From: Microcoleus sp.
GTDB taxonomy: Bacteria > Cyanobacteriota > Cyanobacteriia > Cyanobacteriales > Microcoleaceae
Reading direction: 5' to 3'
Assembly: GCA_042408215.1 (NCBI GenBank)
Contig: JAYFMW010000007.1
Span: 241,797 to 305,796, forward strand
Length of the DNA: 64,000 nt
A program made the translations under genes and the position numbers. Positions 1 to 64,000 of the stretch are shown piece after piece. A model generated the notes under the pieces. The model was not told the DNA's origin. It saw nothing but the letters and a program-made list of their open reading frames with translations, and did not search any database. Within the stretch, counting starts at the first letter, position 1, and every line of letters begins with the position of its first letter.

Positions 1-935
1 AAATTTTGACACGCAAGGCCTTTGAAAATGCGATCGCCGTCATCATGGCAGTCGGCGGTTCAACCAATGCTGTGCTGCATTTATTAGCCATTTCCAATGC
101 GATCGGTGTTGAACTTGAGCTCGACGATTTTGAAACGATTAGAGCCAAAGTCCCAGTGCTATGCGACCTCAAACCCAGCGGTAAATATGTAGCAACAGAT
201 TTGCACAAAGCCGGCGGCATTCCGCAAGTGATGAAAATGCTGCTAGAACAAGGTTTGCTCCACGGAGATGCGCTGACAATTACCGGAAAAACAGTGGCTG
301 AAGTGTTGGCAAATATTCCTGCGGAACCTCGCACCGACCAAGATGTAATTCGCCCTTGGAACAACCCGCTTTACCCTCAAGGACATTTAGCAATTCTGAG
401 GGGAAATCTGGCAACAGAAGGAGCAGTGGCTAAAATTACTGGCGTTAAAAAACCGATAATTACCGGGCCAGCGCGAGTATTTGAATCAGAAGAAAATTGT
501 TTAGATGCAATTTTGGCCGGAAAAATTCAAGCGGGAGATGTGATTGTGATCCGCTACGAAGGGCCAAAAGGCGGGCCGGGAATGCGCGAAATGTTAGCTC
601 CAACTTCAGCAATTATTGGCGCAGGTTTGGGTGATTCTGTGGGCTTAATTACTGACGGCCGCTTCTCTGGCGGAACTTACGGAATGGTTGTCGGTCACGT
701 TGCACCAGAAGCACAAGTTGGCGGCACAATTGCTCTGGTAAAAGAAGGCGATTCGATTACTATTGATGCTCAAAATCGCTTGTTGCAGCTCAATGTTTCT
801 GAGGTCGAATTGGAGCAGCGCAGGGCAAGTTGGCAACCACCTCAACCTCGCTATACTAGGGGAGTTTTGGCTAAATACGCTAAGTTGGTTTCTTCTAGCA
901 GTATTGGTGCTGTTACTGATTTGGGTTTGGGTTAA
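1..935 (+). CDS. ilvD: Dihydroxy-acid dehydratase, C-terminal part (5' end outside window)
   Basis: Motifs [25 protein letters not shown] and [10 protein letters not shown]; frame is open to the window edge. Confidence 0.95.
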
Positions 936-1104
936 AAAAATTCCAATCCGTTGGCATCGGAATGATTCATCTCTCCCTGCTCTAACTCTGCGCTCTCTGC
1001 GCCCTCTGCGGTTTAATCATTCCGATACAACCGGAATTGATCTTACGTTTAATTAAGTTGATCTACTTAGAAGATTCCGAATCAACCAGAAACAACAAGA
1101 AAAC

Positions 1105-1203
1105 TTTTTAACCGCAGAGGTCGGCAGATAAACACAGATGAACGCAGATCAAATTCCATCAGCGTTCATCTGTGTCCATCCGCTGAGATCTGCGGTTAAA
1201 AAA
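1105..1203. repeat. Imperfect inverted repeat (REP-like hairpin) between convergent genes
   Basis: ttttaaccgcaga...cacagatgaacgc / gcgttcatctgtg...tctgcggttaaaa; a related half copy lies at ~19769-19812. Confidence 0.6.
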
Positions 1204-1210
1204 ACCAAAA

Positions 1211-1741
1211 TTAACTGCGCTGATTTAAAAAGCGACTAGCCAGCGAAATTGTGTCTGTAATATCTACATCCCCATCTCCATCTGCATCTAAAAACGCATT
1301 CAAAACTGAATTTCCACCTTGGTTAGGATTTTGGGTATTGCTACCAGTTTGCAGCAAATTCAGCACGATCGGCACTAAAACCGGTATCATCGCTTGCACT
1401 GTCGCATTATTCAAGCCGGTTCTTGCAGCTATATCTTGCACTATTTGCGCCAGTTGGCCACTCCCGAACAAACTCTGAACGGCTTGCGGATTGGGATTTG
1501 TGCCGCTAAATTGGTTGACAACTTGTTGCACTTGTGCATCCCCTGACTCCGATCGCACGTCTTGCAAGGCCGATCGCACGTAGGAGCCCAAAACCGACAT
1601 CGCTAACTGAGTCGTGCCCGCATCAACGCCCTGATTGCCGCTCAACTGCTCTACCGCACCCAGAATTGAGCCCAACTGATTGGGACTTGCTTGTTGGCTG
1701 GGATTGTCGATCGCGCTTAAAATTTGGTCAAATAGTCCCAT
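1211..1741 (-). CDS. DUF937-like cyanobacterial protein
   Basis: MGLFDQILSAIDNP start and C-terminal FLDADGDGDVD motif are typical of this family. Confidence 0.75.
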   Translation of the reverse strand: MGLFDQILSAIDNPSQQASPNQLGSILGAVEQLSGNQGVDAGTTQLAMSVLGSYVRSALQDVRSESGDAQVQQVVNQFSGTNPNPQAVQSLFGSGQLAQIVQDIAARTGLNNATVQAMIPVLVPIVLNLLQTGSNTQNPNQGGNSVLNAFLDADGDGDVDITDTISLASRFLNQRS

Positions 1742-1829
1742 AATTTTCGCTCCGTACTGTGATTACTCAACTATAGAAAATAAAATGTAAAAATCAAAGC
1801 ATCAAGCCTTTCATTTGCCACTCTCGCTC

Positions 1830-3459
1830 ATGTCTTTGCCGCGTCTGTTAACCTTAATTGCTGCTTTTTGCCTCACCCTGGGGCTGATTATTGGGCTGGT
1901 GAGTTCCTTAACTGGACTTTACACTCAAGTTGCGCTCGTCTGCGTCTCCGCTGCTGGCTAATTTGCTGATCTTGGCGGTAATTGTACTTTTGGGCACGCT
2001 AATTTTTGCGCTTTTCTATTATTTAAGGCTGCTGCAAAGCCCTCAAAAAGTTAAGGGAAAACGAGTCTTAAAGCCCAAGATTCCAGTTGTGAAAACTGAG
2101 GCGGCTTCGGAAAATTTGAAAGCAATTAGACAACAAGTCGATCGCATTCAAGATGAAGTCGCGCGGCAAGCTTTGCTGTTGAGAGCACGGGAAATAGAAG
2201 CTAGTATGGCTCGCGGTAGCATTCGGATAGTTGTTTTCGGTACCGGTTCTGCGGGTAAAACTTCTGCTGTAAATTCGCTGGTGGGGCGGATGGCGGGACA
2301 GGTAGGCGCCCCTATGGGAACTACTGAAGTCGGAGAAACTTATACTCTCAAATTGAAAGGAATTGAGCGAGAATTGGCAATTACTGATACACCGGGAATT
2401 TTGGAGGCGGGAATAGCGGGAACTTACAGAGAGGAATTGGCGAGACAGTTGGCGGCGCAGGCAGATTTGATCTTATTTGTTTTGGATGGCGATTTGCGAA
2501 AATCTGAGTACGAACCGCTGCGAACTTTGGCGGAAATTGGCAAAAGGTCGATCGTAGTTTTTAATAAAGTTGACCTTTATCCAGACAGCGACAGAGATGC
2601 AATTCTCACTAGACTCCGGGAACGAGTTAAGGGTTTTGTCTCAGCAATGGATGTGGTAGCCATTAGCGCCAATCCCCAAAAAGTTGTGCTAGAAGATGGG
2701 ACGATTTTTCAGCCAGACCCGGATATTATGCCATTAATTCGGCGCGTGGCTGCGATTTTGCGAGCCGAAGGAGAAGACTTAATTGCTGATAATATTTTGC
2801 TCCAATCTCAGCGCCTCGGAGAGCAAGCTCGCAAGTTAATTGACGTTCAAAGGCGCAGGCAAGCTGATAAAGTAGTAGAGCGATTTCAGTGGCTCGGTGC
2901 TGGCGTAATTGCGGTAACGCCTTTACCCGTTGTAGATTTACTAGCGACAGCAGCAGTTAACGCTCAAATGGTAGTAGAAATTGCTAAAATTTACGGCTGC
3001 GAATTAACAATCGATCGCGCTAAAGAATTAGCATTTTCTCTCGCCAAAACCCTAGCCAGTTTGGGAATAGTTGAAGGTGTAATTCAAGTAGTATCAAGGG
3101 CGCTTCAGTTAAGCGTAGCTGGGTTTTTACTTGGTAAGGCAATTCAAGCAGTCAGCGCCGCTTATTTAACCAGAATTGCAGGTAAAAGTTTTATTGAATA
3201 TTTTCGCCATGACCAAGATTGGGGCGATGGCGGTATCGCAGAAGTCGTGCAAAGACAGTTTCAATTAAATCGGAAAGACGAGTTTGTTAAAGCATTTGTC
3301 AAAGATGCGATCGCCCGCGTCGTCGAACCTCTGAATATTTATCAGCAGGCACCGGAACCGGAATTAGAAATGGTAGCAGAAATAGAATCAGAACCCTTAT
3401 ACCATCAGCAAGACGACGATTGGGAAACTCACAGCAACCAGCGAAACGATGATTGGTAA
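1830..3459 (+). CDS. Membrane-anchored GTP-binding protein (YcjF/DUF697-like); apparent +1 frameshift near 1938
   Basis: G1 GTGSAGKTS, G3 DTPG, G4 NKVD. ATG at 1830 encodes a hydrophobic N-terminus (MSLPRLLTLIAAFCLTLGLII...) in a different frame from the 1930-3459 ORF. Confidence 0.8.
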
Positions 3460-3480
3460 TTGGGCGAAGCGAAGCTCCGG

Positions 3481-3520
3481 GATGGGGCATGGGGCATGGG
3501 GCATGGGGCATGGGGCATCG
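3481..3520. repeat. STRR heptamer tandem repeat (GGGCATG)n
   Basis: Seen directly. Confidence 0.85.
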
Positions 3521-3870
3521 GGAATTGTCACAATTTTAGATTTAAGATTTTAGATGGATTAGTAATTTTCATCGAAAATCGCAAATCGGACATCGAAAAT
3601 CGGATGGGGAATTTGCCATAATTTCTGGCAGCCCGATTTAAACCTTCGATCAACATGGTTTGCACTAAAGAAACGGGTACCATCGTTCAATGAGATGCTC
3701 CCTGAGTCTGGTTTCTTGAATTTTGTTAAGAAACTTTACAATAATTGTACATTTTGAGCGGTTACTGAGGGGCTCAGGTAAAACTATCCTCAGAGCGATC
3801 GGATCGAACAGAATTTTGATAAGATTTAAAGTCTACAACAAAATTTGGTATTGTCCGGCGAGGTAAAATA

Positions 3871-4800
3871 ATGAGCTATCGTCCAATTATTCTCGGTATT
3901 GTCGGAGACAGCGCAGCGGGCAAAACAACCCTAACACGGGGAATTGCACAAGTATTGGGCCCAGAAAATGTCACCATCATTTGTACAGATGACTATCACC
4001 GCTACGACAGAACGCAGCGGGCTGAAATAGGGATCACAGCACTGCATCCCGACTGCAATTACCTCGACATCATGCAGCAGCACCTCAGCCTGCTACGCAC
4101 CGGACAAGCTATTCTCAAACCCATCTACAATCACACCACGGGTACATTCGACCCGCCGGAATACATCAAGCCCAGCAAATTTGTCATAGTTGAGGGTTTG
4201 CTGGGTTACGCCACTCGCACAATCCGCGATTCTTACGACGTAAAAGTGTATCTCGCTCCCCCAGAAGAGCTACGAACTCAGTGGAAAGTTAAGCGCGATA
4301 CTATGAAGCGCGGTTATACCGAAGAACAGGTGCTGGCGGAAATGTCCAAGCGGGAACCAGATTCGGAAGAATTTATTCGCCCCCAACGCAAGTTTGCAGA
4401 TGTTGTAGTTAGTTTTTACCCGCCAGAAGAGGACAAAGAATTAAATTTGAGCGTCCGTTTAGTGCTGAGACCGACAATTCCTCACCCGAATTTTACTGAG
4501 ATTTTAGACCAAGGGAGCGAGAATTTTCAACCGGCAATTCGCTTGGGACTCGATCGGGATATGGGCAAACCGGTTGACGTTTTGGAAGTAGACTCTCACG
4601 CTACTAGCGAACAAGTAAACGAACTGGAAATGATTTTGTGCAGCGAACTGCCCCACCTGCGAGGCTTTTGCTCTACCCAAGGCAATCCTGAAATTGGCAA
4701 ACTGATTGGCACCACTGGCGAAGTTTTGCAAAGTTACCCGCTAGCTTTGACCCAATTGCTAGTTGCCTACCACATGATGAAAGCAATACACATTTATTAG
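3871..4800 (+). CDS. Phosphoribulokinase family protein (paralogue-type PRK/uridine kinase family)
   Basis: Walker A GDSAAGKTT, DDYHRYDR, WKVKRD; the P-loop differs from canonical cyanobacterial GDSGCGKST. Confidence 0.85.
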   Translation: MSYRPIILGIVGDSAAGKTTLTRGIAQVLGPENVTIICTDDYHRYDRTQRAEIGITALHPDCNYLDIMQQHLSLLRTGQAILKPIYNHTTGTFDPPEYIKPSKFVIVEGLLGYATRTIRDSYDVKVYLAPPEELRTQWKVKRDTMKRGYTEEQVLAEMSKREPDSEEFIRPQRKFADVVVSFYPPEEDKELNLSVRLVLRPTIPHPNFTEILDQGSENFQPAIRLGLDRDMGKPVDVLEVDSHATSEQVNELEMILCSELPHLRGFCSTQGNPEIGKLIGTTGEVLQSYPLALTQLLVAYHMMKAIHIY

Positions 4801-5022
4801 TTTAGTTAGTGGTTAGTGGTTAGTTGTTAGTGGTTAGTTGTTAGTTGTTAGTTTTTGGTTGTTGGTTGTTGGTTTTTAGTTATCAGTTCCAATTACCAAT
4901 TACCATTACTAATTACCAATAACCAATAACCAATAACCAATAACCAATGACTAATGACTAATGACTAATGACTAATGACTAATGACTAATGACTAATGAC
5001 TAATGACTAATGACTAATGACT
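4801..5022. repeat. STRR heptamer array (TTAGTGG/TTAGTTG, then CCAATTA/CCAATAA/CTAATGA)
   Basis: Seen directly; left and right halves are in opposite orientation, and the right end supplies the last codons and stop of the 5007-5534 ORF. Confidence 0.9.
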
Positions 5023-5534
5023 TGAGAATCTGCAATTTTCCAGATGCCATCCCAATACTCTAAGGTATAGCGAACTAGCTTAGTATTAAAACTGCTACTA
5101 TCGACTTTGCCATTTCGGTAAAGGGTGGCGTCTTCGGTGATTCTGACTTCAAGAGTGGCTTTGTTTCCAGATGCTGCAAAGCGTTCGACGGATTCAACTT
5201 TTTGGACACCGTATCGGTACTGAGAATTACTGTTTGTCAAATAGTCGATCGCCTTGACGGTATCGCTATACAAAATACCTGTAGTCATTCTAGCCAGCAA
5301 TTGGCGATCGAACGGAGGAGCAAATATTCTCTGCTTAGCATCCAGCCACCGGCTAATTAAATCCGAAGCTTGTCCGAGAGTAATATTCTGACCTTGACTG
5401 ATATAATTTTCGCAGTAAGTTGTTGCTGGTCGTTGTCCGGCGCAAGTAATATTTTCCGCTGTCGCCGGCGCCGCCAACCACAAAGGAGTTAAGATGGCGA
5501 CTAGGATTATCGGTTTCATATCTAAAACCCTCAA
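5007..5534 (-). CDS. Secreted ARC6/PARC6 IMS-like (DUF4101) domain protein; start probably ~5519
   Basis: Signal peptide, WLDAKQRIFAPPF, VRYTLEYWDGIWKIADS. Confidence 0.75.
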   Translation of the reverse strand: MRVLDMKPIILVAILTPLWLAAPATAENITCAGQRPATTYCENYISQGQNITLGQASDLISRWLDAKQRIFAPPFDRQLLARMTTGILYSDTVKAIDYLTNSNSQYRYGVQKVESVERFAASGNKATLEVRITEDATLYRNGKVDSSSFNTKLVRYTLEYWDGIWKIADSQVISH

Positions 5535-5673
5535 TCATCATAAATTGACTTGATTTAGCCAAGTTCTAGGTGATAATTATGAGGAGATCATCTCAAACTA
5601 TCGTGAGTTCTTCAGAAATTTTATCTACATCATTTAGTGGCGGAATTTCGGAATTTTAATTGTATAGTTTTTG

Positions 5674-5880
5674 TCACAATTGAGGATAAATCCTCGGTGC
5701 CAAGCTCGTCAGATTAGCAAGGCCCAATAGCTGAATCGGCTGCGAGACTGGCAACTGACTTTGAGGTGCGGGCAGCATTTCGCCTCGGAAATCTAGGAGG
5801 GTGACGAGCAGCAGGTAGGCAACTGCTAAAATTAGAGAAATCACGCCAGCGATCATCGCAATAATTTTTGAACTATCCAT
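5674..5880 (-). CDS. Small membrane protein (conserved cyanobacterial hypothetical)
   Basis: One TM helix followed by LLDFRGEMLPAP. Confidence 0.7.
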   Translation of the reverse strand: MDSSKIIAMIAGVISLILAVAYLLLVTLLDFRGEMLPAPQSQLPVSQPIQLLGLANLTSLAPRIYPQL

Positions 5881-5949
5881 ATTTAGAAAGATTGAAGTAT
5901 AGCTAAACTTAGCTTAACATTAATTAGAATCAGACTTGAATCTATTTCT

Positions 5950-6939
5950 TTGACCAAAATGGAACCTCTTATAGATACATCAATCACCACCGCAAGCTCT
6001 GGATCTGCCCCAGTAGTGGAAATATTCAATCTGGGGAAGTTCTATCGTACCGGCTTCTGGATGAACCAAAAAATTGAATCGCTCAAAAGTTGCACTCTGA
6101 CAGTCTCTCAGGGGGAAACTTTCGGGCTTTTAGGACAAAATGGAGCCGGGAAAACTACGCTGCTGAAAACGTTGCTGGGTATAGTCAAGCCGACTTCGGG
6201 CCGGGCACTGCTGTTAGGGAGGCCTTTGGGCGATCGCACTGTGAAGCAGCGAGTTGGCTATCTGCCAGAAAATCCCTACTTTTACGACTATCTCACGGGC
6301 TGGGAATTCTTGCAATTTGTGGCGGGGCTGTTTCAAATTCCAGCCTCAGTTCAGCGACAGCGAATTCCGCATTTGCTAGACTTAGTTGGGCTCAGTCAAT
6401 CGACGGCTGTCAAACAACATTTGCGCCAGTATTCTAAGGGTATGCTGCAACGAATTGGCATGGCTCAAGCTTTGATTAATAATCCAGAAGTGGTGTTTTT
6501 AGATGAGCCGATGTCGGGTTTAGATCCGATGGGACGCTATCAGATGCGGGAGATAATTTTATCGCTAAAAAGTCAAGGAAAAACTATTTTTTTCAATTCC
6601 CACATACTCTCAGATGTCGAGAAAATTTGCGATCGCGTGGGAATTTTAGCCAAAGGTGAATTAATTTGCATTGGTGCGATCGAGCAACTCCTAGGAAATA
6701 CAGAAACTTACCACGTTCAAGGTAAGGGCGGCCACCTGAACATCCTGCAAAAATGGATCCCAGATCTGGAAGTTGATAATGACTTGTGGTACGGTCACTT
6801 AGAGGGCGATCCTCAAGATTTTTTTGCTAAAGTCAGCCTCACGGGAGGGCAGCTAATTAGCATGAATTTAGCAAAGCCTACTCTGGAAGAGTTTTTTATG
6901 CAGCAACTCGAAGAAAGAGGTATTTATTCGAGCAGTTAA
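5950..6939 (+). CDS. ABC transporter ATP-binding protein (start probably 5959)
   Basis: Walker A GQNGAGKTT, signature YSKGM, Walker B VFLDEP, H-loop SH. Confidence 0.93.
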   Translation: MTKMEPLIDTSITTASSGSAPVVEIFNLGKFYRTGFWMNQKIESLKSCTLTVSQGETFGLLGQNGAGKTTLLKTLLGIVKPTSGRALLLGRPLGDRTVKQRVGYLPENPYFYDYLTGWEFLQFVAGLFQIPASVQRQRIPHLLDLVGLSQSTAVKQHLRQYSKGMLQRIGMAQALINNPEVVFLDEPMSGLDPMGRYQMREIILSLKSQGKTIFFNSHILSDVEKICDRVGILAKGELICIGAIEQLLGNTETYHVQGKGGHLNILQKWIPDLEVDNDLWYGHLEGDPQDFFAKVSLTGGQLISMNLAKPTLEEFFMQQLEERGIYSSS

Positions 6940-7064
6940 AAGGGGACTTTAAATACTCCTGTCCCCCCCTGATTAAGGGTAGTTAGGGGGGAGCTTACAT
7001 ACAGACAAGAAATATGTTATGCTAAACAAAGACACATTTTTGGTTGAGCGGTAAAAAAAGATCA

Positions 7065-7224
7065 ATTTCTCAGACAAAACTTCCCTAACCCTTTCCCTAA
7101 ACAAACGCACAGCCGCCCTTTGTCCGATCGCCTTACTTGGCTCTATCAAAGCGGGAATTTCGGCGATCGGCAAAAACGGAAAAGCCAAACTGTTCTCTCT
7201 CAGATCGTAATTCCCCTCTACCAA
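7065..7224 (-). pseudogene. C-terminal fragment of a Uma2-family endonuclease
   Basis: LVEGNYDLRENSLAFPFLPIAEIPALIE..GQRAAVRLFRERVREVL resembles cyanobacterial Uma2 C-termini; cut off at the 48-bp repeat. Confidence 0.65.
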
Positions 7225-7269
7225 TAGACATCTCCCAAAAAGAAATAGTTGACCGATCGCTATTAAGTT
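7222..7269 (+). repeat. 48-bp direct repeat, left copy (island boundary; resembles an IS terminal repeat)
   Basis: caatagacatctcccaaaaagaaatagttgaccgatcgctattaagtt is identical to 19463-19510. Confidence 0.9.
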
Positions 7270-7611
7270 CTAATGGAATTATAGTTGACTTTTCCTTCTT
7301 GACAGATGGGGATAATTGTGATTTATTAGATACAGCGAAAGCCGAGAGTCACGGCAAACGCATTGCAGATTCGTGGAATGATCCTATGGTAGGGGCGGTG
7401 GGTTTGGCTTGGTGAGCCAGCCCCCTGCCCCCACGCGCGGGGCTTTTGGAGCAACCACTTCTGGATTGCCCCTACAATATCATCCATTAATTGTGCAACG
7501 CCCAAACGCATACTCCTTTGGATGATTTCTTAACAAGAATTGATGGTTTTTAAATTTCGCCAGAGGTTATGAAAAAAACAAAAGTAGATAAAATTACTCA
7601 TCTAACTAGAA

Positions 7612-9801
7612 ATGGAAACCCAAATAAATTACTGGAAACAGCAATTACAAGAAGTTCCCGAATTATTACAATTACCCACAGATAGAACTCGCCCCAGCAT
7701 ACAAACCTATACAGGTAAAACACAAAGATTTACCTTAAATCAAGAATTAACCCAGAAATTACAAAAACTCTCCACCGAGTCTGGGACTACTTTATTTATA
7801 ACCACATTAGCGGCTTTCGCTACTTTACTATACCGTTACAGTGGGCAGTCAGACATTTTAATAGGTTCACCAGTAGCAAATTCTCAATACGAAGAAATAG
7901 AGTTATTTATTAATACATTAGTCTTAAGAAGTAATTTGGCAGATAATCCTAGTTTCTTAAACTTACTCAATCAGGTTAAAGAAACCACACTAAAAGCATA
8001 TAAAAATCAAGATATACCCTTTGAAAAGGTAGTGGAAGCATTACCAATTGAAGGATCTTTAAGTCATTCACCTATTTTCCAGGTGATGTTTGTCTTGGAG
8101 AATACCTCGATGAGTGAACTGGAATTACTAAGAAAAACTGGGAGTGAATCTAATCAAGATAACACAACGACTAAGTTAGATTTAACTGTCTCCATGACTG
8201 AAAATATCCAAGGTTTAGAGGGAGAATGGGAATATAATGCAGATTTATGGGATCGGTCAACTATTGAGCGGATGGTTACTCATTTTGAGAACTTATTATC
8301 AGCCATTGTTGCCGCTCCTGATCTGACTGTTAATGAATTACCCTTATTGAGCGAAACCGAACGCGATCAATTATTAGTAGAGTGGAATAATACCGAAACA
8401 GAATATCCTCAAGATAAATGTATTCATCAATTATTTGAAGAACAGGTAAAACTCACACCCAATGCCATAGCTGTAATATTTGAAGAACAACAATTAACCT
8501 ATTTAGAATTAAATCAAAAAGCCAATCAAGTCGCACATCATCTCCAAAGCTTAGGAGTAAAACCTGAATCATTAGTAGGTATTTGTGTAGAACGCTCCCT
8601 AGAGATGATAGTAGGATTATTAGGGATATTAAAAGCAGGAGGTGGTTATGTGCCCCTTGACCCAAATTATCCATCCGAAAGGTTGAGTTATATGTTGACG
8701 AATTCAAAGGTTGATGTGTTATTAACTCAACAGGAATTATTGTCATCTTTACCGTCATCTACTGCCAATCTAGTTTGTTTGGATAGAGATTGGACAACAA
8801 TTGAACAATATAGTCAGTCTAATCTTGAGACGGGGGTAGGTTCACAGAATTTAGCTTATGTAATTTATACTTCCGGTTCTACTGGACAGCCTAAAGGAGT
8901 GTCCATGAATCATCGTCCCCTTGTCAATCTTATACTTTGGCAAGTAAAACAATCATCTGCTAAATATGGCACAAAAACAGGGCAATTTACACCAATAAGT
9001 TTTGATGTGTCTTTTCAAGAAATCTTTGCTACTTTGTGTTCAGGTGGAATATTAGTTTTAATCAGAGAAGAAATACGCAGAGATGGGACAGCATTATTAA
9101 AAATGCTCACAGAAGAAGCCATCGAAAGACTATTTCTTCCCTTTGTTGCGCTAGAACAGTTAGCCCAGAGTGCGACAAATACTCAATTTCTCCCTCAAAA
9201 TCTTCAGGAATTAATTACGGCTGGAGAACAATTAAAAATTACTCCGACACTAATAGAATTTTTCAATAAACTTCCTAATTGTCAACTAGAAAATCAATAC
9301 GGACCCACAGAAAGTCATGTAGTCACAGCATTTTCTTTAAAAGGTTCTGCCAATATTTGGCCATCACTGCCACCCATAGGAAAGCCAATAGCCAACGCGA
9401 AAATATACATCCTAGATAAACAATTTCAACCAGTACCCATAGGAGTATCCGGTGAACTTTACATCGGAGGAGATGCAGTAGCTAGAGGTTATCTTAATCG
9501 CCCAGAATTAACCACTGAAAGATTCATTTCTAATCCTTTTGGTGGCGATCGCGAAGCGCTGATGCAAGCAGATCGCCTTTATAAAACAGGAGATTTAGCC
9601 CGCTATTTACCAGATGGTAATATAGAATATTTAGGACGAATAGATAATCAAGTCAAAATTAGAGGTTTCCGCATCGAACTAGGGGAAATAGAAGCAGTTA
9701 TTAACAACCATCCTCAAGTTCAACAGGCTGTAGTTATAGCCAGAGAAGATATTCCCGGAAACAAACGCTTAGTCGCTTATGTAGTTCCCAAACTCAAATA
9801 A
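7612..9801 (+). CDS. NRPS part 1: C-terminal half of a C domain plus adenylation domain (Pro-type code); probably continuous with the next two ORFs
   Basis: YVIYTSGSTGQPKG, FDVS, NQYGPTE, YKTGDL; no HHxxxDG; reading ends inside the A domain just before the embedded MT. Confidence 0.9.
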   Translation: METQINYWKQQLQEVPELLQLPTDRTRPSIQTYTGKTQRFTLNQELTQKLQKLSTESGTTLFITTLAAFATLLYRYSGQSDILIGSPVANSQYEEIELFINTLVLRSNLADNPSFLNLLNQVKETTLKAYKNQDIPFEKVVEALPIEGSLSHSPIFQVMFVLENTSMSELELLRKTGSESNQDNTTTKLDLTVSMTENIQGLEGEWEYNADLWDRSTIERMVTHFENLLSAIVAAPDLTVNELPLLSETERDQLLVEWNNTETEYPQDKCIHQLFEEQVKLTPNAIAVIFEEQQLTYLELNQKANQVAHHLQSLGVKPESLVGICVERSLEMIVGLLGILKAGGGYVPLDPNYPSERLSYMLTNSKVDVLLTQQELLSSLPSSTANLVCLDRDWTTIEQYSQSNLETGVGSQNLAYVIYTSGSTGQPKGVSMNHRPLVNLILWQVKQSSAKYGTKTGQFTPISFDVSFQEIFATLCSGGILVLIREEIRRDGTALLKMLTEEAIERLFLPFVALEQLAQSATNTQFLPQNLQELITAGEQLKITPTLIEFFNKLPNCQLENQYGPTESHVVTAFSLKGSANIWPSLPPIGKPIANAKIYILDKQFQPVPIGVSGELYIGGDAVARGYLNRPELTTERFISNPFGGDREALMQADRLYKTGDLARYLPDGNIEYLGRIDNQVKIRGFRIELGEIEAVINNHPQVQQAVVIAREDIPGNKRLVAYVVPKLK

Positions 9802-9827
9802 TAGTTTTACCTCAGATCAAGAACTCG

Positions 9828-10556
9828 ATGCTAGCACAAGTGGCACAGTGGCAGCAAATCTGGAATACAAACTATAGCCAAACCGCATCGGACTTTGATC
9901 CTACCTTCAATACTATAGGTTGGCGAGATAGTTATACAGGTCAAGCTATTCCTAAACAAGAAATGCGTCAATGGCTGGATACTACAGTAGAACGTATTCT
10001 TACCTGGAAACCAGACCGAGTTTTGGACATTGGTTGTGGAACGGGAATGCTTTTGTTTCAAATTGCGCCCAAGTGTTCTTATTATCTGGGGACTGATTTT
10101 TCTTCTCAGGTTTTGTCTTATGTAGAACAACAGTTAGAAAAGTTAGACGGAAATTGGTCACAAGTTTCTCTTTCCCAGAGAACAGCAGATAATTTTGAAG
10201 GCATTGAACCTGCTTCATTTGATACTGTAATTATCAATTCCGTAATCGAATTATTTCCTAGCATCAATTACTTAAGTGATGTTTTAAAAAAAGCGATCCA
10301 TGCGGTTAAAAAAGAAGGGATTATTTTTATAGGAGATATCCGTAATTTCTCTTTACTAGAAGCTTTCTATGCTAAACTTGAATTAGATAAAGCTTCAGAT
10401 TTGCTATCAACAAAAGAGTTACAGCCGTACATTTTTGATAGCATGGGTAAGGCGGATCAATTATTGCTAAGTCCAGATTTTTTCATAGCACTAAAGCAAC
10501 ATTTTCCTTCCATCAGTCATGTGCAAATTCAACTCAAGCGCGATCGTCTACCATAA
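9828..10556 (+). CDS. NRPS part 2: embedded SAM-dependent (N-)methyltransferase domain
   Basis: GWRDSYTG, VLDIGCGTG, NSVIELFP, FIGDIR; frameshifts at both ends. Confidence 0.85.
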   Translation: MLAQVAQWQQIWNTNYSQTASDFDPTFNTIGWRDSYTGQAIPKQEMRQWLDTTVERILTWKPDRVLDIGCGTGMLLFQIAPKCSYYLGTDFSSQVLSYVEQQLEKLDGNWSQVSLSQRTADNFEGIEPASFDTVIINSVIELFPSINYLSDVLKKAIHAVKKEGIIFIGDIRNFSLLEAFYAKLELDKASDLLSTKELQPYIFDSMGKADQLLLSPDFFIALKQHFPSISHVQIQLKRDRLP

Positions 10557-13500
10557 TGAGATATCGAAATTCCGCTATGATGTTATTCTTCATATAGAAA
10601 AACAGGTTTTTCCCACAGCAGAATTTCAGTGGTTAGACTGGCAAAAAAATGACCTAACTGTGTCAGCAGTCCGTGATTTACTTAAAGAAACAAAACCAGA
10701 ACTTTTAGGCATAAAGAATATACCTAACCCTCGTTTGAGTCAAGAAATCAAGCTTTTAGATTTATTGCATAGTGACACAGGATTAACTACAGTAGGTGAA
10801 TTACGATCGGCATTACAGGGTTGGGAAAATGATGGGATAGAACCTGAAGATTGGTGGGATTTAGGCACTGAGTTATCTCAGAATGTTTATATTAATTGGT
10901 CTGAGGTTAAGGGTTGCTATAATGTAGTTTTTCAATTAGGGGAAAAACTTTTCGACCATTCCCTAGGTAATATTCAGATTAAACCTTGGCTGAGTTATGG
11001 TAATAATCCTCTGCAAAGCAAAATAGTAGGTAATTTAGAACAAAAATTGCGGACTGATTTGAAAAAAAGTCTCCCTGACTATATGGTGCCCACAGCTTTT
11101 GTTATCCTCGATCAAATGCCACTAACACCAAGTGGTAAAGTGGATCGTCGTGGGCTAAAAGCTCCTGAAAAGTGCCGCCCTGAATTGTCAACAGTTCTGG
11201 TTATTCCCCGCACAGATAACGAAAAACTGATTGCTAATATTTGGCAGGAATTATTACAGATAGATTTAGTAGGAATACATGACAATTTCTTTGAGTTAGG
11301 TGGCCATTCTTTAGTAGCCACTCAATTAGCATCCAGACTAAGAGAAAATTTCCAAGTAGAAATACCCCTCAGAGTCATCTTTGAATCGCCAACAATAGCA
11401 GAATTAGATCAGGCATTAAGCCAATTACTGCTCCTCAAAAAAGGATTGAATATTCCCCCTCTAAAACCTGTTACACAAGATTTCGAGCAAATTCCCCTAT
11501 CTTTTCAACAAGAAAGACTGTGGTTTGTCGATCAATTAGAAGGAGCAAATGCTACTTATAATATACCAGTAGCCATCTCGTTAACTGGTAATTTGAAAAT
11601 TCATGTCCTCCAAAAAGCCTTGTCTGAAATAGTACAAAGACATGAGGTATTAAGAACTAGCTTCCCAACAGTTGACGGCACACCAAGACAGATAATCGAT
11701 CCAGAAGCTACCCTAAATATTAAGGTGACAGACTTACAGCATCTTGAAGAAACAGAACGCCAAACCGTATTAAAACAAGAACTACAACAACAAGCAAATA
11801 TTCCCTTTAATTTAGAAGAAGCCCCCTTAATCAGATGTAGTTTATGGCAGTTATCTCAAACCGAATATGTGTTATTAATAACAATGCACCATATTGTGTC
11901 AGATGGCTGGTCATTAGGAATATTGAATCAAGAAATTTCAACTTTATATAAAGCTTTTCTAGCAGGGAAATCATCACCTTTAGAAAAATTACCCGTGAAC
12001 TATGCAGATTTTTCTGTTTGGGAAAAACAATGGTTAAGGGGAGAAATATTAGAAACTCAACTCAATTACTGGAGACAACAATTGCAAAATGCTCCAGAAT
12101 TATTACAATTACCTACAGATCGCCCTAGACCCAATATACAGACTCACAAAGGGAAAACCCAAAGATTTCTCTTAAACACAGAGTTAACCCAAAAAATCCA
12201 GAATCTAGCCAATGAGTCAGGGAAAACTTTATTTATGACTTTGTGGGCAGCTTTTACCACATTACTATATCGTTACAGTGGACAATCAGATATTTTAATT
12301 GGGTCATCAATAGCTAATCGTAACCGCAGTGAAATCGAGTCATTGATAGGTTGTTTTGTGAATACTTTGGTCTTAAGAAGTAACTTTGAAGACAATCCTA
12401 GTTTCTTAGAATTACTCAACCAAGTTAAAGAAACTACACTTAAAGCTTATGAACATCAAGATGTACTCCTTGAACAAGTATTACCATCACATAGGTCTTT
12501 GAGTTATTCCTATCTATTCCAAGTAATGTTTATTCTCCAACCCCCAGTAGTAGAATTAGAACTACCAGGGATAATTTGTCATCAGTTATATCAAGAAAGC
12601 GCGGTCTCTAAGTTTGATTTAACAGTCTCAATAACGGAAACATTTCAAGGCTTAGAAGGCGAATGGGAATATAAGACAGATTTATGGGATGACTCAACTA
12701 TTAAGCGGATGGCTAGTCATTTTGAAAACTTATTATCAGCGATTGTTACTCATCCTTATAAGACTGTTAATGAGTTACAATTATTGAGCGAAACAGAACG
12801 CCATCAATTATTAGTAGAGTGGAATAATACCCAAACAGCATATCCCCAAGATAAATGTATTCATCAATTATTTGAAGAGCAGGTAAAACTCACACCCAAT
12901 GCGATCGCGGTAGTCTTTGAAGAACAACAATTAACCTATTTTGAGTTAAATCAAAAAGCCAATCAAGTAGCACGTCATCTCCAAAGCTTGGGAGTAAAAG
13001 CTGAATCCTTAGTAGGGATTTGTGTAGAACGTTCTCTTGAGATGGTAATTGGAGTGTTAGGGACATTAAAAGCGGGTGGTGCTTATGTGCCGCTTGACCC
13101 AAATTATCCAGCCGAAAGATTGAGTTATATGTTGACTAATTCAAGAGTTGATGTGTTATTAACTCAACAAGATTTATTGTCATCATTACCGTCAACACCT
13201 GCACAGATAGTTTGTTTGGATAAAGATTGGGGAGTGATTGAAAAATATAGTCATTCCCCACTTAATACAGATGTAAGTTCAAATAATCTTGCTTATGTCA
13301 TTTATACTTCAGGTTCTACTGGACAGCCTAAAGGGGTAATGATAGAACATCGGAGTTTAGTTAAAGCTTACTGGGGATGGGAAAAAGCTTATCAATTAAA
13401 ATCAACTACAACTTCCCACCTCCAACTTGCTAATTTTTCCTTTGATGTGTTTACTGGTGATTGGGTACGCGCTCTTTGTTCTGGAGCTAAACTTGTGTTA

Positions 13501-15408
13501 TGTTCATCGGAAATACGGACAGATCCGGCTCAACTTTACAGCTTAATGCGTTATCAAAAAGTGGATTTTGCTGAATTTGTCCCTGCTCTGATACGTCCTC
13601 TGGTTGAGTACCTTGAGCAAACTCAACACTTGCTTGATTTCATGCAAATACTAATAGTTGGTTCCGATATTTGGTATATGGGAGAATATCGAACTCTTGT
13701 AAATTATTGTGGTTCAGATAGTCGCGTCATTAATTCCTACGGAATAACAGAATGTACCATTGATAGCACCTTCTTTGAGGATGAGAAAAATAGTATCCCA
13801 GAGCAAGCCTTAGTTCCGATCGGTCGCCCTATGTCCAACACCAAAATATATATTCTTGATCGACAACTCCAACCAGTACCTATAGGTGTAATAGGCGAAC
13901 TCTATATCGGAGGTGATGGTTTAGCCAGAGGTTATCTTAACCGCCCAGAATTAACACAAGAGAAATTCATAGCTAATCCTTTCCAAACAGGAGAACGCAT
14001 TTATAAAACAGGCGACATTGCTCGTTACTTAAATGATGGTAATATAGAGTATCTCGATCGCATTGATAACCAAGTCAAGATTCGAGGCTTCCGCATTGAG
14101 CTAGGAGAAATAGAAGCAGTTATCAACACTCATCCTCAAATCCAACAAACTGTAGCGATCGCGAGGGAAGACATACCTGGAAACAAACGCCTAGTCGCCT
14201 ATATCGTGACGGAGGATGAATTATTAAATACTCATCAAGTACGAGAATATCTCAAACAGAAGTTACCAGAATATATGCTACCTTCTGCCTTTATGTTCTT
14301 AAAAAATCTCCCCTTAACACCCAACGGCAAAATAGACCGTAAAGCGTTACCTGCTCCTGATTTAGACTTAAGCACTCAAGGTGAATTAATTCTTCCCAGA
14401 GATACTATAGAATTGAAATTAGCACAAATATGGTCTGATTTGCTCGGCATCAATCCTATAGGAGTAACAAACAACTTCTTTGAATTAGGCGGACATTCTC
14501 TTCTGGCTGTCAGTCTCATGGCTCAAATTCAAAAACAATTCCACAAAAAATTATCTTTAGCAACACTTTTCCAAAATTCAACCATTGAACAAATCGCCCA
14601 TCTTCTGCGTTTAGAAACAGATGCTTTAGATTGGTCTGTTTTAGTACCCATCAAATCTAAGGGTAATAAACCTCCGCTATTTTGTATTCATCCATCTGGA
14701 GGAAATGTTCTCTGTTATCAAGATTTAGCCTATCAATTGGATTTAGATCAACCAGTCTATGGATTACAATCCTTTGGTTTAAATCCTGAAAACCAACCTC
14801 ATAGTAGTATTGAACAGATGGCTAGTTACTATATCCAAGCAATCCAAACTGTTCAAGCTCATGGGCCTTACTTGCTGATGGGTTGGTCTTTAGGTGGTAT
14901 AGTTGCTTTTGAAATGGCACAGCAACTTTCGCGCCAAGGAGAAAAAATTGCTTTCTTAGCTTCAATAGATACTAACCCTCTTTTCACCACATCTGAATTA
15001 GAAAATAATGATGCTGTTGTGATGGTGTGGATGCTTGGAGAAGCTCTTAAACCTTGTTTGGAGGAAATAAAACAACTAGAACCACAGGAACAATTAATCT
15101 ATGTGTTAGAACAAGCTAAACAAAAAAATCTGGTGTCAGAAGACGTTGATTTAACTCAAATTCAACATTTATTGGAGATTAACAAATTGAACATTCAAGC
15201 TCTAGAAAATTATCAACCTCAATCCTATTTAGGCTCGATGATTGTCATACAAGCTAGTGAAACTAATACTGATTTGACATCAGTCTGGAATGAATTTGTA
15301 GAAAAAGTAGATGCTTATATGATTCCGGGTAATCATTACAATCTGGTTACAACTCCACAAGTTCAAAGACTAGCTCAAATCATCCAAAAATATCTGGCTA
15401 GATTGTAG
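10519..15408 (+). CDS. NRPS part 3: end of MT/A, T, C, A (Orn-type code), T, thioesterase
   Basis: Two FFELGGHSL PCP motifs, HHIVSDG, A-domain core motifs, TE GWSLGG. Confidence 0.93.
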   Translation: MCKFNSSAIVYHNEISKFRYDVILHIEKQVFPTAEFQWLDWQKNDLTVSAVRDLLKETKPELLGIKNIPNPRLSQEIKLLDLLHSDTGLTTVGELRSALQGWENDGIEPEDWWDLGTELSQNVYINWSEVKGCYNVVFQLGEKLFDHSLGNIQIKPWLSYGNNPLQSKIVGNLEQKLRTDLKKSLPDYMVPTAFVILDQMPLTPSGKVDRRGLKAPEKCRPELSTVLVIPRTDNEKLIANIWQELLQIDLVGIHDNFFELGGHSLVATQLASRLRENFQVEIPLRVIFESPTIAELDQALSQLLLLKKGLNIPPLKPVTQDFEQIPLSFQQERLWFVDQLEGANATYNIPVAISLTGNLKIHVLQKALSEIVQRHEVLRTSFPTVDGTPRQIIDPEATLNIKVTDLQHLEETERQTVLKQELQQQANIPFNLEEAPLIRCSLWQLSQTEYVLLITMHHIVSDGWSLGILNQEISTLYKAFLAGKSSPLEKLPVNYADFSVWEKQWLRGEILETQLNYWRQQLQNAPELLQLPTDRPRPNIQTHKGKTQRFLLNTELTQKIQNLANESGKTLFMTLWAAFTTLLYRYSGQSDILIGSSIANRNRSEIESLIGCFVNTLVLRSNFEDNPSFLELLNQVKETTLKAYEHQDVLLEQVLPSHRSLSYSYLFQVMFILQPPVVELELPGIICHQLYQESAVSKFDLTVSITETFQGLEGEWEYKTDLWDDSTIKRMASHFENLLSAIVTHPYKTVNELQLLSETERHQLLVEWNNTQTAYPQDKCIHQLFEEQVKLTPNAIAVVFEEQQLTYFELNQKANQVARHLQSLGVKAESLVGICVERSLEMVIGVLGTLKAGGAYVPLDPNYPAERLSYMLTNSRVDVLLTQQDLLSSLPSTPAQIVCLDKDWGVIEKYSHSPLNTDVSSNNLAYVIYTSGSTGQPKGVMIEHRSLVKAYWGWEKAYQLKSTTTSHLQLANFSFDVFTGDWVRALCSGAKLVLCSSEIRTDPAQLYSLMRYQKVDFAEFVPALIRPLVEYLEQTQHLLDFMQILIVGSDIWYMGEYRTLVNYCGSDSRVINSYGITECTIDSTFFEDEKNSIPEQALVPIGRPMSNTKIYILDRQLQPVPIGVIGELYIGGDGLARGYLNRPELTQEKFIANPFQTGERIYKTGDIARYLNDGNIEYLDRIDNQVKIRGFRIELGEIEAVINTHPQIQQTVAIAREDIPGNKRLVAYIVTEDELLNTHQVREYLKQKLPEYMLPSAFMFLKNLPLTPNGKIDRKALPAPDLDLSTQGELILPRDTIELKLAQIWSDLLGINPIGVTNNFFELGGHSLLAVSLMAQIQKQFHKKLSLATLFQNSTIEQIAHLLRLETDALDWSVLVPIKSKGNKPPLFCIHPSGGNVLCYQDLAYQLDLDQPVYGLQSFGLNPENQPHSSIEQMASYYIQAIQTVQAHGPYLLMGWSLGGIVAFEMAQQLSRQGEKIAFLASIDTNPLFTTSELENNDAVVMVWMLGEALKPCLEEIKQLEPQEQLIYVLEQAKQKNLVSEDVDLTQIQHLLEINKLNIQALENYQPQSYLGSMIVIQASETNTDLTSVWNEFVEKVDAYMIPGNHYNLVTTPQVQRLAQIIQKYLARL

Positions 15409-15518
15409 GTTGGGTTGAGGAACGAAACCCAACATTATCAAGGATTTTGTGAGGCTTCTTATCAAGGATTTTGTTCTGATAAATACCATTTAATTTGGTA
15501 TTGTAAAAATGAAATCAA

Positions 15519-16190
15519 TTGCTCAAATCAGGAGAAAATATTATGTTAGAAAAAGATGGAATCGTTTATGAAATTCTACAAAGTCAAGATTTGTCCAGTA
15601 CAATTGAATGTTTAGCTACTGTTTTTCCTGGCAGTGAGCCACTTACCCATTGTTTAGGAATCACTAAAGAATACTATTATCCCGTAGCCGAAATTGTTTG
15701 TCACAAAGCGGTAGAAGATGGATTATCTCATATCGCTAAAGATGCACAAACAGGTGAAGTAGTCGGCTTTAGAATTTCTGAAGATTTGCATACAAGAGAA
15801 GATAAATCTTATCAAGATAAATTTAATGAATTTGAGAAATTTCTCCCCATTAGTTCTCTAGTAGAATCGCTACAAAGTCAGTATTTACAGGATAAAGTTC
15901 TCAGCAAAGGACAAATGTTATATCATTCCCTGTTAGGAGTAGATCCTAGATATCAGAATCGCCAGATCCCTAAATATTTATATGATGAAAATATAGATCA
16001 TGCTAAAAATCAAAATTTTTCCAGAATAATTACTGAAGCTACGGGCATGGTTTCACAAAGACTTTGTTCGAGATTCGGATTTAAGGAAATTTTGTCGATT
16101 AATTATCAAGATTATGAATATGAAGGAGTGAAAGTATTTGCTAACATCACTCGTCACAAAAAATGCGTGCTAATGGAGAAATTACTCTAG
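15519..16190 (+). CDS. GNAT-family N-acetyltransferase (start probably 15543)
   Basis: EPL motif, LLGVDPRYQNRQI acetyl-CoA loop, EATGMVSQRL..RFGF. Confidence 0.75.
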   Translation: MLKSGENIMLEKDGIVYEILQSQDLSSTIECLATVFPGSEPLTHCLGITKEYYYPVAEIVCHKAVEDGLSHIAKDAQTGEVVGFRISEDLHTREDKSYQDKFNEFEKFLPISSLVESLQSQYLQDKVLSKGQMLYHSLLGVDPRYQNRQIPKYLYDENIDHAKNQNFSRIITEATGMVSQRLCSRFGFKEILSINYQDYEYEGVKVFANITRHKKCVLMEKLL

Positions 16191-16208
16191 CCTGACACAA
16201 CGAGATTC

Positions 16209-16526
16209 TTAAGATAGCAAATTTACCCCCACGACTCCTAGAATAATCAAAAAAATTGAAACAATTTGTAGAGGGTTTAAAGTTTCTTTAAAAAAAATAA
16301 CCCCTACTATTGCAATTATCGTGGTTCCCAATCCTGACCAGATTGCATAAGCAATATTTAGATTAATTCCTTTAAGAGCCTTTGTCAACATGGAGATGCT
16401 ACCAATGTAGCATATCACCACTAAAGTAGAAGGAATTAATTGAGTAAATCCCTGGGAAAACTTCATACAAGTTGTTCCCAGTGATTCTAATAAAATAGCA
16501 ATGAATAAATCCAGCCAACTTGTCAT
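16209..16526 (-). CDS. SMR-family small multidrug efflux transporter (EmrE/QacE-like)
   Basis: 105 aa, 4 TM helices, membrane Glu in ILLESLGT, AYAIWSGLG. Confidence 0.9.
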   Translation of the reverse strand: MTSWLDLFIAILLESLGTTCMKFSQGFTQLIPSTLVVICYIGSISMLTKALKGINLNIAYAIWSGLGTTIIAIVGVIFFKETLNPLQIVSIFLIILGVVGVNLLS

Positions 16527-16548
16527 AATCTAACTCTTTCTACAATCA

Positions 16549-17913
16549 TTAATGGGCGGGTTTTATAGGTTCAATTAGTTCCAAACGAGAAGGGAGATAT
16601 TCTCTTCTCTCTATATCACTCAAATCTTCAGCCGCACGAATTAATTCTACATCTCCTGTTTCTGTAATCAACACAATATTAGGACGATATTCGATAAACT
16701 GAAACCAAAAACTATTATTATAGGCACCAATATTAGAGATGACCAAGCGATCGCCTCGTGATAAAGGTGGTAAGCTAATTGCTTCCGCTATCACATCTAT
16801 ATTCGTACAAAGAGGTCCATAAAGTTGGGAAGTTTCACACTTACCAGGAATAGCCTTTGCTAGGGAAATATTAAACTGAAACCAAAGACCAAGAAATAGT
16901 AAGTTAATCCCAGCATCAATAACATAACCAGGATTTCCATCAGGTAAGCGTTTTGTCCCACAAACGGTAGTAATTAAAGTTCCTGCTTCATCTACCAGCA
17001 ATCGTCCTGATTCAATAATTAATTTAGGTCTATGGTTGGGTCTAAGACTTTTCAAGAGAGCATTACAGATAGTCTCCGCATAGTCATCAATAGAAGGAGA
17101 TATTAACTCACCTGTATGATAAATTTCCTTCATTTTGTTGTTAGATGCAAATCCACCACCAATATCTATATACTCCATAGACCAGCCAAAATGATCTTCT
17201 ATCTCATAGCCAAATTTGACCATTTTTTCTACTTGTTGAGCGTAGGCTTCTTTATTGGTTATGAAAGTACCAATATGGCTATGTAATCCATTGAGACGTA
17301 ACCGATTACTTTTCGCAATATGTTGTACTGCTTCCATCGCTTCACCAGATTCTAGGTTAAAACCAAATCTTGACCAACAAGGTTCTATACCTGTATCTAA
17401 GTTAATACGAATACCAACAGTCAGGGTTTTGTCTAAGATTGAGGCAATTTTTTCTAAATCTTCAATTTCCTCGAAGCGATCAATATTGACTGTTACCCCA
17501 TCTTTGATAGCCGCGAATAAAGTATTAAATGGTTTATGGGGTCCGTTGAAAATGATTTCTTGACCAGGAATACCTAAATTTTTAGCTTTATCGTATTCCA
17601 TTTGGGAAACTAATTCAGCAACGGCTCCTTCTTGATGGAAAATAGCACAAATTGCTTTTAAATAATTAGTCTTATAAGACCAACCAAAAGTTACGTCTGG
17701 ATAACGATTAGTAAAAGCATTTTTGACACGACGAAACTGCTTTCTTAATGTCTCTTCTGAGTAAACAAATAAAGGAGAACCAAACTGGGCGACTAAATCC
17801 TCAACACTAACTCCAGATATTTCTGTTTTAATTGTCTGATTTAGGGGATTTACTTGAGTCAATTCATTTATTGGACTATTTTGCAACTCACCAATTGTAG
17901 GTTTTTCTGACAT
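16549..17913 (-). CDS. PLP-dependent fold-III decarboxylase (LysA/diaminopimelate decarboxylase-like)
   Basis: SYKTN PLP lysine, HSHIGT, IDIGGGF, IESGR, GPLC, GAY. Confidence 0.85.
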   Translation of the reverse strand: MSEKPTIGELQNSPINELTQVNPLNQTIKTEISGVSVEDLVAQFGSPLFVYSEETLRKQFRRVKNAFTNRYPDVTFGWSYKTNYLKAICAIFHQEGAVAELVSQMEYDKAKNLGIPGQEIIFNGPHKPFNTLFAAIKDGVTVNIDRFEEIEDLEKIASILDKTLTVGIRINLDTGIEPCWSRFGFNLESGEAMEAVQHIAKSNRLRLNGLHSHIGTFITNKEAYAQQVEKMVKFGYEIEDHFGWSMEYIDIGGGFASNNKMKEIYHTGELISPSIDDYAETICNALLKSLRPNHRPKLIIESGRLLVDEAGTLITTVCGTKRLPDGNPGYVIDAGINLLFLGLWFQFNISLAKAIPGKCETSQLYGPLCTNIDVIAEAISLPPLSRGDRLVISNIGAYNNSFWFQFIEYRPNIVLITETGDVELIRAAEDLSDIERREYLPSRLELIEPIKPAH

Positions 17914-18007
17914 TTTAATTGCCTCCTAAAGTAACTATGGTATGTAAATGTGTGGAATCAGTCAATATCTTTGCCCCAAAAATAAAGAGAAAGAATAATC
18001 TCATCCT

Positions 18008-18601
18008 TCAGCTTTTTTGATAATAGATATTAATACTTGATTCTAGTTTTTCTCTTCCGTCCGCAACTGCTGTCACCTGCTCTTTGTACTTCTCATCGAT
18101 CAGATATTTTAAAGGTTGTTCAACTTGATTAAAATAACGCATTGCTTCAGCCGCTTTTTCATCCCATTCTGCATATAAGTTTAAGATATCATCGGGCATT
18201 ATTTTAGTGCGAAGTCCTTCGGCATCGTTTCGTAGGCATTCAAAAGGTTCATCCAAATTTAAAGTTCCATAATCAATTGTTATTTCTTCTCCCGGATAAA
18301 TATCTCTAACTGCTATTTCAAAATCATAAGCAGTAGTAATACAGTTAGGATTAGAAGAATGATTGAGAAAACGTCCTAGATCCCATACTAATGCTAGTTT
18401 ACCAGTTCTATATCGATAACAGTATTTAAGCACTTCTTTTTTGGTGAATTCATCGAGGGAATTTACATAGGATTCATCTAGTTTTTGAGTAAGGTCATCT
18501 AAAATCCAAACTATTGTTCCTTTTGGAATCAATTTAGTGGCTATTAAACCATAACCGATCGTTTCGTTAATCTTGCTCATTTGGGTGTCAGGATGTATCA
18601 T
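18008..18601 (-). CDS. SET-domain protein (putative lysine methyltransferase)
   Basis: GYGLIAT..IPKG, RFLNHSSNPN, GEEITIDY. Confidence 0.88.
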   Translation of the reverse strand: MIHPDTQMSKINETIGYGLIATKLIPKGTIVWILDDLTQKLDESYVNSLDEFTKKEVLKYCYRYRTGKLALVWDLGRFLNHSSNPNCITTAYDFEIAVRDIYPGEEITIDYGTLNLDEPFECLRNDAEGLRTKIMPDDILNLYAEWDEKAAEAMRYFNQVEQPLKYLIDEKYKEQVTAVADGREKLESSINIYYQKS

Positions 18602-18807
18602 AAGAGAAATGGGTTTGAAACCCCGTCCGAGAAGGACGGCTTTATATTGGATTTAGATATCATATCACTATAGGCATTACGGCATGACTTCAGCAGTAAA
18701 ACAGCCTACCCTACACCCAGGCACAAACCAGCCCCCCAGTTTGCGCCTGGGTTAAAAGTTGGGGTATTGAGGGTTAAGGTGTTACGCTCCGGCTCCACCA
18801 ATGTCAA
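18602..18807 (+). mobile_element. ORF-less IS200/IS605-derived miniature element
   Basis: Left-end hairpin gggtttgaaaccccgtcc-gagaa-ggacgg after TCAT; internal hairpin cccaggcacaaac/gtttgcgcctggg; ends in tgtcaa (right-end hairpin degenerate). Confidence 0.65.
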
Positions 18808-18958
18808 TCTCTTCCTCAAGTCCTGATACGGGTATTTTTTTATACCTTATATCTCGTTTCTCTGCGTATATTCCGCAAAAAACTCGGCTAAACACTTTAC
18901 TCCCATGTATAAAAAAATACTTTAGTTATTCCAAAGCCAAACTGGGTTAAGCCAAACT

Positions 18959-19220
18959 GTAGGGACACTCCAGCGTGCCCCTAGGTCTCAACTTAAGCCT
19001 AAAACCCTTGATAAATCTGGTTTTTAGGCGACTGCGAGATCCCCCTAAATCCCCCTTAAGAAGGGGGACTTTGATCGGAATCTTGTCCCACACCCCCTAC
19101 TCCCCTACTCCCCTGGTTGTCGGGGGGCTAGGGGGGATCTGGACCCAATCGTCAAACAACACTCTCTGACTGGGTTTGACGTTAAGTTGACAGGAAGAAG
19201 GGCACTTGGAGTGTCCCTAC
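18959..19220. repeat. Nested composite repeat (outer GTAGGGACAC/GTGTCCCTAC, inner TCAACTTAA/TTAAGTTGAC, central CCCCCTTAAGAAGGGGG)
   Basis: Homologous copy at 57421-57657. Confidence 0.75.
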
Positions 19221-19283
19221 TACAGGATGTGTCGCCAACGCGATCTGTTTAGCCTGAAGCCGCGTAGCAACGCGGGCTTTTTT

Positions 19284-19462
19284 TCAATTGGGAATTTTGT
19301 GATAATTCTGTAAGTCCCTGTCGAGTGACCAGATAAAAACTTCACTCATGGGGAAGCGTTTACACGATTTATTAAATTCTTTAATGATACTGAGATCGCC
19401 GAAACTTGTTCCTTCTTGCCGATCGGGAGCTTTGTTTTTGCCAGCTAAATCTGGGAACCGAT
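19284..19462 (-). pseudogene. C-terminal fragment of a hypothetical (possibly PIN-like) protein
   Basis: IDRFPDLAG...SFGDLSIIKEF...FIWSLD; truncated at the 48-bp repeat. Confidence 0.45.
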
Positions 19463-19510
19463 CAATAGACATCTCCCAAAAAGAAATAGTTGACCGATCG
19501 CTATTAAGTT
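19463..19510 (+). repeat. 48-bp direct repeat, right copy
   Basis: Identical to 7222-7269. Confidence 0.9.
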
Positions 19511-19718
19511 ATAATAGTTCTAGCATGACTTTAGGTCTTTGATGTTTAGGTAATGGCATTCGGATTTCTAAAACTCCTTCAGCATAAGCAATTCTCCACG
19601 CTCTACCGTCGCCGACATCAGACATTATCGCTTTAAATGTTTGCCATTTAATGCCAGCCAAATTAATTAATTTTTCCTCGGTACTTGGTTGAGTTGGAGT
19701 CAATGTTGTTGTGACCAT
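19509..19718 (-). pseudogene. N-terminal fragment of a Uma2-family endonuclease
   Basis: IKWQTFKAIM...RIAYAEGVLEIRMPLPKH is a typical Uma2 N-terminus; stops at the repeat. Confidence 0.75.
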
Positions 19719-19862
19719 TTGAGCTACAATTGGTTAAGCTTTGATTGATTTTAGCATAATCCTCTAACATCTGCGTTCATCCCCGTTCATCTGCCTTTAT
19801 CTGCGGTAAAAAAAAGAGCGATCGCCCTTTATGACAAAAAGTGCGATCGCCCATTTTAATTC

Positions 19863-20882
19863 CTAACCAGGAATCACCTGACTCAGCAAGTGAGCCTGAG
19901 AACCCTCAAGACGAGGCCCGTGAATTTGCACCACCCTAGAAGCCAATAAATGCCCCCAACGCGCTGCTTGCGCCGCACTCAAACCATTAGTAAGTCCAAA
20001 CAGAACACCGCCGGCAAAAGCATCACCAGCACCAACAGTATCAATTGCGTGTACGGGATATCCAGGTACTTCAACAATCTGTTTATTTTCCACCACCATG
20101 CAGCCTTTCGCCCCATTAGTGATAAAAGCCAAATCCGTAATTTCACTCATTTTCCGAGCACACTCTTCAAAAGATTCCTCCTGAAAAAAGCTCCGAACTT
20201 CATCAGAATTGCAAAAGATTACATCGCAATATTCCGAAACAACCTTGTGGAAATCATCAGCAAATCGATGGACCAAAAAGCAATCAGAAAAAGTAAAAGC
20301 AACCTTCACTCCCAAACGCTTAGACTGTTCCATCGTCTCAATACTAGCCTTCCTCGGATTCGGTGCATCCCAAAGATAGCCCTCAATATAACTGTACTTG
20401 CAATGACTCAGGCGATCGACATTAATATCCGTCACAGCCAGAGTAGTAGAAACCCCCAAATTAGTACACATCGTGCGTTCCGCATCAGGAGTAGTCAGCA
20501 CTACACAAGTACCCGTCGGCGCGTTAAATTCAGTTGCAGGATGTACGTTAAAATCAATCCCAGCCTCCAACAAGTCTTGCCGGTAGAATTCGCCATTAGT
20601 ATCCTTAGCAACCTTACCCGAATAATAAGCTTTACCGCCACTTTGGGCGACAGCAATCATCGTATTAGCAGCCGAACCCCCCGATCGCAGTTGCAGCGAA
20701 GTGTGCTCCAAATCGTGCAAAATCCCCCCCTGACTTTCCGAATCCATCAGCGTCATCCCGCCGCGATTCAGCCCGTGTTCGATCACAAACTCATCTTCCA
20801 CCAATGCTAAGATGTCTACAAGGGCATTGCCCACGCCGAACACATCCACAGAACCCGAATCTTTATTATTTTCCGTCATCAC
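19863..20882 (-). CDS. PfkB-family carbohydrate/adenosine kinase
   Basis: GNALVD, GGSAANT, DTVGAGDAF. Confidence 0.92.
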   Translation of the reverse strand: MMTENNKDSGSVDVFGVGNALVDILALVEDEFVIEHGLNRGGMTLMDSESQGGILHDLEHTSLQLRSGGSAANTMIAVAQSGGKAYYSGKVAKDTNGEFYRQDLLEAGIDFNVHPATEFNAPTGTCVVLTTPDAERTMCTNLGVSTTLAVTDINVDRLSHCKYSYIEGYLWDAPNPRKASIETMEQSKRLGVKVAFTFSDCFLVHRFADDFHKVVSEYCDVIFCNSDEVRSFFQEESFEECARKMSEITDLAFITNGAKGCMVVENKQIVEVPGYPVHAIDTVGAGDAFAGGVLFGLTNGLSAAQAARWGHLLASRVVQIHGPRLEGSQAHLLSQVIPG

Positions 20883-20966
20883 TGATTTTGGTTTAAACTA
20901 ATTATCAACTGTATATTATATCGGCTTCAATTCAACATCCAAAATCCAAAATACCAATAAAATCCG

Positions 20967-22532
20967 ATGAATGATGCTTCGCTACCTGATGTGATCCAGC
21001 AAATGTTGCAGCCTGGCTTCTACCCCCACAGGGTGACAGAACCCCTGCGGCTAATTCAGACTCATGCTTCTTTTGTCCTGCTGACAGGAGATTATGCTTA
21101 CAAAATCAAGAAGCCAGTCAATTTTGGCTTTTTGGACTACTCAACTTTAGAAAAACGACAGCATTTTTGTAACCAAGAATTGGTAATGAATCGGCGCACA
21201 GCACCGGAAATATATCTCGAAGTTTTGCCAATTATTCAACAAGGCGATCGTTTTAAATTAAGCAGCAATTCACCAGATATAAATTCTGAAAAAATTCCTG
21301 TAGAGTACACCCTAAAAATGCAAGAATTTTCTCAAGAATCGCTGTTTATCAGTTTGTTAGAACGGGGAAAGCTTACCGAGCAAATCATCGAAGAATTAGG
21401 GCGGGAAGTAGCCAAATTCCACAGCAGCACAATCAGTAACAACGACATTCGCAAATTTGGTGAAGTCAGCCAGATTCGCAAAGCAATAGATGAGAATTAC
21501 CTGATTTCGCAAAAATATATCGGCGGGCCGCAGACTCAGACACAATATCAGGAAACAAAAAATTACACAGACTGGTTTTTTGCCCAAAATCAAGAATTGT
21601 TCGATCGTCGCATAGCGAATCATAAAATTCGCGAGTGCCACGGAGATTTGCACTTGCGAAATATCGCATTATGGCAAGATAAAATCTTGCTATTTGATTG
21701 CATTGAATTTAACGAGCCTTTTCGGTTTGTTGATGTCATGTACGATGTTGCTTTTACAGTAATGGATTTGGAATCGCGGGGACGCAGAGAATTAGGAAAT
21801 GCTTTGATCAATACTTACATTGAACAAACAGGCGACTGGGAAGGATTGCAACTGCTGCCACTGTATTTGAGCCGCCAAGCTTATGTGAGAGCAAAAGTAA
21901 CTTCGTTGATGTTGGACGATGTGGCTATTTCAACTGCGGAAAAAGTAGAAATTTCACAGATAGCCGCTGATTATTATAAACTGGCTTGGGAATACACAAA
22001 ACCGCGTCGAGGAAAGTTAACTTTAATGTCGGGTTTGTCTGGTTCCGGTAAGAGTACATTAGCTCGATATTTGGCTCGCCGCACAGGTGCAATTCATATT
22101 CGTTCCGATGCTGTTCGGAAACATTTAGGCGGAATTCCTTTAAACTCACGCGGCGGACAAGATTTGTATTCGGATGAAATGACAGCCCAGACTTATTCTC
22201 GGTTATTAGAATTGGGGTTGATTCTAGCTGACAGAGGCTGGGATGTGATTTTAGATGCAAAGTTCGATCGCCAAAACTTGAGATCGACTCCTATTAATAC
22301 GGCTCAAGCCCGCAATTTACCTCTGCAAATAATTTACTGCACCGCACCAATCGAAGTATTGCGATCGCGCCTGCAACAGCGCCTGGGCGATATTGCGGAC
22401 GCCACAGCAGAACTATTGAGCAAGCAGCAAGCAGCATCTGAACCTTTTACAGAAGCCGAGCAAATTTATGTAAAAATTGTAGATACCGAGCAAGACTTAG
22501 AGGTACAATTAAAATCAATTTGTGGCGAATAG
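20967..22532 (+). CDS. Bifunctional aminoglycoside-phosphotransferase-like / AAA (gluconokinase-like) protein
   Basis: ECHGDLHLRNI, FDCIEF, C-terminal P-loop GLSGSGKST. Confidence 0.88.
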   Translation: MNDASLPDVIQQMLQPGFYPHRVTEPLRLIQTHASFVLLTGDYAYKIKKPVNFGFLDYSTLEKRQHFCNQELVMNRRTAPEIYLEVLPIIQQGDRFKLSSNSPDINSEKIPVEYTLKMQEFSQESLFISLLERGKLTEQIIEELGREVAKFHSSTISNNDIRKFGEVSQIRKAIDENYLISQKYIGGPQTQTQYQETKNYTDWFFAQNQELFDRRIANHKIRECHGDLHLRNIALWQDKILLFDCIEFNEPFRFVDVMYDVAFTVMDLESRGRRELGNALINTYIEQTGDWEGLQLLPLYLSRQAYVRAKVTSLMLDDVAISTAEKVEISQIAADYYKLAWEYTKPRRGKLTLMSGLSGSGKSTLARYLARRTGAIHIRSDAVRKHLGGIPLNSRGGQDLYSDEMTAQTYSRLLELGLILADRGWDVILDAKFDRQNLRSTPINTAQARNLPLQIIYCTAPIEVLRSRLQQRLGDIADATAELLSKQQAASEPFTEAEQIYVKIVDTEQDLEVQLKSICGE

Positions 22533-22618
22533 TTGCAGAGCGATCGCCCTGTCCCATTTAATTTGCTGCTAATCTTGTCAAGATCTTTATGTTCTCTTAG
22601 AAAAAGGACTTACATACC

Positions 22619-22942
22619 GTGGGAAAATTTACCGGAGACTCAAAGGGGGTAAACCCCGGCTTAATCGGGTTTGTGTTTTTTACCGTAGGCTTTCGGTTAA
22701 TAGGAACTACCCTGCCCCTAAGCCTGATCTTTGGCTTCCTCGGAGGCGCGGCAGTCGGTTTAGTAGTAGCTTGGTGGCACAACGAACTGTTACTCAACCC
22801 CAACAAACGTTCTAAGGACAAAGCCTCTGATGCTATTCTCAATAAAGAAGTAGTGGAAACAGACGGCAAATATGGCAAAAGTTACCCTCGTCAAGCTTCT
22901 ACATTGTTGGGCTGGCTGTCTGGTCCAGAGGATCGCCGCTAG
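22619..22942 (+). CDS. Hypothetical membrane protein
   Basis: Two hydrophobic segments; ORF fills the intergenic space. Confidence 0.6.
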   Translation: MGKFTGDSKGVNPGLIGFVFFTVGFRLIGTTLPLSLIFGFLGGAAVGLVVAWWHNELLLNPNKRSKDKASDAILNKEVVETDGKYGKSYPRQASTLLGWLSGPEDRR

Positions 22943-22944
22943 CT

Positions 22945-23398
22945 TTAGTCATTAGTCATTAGTCATTAGTCATTAGTCATTAGTCATTAGTTATTAGTCA
23001 TTAGTCATTAGTCATTAGTTATTAGTCATTGGTCATTGGTCATTGGTCATTGGTCATTGGTCATTGGTCATTGGTCATTGGGAATGGGGAATTCGTAATT
23101 CGTAATTCGTAATTCGTAATTAGTCATTAGTCATTAGTCATTAGTCATTAGTCATTAGTCATTAGTCATTGGTCATTGGTCATTGGTCATTGGTCATTGG
23201 TCATTGGTCATTGGTCATTGGGAATTCGTAATTCGTAATTCGTAATTCGTAATTCGTAATTCGTAATTCGTAATTAGTCATTAGTCATTAGTCATTAGTC
23301 ATTAGTCATTAGTCATTAGTCATTAGTTAACTGTTAACAGTCATTAGTTAACAGTTAACTGTCACCAATGCCCAATTCCCAATTCCCAATTCCCAATT
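22945..23398. repeat. Long STRR heptamer array (TCATTAG, TCATTGG, AATTCGT, CCCAATT)
   Basis: Seen directly, ~450 bp. Confidence 0.95.
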
Positions 23399-23400
23399 GA

Positions 23401-24195
23401 ATGTTTCTATTTTTGTCGAAGCTGCTGCCGCTGTTTATTTATCCTTTGGGCTTGAGTTGCTTGTTAATGGTGGCGGCCTTAATCACAGTGTGGAAGCGTC
23501 CTCAATGGGTGGCGCTGCCAATTGCTACTGCTCTAATTATTTTACTGTTAGGCAGTAGCGGTTGGGTGTCAAAATCCTTAGTCCGATCGCTCGAATGGCA
23601 AAATCTACCGCCCGCTCAATTCCCCGAAGCTGAAGCTATTATCGTCTTGGGCGGTGGTGTCAAATCAGCTTTGCCTCCCCGAAGTTGGGTAGAATTAGGG
23701 GAAGCGGGCGATCGCATTATCTATGCTTCCCGACTGTATCGTCAAGGCAAAGCTCCCCTGCTCATTCTCAGCGGCGGTAGAGTAGACTGGAGAGGTGGTG
23801 GCACTCCCGAATCAGCAGACATGGCAGAAATTGCCCAAACTGTCGGCGTACCTGCATCAGCAATTCTCCAAGATCCCGATTCAAACAACACCTATCAAAA
23901 TGCCGTCAATGTGCGGAAAATCCTAGATGCTAAAAATATAAAAGGGCCTGTATTGCTAGTAACATCGGCGATGCACATGACTCGATCGCTCTTAATCTTC
24001 CAGCGTCAGGGAATCAAAGCAATTGCCGCCCCCACAGACTTTCAGATCACCCAACAGGATATCGCAGCATCCCAAAGCAATTGGCAAGCAGCAGCCCTAG
24101 ATTTTTTGCCGGATACCTATCAGTTAAACCAGTCAACCAAAGCCTTAAAAGAATACATCGGCTTAATCGTATATCGCCTGCGGGGATGGCTTTAA
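23401..24195 (+). CDS. YdcF/DUF218 family protein
   Basis: IIVLGGG, LILSGG, NTYQNA, LLVTSAMHM, KEYIG. Confidence 0.9.
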   Translation: MFLFLSKLLPLFIYPLGLSCLLMVAALITVWKRPQWVALPIATALIILLLGSSGWVSKSLVRSLEWQNLPPAQFPEAEAIIVLGGGVKSALPPRSWVELGEAGDRIIYASRLYRQGKAPLLILSGGRVDWRGGGTPESADMAEIAQTVGVPASAILQDPDSNNTYQNAVNVRKILDAKNIKGPVLLVTSAMHMTRSLLIFQRQGIKAIAAPTDFQITQQDIAASQSNWQAAALDFLPDTYQLNQSTKALKEYIGLIVYRLRGWL

Positions 24196-24213
24196 ATTAA
24201 CGGCTTATAACTA

Positions 24214-24975
24214 ATGAATGCTCATGTTTTTGATTGGGAAATACCCCCAAATGACCTAATATTTAATAGCGATGAAGTTCATGTTTGGCGCGTCGATCTG
24301 TCGATGACAGCATCTTGCCTGCAAAGCTTGCAGGAGACTCTCTATACTGATGAACTCAAAAGAGCAGAGCGTTTTTACTTTCAGAATGACAGAGCGCATT
24401 TTATCGCAGCTCGCGGTGTTCTCAGGACAATTTTGGGACGCTATCTAAATAGAAATCCTGACGAACTGCGGTTTAGCTACAACCACTACGGAAAACCATC
24501 TTTAGTTACCGCAGGCTCTGAAGATAAACTTTGCTTCAATTTGTCTCACTCTTACGGAATTGCTCTCATCGGTGTTACGCAAAATCGAGAAGTCGGCATT
24601 GATATTGAACGCATTCGTAAAGATTTTTCCTACCAGCAGATAGCCGAAAGTTTTTTTTCGCCTTTTGAAAATGCCGTATTGCGATCGCTCCCCGTGCATC
24701 TCCAAGAAAAGGCTTTTTTCACCGGCTGGACTCGCAAAGAAGCCTATATCAAAGCAGTCGGGAAAGGACTTTCTATTCCGCTTAATAAGTTTGATGTCAC
24801 CCTGGCTCCAGGAGAACCAGCAGCGCTATTAAACTTTCAAGAAAACCCCCAAGAAGTATCCAGGTGGACTCTGATTGAATTAATCCCTGGTTCAGATATG
24901 GTAGCAACTCTTGCCGTTGAGGGCGATCGCTGCAAAGTTCTCTGCTGGCAATTCTTGAAGAGAGGGGGAAAGTAG
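24214..24975 (+). CDS. Sfp/HetI-type 4'-phosphopantetheinyl transferase
   Basis: GKP, FNLSHS, VGIDIE, WTRKEAYIKA. Confidence 0.93.
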   Translation: MNAHVFDWEIPPNDLIFNSDEVHVWRVDLSMTASCLQSLQETLYTDELKRAERFYFQNDRAHFIAARGVLRTILGRYLNRNPDELRFSYNHYGKPSLVTAGSEDKLCFNLSHSYGIALIGVTQNREVGIDIERIRKDFSYQQIAESFFSPFENAVLRSLPVHLQEKAFFTGWTRKEAYIKAVGKGLSIPLNKFDVTLAPGEPAALLNFQENPQEVSRWTLIELIPGSDMVATLAVEGDRCKVLCWQFLKRGGK

Positions 24976-25074
24976 GAGACACACAGTTAAATTAATCCGT
25001 GTATCCCAGTCAAAATCCCTGTGTTATATTAAACTAATTACAGCCAATATTTGCCCTAGTCGCCCCAAACAATT

Positions 25075-25305
25075 ATGTTGCCCCACGAGTTGCAAAACGT
25101 CCCAGAACCGACTCCAACGGCCGAAATTTTCCAACAGCACCAAATTGTCCGCGAGTTTTACGACGAAATTAAGTACCGCCAAGAATTTGAACTTTATTGC
25201 CAGTGGTATTATGCTACAGCGCAACAGCATCAACAGGAATTGCAGAAAATGCAGGGAGATTTTAACATTTTCGGTTGGTTCTGTCGGAGCAGGCATAAAA
25301 ATTAA
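25075..25305 (+). CDS. Conserved cyanobacterial hypothetical protein
   Basis: EF(Y)..EFELYCQWYYATAQQHQQEL pattern. Confidence 0.65.
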   Translation: MLPHELQNVPEPTPTAEIFQQHQIVREFYDEIKYRQEFELYCQWYYATAQQHQQELQKMQGDFNIFGWFCRSRHKN

Positions 25306-25365
25306 GAATTCCAACAGAATCCCTACCTAGAATCTCCGATTTAGGTAGGGAGAGCCATCCAACAG

Positions 25366-25599
25366 CTAGACTTCAGAAGACACCAATTCAACCTCATCTT
25401 CTTTAAGATGAGCTTTAAATTTTTTGTCAAACTGTACTAGAATCGGCCAATTGGCACTGACAGGTCTGCCCTGCCATTCGTGAACGATCGCCACCACTTC
25501 TCCTTCCATATCCTTGACATCAAATGGTTGATTGCGATTTTGAGGATGGTGGTAGACAACAACAGATTTTTTAATGCAAACGCGATCGCCAACTTTCAT
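25366..25599 (-). CDS. ftrV: Ferredoxin-thioredoxin reductase variable chain
   Basis: MKVGDRV..SVVVYHHP...WQGRPVSANWP..V.F..KFKAHL; true ATG at 25599 (the upstream ORF extension is IS sequence). Confidence 0.9.
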   Translation of the reverse strand: MKVGDRVCIKKSVVVYHHPQNRNQPFDVKDMEGEVVAIVHEWQGRPVSANWPILVQFDKKFKAHLKEDEVELVSSEV

Positions 25600-26003
25600 C
25601 AGAAAAATGGGTTTGAAACCCCGTCCTTTTAGGACGGCTTTACATTTCTTGCCACTACCGCCTTGGAACTGCAAGAGTTCGGTGTACCTTTGTATTGCAC
25701 TTTCAACGGGACAGTTACCGTTTCAAATCTTGCAGCCCTGTACGCATAGTGTTTTGCTACTAAGTAGCCTCCCTTGCGGGGTAATGTTAGCTTCGACCTG
25801 TTACAAGAGCTTGTCGTTGCTCGCAGCACTGTCTCAGTGACCTTAAGACTGTTTAACTACTAGCGACAGAGCTCTTGACTAGCTTCGCATCCACAGGGTG
25901 TCGTGACTCAAGTAACGGCTACCTATTTGCTAGGTGGTCTGGTCAGAATGGCTTGGGTTGATTTCTCTTTCAAGCCTCATGCCTTTAGGCTGAGGTTCCT
26001 GAC
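25600..26003 (-). mobile_element. Internally deleted IS200/IS605 element of the IscB/IsrB type
   Basis: IS605-type left-end hairpin at ~25610-25640, right-end hairpin cctca..gcctttaggc..tgagg ending TGAC; only ~120 nt of ORF remnant after ATG 25747. Confidence 0.8.
25750..26003 (-). ncRNA. HEARO / omegaRNA scaffold (IscB/IsrB-type guide RNA)
   Basis: Minus strand reads GTCAGGAACC..GACCAGAC..CGTT..GACACC..GGATGC..CTAGT..CTCTGTC..TTAAAC..CAGTG..AAGC..GTCGAAGCTAACATTAC, matching HEARO motif order as I recall it. Confidence 0.75.
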
Positions 26004-26174
26004 CAAAAATTTCCGGGAGTATCGTTGACAGATTCAAATGTAGTGTTCTCTCTTCACAACTCTGCAAAGCTTACAACTGCAAAACACCTGCACACTTTGA
26101 GGACAGTATTTTTATCTTCCCACACAACTAGACTATTATATCCCCGACTTCTTTAAGAATTCGGGGATCTGGGT

Positions 26175-26587
26175 TTGACACTCTCCGGGAATCAACGCCA
26201 CGGAGATTCTTAAGACCACAATTTGAGTCTTAAAGGCGCTGTCAAATCACCTCTACACGCTCGAAACAACTACTGGTACGAGAAGTATTGCAGTTGCGCT
26301 TACTTTTGTTTTTAGATTGCTTTCTGAGTCCACCAATAATCCAGTTAGGTACGCTCAACGATTCACTATTACGTGTTTGGACAGGCTCGGCATTGCCGAG
26401 TAGCGATCCAACCCAGGAGTCTCACCTTTTGATATCGTTTCAACACGTAGATGGTTGTTCTTACTTGCTGTTCTAAATTCTCAGCTATTTAGCACAAGAT
26501 ATTTGATATTGCAACAAAGTTTTACAATTAAAGCCGTCCTATAAGGACGGGGCTTCAACCCTGCGCTTCGCTCCGCCCATTTTGTTG
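26175..26587 (-). mobile_element. Non-autonomous IS200/IS605 (TnpB-type) element with no intact ORF
   Basis: Left end gggttgaagccccgtcc-ttata-ggacgg after TCAC; right end gaatctccg..cggagagtgtcaa; 3' part translates to a TnpB-like tail (GDLTAPLRLKLWS). Confidence 0.8.
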
Positions 26588-26612
26588 GTGATGTTTTTTG
26601 AGGTTGGTCTAC

Positions 26613-29369
26613 TTAACTTAACTGATTCAACCAACACTCAACATCAACAGCGAGAGTTTGACCCAACTCCAGCAACTGTTGAATTGCGGGCAACGAAGAG
26701 CCACTGTCCGAGTCAACGATCGCGACTGCGCCAGCCTGGTCGATCGCACCGTTTGTCGTCGAACCAGCTTGTCGTTGCAGCCAGCCCAAACACAGAGGCA
26801 CAATTTGACTGTGCATCGAATCAAAATACAGTTCCTGCGATCGATCCAAACACAAGCCCAGACTCAGCCGATGACCCACCGCAATCAAACGCTCGATGGT
26901 GCTGATATTGGTTGCTAAGGATCCAGGCGATCGCCCTGTTACATCGGTATCCTCAAGCAGCAGAGTGTTGAGATAGCGCCAAACCAGCCTCTCCAAAATT
27001 TGCTTAACTTCAGGGACATTCAGCCGGGTGCGGAGGAGGCCAGCTTCAGTAGCAATTGCCTCAATTTCCGCCACCAAGGACTCCCTGTCAGCGGTTTCCT
27101 GTTCCAAAGCCTTCGCGACTGTCAAACAGCGGTGTCCCAAGGCCACCTCAGCCGCCACCTGCAATTCCACGGGCACTGCTAAGTCATCGCGGTGGAAGGC
27201 CATCATCACGCCGTAATTTTCCCGGTAAACCTGGGTGTAAAGCTGATCCAACCTGGTCAAATTTTCCTGACTCAACAACTGCACGATCCGGTGGCGTTCT
27301 TCTGCAAACAAATCCCGCAAGCTAAAGGACTGGTCTCCAAACAGACGAACCATTTCCAGAATTGCGTGGGCGGCGGAAGCTTCTTGCAAGACTCCAAACA
27401 GCCGTTCTTTCAGCATTGTGTAAGACCGGCGGCTGCCAAAAGGTTGAATGCAGCAGTGGAAGTCCCAGCCGCCGAGGTGGAATGCTGCAAAGACAAATGT
27501 TTCTGTTTCTTGTGTGATGTTGGATGTTAATTGCAATTGACCTACGGCTAGTGTCATGGAACCCATGCGCTGTGTCTGGAAATCTAGCTGCTGGGTCTGA
27601 TAGCAGTAAATTTGCTCGAACCGGGGATATTTGGCAAACAGGGAACTAATTGCGTAGTGGGCTGCTACTTCTCGGAGACTAATTTGGGCTGTTGATACCA
27701 TTTGGCGGTAAACTTCGGCTCCTGTTTTGAAACTCTCAACGTTGCTGGGTACTAGGGAAAGTCGTTCGATTAATTCTTTTTCTAGGTGCACACCGGTGAC
27801 TTCCCCGGCTAATTCCACAGCACGGGCTGCGTAGCGCAATATCTGCACGCCTTCGGGGCGAGATATTTCTTCAAAAAACCAGCCGCAGCTAGTGAACATC
27901 AAGAGTGCGTGGCGCTGCATTTCTAGGAGGCGCAATGCGTCTATCTGTTCTGTTTTGTCCAGTATGCGAACTTGATGTTTCGATAGGAATTTGTCTACGT
28001 TGGCCTGGGTGCGATCGCCGATGACTTCTATATATTCATCTCGCGCCGCCCAAGGATCGCCAAACAACTTGCGCCCGGCTTCTTCATAAATTGGAATCAG
28101 TTGATCCCGCAGCCAATTCAGGGTATCCCGCAGTGGCCTGCGCCATTTGAGGTGCCATCCTCCGCCGCCTCCGCAGCCGCAATCATCCTGCCATCGATCG
28201 ACTCCGTGGGAGCAACTCCAAGCTGTGACTGGTTTGAGTTCGACTTCCCAGGTGCTGGGATTTTGACTTAAATAATGAGCAAAATTCGTCACCGTCCAGC
28301 CGCGGCGGGGAAACTCTTCTGTGAAGGCATAGGCGAGGCATTTTTCGGTGCTGTGTTTGTGGTGTCCGAAGGTTTCGCCGTCGGTGGCCACGGAGATTAT
28401 TTGGGCGGGTCTGTGGTCTCCTCGCACTGCTTGACCCAAACGCTGTGCGAAGTGGTGGCTGTTGCTGAGAACGTCGTTGAATCCCATGTCTCGTGAGATG
28501 GGGCCGTCGTAGAAGAAGATGTCGATGTAGGGGGTGTTGGCGGTTGTGGCTGGGGAATTGTGGTGGTGACTGCGGCTCAAGTGGTGACTGCTCAGCGGTG
28601 AGAGTTGGTGGGTATTCATCAACTGCTTTTCTGGTTTTAAATAGCAGCGGTATGGGCGTGTCGGATCGATTTGACCGCCGCCGACTTCATGCCATTGGGG
28701 ATCGGCTTTTTCTGCGCCGGGTAGTTGGCGGCTGCGTTGGGCTTGGGAGGGGGCTAGGACTATGAATTTTATGCCTTCGGCTACTAAGACTTCGAGGGTG
28801 GGGTAGTCTACGGCGGTTTCGGCGAGCCACATTCCTTCGGGTGTGCGATCGAACCGGGTGCGGAAATCTGCGATTCCCCAGCGAATTTGGGTGTATTTGT
28901 CTTGTGTATTGGCGAGGGGCAGGATGATGTGATTGTATACTTGGGCGATCGCGTTGCCGTGACCGTTGAGTCTTTGACAGCTTTTGCGATCGGCTTCGAC
29001 GATCCGCTGGTAGACTTCTTTGTCGTAGCGTTCCAGCCAACTCATCAAAGTCGGGCCGATGTTGAAACTGAGATATTCGTAGTTATTCACGATCCCTGTG
29101 ACTTCTCCGCGATCGTTCAAGATGCGGGCGAATGCGTTGGGTCGATAGCATTCGTGATATATGCGTTCGTTCCAGTCGTGGGCGGGTGTGGCGCTAGCTT
29201 GGCGCTCGATCGCGTCTAGGTAAGGGTTTTCGCGCGGGGGCTGGTAGAAGTGACCATGAACCGTCACGCACACTCCTGTTGCTGTAGCCGGACTGATGTG
29301 GCTTGCAGCCGTTACGGTTGGCGCTGACATTGGGTGCTGAGCAGATTTATTTTGAGATAGCATAACCAT
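26613..29369 (-). CDS. Glycoside hydrolase family 57 / DUF3536 domain protein
   Basis: HGHFYQPPRENP, GMWLAETA, ATDGETFGHH, MFTSCGWFF. Confidence 0.92.
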   Translation of the reverse strand: MVMLSQNKSAQHPMSAPTVTAASHISPATATGVCVTVHGHFYQPPRENPYLDAIERQASATPAHDWNERIYHECYRPNAFARILNDRGEVTGIVNNYEYLSFNIGPTLMSWLERYDKEVYQRIVEADRKSCQRLNGHGNAIAQVYNHIILPLANTQDKYTQIRWGIADFRTRFDRTPEGMWLAETAVDYPTLEVLVAEGIKFIVLAPSQAQRSRQLPGAEKADPQWHEVGGGQIDPTRPYRCYLKPEKQLMNTHQLSPLSSHHLSRSHHHNSPATTANTPYIDIFFYDGPISRDMGFNDVLSNSHHFAQRLGQAVRGDHRPAQIISVATDGETFGHHKHSTEKCLAYAFTEEFPRRGWTVTNFAHYLSQNPSTWEVELKPVTAWSCSHGVDRWQDDCGCGGGGGWHLKWRRPLRDTLNWLRDQLIPIYEEAGRKLFGDPWAARDEYIEVIGDRTQANVDKFLSKHQVRILDKTEQIDALRLLEMQRHALLMFTSCGWFFEEISRPEGVQILRYAARAVELAGEVTGVHLEKELIERLSLVPSNVESFKTGAEVYRQMVSTAQISLREVAAHYAISSLFAKYPRFEQIYCYQTQQLDFQTQRMGSMTLAVGQLQLTSNITQETETFVFAAFHLGGWDFHCCIQPFGSRRSYTMLKERLFGVLQEASAAHAILEMVRLFGDQSFSLRDLFAEERHRIVQLLSQENLTRLDQLYTQVYRENYGVMMAFHRDDLAVPVELQVAAEVALGHRCLTVAKALEQETADRESLVAEIEAIATEAGLLRTRLNVPEVKQILERLVWRYLNTLLLEDTDVTGRSPGSLATNISTIERLIAVGHRLSLGLCLDRSQELYFDSMHSQIVPLCLGWLQRQAGSTTNGAIDQAGAVAIVDSDSGSSLPAIQQLLELGQTLAVDVECWLNQLS

Positions 29370-30860
29370 TCGATCGAATCCTCAGGTAGTTAAAGACCAG
29401 AAAACCAGCAAATTTAGTTACAGACGCCTTACGCAGCAAGCTTTTCAGCTATGCCTTTGTCCGGGTTCATTTGTGGTCAACAAGTTTTGATACAACATAT
29501 CTGTAGTAGTGTTGGCCAAGCAACTTGGCTACCAACTGCCAATCATTAAGTCTCGATACCCCCAGGGTTTTTCCTGCAAATGCTTGGGTATTGAGCGAGT
29601 TAAATGTTATCTAAGAGGTTATCTAAGAGGGCTCCTCTTCCTACTTTCAGGCACTTTCGACCCATTTCAGGCTAGTGTTCGCAGGATTGTTGATTGAGTT
29701 TTCATTCACATTGCTGGATTCTAGAGTGTAATTGATTAAATCGCAAGTTTCCGCTGACAAAATTTAATATTTGGCCTATAGACGCTTTGCGCCTTTATAC
29801 CAGAAGGAACAAGGAAGAAGGCTATAGTGTCGAAGCTGAGCGAGTAAAAATCAGGAAGAAGGAAAATTCAATCCAAACAGATATCGATCGCCCCCAGCAT
29901 TGGTCTCCGGCGCATCCAGCATCAGCCAGTGTCCGGTATCGGGGAGAATAGTTGTCCTCAGTGTGGGACAGAGGATGGGGTCGGCTGAAGGTTTAAGTGT
30001 TTGAGGGAGCAATGATGTTGTGGGCTCCTGTTTTAGGGGCCGCTAGGTAGCGATGGAGAGCATTAATGGCTTCAAGGGCAAACATCCCGTGAGAGATTCT
30101 AAACGGGCAATTTTGTGGTGTCGCGGCTAGGCTAGGGGGTATTCGATCGCGCTGTTGTGGGCTGTGCTTTTTGTCAGTGCTTGGTTGAAGCTCGCTTCAA
30201 CAGCAGACGGACAATCTTCTGTTTCCAAGGCTCTCTGGTGGGGGACTATCTGTGCTTTGTAGATTTCTACAGAACTCTGGTTAAGTTTCTAGGTGGGTCA
30301 GCCAGGATTAATTGCGCTGTGTGCGGTGAGGTGGCTGAATAGGGGGAGGGCGATGCAAGGACGGAACTGTGCTGACGATCGCTACTGGATGGAGTTTTAG
30401 CTGATCTAGTATGGCGAAAACATTTGCTGTACGGGAGGTGGGGGCGTGGTTGCTGTCGGAAGAGTGGTGGGGAATTACTTTGTTTCGGGACATTGAGGGC
30501 GATCGCTTGTTGAGTAGAGCTAAGATGGGCTGGCTGCTTATGCCAGATGCTTGCTTTTATTGGCTATATTGTGGACGAACACCACCGGTGGTGATTTGGA
30601 TTTTGTAGGGGTGACAGGGGGGCTGGCTTGGAGGATGTGTATTTTGTCGATCGGTTGGAGTGAGGGTTGTCGATCGCATCAGATATTTTCAACGGTTTTA
30701 ATTTCCTGATGATTTACGCACTGTTAAGTTAAAAAATTTGGTTTCTGGCGATCGCTCTAACAGTGCGGTAATTATTTTAAGAAACTGGGTTTTTGCTTCT
30801 AAGACTGTTCTTTTTTTATCATAACCAATTTTATTTCTGTTACGCCTGGGCGCATTTTCG

Positions 30861-31275
30861 TTAGGTAGCATTCTCTACTGTAAATCCAATTTCTTGCGGT
30901 TCCAGCCGGTGACTGTGGGGGTCTGGCAAAAAAGCTTGGTGGGCGATCGGATACCCAGAATCTTTTTGCTCCTGAATCAGTAGGCCTTCTTGACGGGCTC
31001 TCGTCCCAGATCTAATCCATATATTCGCGGCTCTTGCGGCCAACTCGCCCGGTGTGCAAAGGGAGACAAAACGGGACGATCGCAAGTCTGTTTGAATTAG
31101 AACTACAAAAGGGCGAGTGCGGTCAGAAAGCTTTTCCTACAGCAACACCAGCTTCTGCATCCATGCGGCCGTGAACTACTTGCATTCCAGCATACTTGGA
31201 GTGGAATTCAATACTTCCAGCGACATCTGAAACCAGGAAGGCGATGTGAGTGAGTCCTCCATCAAAATTTCGCAT
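30861..31275 (-). pseudogene. Decayed VOC/glyoxalase family gene
   Basis: Across three frames: MRNFDGGLTHIAFLVSDV..SIEF..YAGMQVVH, LSDRTRPFVVLIQ, ARQEGLLIQEQKDSGYPI..AFLPDP; multiple frameshifts. Confidence 0.7.
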
Positions 31276-31740
31276 CAAAACTACATCTTTTCCCGTGAGT
31301 GATCTCCACCGGAAAAGCTGTTTACACCACCATCTATGAGCATTTCAACAACTCCGTTTATTTGACCAAATCCTGAATATATAAAGACTGTTGGTTATGA
31401 GTAATTGCCAGATGATTTGTGTCTGAATAGCGAACAATTTTTAGTGAAAATTAAGTGAAAAAAATCCAGGCTAAACACAGTTTTTGTTGAATTCTTGCAG
31501 GGCATTTGAAAAGTCGCCACCAACAGCAATACATCGTAAAATACCAGAGAGTTGAAAATAGCGATTTTGGGAGTTCTGGTTCTACTGTGTGGGAGTCGCC
31601 ATCGCGCTGTACAAAAGATCGACCCGTGACAAATAGCGATCGCCCCAAGCTTTAAGCCAATCCCCAATTCCCGAAGCCAACCCATTTTTAAAGTTTTCCC
31701 ACAGGCTATGATTGACGGTTGGGAGCCTTTCAAAATCCAA

Positions 31741-32862
31741 ATGCTGAACACACAAACCATAATTTCCAGCCTGCTGTTATTTATCCCGATTTCCATAGCC
31801 GGACACTTTCTGGGCTGGGAATCCTCCACAATCTTCATCACATCGGCCCTAGCCATCATCCCGCTAGCAGCCTGGATGGGAACCGCCACCGAAGAAATAG
31901 CCGTAGTTCTCGGCCCCAACTTAGGGGGATTACTAAACGCCACCTTCGGTAACGCCACCGAACTAATTATCGGCATCGTCGCCCTGAATGCCGGACTGAT
32001 TAACGTCGTCAAAGCCAGCATCACCGGTTCCATTATCGGCAACCTGCTCCTAGTAATGGGACTTGCCATGCTGCTGGGCGGCTTGCGCTACAAAGAACAA
32101 GAATTTCAGCCGACAGTCGCCCGATTGAACGCTTCGGCTATGAATTTAGCTGTCATTGCAATTTTGGTACCAACAGCAGTTGATGTCACATCTGGGGGTA
32201 TCGATCAGGAGACGATGCAAAAGCTCTCTAGCGCCGTTGCTGTGGTTCTGATTGGAGTCTACATACTGACTTTGCTGTTTTCGATGAAAACCCACACCTA
32301 TCTCTACGATGCGGGCATAGCCGAAATCGATATGCTCGAAGAACTCGCCGAGAACAATTTGGCAGGAGACAATTCTCAACATAAAGTCAATTTGCCTCTG
32401 TGGATTGGTGTGCTGTTGGCTTGTACTCTGATGGTGGCGATCGAGTCGGAACTGCTGGTAGGTACTCTCGAAGAAGCTACCTCCAGTTTGGGAATTAGCG
32501 CGCTGTTTACTGGGGTGATTTTAGTCCCGATTATTGGTAACGCGGCCGAACACGCGACGGCGGTGACGGTGGCGATGAAAAATAAGATGGATTTGTCGGT
32601 TTCTGTGGCAGTTGGTTCGAGTTTGCAAATTGCTCTGTTTGTCGCCCCGGTTTTGGTTTTGGCTGGTTTTATCCTTGGGAAACCGATGGATTTGGATTTC
32701 AACCCGTTTGAACTTGTGGCGGTGGCGGTGGCGGTGCTGATTGCTAATTCGATCAGTTCCGACGGCAAGTCTAATTGGCTTGAAGGTACTTTGCTGCTGG
32801 CTGCGTATGCGGTTTTGGCGCTGGCTTTCTACTTCCATCCGGTAATCGACGGGCTGGGCTAG
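31741..32862 (+). CDS. cax: Calcium/proton exchanger (CAX/ChaA family)
   Basis: GLLNATFGNATE and GNAAEH alpha repeats; ~11 TM helices (ORF track start 31708). Confidence 0.92.
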   Translation: MLNTQTIISSLLLFIPISIAGHFLGWESSTIFITSALAIIPLAAWMGTATEEIAVVLGPNLGGLLNATFGNATELIIGIVALNAGLINVVKASITGSIIGNLLLVMGLAMLLGGLRYKEQEFQPTVARLNASAMNLAVIAILVPTAVDVTSGGIDQETMQKLSSAVAVVLIGVYILTLLFSMKTHTYLYDAGIAEIDMLEELAENNLAGDNSQHKVNLPLWIGVLLACTLMVAIESELLVGTLEEATSSLGISALFTGVILVPIIGNAAEHATAVTVAMKNKMDLSVSVAVGSSLQIALFVAPVLVLAGFILGKPMDLDFNPFELVAVAVAVLIANSISSDGKSNWLEGTLLLAAYAVLALAFYFHPVIDGLG

Positions 32863-33010
32863 TCATTAGTCATTAGTCATTAGTCATTAGTCATTAGTCA
32901 TTAGTCAGTAGTCATTAGTCATTAGTCAGTAGGCAGATTAATCACCCATGCCCGATGCCCGATGCCCCATGCCCGATGCCCGATGCCCGATGCCCCATGC
33001 CCCATGCCCC
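32861..33010. repeat. STRR arrays (TCATTAG)n and (TGCCCGA/TGCCCCA)n
   Basis: Seen directly. Confidence 0.85.
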
Positions 33011-33030
33011 TCTGACTTCTTCCCTCTGAC

Positions 33031-34370
33031 CGAAAATTTGGGTTCAAGCCCCGTCCTTCTAGGACGGCTTGAATTCTTGAGGAAAGGCCTTGGCGGTAGC
33101 TCAATACTGTGTATAATATAGTAAGGAGGTAAAGTAAGTGCTTAATTTAACCTACGAATTCAAACTCAAACCAACAACAGCACAAGTGGCAATCTTTGAA
33201 GATTGCCTAGAGCAATGTCGTCGCGTATACAATTACGCATTGGCAGAGCGCAAAGATTGGTTTAAGTCTCGTAGCTGTCAAATTAACGCTTGCTCTCTTC
33301 GTTCTGAGTACATCATCCCAGCCGACAAACCTAGACCAACATACGTCAGTCAATGCAAGGGTTTAACTCAAGCCAGAGCAACAATCCCCACATTGAAAGC
33401 AGTTCAAGTCCACGTTTTACAACAAACTCTTAAACGTCTTGAACGCGCTTTTGTAAGTATGTGGGAACAAAAGCACGGCTTCCCTCCCTTGAAAAAAGTT
33501 GGGGCTATACGCTCTTTTGTATTTCCTCAGATGGGAGTAGAACCCATCAAAAATAGTGCTGTAAAATTGCCTAAGATTGGCTGGGTTAATTTCCGTCAAT
33601 CCCGCCTCATCCCTCATGGTGCTGCACTAAAACAAGTGCGCTTGGTTAGGCGTATTTCGGGCTGGTATGCAATGCTAACGCTGCAATGGGATGTCTCAAT
33701 TCCCGATGTTGTTCCTCATGGCAACCCAATCGGAATTGATGTCGGGTTGACTAATTTTATTGCAACTTCCAATGGTCTTTTAACCAAGCGTCAGAGGTTT
33801 TTTGTTGATGCCGAACGCCAGCTTAAATTGCTGCAACAGTGCGTCAGCAGAAAGCGGATCGGCTCAAACAATTGGAAAAAGGCTCAAAAGAAAGTTGCTC
33901 TGCTGCACGAGTACGTTGCCAATTGCCGAAAACATTGGCACCGCAAGCTGTCCCATCAAATCTGTAATGATGCGGGGATGGTATTTGTTGAAGACTTAAA
34001 TCTGGTTGGACTTTCTAGGGGAATGCTGGGCCAACACTGCCTTGATGCCGCGTTTGGTCAATTCTTCACTATTTTGGAGCAAACTTGCTTTAAACGCGGG
34101 GTATATTTCCAGAAAGTAGAGGCTAAAAAAACCAGCCAGATTTGTCCAAATTGCGGTACAGAAACGGGCAAGAAAGAGCTTTCAGAACGTACTCACAGTT
34201 GCTCAAATTGCGGCTATACAACAGACAGAGATGTTGCAGTCGCCCAAGTAGTTCTCCAACGGGGACTTGTAGCCGTAGGGCATACGGTCAAGATGCTTGG
34301 CTGAGGGTAAATTCGTCGGAATCCCTGTGAAACAAGAATCCCCACGCCTTGATAGCTGGGGAGTGTCCAA
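33031..34370 (+). mobile_element. tnpB-only IS200/IS605 element
   Basis: Left-end hairpin after TGAC; right end gaatcccc..ggggagtgtccaa; no tnpA. Confidence 0.85.
33138..34304 (+). CDS. tnpB: RNA-guided endonuclease TnpB
   Basis: N-terminal HTH, RuvC GIDVG / VEDL / DRD, zinc ribbon CPNC..CSNC. Confidence 0.93.
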   Translation: MLNLTYEFKLKPTTAQVAIFEDCLEQCRRVYNYALAERKDWFKSRSCQINACSLRSEYIIPADKPRPTYVSQCKGLTQARATIPTLKAVQVHVLQQTLKRLERAFVSMWEQKHGFPPLKKVGAIRSFVFPQMGVEPIKNSAVKLPKIGWVNFRQSRLIPHGAALKQVRLVRRISGWYAMLTLQWDVSIPDVVPHGNPIGIDVGLTNFIATSNGLLTKRQRFFVDAERQLKLLQQCVSRKRIGSNNWKKAQKKVALLHEYVANCRKHWHRKLSHQICNDAGMVFVEDLNLVGLSRGMLGQHCLDAAFGQFFTILEQTCFKRGVYFQKVEAKKTSQICPNCGTETGKKELSERTHSCSNCGYTTDRDVAVAQVVLQRGLVAVGHTVKMLG

Positions 34371-34405
34371 GTAAAAGTTAATAGAGCAACCTCAATCAGG
34401 GTTAT

Positions 34406-36475
34406 GTGGCTTCTGTGAGTTATTGCCTCAATCCCAAATGCCCGAATCCCTCCGATCCGGCCAACACTGGTAAGTCCGCGTGCATCCACTGTGGCTCAGA
34501 ACTTTTGTTGCAAGGTCGATATCGGCTAGTCGCGCCTCTCGGAGGTGGTGGCTTTGGTAAAACCTTTGAAGTAGACGACAAGGGCACCCGAAAAGTGCTC
34601 AAAGTCCTGCTCAAAGAACATCCCAAAGCTGTAGAACTGTTTAAGCAAGAAGCCGACGTATTAGTTCGGCTCAGACATCCGGGCATTCCCAAAGTCGATC
34701 GCGACGGTTATTTTACGTTTTCGCCGGCTCACAGCACGGAGTCTTTTCATTGTCTGATCATGGAGAAAATTGCCGGGGCAAATTTGCAGGACTGGCTGAA
34801 ACATCGGGGTCGCCCGATTAGTCAGGAACAGGCTGTGAACTGGCTCAAACAACTGTCGGAAATTTTAGACCAAGTTCACAGGCTCAACTATTTTCACCGG
34901 GACATCAAGCCGCAAAATATTATGTGCAAGCCGAACGGGCAGTTGGTGCTGATTGACTTCGGGACTGCTAGGGAAGTGTCGGCGACTTATTTCGCTAAGG
35001 TGGGTCAGGGGGGAAATGTGACTGGTATTGTTTCTCCTGGTTACACGCCGCCGGAACAAACGAATGGCAAGGCTGTTCCGCAGTCGGATTTTTTTGCATT
35101 GGGGCGGACTTTTGTTTATTTGCTAACTGGGAAGCCACCGACTGCATTTCCTGAGAACCCGCGCACAGGCAGGTTGATGTGGCGCAAAGGGGCTCCTCAG
35201 GTTTCGGATGCAGTGGCTAATGTGATTGATTACCTGATGGCGCCTTTTCCGGGAAATAGACCTCAAAGTCCCCAGGTGGTTTTGCAGTGCTTGGAGGAAA
35301 TTAATTTAGACGAAGCCGAGACTCAGTTGCCGACTCAGTTGCCGACTTCGGGGTCAACTAAAATTCGGGGAAGTTCCGGGACGTCTGGGATAACTAAGCA
35401 GAGTTCGATGAACCGGCTCAGACCGCTGGATTCGAGCTCGAAAAAACGCCGTCAAGAGCAGTTCGATCGCAAAAATAAGTGGCTGGCGGGCGCTGCTGCT
35501 TTGCTGCTGGCTGTCGGCGCGTCTCAAATTTATGGTTCGCTGCGTTACGGGCTGTTTCCGGCGAATCCGGTTTGGCTGCTTTCGAGTTTGCCTAGCAGTC
35601 AGTTTTTGACCAGAAGTTTGGATAATGTCGGTAGTGTAAATGCGATCGCTCTGTCGCCGGACGGTCAAACTTTGGTGAGTGGAAGTTTTGGGACGATTAG
35701 AATTTGGAATGCGAAGACGGGTGTGCTGCTACGGACTCTCAGTCAGGTGCATTCTAAAAAATCGGTGCGGACACTGGCTGTGAGTCCAGATAGCCTGATG
35801 TTGGCTAGTGGCGGTGATGACAATAATGTGATTTTGTGGAGTTTGAAGACGGGCCGACGGGTGCTGACGATCCCAGCTCACAGGGCTGGCGTGAATGCGA
35901 TCGCCTTCAGCAGCGACGGTAAGATGATTGCTAGTGGCAGCGATGACAAAACTGTTCGCTTGTGGGATGCCAGAAAGGGCCTCCGTTTGCTGACTTTGAC
36001 AGGTCACGGGGGCTCGGTGAATGCGATCGCCTTCAGCAGCGACGGTCAAACTCTGGCTAGCGGGAGCGCTGACAAGACTGTGCGTTTGTGGAATCTTAAA
36101 ACCGGACAAGTGAGAAGACTTCTTACAGGTCACGGGGGCGCGGTGAATGCTGTGGCTTTTAGCCCCAACGGGCGAATTGTGGCTAGTGCTAGCAGCGATA
36201 ATACTATCCGTTTGTCGAACGTGCAAGACGGTTCGCGTACCCAAACTTTTAAAGGGCATTCCAGTTGGGTGAGAACGATCGCTTTTAGCTCGGACAGTCG
36301 CTCTCTCGTCAGCGGGGGTGGGGATCTGATAGTTTGGGATTTGAAGACGGGAAAAGAGAGAAGCAGTCTTTCGGGTCACGGTCAGTTTGTGAGTTCTGTT
36401 GCTATTAGCAGAGATAGCAAGACTTTCGTGAGCGGCAGTCCCGATCGCACTATTAAGATTTGGCGAATGCCTTAG
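34406..36475 (+). CDS. Ser/Thr protein kinase with C-terminal WD40 repeats
   Basis: CLNPKC zinc-ribbon-like start, GGGGFG, HRDIKPQN, DFG, TM helix, 7 WD40 repeats. Confidence 0.95.
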   Translation: MASVSYCLNPKCPNPSDPANTGKSACIHCGSELLLQGRYRLVAPLGGGGFGKTFEVDDKGTRKVLKVLLKEHPKAVELFKQEADVLVRLRHPGIPKVDRDGYFTFSPAHSTESFHCLIMEKIAGANLQDWLKHRGRPISQEQAVNWLKQLSEILDQVHRLNYFHRDIKPQNIMCKPNGQLVLIDFGTAREVSATYFAKVGQGGNVTGIVSPGYTPPEQTNGKAVPQSDFFALGRTFVYLLTGKPPTAFPENPRTGRLMWRKGAPQVSDAVANVIDYLMAPFPGNRPQSPQVVLQCLEEINLDEAETQLPTQLPTSGSTKIRGSSGTSGITKQSSMNRLRPLDSSSKKRRQEQFDRKNKWLAGAAALLLAVGASQIYGSLRYGLFPANPVWLLSSLPSSQFLTRSLDNVGSVNAIALSPDGQTLVSGSFGTIRIWNAKTGVLLRTLSQVHSKKSVRTLAVSPDSLMLASGGDDNNVILWSLKTGRRVLTIPAHRAGVNAIAFSSDGKMIASGSDDKTVRLWDARKGLRLLTLTGHGGSVNAIAFSSDGQTLASGSADKTVRLWNLKTGQVRRLLTGHGGAVNAVAFSPNGRIVASASSDNTIRLSNVQDGSRTQTFKGHSSWVRTIAFSSDSRSLVSGGGDLIVWDLKTGKERSSLSGHGQFVSSVAISRDSKTFVSGSPDRTIKIWRMP

Positions 36476-36570
36476 TCATTAGTGATTGGTGATTGGTGAT
36501 TGGTGATTGGTGATTGGTGATTAGTTATTGGTGATTAGTTATTGGTGATTGTTATTGGTTATTGGTTAAG
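36475..36570. repeat. STRR array (TGATTGG/TTATTGG)n; inverse (CCAATTA/CCCATGA) array at ~36685-36760
   Basis: Seen directly. Confidence 0.85.
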
Positions 36571-36759
36571 TGAGCAACGGCTAAAAAAACAGAATACCCA
36601 GATACCCGACTGCTTCAAGAAGTCGGGGAGCTAACAGCGATCGCATTTTACGTTGAATTAGAGCGACCTACTTATTTGTTGGTTCCAATTACCAATTACC
36701 AATTACCTATGACCAATTACCCATGACCAATTACCCATGAGCAATTACCCATGACCAAA

Positions 36760-37402
36760 TTAGCTATCTAAAATTAAGAGCCAATTTTTGGCAAATTCAT
36801 CAACAGTTTGCTGCGAAAGTTCGTGAACTGCGATCGCCTGCAATATATTAAAAGGCAATGTCAAATGATGGGCGCCAGCTAATAAAGTCTTCACCGCTTC
36901 TTCCGGTGACTTAATGCTAGCTGCCAAAATCTCAGTATTAGTTTTTTGCAAGACATTTGCTATATCTTGCACTAAGGAAAAACTGTCTCCCAACAATCTG
37001 GTGGCGCGATTCACATAGGCGATCGCATATTTTGCTCCCCAAGCGGCCGACACCGCAGCCTGTGCCTTGTGGTAAATAGCTGTCACCGCGCAAGGAATTT
37101 CCGGTGACAGGTGCGCTACTGCTTGGAAATCGGCAACAGTGGCCGGAATTTTCAACACTGTTTGTTTTCCAATTAATTCAAAAGCCGCTTTTCCTTCTGC
37201 TACCATGCCATCAAAATCAGATGCCTTTAGCTGATAATATACTTCCCCAGGAATCAGTTGTGCCAGTTGTTTTAGCGTCACATCTGGAGATAAATCGCTC
37301 CGCAGCCCAATGTGTCGGATTAGTAGTAATTCTCGCTATCTAACCGAACTTACTCGCCTTTTTTGCTTGCGCTACAATTGCAGTATCGAGATAAATTGCC
37401 AT
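36760..37402 (-). pseudogene. Transaldolase/fructose-6-phosphate aldolase family pseudogene
   Basis: ATG 37402 gives MAIYLDTA..., in-frame TAG at codon 21, ITTNPT, then a frameshift into the 36760-37281 ORF (LKIPAT, YVNR, LAASIKS). Confidence 0.8.
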
Positions 37403-37671
37403 CAGCTCTACACCTTCTGTTTCTTAGTTTATTCTTGGTTTTCCGAGGCTTATTGTCAATTTGAGGTCAATCAGAGTGAAATTGATTGTTAGGCTTTAAT
37501 TGTACCAGATTTTAAAAAAAATATGGCTCTTCAGTAAAAATCACTATTAAGTGATGGGTATCACGTCAGTTGCTGATTGCGATCGTCAGGTACGAAAACT
37601 TCGATCGCCAAATGCCGGATCGAAACAGTTTACACTTGTAGTATGGGTTATGTATGCAATAACTCAAGGAG

Positions 37672-37911
37672 GTGACTCAGAAAATGAGCAAAGAAGAAAA
37701 TCAGCATTCACAAGTCAGCCTTGAGACATCTTATGACAAAGCGGAGTTGAAAAAACCAGCCGCAGCCACTCAAGAGTTGTCGGAAAATCATAATTATCAA
37801 ACAGAGTCTAAACCAGTTAAAAATAACGGTGAAGATGGTTTGAAGGCTCTAGCACGCTTGATGATGGTGAGCCTAACTTGGTCGATGGCAGAACTTTCTC
37901 AACGTAAGTAA
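37672..37911 (+). CDS. Hypothetical protein
   Basis: AAGGAGG upstream of ATG 37684; 75-79 aa ORF. Confidence 0.55.
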   Translation: MTQKMSKEENQHSQVSLETSYDKAELKKPAAATQELSENHNYQTESKPVKNNGEDGLKALARLMMVSLTWSMAELSQRK

Positions 37912-38249
37912 ATTTTTGGGTTATTGGTTATTGATATTGGTTATTGGTAATCAAGACTGGGTATGCTGCCAGACTGCCATGAATTTTTAATTTTTAACAT
38001 CCAATTCCTCATTTCTGGCCTGTGCTTTTGATAGTACAGGCTTTCCCATTGCCCAATGCGATAGGACTCAATGCCTCATCCCAGAGCTTCGCCCAATTCC
38101 CAATATCAAACTTTTATTTAATCCTTCAAATAGGCCCAAACAAGTCGGTTTAAGGAGCATAAATCATCCCCAATTTGGGAGACTAATTCACTGTTCCATT
38201 AAATTCTATTTCACAGAAAATCTGGTTAACATTGTTGTGTCCAGATCTG

Positions 38250-39449
38250 CTAATTAATATTTTCCGAACCTACGGCCTCAGAAATAGAATTAAATCCCTT
38301 TTCTGCCAATTTTTGCAACAGCCCTTCCAGAATTCTGCGTACCATCCAAGGCCCCTCGTAAACCCAACCGGTGTATACTTGAATTAAACTCGCACCGGCG
38401 GTAATTTTTTCCCAAGCATCGTCAGCGGTGAAAATGCCGCCCACGCCAATAATTGGCAATTTTCCTTGAGTTTGCTGCCAGATAAATCGGATGACTTCTG
38501 TAGAACGCTGCCGCAGGGGAACGCCGCTAATTCCGCCGTCTTCTTCGCTAATTGGTTGGCCAGTTTCTGGTAATATTTGAGTTGTCAATCCGTCGCGGCG
38601 GATTGTGGTATTTGTGGCGATAATTCCTGCTAGCTGGTAAGTTTTTGCTAAGTCGAGGATAGATGCGATCGCCTCCCATTCCAAATCCGGGGCAATCTTG
38701 ACTAAAATTGGTTTAATTCCCTGATTTTCTTGTTGCAAAACTGACAAAATTGTGCTGAGCTGATCGGCATCTTGGAGCGATCGCAATCCAGGGGTATTCG
38801 GAGAAGAAACGTTGACTACAAAATAGTCGCCGCAGTCTTTGAGGATCTTAAAACTCTCCAAATAATCTACTGATGCTTGCGAAAGCGGTGTTACCTTAGA
38901 TTTACCGAGATTAATGCCCAAGGGGTATGTAGACTGAGGCATGGGACATCCGGCATCTAATTGTGACTGGTCACCAATGCTCTGTGACTTGGAGGCGTTC
39001 GCCTTCTGCCGTGCGTTGTCAAACCGGGCTGCCATTGCCGCGGCTCCTTGATTGTTAAATCCCATGCGATTGAGGACAGCACCGTCGGCAGGCAAGCGAA
39101 ACAAGCGAGGATGAGGGTTTCCCGGCTGTGGTTGCCAAGTCACAGTGCCAAGTTCAGCAAAGCCAAAGCCAAAATTTTCCCAAATGCCAGTAGCTACGCC
39201 GTTTTTATCAAATCCTGCGCCCAAACCGACAGGATTTTTAAAATTCACTCCCCAGAGAGATTGTTCGAGCCGAGAATCTTGCAACCCGAAAGATTGCTGG
39301 AGTCGGGAGAGTATTTGGCTGGCTGCGGGGTTTGAGTGGGTTCGATCGACTATTTCGAGAATTTGGAGGATGCTGTCGTGGAGCCACTCGGCATCGGCTT
39401 TTAATACAGAGAATAATAGTGGCCGCAATCCTAATTGATAAATATCCAA
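38250..39449 (-). CDS. pyrD: Quinone-dependent dihydroorotate dehydrogenase
   Basis: [40 protein letters not shown]. Confidence 0.96.
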
Positions 39450-39650
39450 TGGCTTGTTTTGTTTTGAGGAATGGGTTGAGGTAAGAGGAAGGGGAAGGGG
39501 AAGGGGAAGTTTTGAGTGCGTGAGTGCGTGAGTTTAAAGACTTAATTCATTCTGATAACTCTGACTAGATTATAGTTGATTCTGTTCCAGATTTTATGGT
39601 TTTTTAAGTTTTTAATTTTTCAGGCGACAGCGTTGTGAGGAAGTTTGGAA

Positions 39651-42638
39651 ATGAGCCAGCAGGAAAGATCGAAGGATTTAGACGAACAAATCGTGGCGCT
39701 GCAGTGCGTTCTCCAGACTCTCCGAGAAGACGAGAATGTTGAGGTGTTGTTGGAGACAACACTCAGTTACTTGCAAGCGGAATTCGACTGGCGATTAATT
39801 TGGATCGGATTGTACGATCGAGGGGCCCATCGATTGTTCGGCAAAGGTGGCATGACTCCCAATGGCGACATCAGCTTCCTCAAACAGCGGTTTGCCCTGA
39901 GTCCGGGGGATTTGCTAGAACAAGTGGTAATTCAACTCCGACCGGTGGGAGTCCCAGATTTGCGCGAGGAAAACCGAGCCGGAGAATGGCGCTCATGGGC
40001 TCAAATTTTCAACATTCAAGGTACAACTCTGTTTCCGCTCCGCTACAAAGACCGCTGCTATGGCGTAGTTTTGCTTGGCGTAGCGGAGTGGGGAGCGTCG
40101 CCCAGCGCGGGGGAAAAAACGCAACTGGGCATCGTATTTGGAGCGCTGGCAACTGCTCTTTATCAAATCGAAAAAGACTGGCAGCGAACTCTTGCCAAAC
40201 ACCCAGACGAGTCGTTGCTCGCACTGATTTCGCACTTGCGCGAACTACGATCGCTCGATCAATATTTGGAAGCGGTAGTCGAAGGGGCCCATGAATTTAT
40301 CGAGCCGACACGTACCAATGTTTACTGGTTTGAGCGAGAGCGACGATATTTTTGGCGCCGAGTTAGCAACCGCCAAGTTGCCCCGAGTTTGGGCGGGCCC
40401 GACCGACCGGCTTCTGGTATCACTGTGCAAGACTTGGGCGAATTCTATCAGGCTTTGGCAAAGGAACAAATGGTTTGGATTGGAGAATCTCACAGTTCTC
40501 TGAAAACTGAACTGACGGGGCGGCTGATGCAGCAAATCCGGGCTCGTTCTCTGCTGGCGGCACCTATTGTTTTAGAAGGCGAATTGTTGGGATTTTTGGC
40601 AGTTGAAGCCAGCGAACCGCGAATTTGGCAAGAGCCTGAAAAAAATTACCTGCGCGGAGTGGCGCAATTAGTGGCTCTGACGGCTCCGTTGTCGAATCTG
40701 GAAGCGCGGATTCAGAAAACTGAGATCGATCGCGATTTAACCGCCGGCATCGCTCGCGCCATCTACAACGATGCTGACTGGGAAGCGACTCTCAAAAATA
40801 CTGCCTCGCAACTGTGCGAGCGGCTAAACTGCGAATATTTTCTGCTGCTGCTCTACAGCGAAGAACAGGATCGGTTTGAAATTGTCTGCCAAAATCAACC
40901 CCGCCATAGAAGGGCAGTGCCCTCGCCGCTCAAAGCTCTCGATGTGGCGGATTTGCGACTACTGGAAGCCCACGGGGAAGCTCTGGCCATTGAAAATTGG
41001 GAGGAAGATGGGCCCCTCTTGGCTTGGCGGGAAGTGCTCACAGAAGCGGGAATCCGCTCGCTCTTAGCGTTGAGCACTCGGGGACAGAAGGCAGAAGGAA
41101 CCGGGAACAAGGAATCAGGAACTCTTAATCAGGAAGAAGTCAGAGGGAAGAAGGAAGAGAGGGCCAACCCCAATCTCAAATCTCAAATCCCAAATCCCAA
41201 ATCGATCGAGGGTTTGCTGGTTGTCGGGCACAGTGCTACTCGCAGTTGGAGTCGATCGGAACGAGAATTAGTTCGAGTAGTTAGCCAACAGCTAGGACTA
41301 ATCCTGCACCAGTGGCAGCAGGCTTCAGAAATCAACAAGTACGAACAATTTTACCAAGCGATCGAATCAGGCTTTGCTGTGTTGCACTCCTCACCCGAAG
41401 GGCTGTCTGGGCAACAGATATCTGCCACCTCACCGCAGATTTTCCCAGACTTGCCGCTGCAAAAGCTAGAGCGTAACTTTGCTCAACAGGTAGCCCAGAC
41501 GGTTTCCTGTCCTTTAGTTGCGGTAATTACTTGGAATCCGGGGCAGCAGTTCGCTTCTATTGCCGCGGCGGTAGCAGCCCATCCCGTTTTTGCGCTCAAT
41601 CCTCTTGTCGCGATTCCTGTCCAAACAGATGTTTTGATTCAACAAACCCTGGCTACTAGCGGTGTGCTGCAACAAAGTATCAGCGAACTGTCGCTGGCGA
41701 CTAAGCAGTGGCTCCGCAGTCCGGGGATTGGCGAGATTCTGACGGTGGCGCTGCGGACAGCCCCAGAACACGCTCCTGTGGGAATTGTAGTGGCTGCGGA
41801 TGCTGCGGGACGCCGCTGGTCGGAGTTGTCGGTGAATTTGCTCGGCCAGATGGCGGATCAGTTGGCTTGGTGGCGCAGGTATTTGGCGGTGCAATCTGTG
41901 CTGGAGTCCCAGCGATCGCATCTGGAGTTGCTCAACTGGTACAAGCAGCGCCGTTTCGAGGAGTTTTACCGAACTTTGGGAGGGGGAGTCAAGGAGTTGG
42001 GGGAGTTGAGTCAATCTATTTTGCACTCAGCCCGGGAACAGAAAGATGCTCTGAAAACTTTGCGCTACCAGCAGGTTTTGCGGCAAATTGGCAATACTTT
42101 GGGGTCAACTCATTTGGTGCTGAGACAGGAACAGTGGCGGCTGCAATGCGTACAGGATGCGGTGTCTGTGAGTGCTTGGCTGAAGCGAGGGCTCGATCGA
42201 ACGGCCACCTTGCTTAAAAAGTCAGAAATTTTGCTGGAAGTGCACCGAGAAACTGGCGTTTCGCTGCCTGCTGGTCAGGTTTTGAGCGTTCGCGGGGATA
42301 GTATCAAGTTGGATTTGGTGCTGTACGAATTGCTGGCTGCGGCTTGCCGACGCTCTGATGTTGGGGGCAAGATTGAGATTCGCTATCAACTTTTGGGGCC
42401 AGATTTGGTGGAATTGTCTATTACTGATAGTGGCACGATCGATCGACAGTTAATTGCTGCATTCAATACCGGTTCCGGGCCAGATATATTAGTCCCTTCT
42501 AGTCTGAATAAGCCGATGGTTCAAAATTTATTGAATTGTCAGCGAGCGATGCGTTTAATGGGTGGAAATTTTTCTATCGAAATCTTGGAAAATAATTTAG
42601 TTGTGGCTCGGTTGGTGATGCCGATGGTGAGTTCTTAA
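39651..42638 (+). CDS. Multi-GAF sensor protein with degenerate HATPase-like C-terminus
   Basis: Repeated GAF-like segments (LLAAPIVLEGELLGFL, R.W...E); C-terminal ELSITDSG; no clear H-box. Confidence 0.8.
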   Translation: MSQQERSKDLDEQIVALQCVLQTLREDENVEVLLETTLSYLQAEFDWRLIWIGLYDRGAHRLFGKGGMTPNGDISFLKQRFALSPGDLLEQVVIQLRPVGVPDLREENRAGEWRSWAQIFNIQGTTLFPLRYKDRCYGVVLLGVAEWGASPSAGEKTQLGIVFGALATALYQIEKDWQRTLAKHPDESLLALISHLRELRSLDQYLEAVVEGAHEFIEPTRTNVYWFERERRYFWRRVSNRQVAPSLGGPDRPASGITVQDLGEFYQALAKEQMVWIGESHSSLKTELTGRLMQQIRARSLLAAPIVLEGELLGFLAVEASEPRIWQEPEKNYLRGVAQLVALTAPLSNLEARIQKTEIDRDLTAGIARAIYNDADWEATLKNTASQLCERLNCEYFLLLLYSEEQDRFEIVCQNQPRHRRAVPSPLKALDVADLRLLEAHGEALAIENWEEDGPLLAWREVLTEAGIRSLLALSTRGQKAEGTGNKESGTLNQEEVRGKKEERANPNLKSQIPNPKSIEGLLVVGHSATRSWSRSERELVRVVSQQLGLILHQWQQASEINKYEQFYQAIESGFAVLHSSPEGLSGQQISATSPQIFPDLPLQKLERNFAQQVAQTVSCPLVAVITWNPGQQFASIAAAVAAHPVFALNPLVAIPVQTDVLIQQTLATSGVLQQSISELSLATKQWLRSPGIGEILTVALRTAPEHAPVGIVVAADAAGRRWSELSVNLLGQMADQLAWWRRYLAVQSVLESQRSHLELLNWYKQRRFEEFYRTLGGGVKELGELSQSILHSAREQKDALKTLRYQQVLRQIGNTLGSTHLVLRQEQWRLQCVQDAVSVSAWLKRGLDRTATLLKKSEILLEVHRETGVSLPAGQVLSVRGDSIKLDLVLYELLAAACRRSDVGGKIEIRYQLLGPDLVELSITDSGTIDRQLIAAFNTGSGPDILVPSSLNKPMVQNLLNCQRAMRLMGGNFSIEILENNLVVARLVMPMVSS

Positions 42639-42810
42639 TATTGCAAAAATCCCAATCTGCGATCGAGGATGGTAGGGGCGGGTTTTACAAATAATAATTG
42701 CCTCAAACCCACAATCTCCTAAACCCGCCCCCGCCCAACTATGATCTATATTAGAACTGATATCTTGCACCATTGTTAAGAACGGGCCGGAGAGCCCGTT
42801 CCACAATAGA

Positions 42811-43284
42811 TCAAGGTTCTTGTGGGCTGGGCATCTTTCCCGCCTCTGAAAGGCTTTCCGAACTAGGGAAAAATTTCTGAGTTATCCAATCAGTTAAAAT
42901 GTGAGAAAGCAATCCCATCGGGCCAGCAAATAGACAGAGTGCGAGAGAATGAATCGTCCAAACTCCGGTGCGTTGTCCTTCCAAATAAATCCAACGCCCG
43001 ACAAACAAATCCATCACTAAAAAATGTATCCATCCCGTAGCTGCTGCGGTTTCTTCCCCAAGAAATTTAGCAATATCTGCTAGTTTGGGATTTGACAAAG
43101 CTGCCGCGTTTTCTGGAGTGATGCTGAGCACAAACAAATAGATGTACAGGGTGGCTAGCACTGCAAAGGGGAGGAAAGAATTCATCACTTTTCGGGTGAT
43201 TCCCCAGTTGGGCAATAAAATCATGATTGCCCAGAATGGCAAAACGAACAGGTTTGCTCCGGTAAAAATTAGTTCGGGTGTCAT
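42811..43284 (-). CDS. ABA4-like / DUF4281 membrane protein
   Basis: LPFWAIMILLP, GWIHFLVMDLFVGRWI, GPMGLLSH (ORF track start 43323). Confidence 0.85.
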   Translation of the reverse strand: MTPELIFTGANLFVLPFWAIMILLPNWGITRKVMNSFLPFAVLATLYIYLFVLSITPENAAALSNPKLADIAKFLGEETAAATGWIHFLVMDLFVGRWIYLEGQRTGVWTIHSLALCLFAGPMGLLSHILTDWITQKFFPSSESLSEAGKMPSPQEP

Positions 43285-43434
43285 ATACTGTAGGCTCCTG
43301 GGAATGGATGCAATATTATTCAAGATGTTAATATTAGTTTACACAATTTTTGCTAAAATATCTAAAAATTATGACTGACGCACAGACTCTATCATCCAAA
43401 ATATAAAATCTCAAATCCAAAATCCGAACAGCTT

Positions 43435-44448
43435 ATGCCAACAACTTATCATAATTTTCCCGATTGGTGTTTGCACAAAGAAAATATTTCTGCCGATGCT
43501 AAACACACTGTAGAAATTCTGTTGCAAATATCAGAGACTGCTGAGTGCGATCGAGCTAATGAACTACTTGCTAGCACAACAGAACTCAACCTCAGACTTT
43601 CTCAAATTACAGATCTCAATCCCCTCTCATCTTTCACTCAACTTACGACTCTCATCCTCGCCAGCAATCAAATATCTGATCTCACTCCTCTCCAATCTTT
43701 AACTAAGCTGGAGACTCTGGTTTTGGATGTTAATCAAATATCAGATATCAGCCCGCTTTCCTCTCTGAAAAATCTGACACAACTCGTTCTAGATACCAAT
43801 CAAATATCAGATATTAGTCCCCTTGCACCTTTGACTAATCTTACCACACTTGTCTTGTTTGACAACAAAATTTCTGAGGTCATCCCCCTGAAATCACTGA
43901 GGAAATTAACTCGGCTGATTTTGTACAACAATACAATTTCCGATCTCACTTATTTGGAAAGTTTGACTGAACTCACTACTCTCTATCTTTACAACAATAA
44001 AATATCAGATATCACTTCTCTGGCTTCCTTGAAAAATCTCAAAACTCTGTTTCTGTTCGGAAATCAAATATCAGACATTAGTCCGCTGCAATCCCTAACT
44101 AATTTGACTAAATTGGTTTTATTCCAAAATCAAATCTCAGATGTGAGTGCTTTGGCATCACTCACTAATTTAACTGAACTCAACCTCGGCAATAATCAAA
44201 TATCTGACATCACTCCGCTCAAATCGCTGACTAATTTGACTGAACTTTATCTGTTCAACAATCCGATTTCCGATAGCAGCCCGCTGCAAGCTTTAAATAA
44301 CTTATTTTTGCTTGACTTGTACAAGAATCAAATCTCTGATGTTAGTTTCCTGCAATCTTTGCACAAGTTAACTACAGTAGATTTGCGCGGGAATCCCATA
44401 GTTAATAAAATTTGCCCGGTCAATCCTGAATCTGTATGTCGGTTTTAA
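43435..44448 (+). CDS. Leucine-rich repeat (internalin-like) protein
   Basis: About 12 22-aa repeats L..NQISDISPL.SL.NL. Confidence 0.93.
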   Translation: MPTTYHNFPDWCLHKENISADAKHTVEILLQISETAECDRANELLASTTELNLRLSQITDLNPLSSFTQLTTLILASNQISDLTPLQSLTKLETLVLDVNQISDISPLSSLKNLTQLVLDTNQISDISPLAPLTNLTTLVLFDNKISEVIPLKSLRKLTRLILYNNTISDLTYLESLTELTTLYLYNNKISDITSLASLKNLKTLFLFGNQISDISPLQSLTNLTKLVLFQNQISDVSALASLTNLTELNLGNNQISDITPLKSLTNLTELYLFNNPISDSSPLQALNNLFLLDLYKNQISDVSFLQSLHKLTTVDLRGNPIVNKICPVNPESVCRF

Positions 44449-44484
44449 TTGTTAAGATGGCATCCGGCTGGGGATTAGTACGAT

Positions 44485-45931
44485 TTGACACTCCCCGGTC
44501 TAAAGACGCGGGGATTCTTAAGGAGAAACTTTGGGGGATGAATCCGTCCAAAGTTTGATTCTTAAAGGGTTAGTCAGCAACCCCCTACCCACTCGCTGAA
44601 TTATTGAGTCTGTGGCTACTTTTGATTTGCGGATGATATTAGCTGCACCATTAACGTCTGCATTAATTAACAACCCAGTGCTAGAACGGTACAAACCTCG
44701 CTTGATTCGCTTACCCGATGGCTGCCAATTGTCGGGTTTTTCACCGACTTTCACTGGCAACAAATCTTGGTCTAAAAAACTAGCTTTTGATGTGTAAGAT
44801 TCATCTTGTTCGACAAATCTCCATCCCCTTAAATCGCATTCTTGTTGAAGCCTATCTTTAACTTTAGCTGTCGGTATTTGGACAAAGTTCTGGTTAGTCT
44901 TACCTCCCATATTGACTTCTTGTTTCTGTCCTTTATTCCAACCAAAGACTAGGACGTTAATTTGGTGATCTTCACAATAATCTATGATGGTTCTAACTGC
45001 TTTATTAACAGCATCTCTCATTCTTCTGGTGCGAGTTTCTGACAACTGTTGCAGTCTATGAGACGAAAAACCTTTAGGCAACTTACATTGATCATGTACT
45101 GATTGCACCCGCGCCTTTTCCTTATTAAACCATTGGTTCCAAGACTTTAATTTTTGACCATCAATAATAAATGGTTTGCCCTTACTAGAAACACAAGTTA
45201 GCCAGTTATTGATGCCGTGATCAATACCTAAAATTCCCGTTACTTCCCAGCTACAGCTAGGGGCTTGTTTGGTTAGACTTTCGTGGACAAATTCAACCCA
45301 AACCTTGCCATTTCTAGGGATTATTCGAAGTTCTTTAATCTGGCAATTCTTCAGTCTTTCCGGTAAAGTCACCCAGAGAGCCTCTGTCCCAAAGTGTTCT
45401 TTCCCTTTAGTTCCCAGAGGTAATCTCACCCGATTACCGACTATTTTCAAGGCTTGCCCAGGGTAGGTCACCTGGTACATTGCTCCCTTGGTTCTGTACT
45501 TGGGCAATCTCGGTTTTTGATTAAGTTCTCCTTTCTTGGCTAACCTTTCTAAGGCTCGGAAAGAGCTAAAGGATTCAGCAACAGACTTCAGAGATTGTTG
45601 AGCGACTTGAGAGTAGAGTAACCCGTAATTCTCGTTGGGTTTGGCAATCTTGTACAAGTCTTGGTATTTAACCGCGCTTCGATCTTTAAAGTATCGTTGC
45701 CGACTCTCGTAAGTTCCCACATTGAATAGATTGTTTGACCATCTCAACAGTTGCTCAACAATGGTTTTGTCGAGTCCCGTTAAATGCCAAACATCTTTTT
45801 GCACTGCATACATTAATTTCAACCTCCTTTGATTAATTGTACTATATTTAGAAATATCTAACTGGGAGACTAAAGTCTCCCTCGCCCTTTCATCCCTGGA
45901 CTAAAGTCGCAGGGTTTTCAGGGTATTTCTT
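44485..45931 (-). mobile_element. tnpB-only IS200/IS605 element
   Basis: Left end ccctg..actttagt..caggg hairpin after TTAT; right end gaatccccg..ggggagtgtcaa. Confidence 0.85.
44518..45822 (-). CDS. tnpB: RNA-guided endonuclease TnpB (no zinc finger, non-canonical RuvC-II)
   Basis: GIDHG, VFGWNKG, DESYTSK, NADVNGAANI. Confidence 0.9.
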   Translation of the reverse strand: MKLMYAVQKDVWHLTGLDKTIVEQLLRWSNNLFNVGTYESRQRYFKDRSAVKYQDLYKIAKPNENYGLLYSQVAQQSLKSVAESFSSFRALERLAKKGELNQKPRLPKYRTKGAMYQVTYPGQALKIVGNRVRLPLGTKGKEHFGTEALWVTLPERLKNCQIKELRIIPRNGKVWVEFVHESLTKQAPSCSWEVTGILGIDHGINNWLTCVSSKGKPFIIDGQKLKSWNQWFNKEKARVQSVHDQCKLPKGFSSHRLQQLSETRTRRMRDAVNKAVRTIIDYCEDHQINVLVFGWNKGQKQEVNMGGKTNQNFVQIPTAKVKDRLQQECDLRGWRFVEQDESYTSKASFLDQDLLPVKVGEKPDNWQPSGKRIKRGLYRSSTGLLINADVNGAANIIRKSKVATDSIIQRVGRGLLTNPLRIKLWTDSSPKVSP

Positions 45932-45968
45932 ATAAGAGCAAACATCAGTATAAGGAGGAAGTGAAGTT

Positions 45969-46064
45969 ATGAGCGGACATGATGCTTTAATGTTAGGATT
46001 GCTGCTGTTGCCCGGTTTGGCTTTGTCGATCGCAATTATCGGCGCTTTTGCTGCTGGCGGGTAA
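45969..46064 (+). CDS. 31-aa single-TM small protein (below the ORF-track cutoff)
   Basis: TAAGGAGG RBS 10 nt upstream; MSGHDALMLGLLLLPGLALSIAIIGAFAAGG. Confidence 0.7.
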   Translation: MSGHDALMLGLLLLPGLALSIAIIGAFAAGG

Positions 46065-46132
46065 GCAATACCGACAGGTTGAAACCTGTCGCTACAGAGT
46101 CGAAGTCCAGGCTGACTAATATTGCGATCGAC

Positions 46133-47632
46133 TTATAAAAATTGGGCTGTCAAATCAGAATTGACGAGGGTATTTGCACACAATATTCCCGATGCTGCGA
46201 CGGCGGGAATGCCAATTCCTGGCATGGTGCTATCTCCCACTCGATACAAACCTTTGATGGCTGTTTTCGGGCCGGGAAAAGTGCCAGTACCAGCCGCAAT
46301 TGCAGGCCCGTAAGTACCTTGATAGCGACGCAAAAATCGAGCGTGGGTTAACGGTGTGCCGATGGACTCTAAGACAATTCGCGAGCGCAAATCTGGTATA
46401 ATTTTTTCTAAAGCTTGGAAAAGAGATTGCGCTCGCGCTCTCTTTTTTTCTTGATAAAATTCGCCATATTCCCAACCTGCATAGGGTTCTAAAGTATAAG
46501 CATGAATGGCGTGATGTCCGGGGGGTGCGAGGTTTGCATCCCAGACTGTAGGAATCGAAATCATGCAAGTATTTCCGGGTACTGTAATGTCAACGTTGCT
46601 ATCATGAACGACGACGTGGTGGCCGGTCAAACCTTCGATTCCTTCGGCTTTAATTCCTAAATGTAGGTGCATGAAACTGTCTATTGCTGGGGTAGATAAG
46701 GCTATTTTGCGTCCGGCCTCCGGCAGATCTTCTGGCCGCAGTAACTTTGTATAAGTATCCCAGATAGTCGCATTTGAGATCACAATTGGTGCGTGGATAA
46801 TTTCGCCATTTTGCAAGCGAACACCGGTTGCTGTGCCGGATTTCACTAAAATTTGCTCTACGGGAGTTCCCAGCCGCAATACTCCTCCCCAGCGCTGCAA
46901 ACCTCGAACTAAAGCATCGACGATCGCACCGCTACCACCGACTGGATATTCGATCGCTGAGCGCGATCGTTCCCCAATCATAAAAGCGATTTCCGGCGCC
47001 ACAGTTCCGTGCGCTTTCAAACCCGACAGCAAAAAGCACTCCAAATCGATCAAACGTCGCACCCAAGGATCGCGCACATCGCGATCCATCAACTGGCCCG
47101 CAGAACCCCCGATCGCCCCTAAAAGCGGCAGCAGCTTGAGCAGAGATGGCCAGTACCGAGACAGTAAAACAGGTATCAATTGCCAGTCCGATCTCAGCGC
47201 CACCACTGGTATGCCACGCAAAGCTTCATATAAAACCAATAATTTTTGTTGGAATTGCTGCAATTCCTGAGCACCTTGCGGTGTAAATTCAGCTACGGCA
47301 TCTAAGTATTTTTTCGCATTAGCATAAATCGGCAAACTTCCCTCTGGAAAATGATAATGTCCCAGGGGGTCGTAGGGAATTGTGGCGATCGATTCCTCCA
47401 AAATATCAAAGACTTGTCGCAAAGGATTGAACGACTGCGGGTCAGTCAACCCGCAATAAAAAGAAGGCCCAGAATCAAAGTGAAATCCTCGGCGCGAAAA
47501 GCTGTGAGCCGCGCCGCCCGGTATGGTGTGGCTCTCACAGACGAGTACCCGCGAACCGTAGCGAGCTAGCATCGCGGCGGCGACTAAGCCGCCAAGGCCA
47601 CTACCAATTACAATTGCCTCAAAGTCTTGCAT
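46133..47632 (-). CDS. FAD-dependent phytoene desaturase / carotenoid isomerase family oxidoreductase
   Basis: GSGLGG Rossmann motif, FDSGPS, GTPLTH, VGDSTMPGIG. Confidence 0.88.
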   Translation of the reverse strand: MQDFEAIVIGSGLGGLVAAAMLARYGSRVLVCESHTIPGGAAHSFSRRGFHFDSGPSFYCGLTDPQSFNPLRQVFDILEESIATIPYDPLGHYHFPEGSLPIYANAKKYLDAVAEFTPQGAQELQQFQQKLLVLYEALRGIPVVALRSDWQLIPVLLSRYWPSLLKLLPLLGAIGGSAGQLMDRDVRDPWVRRLIDLECFLLSGLKAHGTVAPEIAFMIGERSRSAIEYPVGGSGAIVDALVRGLQRWGGVLRLGTPVEQILVKSGTATGVRLQNGEIIHAPIVISNATIWDTYTKLLRPEDLPEAGRKIALSTPAIDSFMHLHLGIKAEGIEGLTGHHVVVHDSNVDITVPGNTCMISIPTVWDANLAPPGHHAIHAYTLEPYAGWEYGEFYQEKKRARAQSLFQALEKIIPDLRSRIVLESIGTPLTHARFLRRYQGTYGPAIAAGTGTFPGPKTAIKGLYRVGDSTMPGIGIPAVAASGILCANTLVNSDLTAQFL

Positions 47633-47701
47633 TTATCAAATGTGCTATGATTTTATTATTTCTTGCTGATTGTTGACCGGGTATTTTTGGGGGAGGAAGC
47701 T

Positions 47702-49387
47702 ATGAAAGCTTTATCTATTTTAGATGAAGTTGTGCGAGAATTAGAACAAGATCTCAATGTTACGCGGATCAAAAGGATAGTATTTTTTGCTTGTAAAGAT
47801 TTTTGGGCAAACGATGCGAACCAGCTCGCCGATACAAATTTAGCCAGTTTGATCGAAGAGCTGTGCGCCAAATACAGCAGATTAGAAGATCTTGAAGCAG
47901 TTTTAAATAGTATAGTTTCCAAGGTCAATAAAAAAACAGAGTACGCTTTAGTTGCCGACCAAATCGTCGGTCAACTTAGCAGGCTGTACGAATACCAAGA
48001 CTTCACAAAATTAGAAACAAATATCTCTAATTTTGGCGGTCAGCAAGCGCCTGTTCAAGACCACTTCAGTGCGGAAATGCCAGCAGGAGAGCCAAGGGAC
48101 AGAGACCCGGGTAATTTATTTGATGTCAGACAAAAGATTTTGCAGCAAACAAATCCGTTGAGGGCAAAAATCCTAATTTTTTCTACTCTTTATCACGAGT
48201 TTACTTTTAGCGATCGCGACTGGCTGCTGCTGAAAAAGCAAGAACTTGACAATCTCCTACGGCAACTTTTTAATGTCTGTCCTACCGTGGCAGAACTCGA
48301 ATCTCAGTTGTACAGAATTGCGAAGAATCTCGACAACAAAGATGAAAGCGACCAAGCTGCTAGCGTGATTATCAAAGCGCTGAATCCTTGTTACGAAAAA
48401 ATGCAACAGGAAGAACGCGATCGAGCCGAAGATTCTGCTACTGAAGATTGCGATCGGACACATTTAAACAACGGTGTTTATGAACAGACCAAGCTGATTA
48501 ACGACGTGAGGGATTATTTTGAACCGGGCGATATTACTCGGATCGTTCAAGCTGCTCCCGATCGCTATCATTCTGACCCCCAGAAGAGTTACTTAGTGCC
48601 GGCAGCGGTCGAAATTATACCCTTTAAAGAACCAGAAACAGCTAGCAGTTCGACGGCTGATTTACCGCAGGAATTGGCACTAATGTCGCAGGTCGAAGAA
48701 ACGCCGACAGTCGAAATTTACGATCGGGCAACTGCTGTCACTAAAAATATTAGCGACTCGATTAAAGAAAAGTTGGGTTTAGAAGAAGAAATCAAAGGAT
48801 TGGTGAGTCAAAGTGCTAACTCCGCCACGGCCCAAATAGAAAGAATATTTAGCGAATTAGAAGCTAATGTTAACGCACAATGTTATCAGGAAAATTTAGA
48901 AAAGCGTCTGTATTGGAAATATAAAAGTCTCATAAATTACGTAGAAAAAGTTCAGGGATTTACAGCCAAATTAATCAAAATTCTCAGAGAATTGGAGTCA
49001 AAAGAAAGCGGGCTATCGACTCCTCAAACCCCGGCTAATGTTGCTGAAAAAGTTTCGGAAATAGAGCCGACAAAATCCAGCGATAAAGCAAGTCAGTATC
49101 AGCTTGTAGAAATGGCCAAACAAGGCAACCCAAAGGCGATCGCCATCTTGATCGATCAATTACTACAGCCTAGGGGCATTACTGCTACAGTGGGATTTAA
49201 GGACGGTTGGCTGCACGTCATTCTGGAGTCTACCCCAGCACCAAACCAAGAGGATACAGCTATATATATTCACAAAAAACTGCGTACTCTCAAATCTAAA
49301 TCTCTGAATAACGTGAAAATTCATGGGCGGGTATCAGGCAAAAAAACAGTCGCTTGGACTCAAGAATTTGTGAATCAAATTAATTAA
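47702..49387 (+). CDS. Conserved cyanobacterial hypothetical protein
   Basis: Long ORF, GGAGG upstream of ATG 47702; NPLRAKILIFS and AKQGNPKAIA motifs. Confidence 0.75.
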   Translation: MKALSILDEVVRELEQDLNVTRIKRIVFFACKDFWANDANQLADTNLASLIEELCAKYSRLEDLEAVLNSIVSKVNKKTEYALVADQIVGQLSRLYEYQDFTKLETNISNFGGQQAPVQDHFSAEMPAGEPRDRDPGNLFDVRQKILQQTNPLRAKILIFSTLYHEFTFSDRDWLLLKKQELDNLLRQLFNVCPTVAELESQLYRIAKNLDNKDESDQAASVIIKALNPCYEKMQQEERDRAEDSATEDCDRTHLNNGVYEQTKLINDVRDYFEPGDITRIVQAAPDRYHSDPQKSYLVPAAVEIIPFKEPETASSSTADLPQELALMSQVEETPTVEIYDRATAVTKNISDSIKEKLGLEEEIKGLVSQSANSATAQIERIFSELEANVNAQCYQENLEKRLYWKYKSLINYVEKVQGFTAKLIKILRELESKESGLSTPQTPANVAEKVSEIEPTKSSDKASQYQLVEMAKQGNPKAIAILIDQLLQPRGITATVGFKDGWLHVILESTPAPNQEDTAIYIHKKLRTLKSKSLNNVKIHGRVSGKKTVAWTQEFVNQIN

Positions 49388-49403
49388 CAACTCACCAAGA
49401 CTT

Positions 49404-50399
49404 ATGAATGCCAGCGAAATTTTAAGGCGATATACATCAGGAGAACTAGATTTTAGAGGTATAAATCTTAGAGGCGTATACCTAAGTGGTGTCGATTTAA
49501 TAGGGGTAGATTTAAGCAGTGGCGATTTATCTAATGCCAACCTAGCGATGGCATACCTGAGTAGAATCAACCTTCGGCGCGCCAATTTAACTAATGCAAA
49601 GTTGTGTGGCGCTAACTTGAATCAGGCAAATTTGAGTGCAGCAAATTTATCCGATTCCGACTTCCACGGAGCTACTTTACAAGGTGCTGATCTTCGCAGA
49701 GCCAACATATCTTTGGCAGTTTTCCTCGATGCAAATTTGACCGATGCAGATATGCGAGGAGTCAATTTGCAGGGTGCTGATTTGCGGGGCGCGTGTTTGC
49801 GAGGAGCAAATTTACGCAAGGAACAACGGATTTTTGAGGGTGCAAATTTGCGGGGTGCAAATTTACGGGGTGCTGATATGCGGGGCGTCAATTTGCAAGG
49901 TGCTGATTTAACTAAAGCCGATCTCAGTCGGGCAAATTTGACCGAAGCATCTCTGCGGGAAGCAAATTTGAGTCAGGCGAATTTGAGCGAAGCTATTTTG
50001 GATAATGTATCTTTGACTGAAGCAACTTTGATTGAGGTGAATTTTTCCTGGGCTGTAATGACTAATGCTAGGTTGGAAAGGGCTGTATTAATTGATGCTG
50101 AATTCGCGGGCGCTAATTTGCGGGGTGCATTTCTTCCTGATGTTAAGTTGAGCAATGCTAGTTTAATTATGGCTGACTTGAGTCGAGCTAATTTAGTGAG
50201 GGCTGATTTGAGTCGAGCTAACTTGAATCAGGCCAATTTGAGTGAAGCCGATTTGACTGATGCTTACCTGGCTAAAACGGACTTCCGCGATGCAATTTTA
50301 CACCGCACAAGTTTGATGAGGGCTGATTTGAGCACTGCTAATTTAGTGGGAGCTCAGTTTCGCGGTACAATCATGCCGAATGGAGAAATTCATGGGTAA
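49404..50399 (+). CDS. Pentapeptide repeat protein
   Basis: A(N/D)LxX repeats throughout. Confidence 0.95.
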   Translation: MNASEILRRYTSGELDFRGINLRGVYLSGVDLIGVDLSSGDLSNANLAMAYLSRINLRRANLTNAKLCGANLNQANLSAANLSDSDFHGATLQGADLRRANISLAVFLDANLTDADMRGVNLQGADLRGACLRGANLRKEQRIFEGANLRGANLRGADMRGVNLQGADLTKADLSRANLTEASLREANLSQANLSEAILDNVSLTEATLIEVNFSWAVMTNARLERAVLIDAEFAGANLRGAFLPDVKLSNASLIMADLSRANLVRADLSRANLNQANLSEADLTDAYLAKTDFRDAILHRTSLMRADLSTANLVGAQFRGTIMPNGEIHG

Positions 50400-50480
50400 T
50401 TGGGAATTGGGAATGGGGAATTGGAAATGGGGAATTGGGAATTCGTAATTCGTAATTGGGAATTGGGAATTGGGAATTGG
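50397..50480. repeat. STRR array (GGGAATT/AATTCGT)n
   Basis: Seen directly. Confidence 0.85.
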
Positions 50481-50509
50481 AGAGCCTGATGTTAGTTTGA
50501 GTCTTGATT

Positions 50510-51154
50510 ATGGTAAATTACAGAACTGTTTTTTTGTTCAATAGCTTAACTTTACTGCTGGTAGGGCTAGTGACCTTGTGTCTTAGTTTATTCGGTTCTT
50601 CGGTAAAAGGGCTATTTTTCCCGCCTTGTCTTGCGACATATCCGGGTGCGGGTTTCTTATTTCTGATGTTCCAAATGCTGTTTTATTTCTCTGTGATGAT
50701 TTGCATTTTTAGCTTTGGTTTGCTAAGAACTACTCAACCGAATCGTCCCGAAAATCAGTTTATTTTAGGTTCAGCCCTAGTTACGGGCTTTTTCCTGTTC
50801 AATGAAGTTTTCCGCACCCACGTTCACCTCGGACGCGCTGGCTTTCCTAAAGTTACAATAGTGATTATCTACGCTGTTGCTGCCGCAGCTTATGGATTAA
50901 CTTTTAGGAGGAAAATCAAATCAACGCCTTACTTTTTGTTAGTAAGTGGCGTTGGTTTATTATTGTTGGCTTTTTTTGCGGAAGCATTACCGTTGAAAGA
51001 TGAGGTAATTTCCAGTTTGGTTGAGGGTATTCCTAAGTTGTTAAGTGGGGTCAATATTGCGCTTTATTTTTGGTTTGTTTGCCAGGGTTTGATACTGCGC
51101 TCGCTCAATTTTTCTAACAAGACATCAAATCCCGAATTAAGTAAGTTTAATTAG
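50510..51154 (+). CDS. Hypothetical integral membrane protein
   Basis: About 6 hydrophobic segments. Confidence 0.7.
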   Translation: MVNYRTVFLFNSLTLLLVGLVTLCLSLFGSSVKGLFFPPCLATYPGAGFLFLMFQMLFYFSVMICIFSFGLLRTTQPNRPENQFILGSALVTGFFLFNEVFRTHVHLGRAGFPKVTIVIIYAVAAAAYGLTFRRKIKSTPYFLLVSGVGLLLLAFFAEALPLKDEVISSLVEGIPKLLSGVNIALYFWFVCQGLILRSLNFSNKTSNPELSKFN

Positions 51155-51233
51155 AGCGGGGCGGGTTTACAAACTCGTTAGTTTTAGACATAGACAGTTG
51201 GTAAAACCCGCCCCTACATGATTGTAGAATCGG

Positions 51234-52958
51234 TTAAAACAAAAAGTATCGCTGAGCCATTGGCAAAACAGTTGCCGGTTCGCAAGTTAACAATTCTCCA
51301 TCCGCCCTCACTTCATAGGTTTCTGGATCGACTTCCATTTCTGGCAAATAATCGTTGAGTTTCATGTCTCTTTTACTAATTTGTCGCGTGCCGGAAACTG
51401 CTACAGTTGGCTTTTGTAAACCTAGCTGTGTGGCAATATTGCGATCGCACGCAGCCTGAGAAACAAACGTCAGACAAGTCGCCCCAATCGCACCGCCAAA
51501 ACTCCCAAACATCGGCCGCATATGGACTGGCTGCGGCGTAGGAATGCTGGCGTTAGCATCTCCCATCTGCGAATAGGCGATCGCACCTCCCTTAATCACC
51601 ATTTCCGGTTTCACCCCAAAAAATGCCGATCGCCACAAACACAAATCCGCCAATTTCCCCTCTTCCACCGAACCAACATACTGACTAATTCCGTGAGTAA
51701 TCGCCGGATTAATGGTGTATTTTGCAATATACCGCTTTGCTCGAAAATTGTCATTTCCACTACTTGTGGGATGGGCATCTTGCCCGTCCAAATGCCCCCT
51801 TTGCACCTTCATTTTATGAGCCGTTTGCCAAGTCCGAATAATCACTTCCCCAACCCTTCCCATCGCCTGAGAATCAGAAGAAATCATACTAAAAGCACCC
51901 AAATCGTGCAAAATATCTTCAGCAGCAATCGTTTCTCTTCTAATTCTCGATTCAGCAAAAGCCACATCTTCAGGAATGCCTCGATCCAAATGGTGACAAA
52001 CCATCAACATATCTAAATGTTCTTCTAAAGTATTGACAGTGTAAGGGCGAGTCGGGTTAGTTGACGAGGGCAAAACATTAGCTTGGCCGCACACTTTAAT
52101 AATATCCGGTGCGTGTCCGCCGCCAGCACCTTCGGTGTGGTAAGTGTGAATAGCGCGATTTTTAAATGCGGCAATTGTAGCTTCCACAAATCCCGCTTCA
52201 TTGAGAGTATCAGTGTGAATTGCAACTTGCACATCGTACTCGTCAGCTACACTCAAACAAGTGTCAATTGTTGCTGGTGTAGTTCCCCAATCTTCGTGGA
52301 GTTTCAAACCCATTGCACCGGCCAATATTTGTTCAATTAATGCTTGGGGTTGACTGCTATTTCCTTTACCTAAAAATCCTAGATTGACTGGGAAAGCGTC
52401 GGCGGCTTGTAGCATTCGGTACATATGCCAAGGCCCGGGAGTGCAAGTTGTGGCGTTAGTACCCGTTGCGGGGCCTGTACCGCCGCCGATCATGGTAGTG
52501 ATTCCAGAGGCGATCGCCACTTCAATTTGCTGCGGACAAATAAAGTGAATGTGAGTGTCAATTCCCCCAGCGGTGAGAATCATTCCTTCGCCCGCAATTA
52601 CTTCAGTACCAGGCCCGATAATAATATCTACTCTGTCTTGAATGTAAGGATTTCCGGCTTTACCAATCTTGAAGATCTTGCCGTCTTTAATCCCAACATC
52701 TGCTTTAACAATGCCCCACCAATCCAATATTAAAGCATTAGTAATTACCGTGTCAACAGCACCATCAGCATTAGAAATTGGCGATTGTCCCATACCGTCG
52801 CGGATGACTTTACCGCCACCAAATTTGACTTCATCGCCGTAGATTGTGAAATCTTGTTCAACTTCGATGAATAATTCGGTATCGGCTAACCGGACGCGAT
52901 CGCCCACTGTCGGCCCGAAAGTTTCCGCATAAGCGCGGCGTTCCATTCTGTAACTCAT
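51234..52958 (-). CDS. ureC: Urease subunit alpha
   Basis: [35 protein letters not shown] (ORF track start 52967). Confidence 0.98.
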
Positions 52959-53031
52959 ATTAATCAACTCCTCATCAGATTTTCGAGAATTTTTGTCATT
53001 GCCCCAATGCTTGAGTATACATTGATTTATG

Positions 53032-53703
53032 CTAAAATTTTTCCGTGTGTATACCTTCTATAAACTCAACAAATGGTTTGAAACATTGAGTACATTTATC
53101 GGCAATTTCTTGATACGAAGTCTTCCGTAGTATCAATTGTGGGTCCACTTTTTTATTGTATTTTTTGCCAGAATCGCGGAAAAGTTGCTCTACAATTTCC
53201 GAGGGGGGGCGATCGTGATTTTGGTCTTCTACTGGTATTGTCCAGGTGACAGCTAGAGAAGTAACTCCTAGTTTATCTCGTAATGCAGATTCAGCCGCCA
53301 AAATCAAAGCTTCCATTTCGTATTTAAAACAAAAAACTTTGAAGCGTTCTTTGAGACGTTCATCCTGAATACCTTTCTTTTGTAATGCTTGAGAAAAATT
53401 CTCCATAATTCCCGTTTTTAGCTGTTGAAAAGTCTCATGGGGAAACCCTTTATTCCTAGGATATAAGTCTGGTAAAATAATTGCAATTGAATTCGGATTA
53501 TTGCAAAGAATATTAACAGCTTTTGTTGGAGCATTCAGCAGCAAATCTTTTTTAGCGTCACCTCCTCTATCATTGTTCTTTCCTTTGATTGGAAAAAACT
53601 CTATACTGACACCTTCTTCAGATTTTTTGTCAATCAAATTTACTAACAATGCTTCCATTGCATTTTTATCTGATGGCCCTTCTACATAGATAATTACCCT
53701 CAT
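53032..53703 (-). CDS. DUF4276-like (TOPRIM/RloB-like) protein
   Basis: IYVEGPSD start, [14 protein letters not shown]; 4-nt overlap with the upstream ATPase. Confidence 0.75.
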
Positions 53704-54842
53704 GGTAGAAGCTCCAATTCATCACTGCGGTGGAGTTTTTCAATTTCCTCTGTCCCAAAGTCATCAAGCATATCTGTTAAAACTTTGGAATTACCAGGTT
53801 TAATAAACTTTGATTCTCCATTCTCCTTTCGCATGACAGCAATTTGGGAAATATCAAATTGGGTTAAAAAATAAGAAGAATGAGTAGCCAAAAGAACCTG
53901 AGTGCGTTCAGCAGCTTTTTCAAACAATCCTGCTAAAAGAGGGAGTGTCCGAGGATGAACACCTTGATCCGGCTCATCAATACAAATTAGAGAGGGTGGT
54001 TTCGGGTGCAAACAAAGACAAATCCAACAAATTAATCTTAGAATACCATCGGATAAATCCGCAAGACTTAAATCCTGGTTAATCCCCTTTTCCTGCCAAA
54101 ATGCGATAACTTCCCCAGGCCCGCCGCGAGCTTTTACAGTCAATTTTTTGAATCCTGGAATAACTGATTGTAAATGTTGTTGCAGGTCATCAAAAACGGC
54201 GCTATGTTCAGTCATTAAATAGTGTAATACTGAACTCAAATTGCCTGCATCTTCATCCAACACTGGTTCTTGTTCAATGAGAACTGATTTGCGAATTTTG
54301 TGATTAGCAATGTTAAATGAACTGTAAAATTTCCACTCCCCGATATACTCTCGTAGTTTATAAAGAGTTGCTAAACCTGGATTTGTTATTGTCCTGAGTG
54401 CGAGTTGATTGCGTTTGGGAAATACGCGATTTGTCTCTGCATATCCTGGTTCGCGATACAAACCTTCAGTACCTTTAATATCCATGAACAAATGTTGAGA
54501 TGACTCAACTCGCTCGAAAGAAATTTGCGGATTGCTTCTCGGTCCCATGAGTTCTCCTTGATAGGAGATATTAGACTCACCTGTATCAATTTTAAGCTCC
54601 CATTCAAACTTTTCTGAGCCGGGAAGATGAAAAATCTGTTGACCGATAGAACCCTTAATAATTTCGTTAGGAATCTCGCTTTCCATACTGTCGGTCAAAA
54701 ATTTTAGAAACTCAAACAGGCTTGATTTCCCAGAACCATTAGCTCCGACAATAATTTCTAGTGGTTCCAATGGAGCAGTAAAATCTCGGAATGGTCTATA
54801 ACCTTGAATTTTGATTGAGGTTATTCGAGAGTGCGGTGTCAT
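53700..54842 (-). CDS. ABC-type AAA ATPase (AAA_21/AAA_15-like)
   Basis: GANGSGKS, LSDG, ICIDEPD, ATHS (ORF track start 54902). Confidence 0.88.
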   Translation of the reverse strand: MTPHSRITSIKIQGYRPFRDFTAPLEPLEIIVGANGSGKSSLFEFLKFLTDSMESEIPNEIIKGSIGQQIFHLPGSEKFEWELKIDTGESNISYQGELMGPRSNPQISFERVESSQHLFMDIKGTEGLYREPGYAETNRVFPKRNQLALRTITNPGLATLYKLREYIGEWKFYSSFNIANHKIRKSVLIEQEPVLDEDAGNLSSVLHYLMTEHSAVFDDLQQHLQSVIPGFKKLTVKARGGPGEVIAFWQEKGINQDLSLADLSDGILRLICWICLCLHPKPPSLICIDEPDQGVHPRTLPLLAGLFEKAAERTQVLLATHSSYFLTQFDISQIAVMRKENGESKFIKPGNSKVLTDMLDDFGTEEIEKLHRSDELELLP

Positions 54843-54880
54843 TTCGCTACCTGTCGTTTTAGTAATATTGTTGATAATAC

Positions 54881-54979
54881 AGGACTTACGCACGGCCGCC
54901 AAAAACCAGGTTTCTCTGTCAATATCTCTCGCATAGATGCAGGATTTTTCTCAGAAACCGGGTTTTTGGCGTAAGTCCT
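54881..54979. repeat. MITE/REP-like element with AGGACTTACGC/GCGTAAGTCCT ends
   Basis: Terminal inverted repeats plus inner aaaaacc.ggtttct/agaaaccgggttttt; second copy at 56374-56470. Confidence 0.75.
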
Positions 54980-54998
54980 ATAATAGTCGAATTGTTTC

Positions 54999-55310
54999 TC
55001 ACCCATCTAACTCACCATTAATCTTACCATTAAAGCCGTAGACTTCACGACTACCGACAAAAGGTACTAATTGCACTTCCCTTTCATCTCCCGGTTCAAA
55101 CCTGACTGCTGTACCTGCGGGGATATCCAACCGCATTCCTTTTGCTTGTTCTCGATTAAATTCTAATGCTTCATTGGTTTCATAAAAGTGATAGTGGGAG
55201 CCGACTTGGATGGGTCGATCGCCTGTATTTCCTACCAGCAGCCGCACTGTTTCACGCCCTGCATTTAGTTCGATTTCACCTGCTAAAACAATCATTTCCC
55301 CTGGAATCAT
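54999..55310 (-). CDS. ureB: Urease subunit beta
   Basis: [37 protein letters not shown]. Confidence 0.98.
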
Positions 55311-55343
55311 CTTTTGCTCCTGTGAGTTGATGCGGTTAATTTT

Positions 55344-55646
55344 TTAACGGATCGGATCGTGTACTGTAACGAGTTTAGTTCCATCGGGAAAAGTCGCCTC
55401 TACCTGGACTTCATGCACCATTTCCGGTATCCCTTCCATCACATCTGCTCGCGTCAAAAGAGTTGTTCCGTAACTCATTAAATCGGCGACGGTGAGGCCG
55501 TCTCTGGCTCCTTCTAAAATGGCGGCGGAAATGTAGGCTAGTGCTTCTGGATAGTTTAATTTTAAACCTCTTTGTTTCCGGCGCTCTGCTACTAGGGCGG
55601 CAGTGAAAATCAGCAGTTTGTCTTTTTCTTGGGGGGTGAGTTGCAT
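55344..55646 (-). CDS. ureA: Urease subunit gamma
   Basis: [31 protein letters not shown]. Confidence 0.98.
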
Positions 55647-55693
55647 TTTTATTCTTGTGAGTGCGATCGCATTATTTGCTTAATTTTAAACTA

Positions 55694-56026
55694 TTATTGA
55701 ACAATTTTTTTAAGTTCAACTATCGGCGACGGCAAATCATCGGTAATTACATCCCAAACTGTATCTAAATTCACATCAAAGTAACCATGAATGAGGCGAT
55801 TCCTCATACCGATAACTTGCGACCACGGGATTTGTGGTAATTCCTTTTGACGGTCTGTACTGATGCGAGAAGCAGCCTCGCCGACAATCTCAATACACTT
55901 GACCAAAGATAGTGTTAACATCCGGTTATTGTCAAGATATGTCCTGCTTTTGTTTTCGGAAAATAATACAGCCTCTTTTGCTGCATCCAGCATATGATGC
56001 AGACGAGTATTATTATCTATGAACAT
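55694..56026 (-). CDS. HEPN/DUF86 (HepT-like) RNase toxin
   Basis: IVGEAA, RNRLIHGY (RX4HXY); overlaps the upstream MNT gene. Confidence 0.9.
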   Translation of the reverse strand: MFIDNNTRLHHMLDAAKEAVLFSENKSRTYLDNNRMLTLSLVKCIEIVGEAASRISTDRQKELPQIPWSQVIGMRNRLIHGYFDVNLDTVWDVITDDLPSPIVELKKIVQ

Positions 56027-56339
56027 ACAACACCTGTGCTGAATCAAGAACTTTTTGCCGAAAATATTGACTCAGTTCGGCCGGCGTTCGCAAATCTACT
56101 TGACGTCCTAACATTTCTGTTAGTTCAATTTCCATAGTGACTATCCGCCATCCGATTTTGTGTCCTGGGATAAATTCTACCAGCAAGTCAATGTCACTGT
56201 CGGGTCTAAAGTCGCTTCGCAGGATTGAACCGAAAAGAGAAAGTTTGGCGATCGCATTTTTTTGACAAAACTCAGCTATCTGGTCATGGGGAATATTAAT
56301 GGGAAGTTGTTTGTCTGGTTCTGAGGTCGTGAGTTGCAT
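56013..56339 (-). CDS. Minimal nucleotidyltransferase (MntA-like) antitoxin
   Basis: LFGSILRSDFRPDSDIDLL (GSX10DXD), GRQVDL. Confidence 0.9.
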   Translation of the reverse strand: MQLTTSEPDKQLPINIPHDQIAEFCQKNAIAKLSLFGSILRSDFRPDSDIDLLVEFIPGHKIGWRIVTMEIELTEMLGRQVDLRTPAELSQYFRQKVLDSAQVLYVHR

Positions 56340-56373
56340 TTTATTTACTATAGTTAGGAAGGCAACTATACAC

Positions 56374-56470
56374 AGGACTTACGCACGGGGGCAAAAACCC
56401 GGTTTCTGCCTCAATATTTATCGAAAAAAGCGATGATTTTTGGAAGAAACCGGGTTTTTGTGTAAGTCCT
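56374..56470. repeat. MITE/REP-like element, second copy
   Basis: Homologous to 54881-54979. Confidence 0.75.
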
Positions 56471-56494
56471 ATACATTGAAACTCAAATGTATTC

Positions 56495-57370
56495 CTATTT
56501 TATCCAAACGCGCGGCAAACAGCAAGGGCGTTCTGAAAAAGATAAGCGCAGCAAGTGCCAAATGCTGACAAACCAGTCTCTAGCTGCGGTGGTGGAGGCA
56601 CCGCGATATCGACACAGCAAACCGTTAGGAATACGAGTAACACCGATGGTACAATTCCCAGGGTAAATTGTTGCCTCAGATGGCAAAGCTCGTACTTTTT
56701 CTACGAGTTCTGCTGTGACGGTTTCGCCAACCCAAGCGAGGGTTGCGACTACGGGTTTTCCTGCTAAACCGTGAGGACTTTCGAGCATTTTTTCCCCGCC
56801 TTTGAGCAATTGTCTGTCAATCCATAAGGGGCTGTTTTGTTGCCAGATTTCGGTGTGCGATCGCCATTTTCCAGACAAGAATTTCTCGCCCCTAGCACTG
56901 CGTCCAAATCGGGTAATTTCCCACAGTAAAATACTCGCTTTTGGTGCTAATTCTACCCGCAAATTTTGCTGATAAATTGCGCCGTCAAAAACTATTGTTT
57001 CCTGTGGTAGCCATTCTAAATTAGCACCTAGTTCTAGTTTGATGTCAATATTTTGTTGTGATTCTAGTCCGTTACTGCGATAGATTTTAGCAGCAGCGGC
57101 GCTGGTAATCAAGGCTTTGGCGTTGGGTTGGAGGTGAAAATGACTCGAAAGCCGATCGCCCCCAACAACTCCTCCCGCCGTGTGTAAAATGACGCTGTGA
57201 CAAACCTCCTTACCTTCAGGATAGAACGGGCGCTGCACTTTCAGCGGTGCTTGCATTTGATTTTGGATGATTTGAGTTGAGCCATCGCGGTTGGCATAGA
57301 CTAAATTGAGGCGGCCGTGCCATCCATTTTGAAGGTTATTTGTAGGTGTTTCAGTCGAGTTTTGAATCAC
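56495..57370 (-). CDS. ureD: Urease accessory protein UreD
   Basis: APLKVQRPFYPEG, HTAGGVVGGD, EWLPQETI, PRVW. Confidence 0.96.
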   Translation of the reverse strand: MIQNSTETPTNNLQNGWHGRLNLVYANRDGSTQIIQNQMQAPLKVQRPFYPEGKEVCHSVILHTAGGVVGGDRLSSHFHLQPNAKALITSAAAAKIYRSNGLESQQNIDIKLELGANLEWLPQETIVFDGAIYQQNLRVELAPKASILLWEITRFGRSARGEKFLSGKWRSHTEIWQQNSPLWIDRQLLKGGEKMLESPHGLAGKPVVATLAWVGETVTAELVEKVRALPSEATIYPGNCTIGVTRIPNGLLCRYRGASTTAARDWFVSIWHLLRLSFSERPCCLPRVWIK

Positions 57371-57420
57371 AGATTTTTAGAAGTCAAGAATAGACACTTT
57401 CAAAAATATCGATCGCTCCC

Positions 57421-57657
57421 CGTAGGGACACGGCAAGAGCCCAAGGCGTGTCAATTTAAGCCGAAAGCCTTGATAAATCTCGTTTTTACCCCAGTCTAGA
57501 TCCCCCTAAATCCCCCTTAAGAAGGGGGACTTTGAGAAGACTCCTGTCCCCCCCTTCTTAAGGGGGGCTAGGGGGGATCGAATCTTAATCGTCAAAGAGT
57601 AGACTGATACTACCTTTGAGTTTAAGTTGACACTAATAGGCATTGCCGTGTCCCTAC
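57421..57657. repeat. Nested composite repeat, second copy
   Basis: Homologous to 18959-19220. Confidence 0.75.
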
Positions 57658-57731
57658 TACTGGGATACGCTGTAACAATAATACAAGATAGCAGATTATA
57701 CTAATTAATATGCGTTTTAAATTATCCTCCC

Positions 57732-60446
57732 ATGCCAGCCACCCCTGAAAGCCTCCAGAAATTCGTCACCTACTGCCAACAACACATTACAGGCGATGAA
57801 AAAGGACAAGCACAAGTATTTTTAGACCGCTTCTTTCGGGCTTTCGGCCACGAGGGGGCATTAGAAGCTGGCGCAACCTATGAGGAACGCATCGAGAAAA
57901 GCAGCAAAAAAGGTCAAATGGGATTTGCTGATTTGGTGTGGAAAAAGCACGTTTTGATTGAAATGAAAAAGCGCGGCGAAGACTTGACTAAAAGAGAACA
58001 CCGCACCCAAACAGAACGCTATTATATTCGCCTCAAAAAAGACGATCGCCCGCGCTACGTGATGATGTGCAATTTTGACGAGTTTCACATTTACGATTTC
58101 GACCTTCAGCCGGATCAGCCTGTAGACATTATATCCCTAAAGCAATTGCCCGCGCGATCGCCCGCTTTTGCCTTCATGGAATCTACCAGCCGCCGCCCCA
58201 TATTCAAAAACAACCAAGTCGAGATTACCGAAAAAGCTGCTAGCAGAATGGGGATGCTGCTGGAAATGTTAATTGAGCGCGGTAAAGAGCGCAAATTTGC
58301 TAAATTTAATCAGTTTCAGGCCCAGCGATTTGTGTTGCAATGCGTCTTAGCAATGTTTGCCGAAGATAGGGGACTTTTGCCGCCTGCACTCTTTACTCGC
58401 TGCGTCAAAGATTGCCTAGAAGGAGCAAGTTCTTATGATGTCTTGGGCGGCTTATTTCAAGCAATGAATCAGCAGGGAATTACCCCCGCAGGACGTTATG
58501 AAGGAGTCGAGTATTTCAACGGCGGATTATTTTCTGAAATACACCCCATTGAACTGCAACAGGGAGAGTTGAAAATATTAGAAGTTTGTGCAGAACAAAA
58601 TTGGAGTCAGGTACGCCCTTCTATTTTTGGCAATATCTTTGAATCGGCTTTGAAAACAGATAAAAAACAGCGCCGCGCCTACGGGATTCACTTTACTACT
58701 GAGGGAGACATTCGCCGCATTGTTTTGCCCACAATTAGCTATTATTGGGAAGAGCGAATTAATGCTGCAAATACGGTAGCAAAACTGCAAAATCTGCACC
58801 AAGAATTAGGTCGCTATCGCGTCCTAGATCCAGCTTGCGGTTCCGGGAATTTTCTGTATGTAGCTTATCAGGAACTGAAGCAAGTTGAAAAGTTACTTTT
58901 AGATAAGCTAAACGAGTGCGACGGTACAAGAGGTTATATGAATTTAGTCACGCCGCAGCAATTTTACGGCATGGATGTTAACTCGTTTGCGGTGGAGTTG
59001 GCGCGGGTGACGCTGATGATTGGCCGCAAAGTGGCGATCGACAATTTGGGATTGAAAGAACCTTCTTTGCCTTTGGATACTTTGGATAAAAATATTGTCT
59101 GTGCTGATGCTTTATTTACTGATTGGGTGAAGGCTGACGCGATTATCGGGAATCCGCCATTTTTAGGCGGAAAGCACATGAGGATTGCCCTGGGAGATGA
59201 ATATATTGACCGCGTGTTTAAACGCTTTCCTGATGTGAAAGATTCGGTGGATTTTTGTGCTTATTGGTTTCGCATTGCTCACAATAATTTAGAACTAAAT
59301 GGCAGGGCTGGTTTAGTGGCTACGAATTCAATTAGTCAAGGTAAAAGTCGTGCTGCTGCTTTAGATTATGTCGCGCAAAATGGCGGTCACATTTATGCGG
59401 CAGTTTCTACTCAGCCTTGGTCTGGGGAAGCTAAGGTTCATGTTAGTTTGATTAACTGGAGCAAGGAAAAACAGAAAGTTTACTATTTAGATAATCTCGT
59501 GGTTTCCAGTATTAACTCTTCGCTGCAAGCTACGATTGATGTTTCTCAAGCTGCTAGGTTGTCAGCGAACTCAAACAAATGCTTTCAAGGTGTAATTCCG
59601 GTTGGCAAAGGATTCATTGTTACTCAGCAACAAGTTGAAGATTGGATTAAAGCAAATGTCAAAAATCAAGAGGTGCTTAAACTTTATTCAAGCGGGGAAA
59701 GTTTATCACACAATCCTAACGGTATGCCGGAACGCTGGATTATTGACTTCAATGATATGAGCATTGAAAAAGCCAGTGAATACGTGCTGCCTTTTGAATA
59801 CGTGAAAGCTAATGTAAAGCCTGAACGGGATGATAATCGGAGAGAAGTAACTAAACTTAATTGGTGGAGATATGGGGAAAAACGACCTGCAATGAGAAAG
59901 GCGATCGCGTCTTTGTCTTGCTGCTATTTTAATGTTTCGCGAGTTTCCAAGTGGTTTATTTTTATTCCTGTTGATTGTAGCTGCCTACCAGCAGACTCAA
60001 CTACAGTAGTTGTTTCAGAAGACTTTTACATTCTTGGCATTATCACATCTAAAGTTCATCGTCTTTGGGTAAAAGCTCAAAGCTCTACCCTGAAAGGTGA
60101 TATTCGCTACACCCACAATACCTGCTTTGAAACTTTCCCCTTTCCCCAGACAGCAGCGAAGCAATTAGTAGAGGAAATTCGGGCAACTGCGGTGGAATTG
60201 CACCAATATCGCACTCAACAAATGTCAGCGAAACAGTGGGGAATTACTCAACTTTACAATAAGTTTTTTGAAGAACCAACAAGTCAACTCTTTAAACTTC
60301 ATGCTAAGCTCGATCGGCAAGTAATCCAAGCTTACGGATTTACTGACAGTGACAATATCTTAGACCAATTGCTGGTATTAAATCTAGAACTAGCAGAAAC
60401 CGAAAAACAAGGCGAGCCAATAGTTGGGCCCACGGCCCCAAATTAA
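57732..60446 (+). CDS. MmeI-like type IIL/IIG fused restriction endonuclease-N6-adenine methyltransferase
   Basis: N-terminal AD..(x)EMK nuclease motif, DPACGSGNF, GNPPF, C-terminal RYT..CFETFPFP. Confidence 0.88.
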   Translation: MPATPESLQKFVTYCQQHITGDEKGQAQVFLDRFFRAFGHEGALEAGATYEERIEKSSKKGQMGFADLVWKKHVLIEMKKRGEDLTKREHRTQTERYYIRLKKDDRPRYVMMCNFDEFHIYDFDLQPDQPVDIISLKQLPARSPAFAFMESTSRRPIFKNNQVEITEKAASRMGMLLEMLIERGKERKFAKFNQFQAQRFVLQCVLAMFAEDRGLLPPALFTRCVKDCLEGASSYDVLGGLFQAMNQQGITPAGRYEGVEYFNGGLFSEIHPIELQQGELKILEVCAEQNWSQVRPSIFGNIFESALKTDKKQRRAYGIHFTTEGDIRRIVLPTISYYWEERINAANTVAKLQNLHQELGRYRVLDPACGSGNFLYVAYQELKQVEKLLLDKLNECDGTRGYMNLVTPQQFYGMDVNSFAVELARVTLMIGRKVAIDNLGLKEPSLPLDTLDKNIVCADALFTDWVKADAIIGNPPFLGGKHMRIALGDEYIDRVFKRFPDVKDSVDFCAYWFRIAHNNLELNGRAGLVATNSISQGKSRAAALDYVAQNGGHIYAAVSTQPWSGEAKVHVSLINWSKEKQKVYYLDNLVVSSINSSLQATIDVSQAARLSANSNKCFQGVIPVGKGFIVTQQQVEDWIKANVKNQEVLKLYSSGESLSHNPNGMPERWIIDFNDMSIEKASEYVLPFEYVKANVKPERDDNRREVTKLNWWRYGEKRPAMRKAIASLSCCYFNVSRVSKWFIFIPVDCSCLPADSTTVVVSEDFYILGIITSKVHRLWVKAQSSTLKGDIRYTHNTCFETFPFPQTAAKQLVEEIRATAVELHQYRTQQMSAKQWGITQLYNKFFEEPTSQLFKLHAKLDRQVIQAYGFTDSDNILDQLLVLNLELAETEKQGEPIVGPTAPN

Positions 60447-60635
60447 GCGAAAATACTAATCGCAATGTAACGAATTTTGTCGTTATGGGTAAAATCACAT
60501 AAACAGTTGATACAGATCACAAATCGCCTGGTCTCAAAACAGAGATACTTAATCAGAAACCCTCCAAACTAGGCGGGAAAATAGCGATCCCCGAAACAGA
60601 AGAGGTATTTAGCGATCGCCTTGGGAGGAATTGCG

Positions 60636-62412
60636 ATGTTGCTATTTAGTCCCAGTCAATCCCTGGATAGCCCAGCCAAAATTGACAAATATACTGATAA
60701 AAACTCGTCGCAGAATGTATCTATGCAGCCAAATTGCCTTAAGCAAATATTCAGTCGGTTGCGGATCGGCCAAAAAATTGGCTATGGCTATGCTTTAGCT
60801 ATTGGGATAGCTATTTTGGGAACGGGTATGGGAATGAAAGTGGGAGATTATTTCCGCAAACAAGCTCTAATTCAGCTAAATGTTGCTCAGCAGCAACAGG
60901 AACTTCTGCAAAATTTCCAAAATACGGTACTTAAAGCCCGATCGCACGCGGCGAGGCTACCAGCCGTTTTCGGAGACACAGTTCGGTTGAAATACGAAAA
61001 CAATCGGTTTTTTCGGGAAATCAATGAGGCGAAAAGCCTAATTTCTGAAATTGAATCTTTTGCACGAAAAAATCCCGATCTGCTAGCAACAGAAAACACA
61101 AAGTTGCAGGCTATGTTAAAGAGATATGACACGATCATCGATTACTACGCTCAGCTAATTAAATTGCAGTTAAAAGAAGCCGAATCGGGAATTTTTGCCC
61201 CCCAAGAAAATCGAATCCGCCCAGCTACAAATGTTGAGAATTAGCAGCGGGGAAGAAGCGCTATTACTAGACGATATTGCCGATAATTTAACCCAGCTAA
61301 TTGCCGCAGTAAAAGTTCAAAAACTGCAAGGATTGGAAGAATTAGAAGAAGCTGAAGGTTTGCGAAACCGAATTATACTGGGGAGTATCCTGATTTCAGC
61401 ACTGATCGCTGCGGGACTAGCCCGCAATACCAGCCGTGCGATCGCCCAACCCATCGAAACCGTCACCAACGTTGCCCAGCAAGTCGCTCGCGAATCCAAT
61501 TTTCACCTGCAAGTACCAGTTACAACCGAAGACGAAATTGGAGTTTTAGCCACCTCTTTTAATCAATTAATTCAGCGAGTTAGCGACTATACACAAGAAC
61601 TAAAACAAACTCAATCCCAACTGATTCAGACCGAAAAAATGTCATCTCTCGGTCAAATGGTTGCAGGTGTTGCCCACGAAATTAATAATCCCGTCAACTT
61701 CATCGGTGGTAACATCGATCATGTGAATCAATACATCGAAGAGTTGCTAAAACTCGTAAATCTCTATCAAGAAAACTATCCAAACCCAGCCGATGCAATT
61801 CACAATCATATAGAAGAAAGTGACCTCGAATTTATCATAGAAGATTTGCCAAAAACGCTGTCTTCGATGAAAATGGGAGCCGATCGCATTCGCGAAATTG
61901 TCGTATCCATGCGTAATTTTTCCCGATTGGACGATGCCCAAATGAAACCCGCCGATCTTCATGAAGGAATTAACAGCACCCTCATAATTCTCAATCATCG
62001 ACTCAAACAAGGCATTGAAGTTATTAAAAACTACGGCAGCTTGTCCCTAGTAGATTGTTATCCTGCACAACTGAATCAAGTATTTATGAACGTGATCGGC
62101 AATGCCATAGATGCCCTGGAAGAGATGAAAAAGGGAGATAAAGGGTATGCGCCGAAGATTTGGATTAGCACCGAAGTTGTCGCAGATAACACTGTCACGG
62201 TCAAGATTCGGGATAACGGGCCGGGAATTGCGATCGATTGTGCGTCACATATATTTGACCCATTTTTTACTACTAAGTCGATCGGCAAAGGTACTGGATT
62301 GGGCCTGGCTATTTCCGAGCAAATAGTTGCCAAACATCACGGCAAAATTGAGATGAATTCCGAAATAGGAAAGGGAACGGAATTTGTGATTAATTTGCCA
62401 GTTGCTGCTTGA
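60636..62412 (+). CDS. HAMP-domain sensor histidine kinase; one frameshift near 61195-61212 joins ORFs 60621-61244 and 61195-62412
   Basis: TM1 in the first ORF; TM2, HAMP (DEIGVLA), H-box VAHEINNP and N/G1/F/G2 boxes in the second. Confidence 0.88.
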
Positions 62413-63765
62413 CACTCCTCGGCCTGAAGGCACGAGGATTCTTGGTTCAGTCAGTCGATTTGCTCGTTGATGCTACCACCAACGAGTAGAGGTCGGTCTG
62501 TCCCCAAGCGTTAATTTCGGTGTGCCCCACCGTATTTAAATTGATTCCTGCACGGGCTTTCAATCCTTTCGCCAAAATATTCAAAGCTGCATTATGATCG
62601 CGATCTAGAACAGTGCCACAACTGCAAACATGAGTCCTAACTGAAAGCGATTTCTTAACTAGATTCCCACAACTTGAACAATCTTGGGAAGTGTACTGAG
62701 GAGCAACAGCAACTACTGTTTTACCGTACACTTTCCCAAAATATTGCAACCATTGGGCAAACTGTGACCATGCTGCATCGCTAATAGATTTAGCAAGCTT
62801 ATGGTTTTTCACCATATTTCTCACTTGCAGATTTTCGTAAGCTACGAAATCGCTAGATTTCACTACGCACAACGCCGTCTTAATGGCGAAGTCTTTGCGC
62901 TGCCGACTGACCTTCAGGTGTTTTCTTCCCAACCTGTTGATAGCTTTCTTACGATTGCCCGAACCTTTCTTTTTCCGAGAAACTCGTTTCTGTAATCGCT
63001 TTAAAGCTTTTTCACTTTTACGCAAATGTCGAGGATTAGGAACTGTTTCTCCGGTGCTATCGGTGTAGAAATGGTTTAATCCTACATCCAGCCCTACGGC
63101 TTTGCCAGTAGGAATTGTTTCCTCTGTCCGTTCCACGTTGATACAAAACTGAGCGTAGTAGCCATCGGCACGACGGATTACTCTGATTCGTTTGATTTCA
63201 CCAGGCGCATAAAAGTGCAAATCTCGACTACCGATTAACTTGAACTTTCCAGCAGCGAAGCCGTCTTTAAACGTCAAGCATCTTTTGTCGTTAGAAAGCG
63301 CCCAACCGGATTGTTTGTACTCTACGGAACGAGTATGTTTCTTGAACTGTGGGTATCCTTTTTTTCCTGGTTTTTTGGCTTGGCAATTCGAGAAAAAACG
63401 TTGGATAGCAAAAATGGCGCGTTGGGCCGAAGCCTGACGTGCCGTTGAGTTAAGCTTGCCCGCCCATTCAAACTCTTTCGCCATGATGGCGCATTGTTTG
63501 TATAGATCGACTAGCTTAACCCCTTGATTATCAATCCAATATCTAAGAGTTTTGTTTCGGACAAATTGAGCTGTGCGGATCATTTCGTCGATCATCCGGT
63601 ATTGCTGCGATTTGCCTTTTAATTTAAACTCTAGTACAATCATGCCATTATTCTATCATTTTTACAAATCACTGTGTTTAAAAAGTGCGTAGGTTTAATA
63701 ATTATTTACAGTTTATAGAAATTAAAGCCGTCCTAGAAGGACGGGGCTTTAGACCCAAACTTTTG
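62409..63765 (-). mobile_element. tnpB-only IS200/IS605 element
   Basis: Left end gggtctaaagccccgtcc-ttcta-ggacgg after TTAC; right end gaatcctcg..cgaggagtgtcaa. Confidence 0.88.
62447..63643 (-). CDS. tnpB: RNA-guided endonuclease TnpB
   Basis: GLDVG, AYENL, CSSC..CSC, DRDHNAALNI. Confidence 0.94.
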   Translation of the reverse strand: MIVLEFKLKGKSQQYRMIDEMIRTAQFVRNKTLRYWIDNQGVKLVDLYKQCAIMAKEFEWAGKLNSTARQASAQRAIFAIQRFFSNCQAKKPGKKGYPQFKKHTRSVEYKQSGWALSNDKRCLTFKDGFAAGKFKLIGSRDLHFYAPGEIKRIRVIRRADGYYAQFCINVERTEETIPTGKAVGLDVGLNHFYTDSTGETVPNPRHLRKSEKALKRLQKRVSRKKKGSGNRKKAINRLGRKHLKVSRQRKDFAIKTALCVVKSSDFVAYENLQVRNMVKNHKLAKSISDAAWSQFAQWLQYFGKVYGKTVVAVAPQYTSQDCSSCGNLVKKSLSVRTHVCSCGTVLDRDHNAALNILAKGLKARAGINLNTVGHTEINAWGQTDLYSLVVASTSKSTD

Positions 63766-63879
63766 GTAAAATGCGATCGCTGTTAGATTCCCGACTTCTT
63801 AAACAAGTCGGGAATCTGGTCGCACTTTTACATTAAGTAAAACTCACTGCGGGCGATCGCACTTTTCAACTAATTTTTA

Positions 63880-63899
63880 TGGGGGTGGAGGGACTTGAA
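63880..63899 (-). other. 20-nt tRNA 3'-end fragment (resembles tRNA-Leu UAA); possible att site
   Basis: Minus strand reads TTCAAGTCCCTCCACCCCCA; the rest of the tRNA is absent. Confidence 0.55.
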
Positions 63900-63913
63900 T
63901 TAGCGCTTAGTTC

Positions 63914-64000
63914 TCAATCGACGATTTTGCGCCGTTCTAGCTCTTCTTTTGACTCGCGGCGAAAGTCCTGTTTTGTACCTGAGCGATAACTGAGCGACTT
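63914..64000 (-). CDS. 3' end of an unidentified CDS running off the window
   Basis: Open frame KSLSYRSGTKQDFRRESKEELERRKIVD*. Confidence 0.4.
   Translation of the reverse strand, partial: KSLSYRSGTKQDFRRESKEELERRKIVD

Follow-up and report, generated by a model that had tools for sequence, protein, structure and literature searches.

A horizontally moved five-gene NRPS island of Microcoleus sp. and a tentative ligate-then-decarboxylate route to a small cation

A compact NRPS gene that lies beside genes for a GNAT-fold protein, a small multidrug resistance (SMR) transporter, a fold-III PLP decarboxylase and a SET-domain methyltransferase raises the question of whether the five act together, and on what product. 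They were found in a 64,000-nt stretch of Microcoleus sp. DNA (the window), where ORFs and domain searches confirm the place and strand that an earlier, sequence-only reading had assigned to each gene. That reading also did not recognise the combination as a characterised cluster, and no description of the five-gene cluster was found in the literature searched (most subscription journals and bioRxiv supplements lay outside reach).

The five-gene island

The block that carries the five genes (7569-18601) is as AT-rich as had been claimed, with a GC content of 0.363 against 0.451 genome-wide, and of the 1294 11-kb tiles of the genome none has a GC content of 0.37 or below. It is bounded by a 53-nt direct repeat, whose left copy at the island edge (7222-7274) is 98% identical to the right copy (19463-19515) by repeat comparison, and it splits a host gene on the minus strand that we take, by its appearance, to be of Uma2 type. 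The 3' part of this gene (7075-7228) and its 5' part (19513-19718) are joined in a whole gene in the sister genome G008; here its middle has been replaced by the island, with 285 nt missing. No integrase or transposase was found among the ORFs by ORF list and domain search, so that the pairing of a mobility gene with an att duplication of host sequence that defines an integrative element is not seen. Integration at an att site was considered and rejected because the 53-nt repeat, which is absent from the empty site of the sister genome, is part of the insert. The five-gene island has moved horizontally, and it can be lost between its repeats, as revealed by a contig of run X2 that joins 7221 to 19463. 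A scan for promoters and terminators gave signals at chance level.

The supposition that the genes form one co-inherited cluster was borne out by two other genomes (loci L004 and L005), in which all five occur in other orders, making three orders with that of the window. Consecutive accessions (MGB8690923/24/27 and MGB7710571/73/75) support the co-occurrence, as do contigs sharing the same sizes, 29,740 and 31,851, on which the NRPS, GNAT, SMR, decarboxylase and SET genes were found. The five genes are under purifying selection, with dN/dS between 0.08 and 0.56 in all comparisons (22/22), and the island is carried by several freshwater cyanobacteria. The cultured Planktothricoides sp. SR001 has the NRPS and GNAT; its decarboxylase, SET and SMR were not found in the 90% clusters, and the available portions of the SR001 genome and metabolomics papers make no mention of the NRPS or of a matching compound. 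One metagenome contig holds the SMR gene with only fragments of the GNAT and decarboxylase genes. Two RNA runs (X18, X19) contained only a small share of the words, 0.08-0.09.

The NRPS and its predicted residues

Domain search confirmed every domain of the two-module NRPS that had been proposed, in the order half-C, A1, MT, T, C, A2, T, TE, all on the plus strand. The first piece (7612-9801) contains the C-terminal half of a C domain, which is without HHxxxDG, and A1; the second (9828-10556) contains an embedded SAM-dependent (N-)methyltransferase; and the third (10519-15408) continues from the end of MT/A1 through T1 (11227-11406), C2 with the motif HHIVSDG (11488-12813), A2 (12871-14331), T2 (14404-14607) and TE with the motif GWSLGG (14671-15390). 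This is the bimodular arrangement A-T / C-A-T-TE with its catalytic motifs. A missing upstream module was considered and rejected, since five full-length copies begin at the same half-C.

The A-domain codes that had been read by eye, DVQFIAQVVK for A1 and DVGEIGSIDK for A2, were re-derived by a motif script, with the register of A1 checked against GrsB1 and TycB1. The Pro domains of these two proteins also have the pockets nearest to A1, which is thus Pro-type and, with its N-methyltransferase, supports the proposed starter. An N-methylated proline cannot be acylated, in keeping with a starter placed behind a non-catalytic half-C. An anatoxin-like loading of proline was considered and dropped for want of a PKS, an oxidase or a stand-alone carrier. 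The A1 code is also the first in an NRPS of Planktothrix agardhii whose next two codes would fit the Pro-Gln-Thr of oscillapeptilide 97; we infer both the link of this protein to oscillapeptilide 97 and the Gln and Thr readings.

The A2 code is identical to the published Orn signature (PMC3992020), so that A2 here is Orn-type; a comparison of its pocket with the PDB gave no close solved relative. In two other copies, one of them from a cultured strain, A2 is swapped for a Lys/Arg-type pocket, DAEDIGTVDK, which is more acidic than the Orn-type pocket and closest to that of ApnA A1, presumably an Arg- and Tyr-activating domain. Both A2 versions would on these grounds accept a basic residue, as had been proposed for the second position. 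No mapping of DAEDIG to a substrate was found in the literature searched, nor did the publication on cyanochelin B and its supplementary data link a code to a residue.

The reading frame of this copy

In this assembly the NRPS is split into three ORFs rather than one continuous frame, with breaks near 9793-9834 and 10547. An upstream ATG with an RBS-like AGAGG (7569-7611, plus strand) is out of the NRPS frame here and in frame in L005; insertions that would bring ATG 7569 into frame were seen in runs X4 and X7, among the matches listed. The sequence-only reading had allowed that true frameshifts might mark a dead cluster. For the family this fails, given purifying selection and the intact copies of 2590-2594 aa (P0022, P0023, P0139, P0140, P0438). 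That the gene is truly inactivated in this strain while the family is functional, a matter separate from how the pathway works, is a serious prospect that we nonetheless hold to be somewhat improbable. Besides the NRPS, breaks affect just 2 genes among the 61 compared in the assembly, indicating that frameshift errors are not genome-wide, natural copies are broken in other lineages (P0029/P0136/P0137, L005), and loss of the island between its repeats is possible. Against this, each of the three differences is one extra base, and all fall inside 760 nt. The nearest run (X1) is without the breaks, and in the 8,163 nt compared in the rest of the cluster it shows 25 substitutions and 0 gaps, a pattern that suits a local consensus error. 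Contigs from four other studies are without these breaks, as judged partly from gap counts.

The decarboxylase

The fold-III PLP decarboxylase (16549-17913, minus strand) had been regarded as a LysA-like enzyme that makes the basic residue. Profile, structure-database and residue comparisons instead place it as FigC/FslC-like. Its top NCBIfam match is indeed lysA, at 232 bits, but this is under the TIGR01048 cut-off of 297.9; it scores 223 bits against NF041039 (FslC/FigC), also under the cut-off, of 500. Its best solved match is an N-citrylornithine decarboxylase (E 2.8e-54; the best DAP decarboxylase reaches 2.8e-41). In enzymes of this fold an acid after the catalytic Cys and an Asp or Arg of the specificity helix are used to bind DAP or a substrate's free side-chain amine (PMC7857480). 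The genome's own LysA, encoded on C5, has RPITY and CESGD at these positions, whereas the island enzyme has LFLGLWF in the helix, with no Asp or Arg, and CTNID after the Cys, with no acid; in both absences it resembles FigC and departs from LysA. The citrate-binding H357 and R387 of FigC align with Ile and Phe, and since they are not kept, the likeness argues only against a free amine and not for the substrate proposed below.

A role as supplier of the residue is likewise not supported, for the genome has its own LysA and an A domain cannot load a decarboxylated amine; the enzyme more likely acts after ligation. PLP decarboxylases require a free alpha-amine, and the NRPS product could therefore be used only if its amide were on the side chain. 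The nearest relatives (66-68% identity) adjoin an ATP-grasp ligase, and relative to these cassette enzymes the island decarboxylase shows T to L, Y to F, M to T, Q to F and M to F changes, gaining aromatic residues at predicted pocket positions. The same decarboxylase type stands beside Orn-type and Lys/Arg-type NRPS copies alike. A plasmid search gave no match to it at 1e-60.

The GNAT, SET and SMR proteins

The GNAT (15519/15543-16190, plus strand) is assigned by fold and EPL motif to the type of insect arylalkylamine/polyamine N-acetyltransferases (AANAT) and the Ebony C-terminal domain (CTD), which suggests a possible release role lying outside the earlier reading. In the fold search the GNAT model matched the Ebony domain best (TM 0.84), with true acetyltransferases scoring about equally. 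In Ebony-type proteins (A-T-CTD) the CTD is fused behind T with no TE; here the GNAT has a gene of its own and the NRPS keeps an intact TE. Among 20 inspected loci with distant GNAT relatives, 6 have a fold-I decarboxylase next to the GNAT, several of these loci being close kin, and a metagenome scan with the GNAT alignment gave 11 loci, all distant and none of them the island.

The SET protein (18008-18601, minus strand) has the fold of lysine methyltransferases with intact GxG, NH and Tyr motifs, and its fold matches are all protein-lysine methyltransferases. No partner genes were seen near distant SET homologues in 5 of 5 loci inspected, and an ESM Atlas search gave generic SET clusters only. 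The SMR protein (16209-16526, minus strand) is an EmrE/Qac-like transporter that scores above the PF00893 cut-off and has Glu14; it reached no named subfamily cut-off.

A proposed pathway and its alternatives

From these findings a ligate-then-decarboxylate route is proposed, with a probability of roughly 0.3. The NRPS would load and N-methylate proline as starter, and C2 would couple N-methyl-proline to the second residue, ornithine or, in the swapped variant, lysine, at its side-chain amine. Decarboxylation by the FigC-like enzyme would yield N-methylprolyl-putrescine (or -cadaverine), whose freed amine would be methylated by SET or acetylated by GNAT, and the resulting cation would leave the cell through the SMR pump. 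We infer all of these chemical steps, chiefly coupling by C2 to the side chain rather than to the alpha-amine and a small-molecule substrate for SET. C2 looks like an ordinary condensation domain, and nothing shows that it selects the side chain; should the swapped pocket accept Arg, side-chain coupling would be impossible in that variant. A more specific and rather unlikely form of the proposal holds that the aminobutyl tail of the NRPS-derived acyl-polyamine imitates the side chain of lysine and receives three methyl groups from SET, so that mat-forming freshwater cyanobacteria would export an N-methylpyrrolidine/quaternary-ammonium bis-cation (m/z 242.223), with chain length tuned by the A-domain swap.

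The GNAT fold ranking lends some weight to an Ebony-like capping, in which the NRPS would make an alpha-linked N-Me-Pro-Orn/Lys/Arg thioester, SET and the decarboxylase would convert a free amino acid into a separate (methylated) diamine, and onto this diamine the GNAT-fold protein would release the peptide in trans. In relatives the same family is fused as A-T-AANAT next to panD; in the island, SET, decarboxylase and SMR form an operon of their own, and the aromatic residues gained by the decarboxylase could hold a methylammonium group. The TE, however, is intact, with a dN/dS of 0.24-0.30 that marks purifying selection, the island GNAT shares 47-60% identity with other unfused GNATs of cyanobacteria and only 25-29% with T-fused ones, and acetyltransferases rank nearly as high in the fold search; this alternative is accordingly considered doubtful.

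Still less credit is given to the earlier reading of the product, an alpha-linked N-Me-Pro-Orn/Lys (acid or lactam) with a side chain tailored by SET and GNAT and with the decarboxylase as an extra LysA. It would need only standard C-domain chemistry, SET proteins do work on lysine side chains in peptides, and lysA is the top profile match; yet the decarboxylase falls under the LysA cut-off and is without the DAP determinants, a LysA is already encoded on C5, and one decarboxylase accompanies both pocket types. It is similarly improbable that two linked but separate units are present, with NRPS and GNAT making and detoxifying a dipeptide and SET, decarboxylase and SMR serving another task, such as methylation of a protein by SET. 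The two groups are transcribed in opposite directions, SET relatives stand alone, SR001 shows only NRPS and GNAT, and the metagenome contig pairs SMR with mere fragments of two partners. In L004, though, SET is on the NRPS side in the same orientation with the five genes still together, and on contigs long enough to judge, island-type decarboxylase, SET and GNAT are never away from the NRPS.

Relation to known systems

The island represents a compact orphan pathway, of which a cultured strain, Planktothricoides sp. SR001, carries at least the NRPS and GNAT, and its A-domain swap is a natural one. The pathway would provide a first substrate for three unassigned enzyme groups: the widespread FigC-like decarboxylases, the stand-alone SET proteins of bacteria and the AANAT/Ebony-type GNATs of cyanobacteria. 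Routine cyanopeptide screens easily overlook small polar cations, so benthic mats may release a class of metabolites that has gone unsought.

An N-methylated cyclic imino acid (N-methyl-proline or pipecolate) is also the chain starter of celesticetin, lincomycin and tubulysin, with partners and enzymes that differ from those of the island. The Ebony C-terminal domain and the insect AANAT, agmatine and polyamine N-acetyltransferases have the fold and E-P-L motif in common with the island GNAT, which, unlike them, is a stand-alone protein behind a TE-terminated bacterial NRPS. A cassette of PqqD, ATP-grasp, decarboxylase and urea-transporter-M23 genes, with a decarboxylase 66-68% identical, is the likely donor family of the island enzyme; NRPS, GNAT, SET and SMR stand in the island in place of its ligase, chaperone and channel. 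Glidonins are 12-mers to which a C-terminal putrescine is added beyond the assembly line (PMC10587159), and a diamine-ended peptide is likewise proposed here, but from a dimodule that contains an Orn/Lys A domain and is paired with a dedicated decarboxylase. With the Francisella FslA/FslC (FigA/FigC) rhizoferrin route, SbnH and AcsE (PMC7857480), the point of contact is the fold-III decarboxylase, the best solved match, which shares with FslC/FigC the lack of an acid after the catalytic Cys. The island differs from that route in having an NRPS instead of an NIS synthetase, no H357/R387, and SET, GNAT and SMR with no iron-uptake genes; as proposed here, it would share with it the acylation of an ornithine side chain followed by decarboxylation.

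Organization and origin of the island

ORF listing and Pfam searches place half-C and A1 at 7612-9801, MT at 9828-10556 and T-C-A2-T-TE at 10519-15408, all on the plus strand together with the GNAT gene, and the SET, fold-III PLP decarboxylase and SMR genes opposite them on the minus strand, as the sequence-only reading had described. The AT-rich block that it noticed was confirmed as well, with GC of 0.363 versus 0.451 for the 7.36-Mb genome, in which none of 1294 11-kb tiles has GC of 0.37 or less.

The five-gene block is an acquired island. In a sister genome without it (97% identical, 83% complete), a 285-nt stretch connects the flanks and makes one host gene whole; window positions 7229-19512 stand in place of these 285 nt. 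Both island ends carry a copy of a 53-nt direct repeat, which we take to resemble a PIN-toxin fragment and which is absent from the sister's empty site; a contig from one sequencing run skips the island from repeat to repeat. No mobility gene was found within the island. The decarboxylase was not found in any of 78 other genomes of the genus and matches 4 of 143 family genomes, with island-level identity (89%) in only one. The copies found in a different genus and a different family lie at synonymous distances of only 0.05-0.79, pointing to horizontal transfer of the island.

Inside the right end, at 19295-19457, is a small-gene remnant that shares 81% identity with an ORF of contig C3, and the intergenic element at 18930-19230 is highly repeated, with hundreds of matches genome-wide. 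A HetI/Sfp-type phosphopantetheinyl transferase gene (24214-24975, plus strand) lies 5.6 kb from the island; it is missing from this position in relatives L107 and L108, whose match skips 24195-25020.

The five genes travel together. A scan of 185,579 species genomes, with reach limited to close relatives, gave 79 pattern matches and two confirmed loci, and the proposed co-occurrence was found in these other genomes: a Microcoleaceae MAG (L004) has an intact NRPS of 2590 aa, with SET shifted to its upstream side and the GNAT, SMR and decarboxylase genes on its downstream side, and a Nostocaceae MAG (L005) has SET-decarboxylase-SMR followed by diverging GNAT and NRPS. Protein-cluster look-ups added two Microcoleus MAGs, whose accessions run consecutively, and ENA contigs (29,740 and 31,851 nt) that each carry NRPS, GNAT, SMR, decarboxylase and SET; co-location was judged from the identical contig sizes. 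In all 22 gene or domain comparisons dN/dS was 0.08-0.56. The cultured Planktothricoides sp. SR001 has NRPS and GNAT together on one contig; its decarboxylase, SET and SMR were not seen in protein-cluster look-ups. As controls, SET matched in 6 of 400 phylum genomes, with partner genes absent at all five inspected loci, and GNAT matches came from 6 of 400 genomes of the order and from 10 of 389 in the family of L005. No fold-III enzyme or SET occurred at 20 inspected non-island GNAT loci (five more were left out), one of which has an unrelated NRPS 6 kb away, while six adjoin a fold-I decarboxylase (three Pfam-checked; several are kin). At L021, L022 and L023, all in high-GC genomes sampled from the phylum, SET genes occur as tandem pairs, with acyl-CoA ligase genes close to two of these.

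Integrity and predicted residues of the NRPS

Contigs covering the MT region come from four runs, each of a different study. One base near 9793 is missing from all four; among the matches listed, a second extra base near 9834 is missing from at least two and a third, near 10547, from at least one, and gap counts in the remaining contigs fit the same frame differences. Elsewhere in the cluster the nearest run differs from the window by 25 substitutions and no gaps over 8,163 nt. Because these contigs lack the breaks and the nearest run is otherwise gap-free, local assembly error is favored; a real lesion in the present genome keeps an appreciable, lesser likelihood, since only 2 other genes of the 61 compared are broken in its assembly. 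Five NRPS proteins are full-length (P0022, P0023, P0139, P0140, P0438). A naturally broken lineage (P0029, P0136, P0137) begins within MT, and the L005 NRPS is broken by a ~107-nt insertion in A1 and a break in half-C.

Both adenylation codes were as read by eye, DVQFIAQVVK for A1 and DVGEIGSIDK for A2. By far the best matches to the A1 pocket are the Pro domains GrsB1 and TycB1, which upholds the Pro-type assignment. N-methylated Pro has no free NH, and therefore module 1 must be the chain starter; half-C lacks HHxxxDG in all three copies checked. The A1 code is frequent in cyanobacteria, in which 25 such domains were counted among 118 proteins, and the similar DVQFIAHVXK is Pro in a table of PMC2866473. 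DVQFIAQVVK is also the first code of a Planktothrix agardhii NRPS whose order would fit the Pro-Gln-Thr of oscillapeptilide 97 (structure in the PMC10608790 supplement), a putative link of protein to compound. The A2 code, claimed for Orn, appears as the Orn signature in PMC3992020. Contig L075 of the L005 genome and SR001 both have this pocket swapped to DAEDIGTVDK, and C2, T2 and TE retain 83-100% identity despite the swap. The pocket nearest to DAEDIGTVDK is that of ApnA A1, and presumably it accepts Lys or Arg. A second NRPS locus (C-A-T-TE, G000:C17:120742-125002), with a code read as DAQTLGVVDK, sits behind PKS-like sequence and is apparently frame-split in the present assembly.

The tailoring genes

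The decarboxylase had been called LysA-like, a description that did not hold. Its top solved match is the N-citrylornithine decarboxylase FigC/FslC of the rhizoferrin route (E 2.8e-54, versus 2.8e-41 for the best DAP decarboxylase), it falls below the cut-offs of both the LysA/DAP decarboxylase and FigC/FslC families, and it has CTNID and LFLGLWF versus CESGD and RPITY in the genome's own LysA. According to PMC7857480, an acid follows the catalytic Cys in ODC, ADC and DAPDC, whose specificity helix carries Asp or Arg, and FigC has lost both features. Unlike FigC, the island enzyme does not keep the citrate-binding residues. Its closest relatives are 66-68% identical, and at three of four inspected loci they lie in a cassette of PqqD, ATP-grasp, fold-III decarboxylase and urea-transporter-M23 (L003, L068, L069); L004's genome has both island and cassette.

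The SET catalytic motifs are intact, and every fold match of the SET model (pLDDT 96) is a protein-lysine methyltransferase. SMR carries Glu14, and it scores below the cut-off of every named subfamily. Distant AANAT-type GNATs adjoin fold-I PLP decarboxylases in several cyanobacteria (L040, L041, L047, L048, L052, L053), possibly an amine plus N-acetylamine pathway; a neighboring protein of 387-398 aa had no Pfam match.

A proposed pathway

The substrate of a PLP decarboxylase must have a free alpha-amine and that of an A domain a carboxylate; the island decarboxylase would therefore act on a side-chain-linked NRPS product or make a separate amine. The preferred route, at a probability of about 30%, takes the former course: the NRPS would couple the Orn or Lys side-chain amine with N-Me-Pro, TE would release the side-chain-linked product, the decarboxylase would convert it to N-methylprolyl-putrescine or -cadaverine, SET would methylate or GNAT acetylate this amine, and SMR would export the result. 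It is preferred because it gives each of the five genes a role and accounts for the FigC-like pocket; C2 selectivity, SET substrate and product are predictions of this route, which an Arg-specific A2 variant would break. An alpha-linked dipeptide, subsequently tailored, is improbable, and an arrangement of two linked but separate units is equally doubtful.

Ebony-like capping is somewhat more plausible than these, though still unlikely. Both sequence and fold link the GNAT to insect AANATs and to the C-terminal domain of Ebony, which is the top fold match (TM 0.84) of the GNAT model (pLDDT 88). In relatives the family is fused as A-T-AANAT, adjoining panD; however, the fused domains share only 25-29% identity with the island GNAT. 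The Ebony-like fused protein has open frames of 817-855 aa in 7 of 143 family genomes, with a fragment in one more, lies directly before panD in all eight loci (L113-L120), has an MFS pump at the locus in at least four, and is likely a bacterial beta-alanyl-amine synthase. The present genome retains only the T-AANAT part (L111:3612-6218; G000:C14:99612-102218), downstream of alkane-synthesis genes recognized by eye.

Comparison with known systems

The cluster was not described in the literature searched, which lay outside most subscription journals and bioRxiv supplements, and is absent from the available portions of PMC5460452, PMC9146292, PMC8546630, PMC10587159, PMC12628792 and PMC7291377. 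This orphan NRPS cluster is real, rare and mobile; its combination of tailoring genes is unusual, and every component is a member of a known family.
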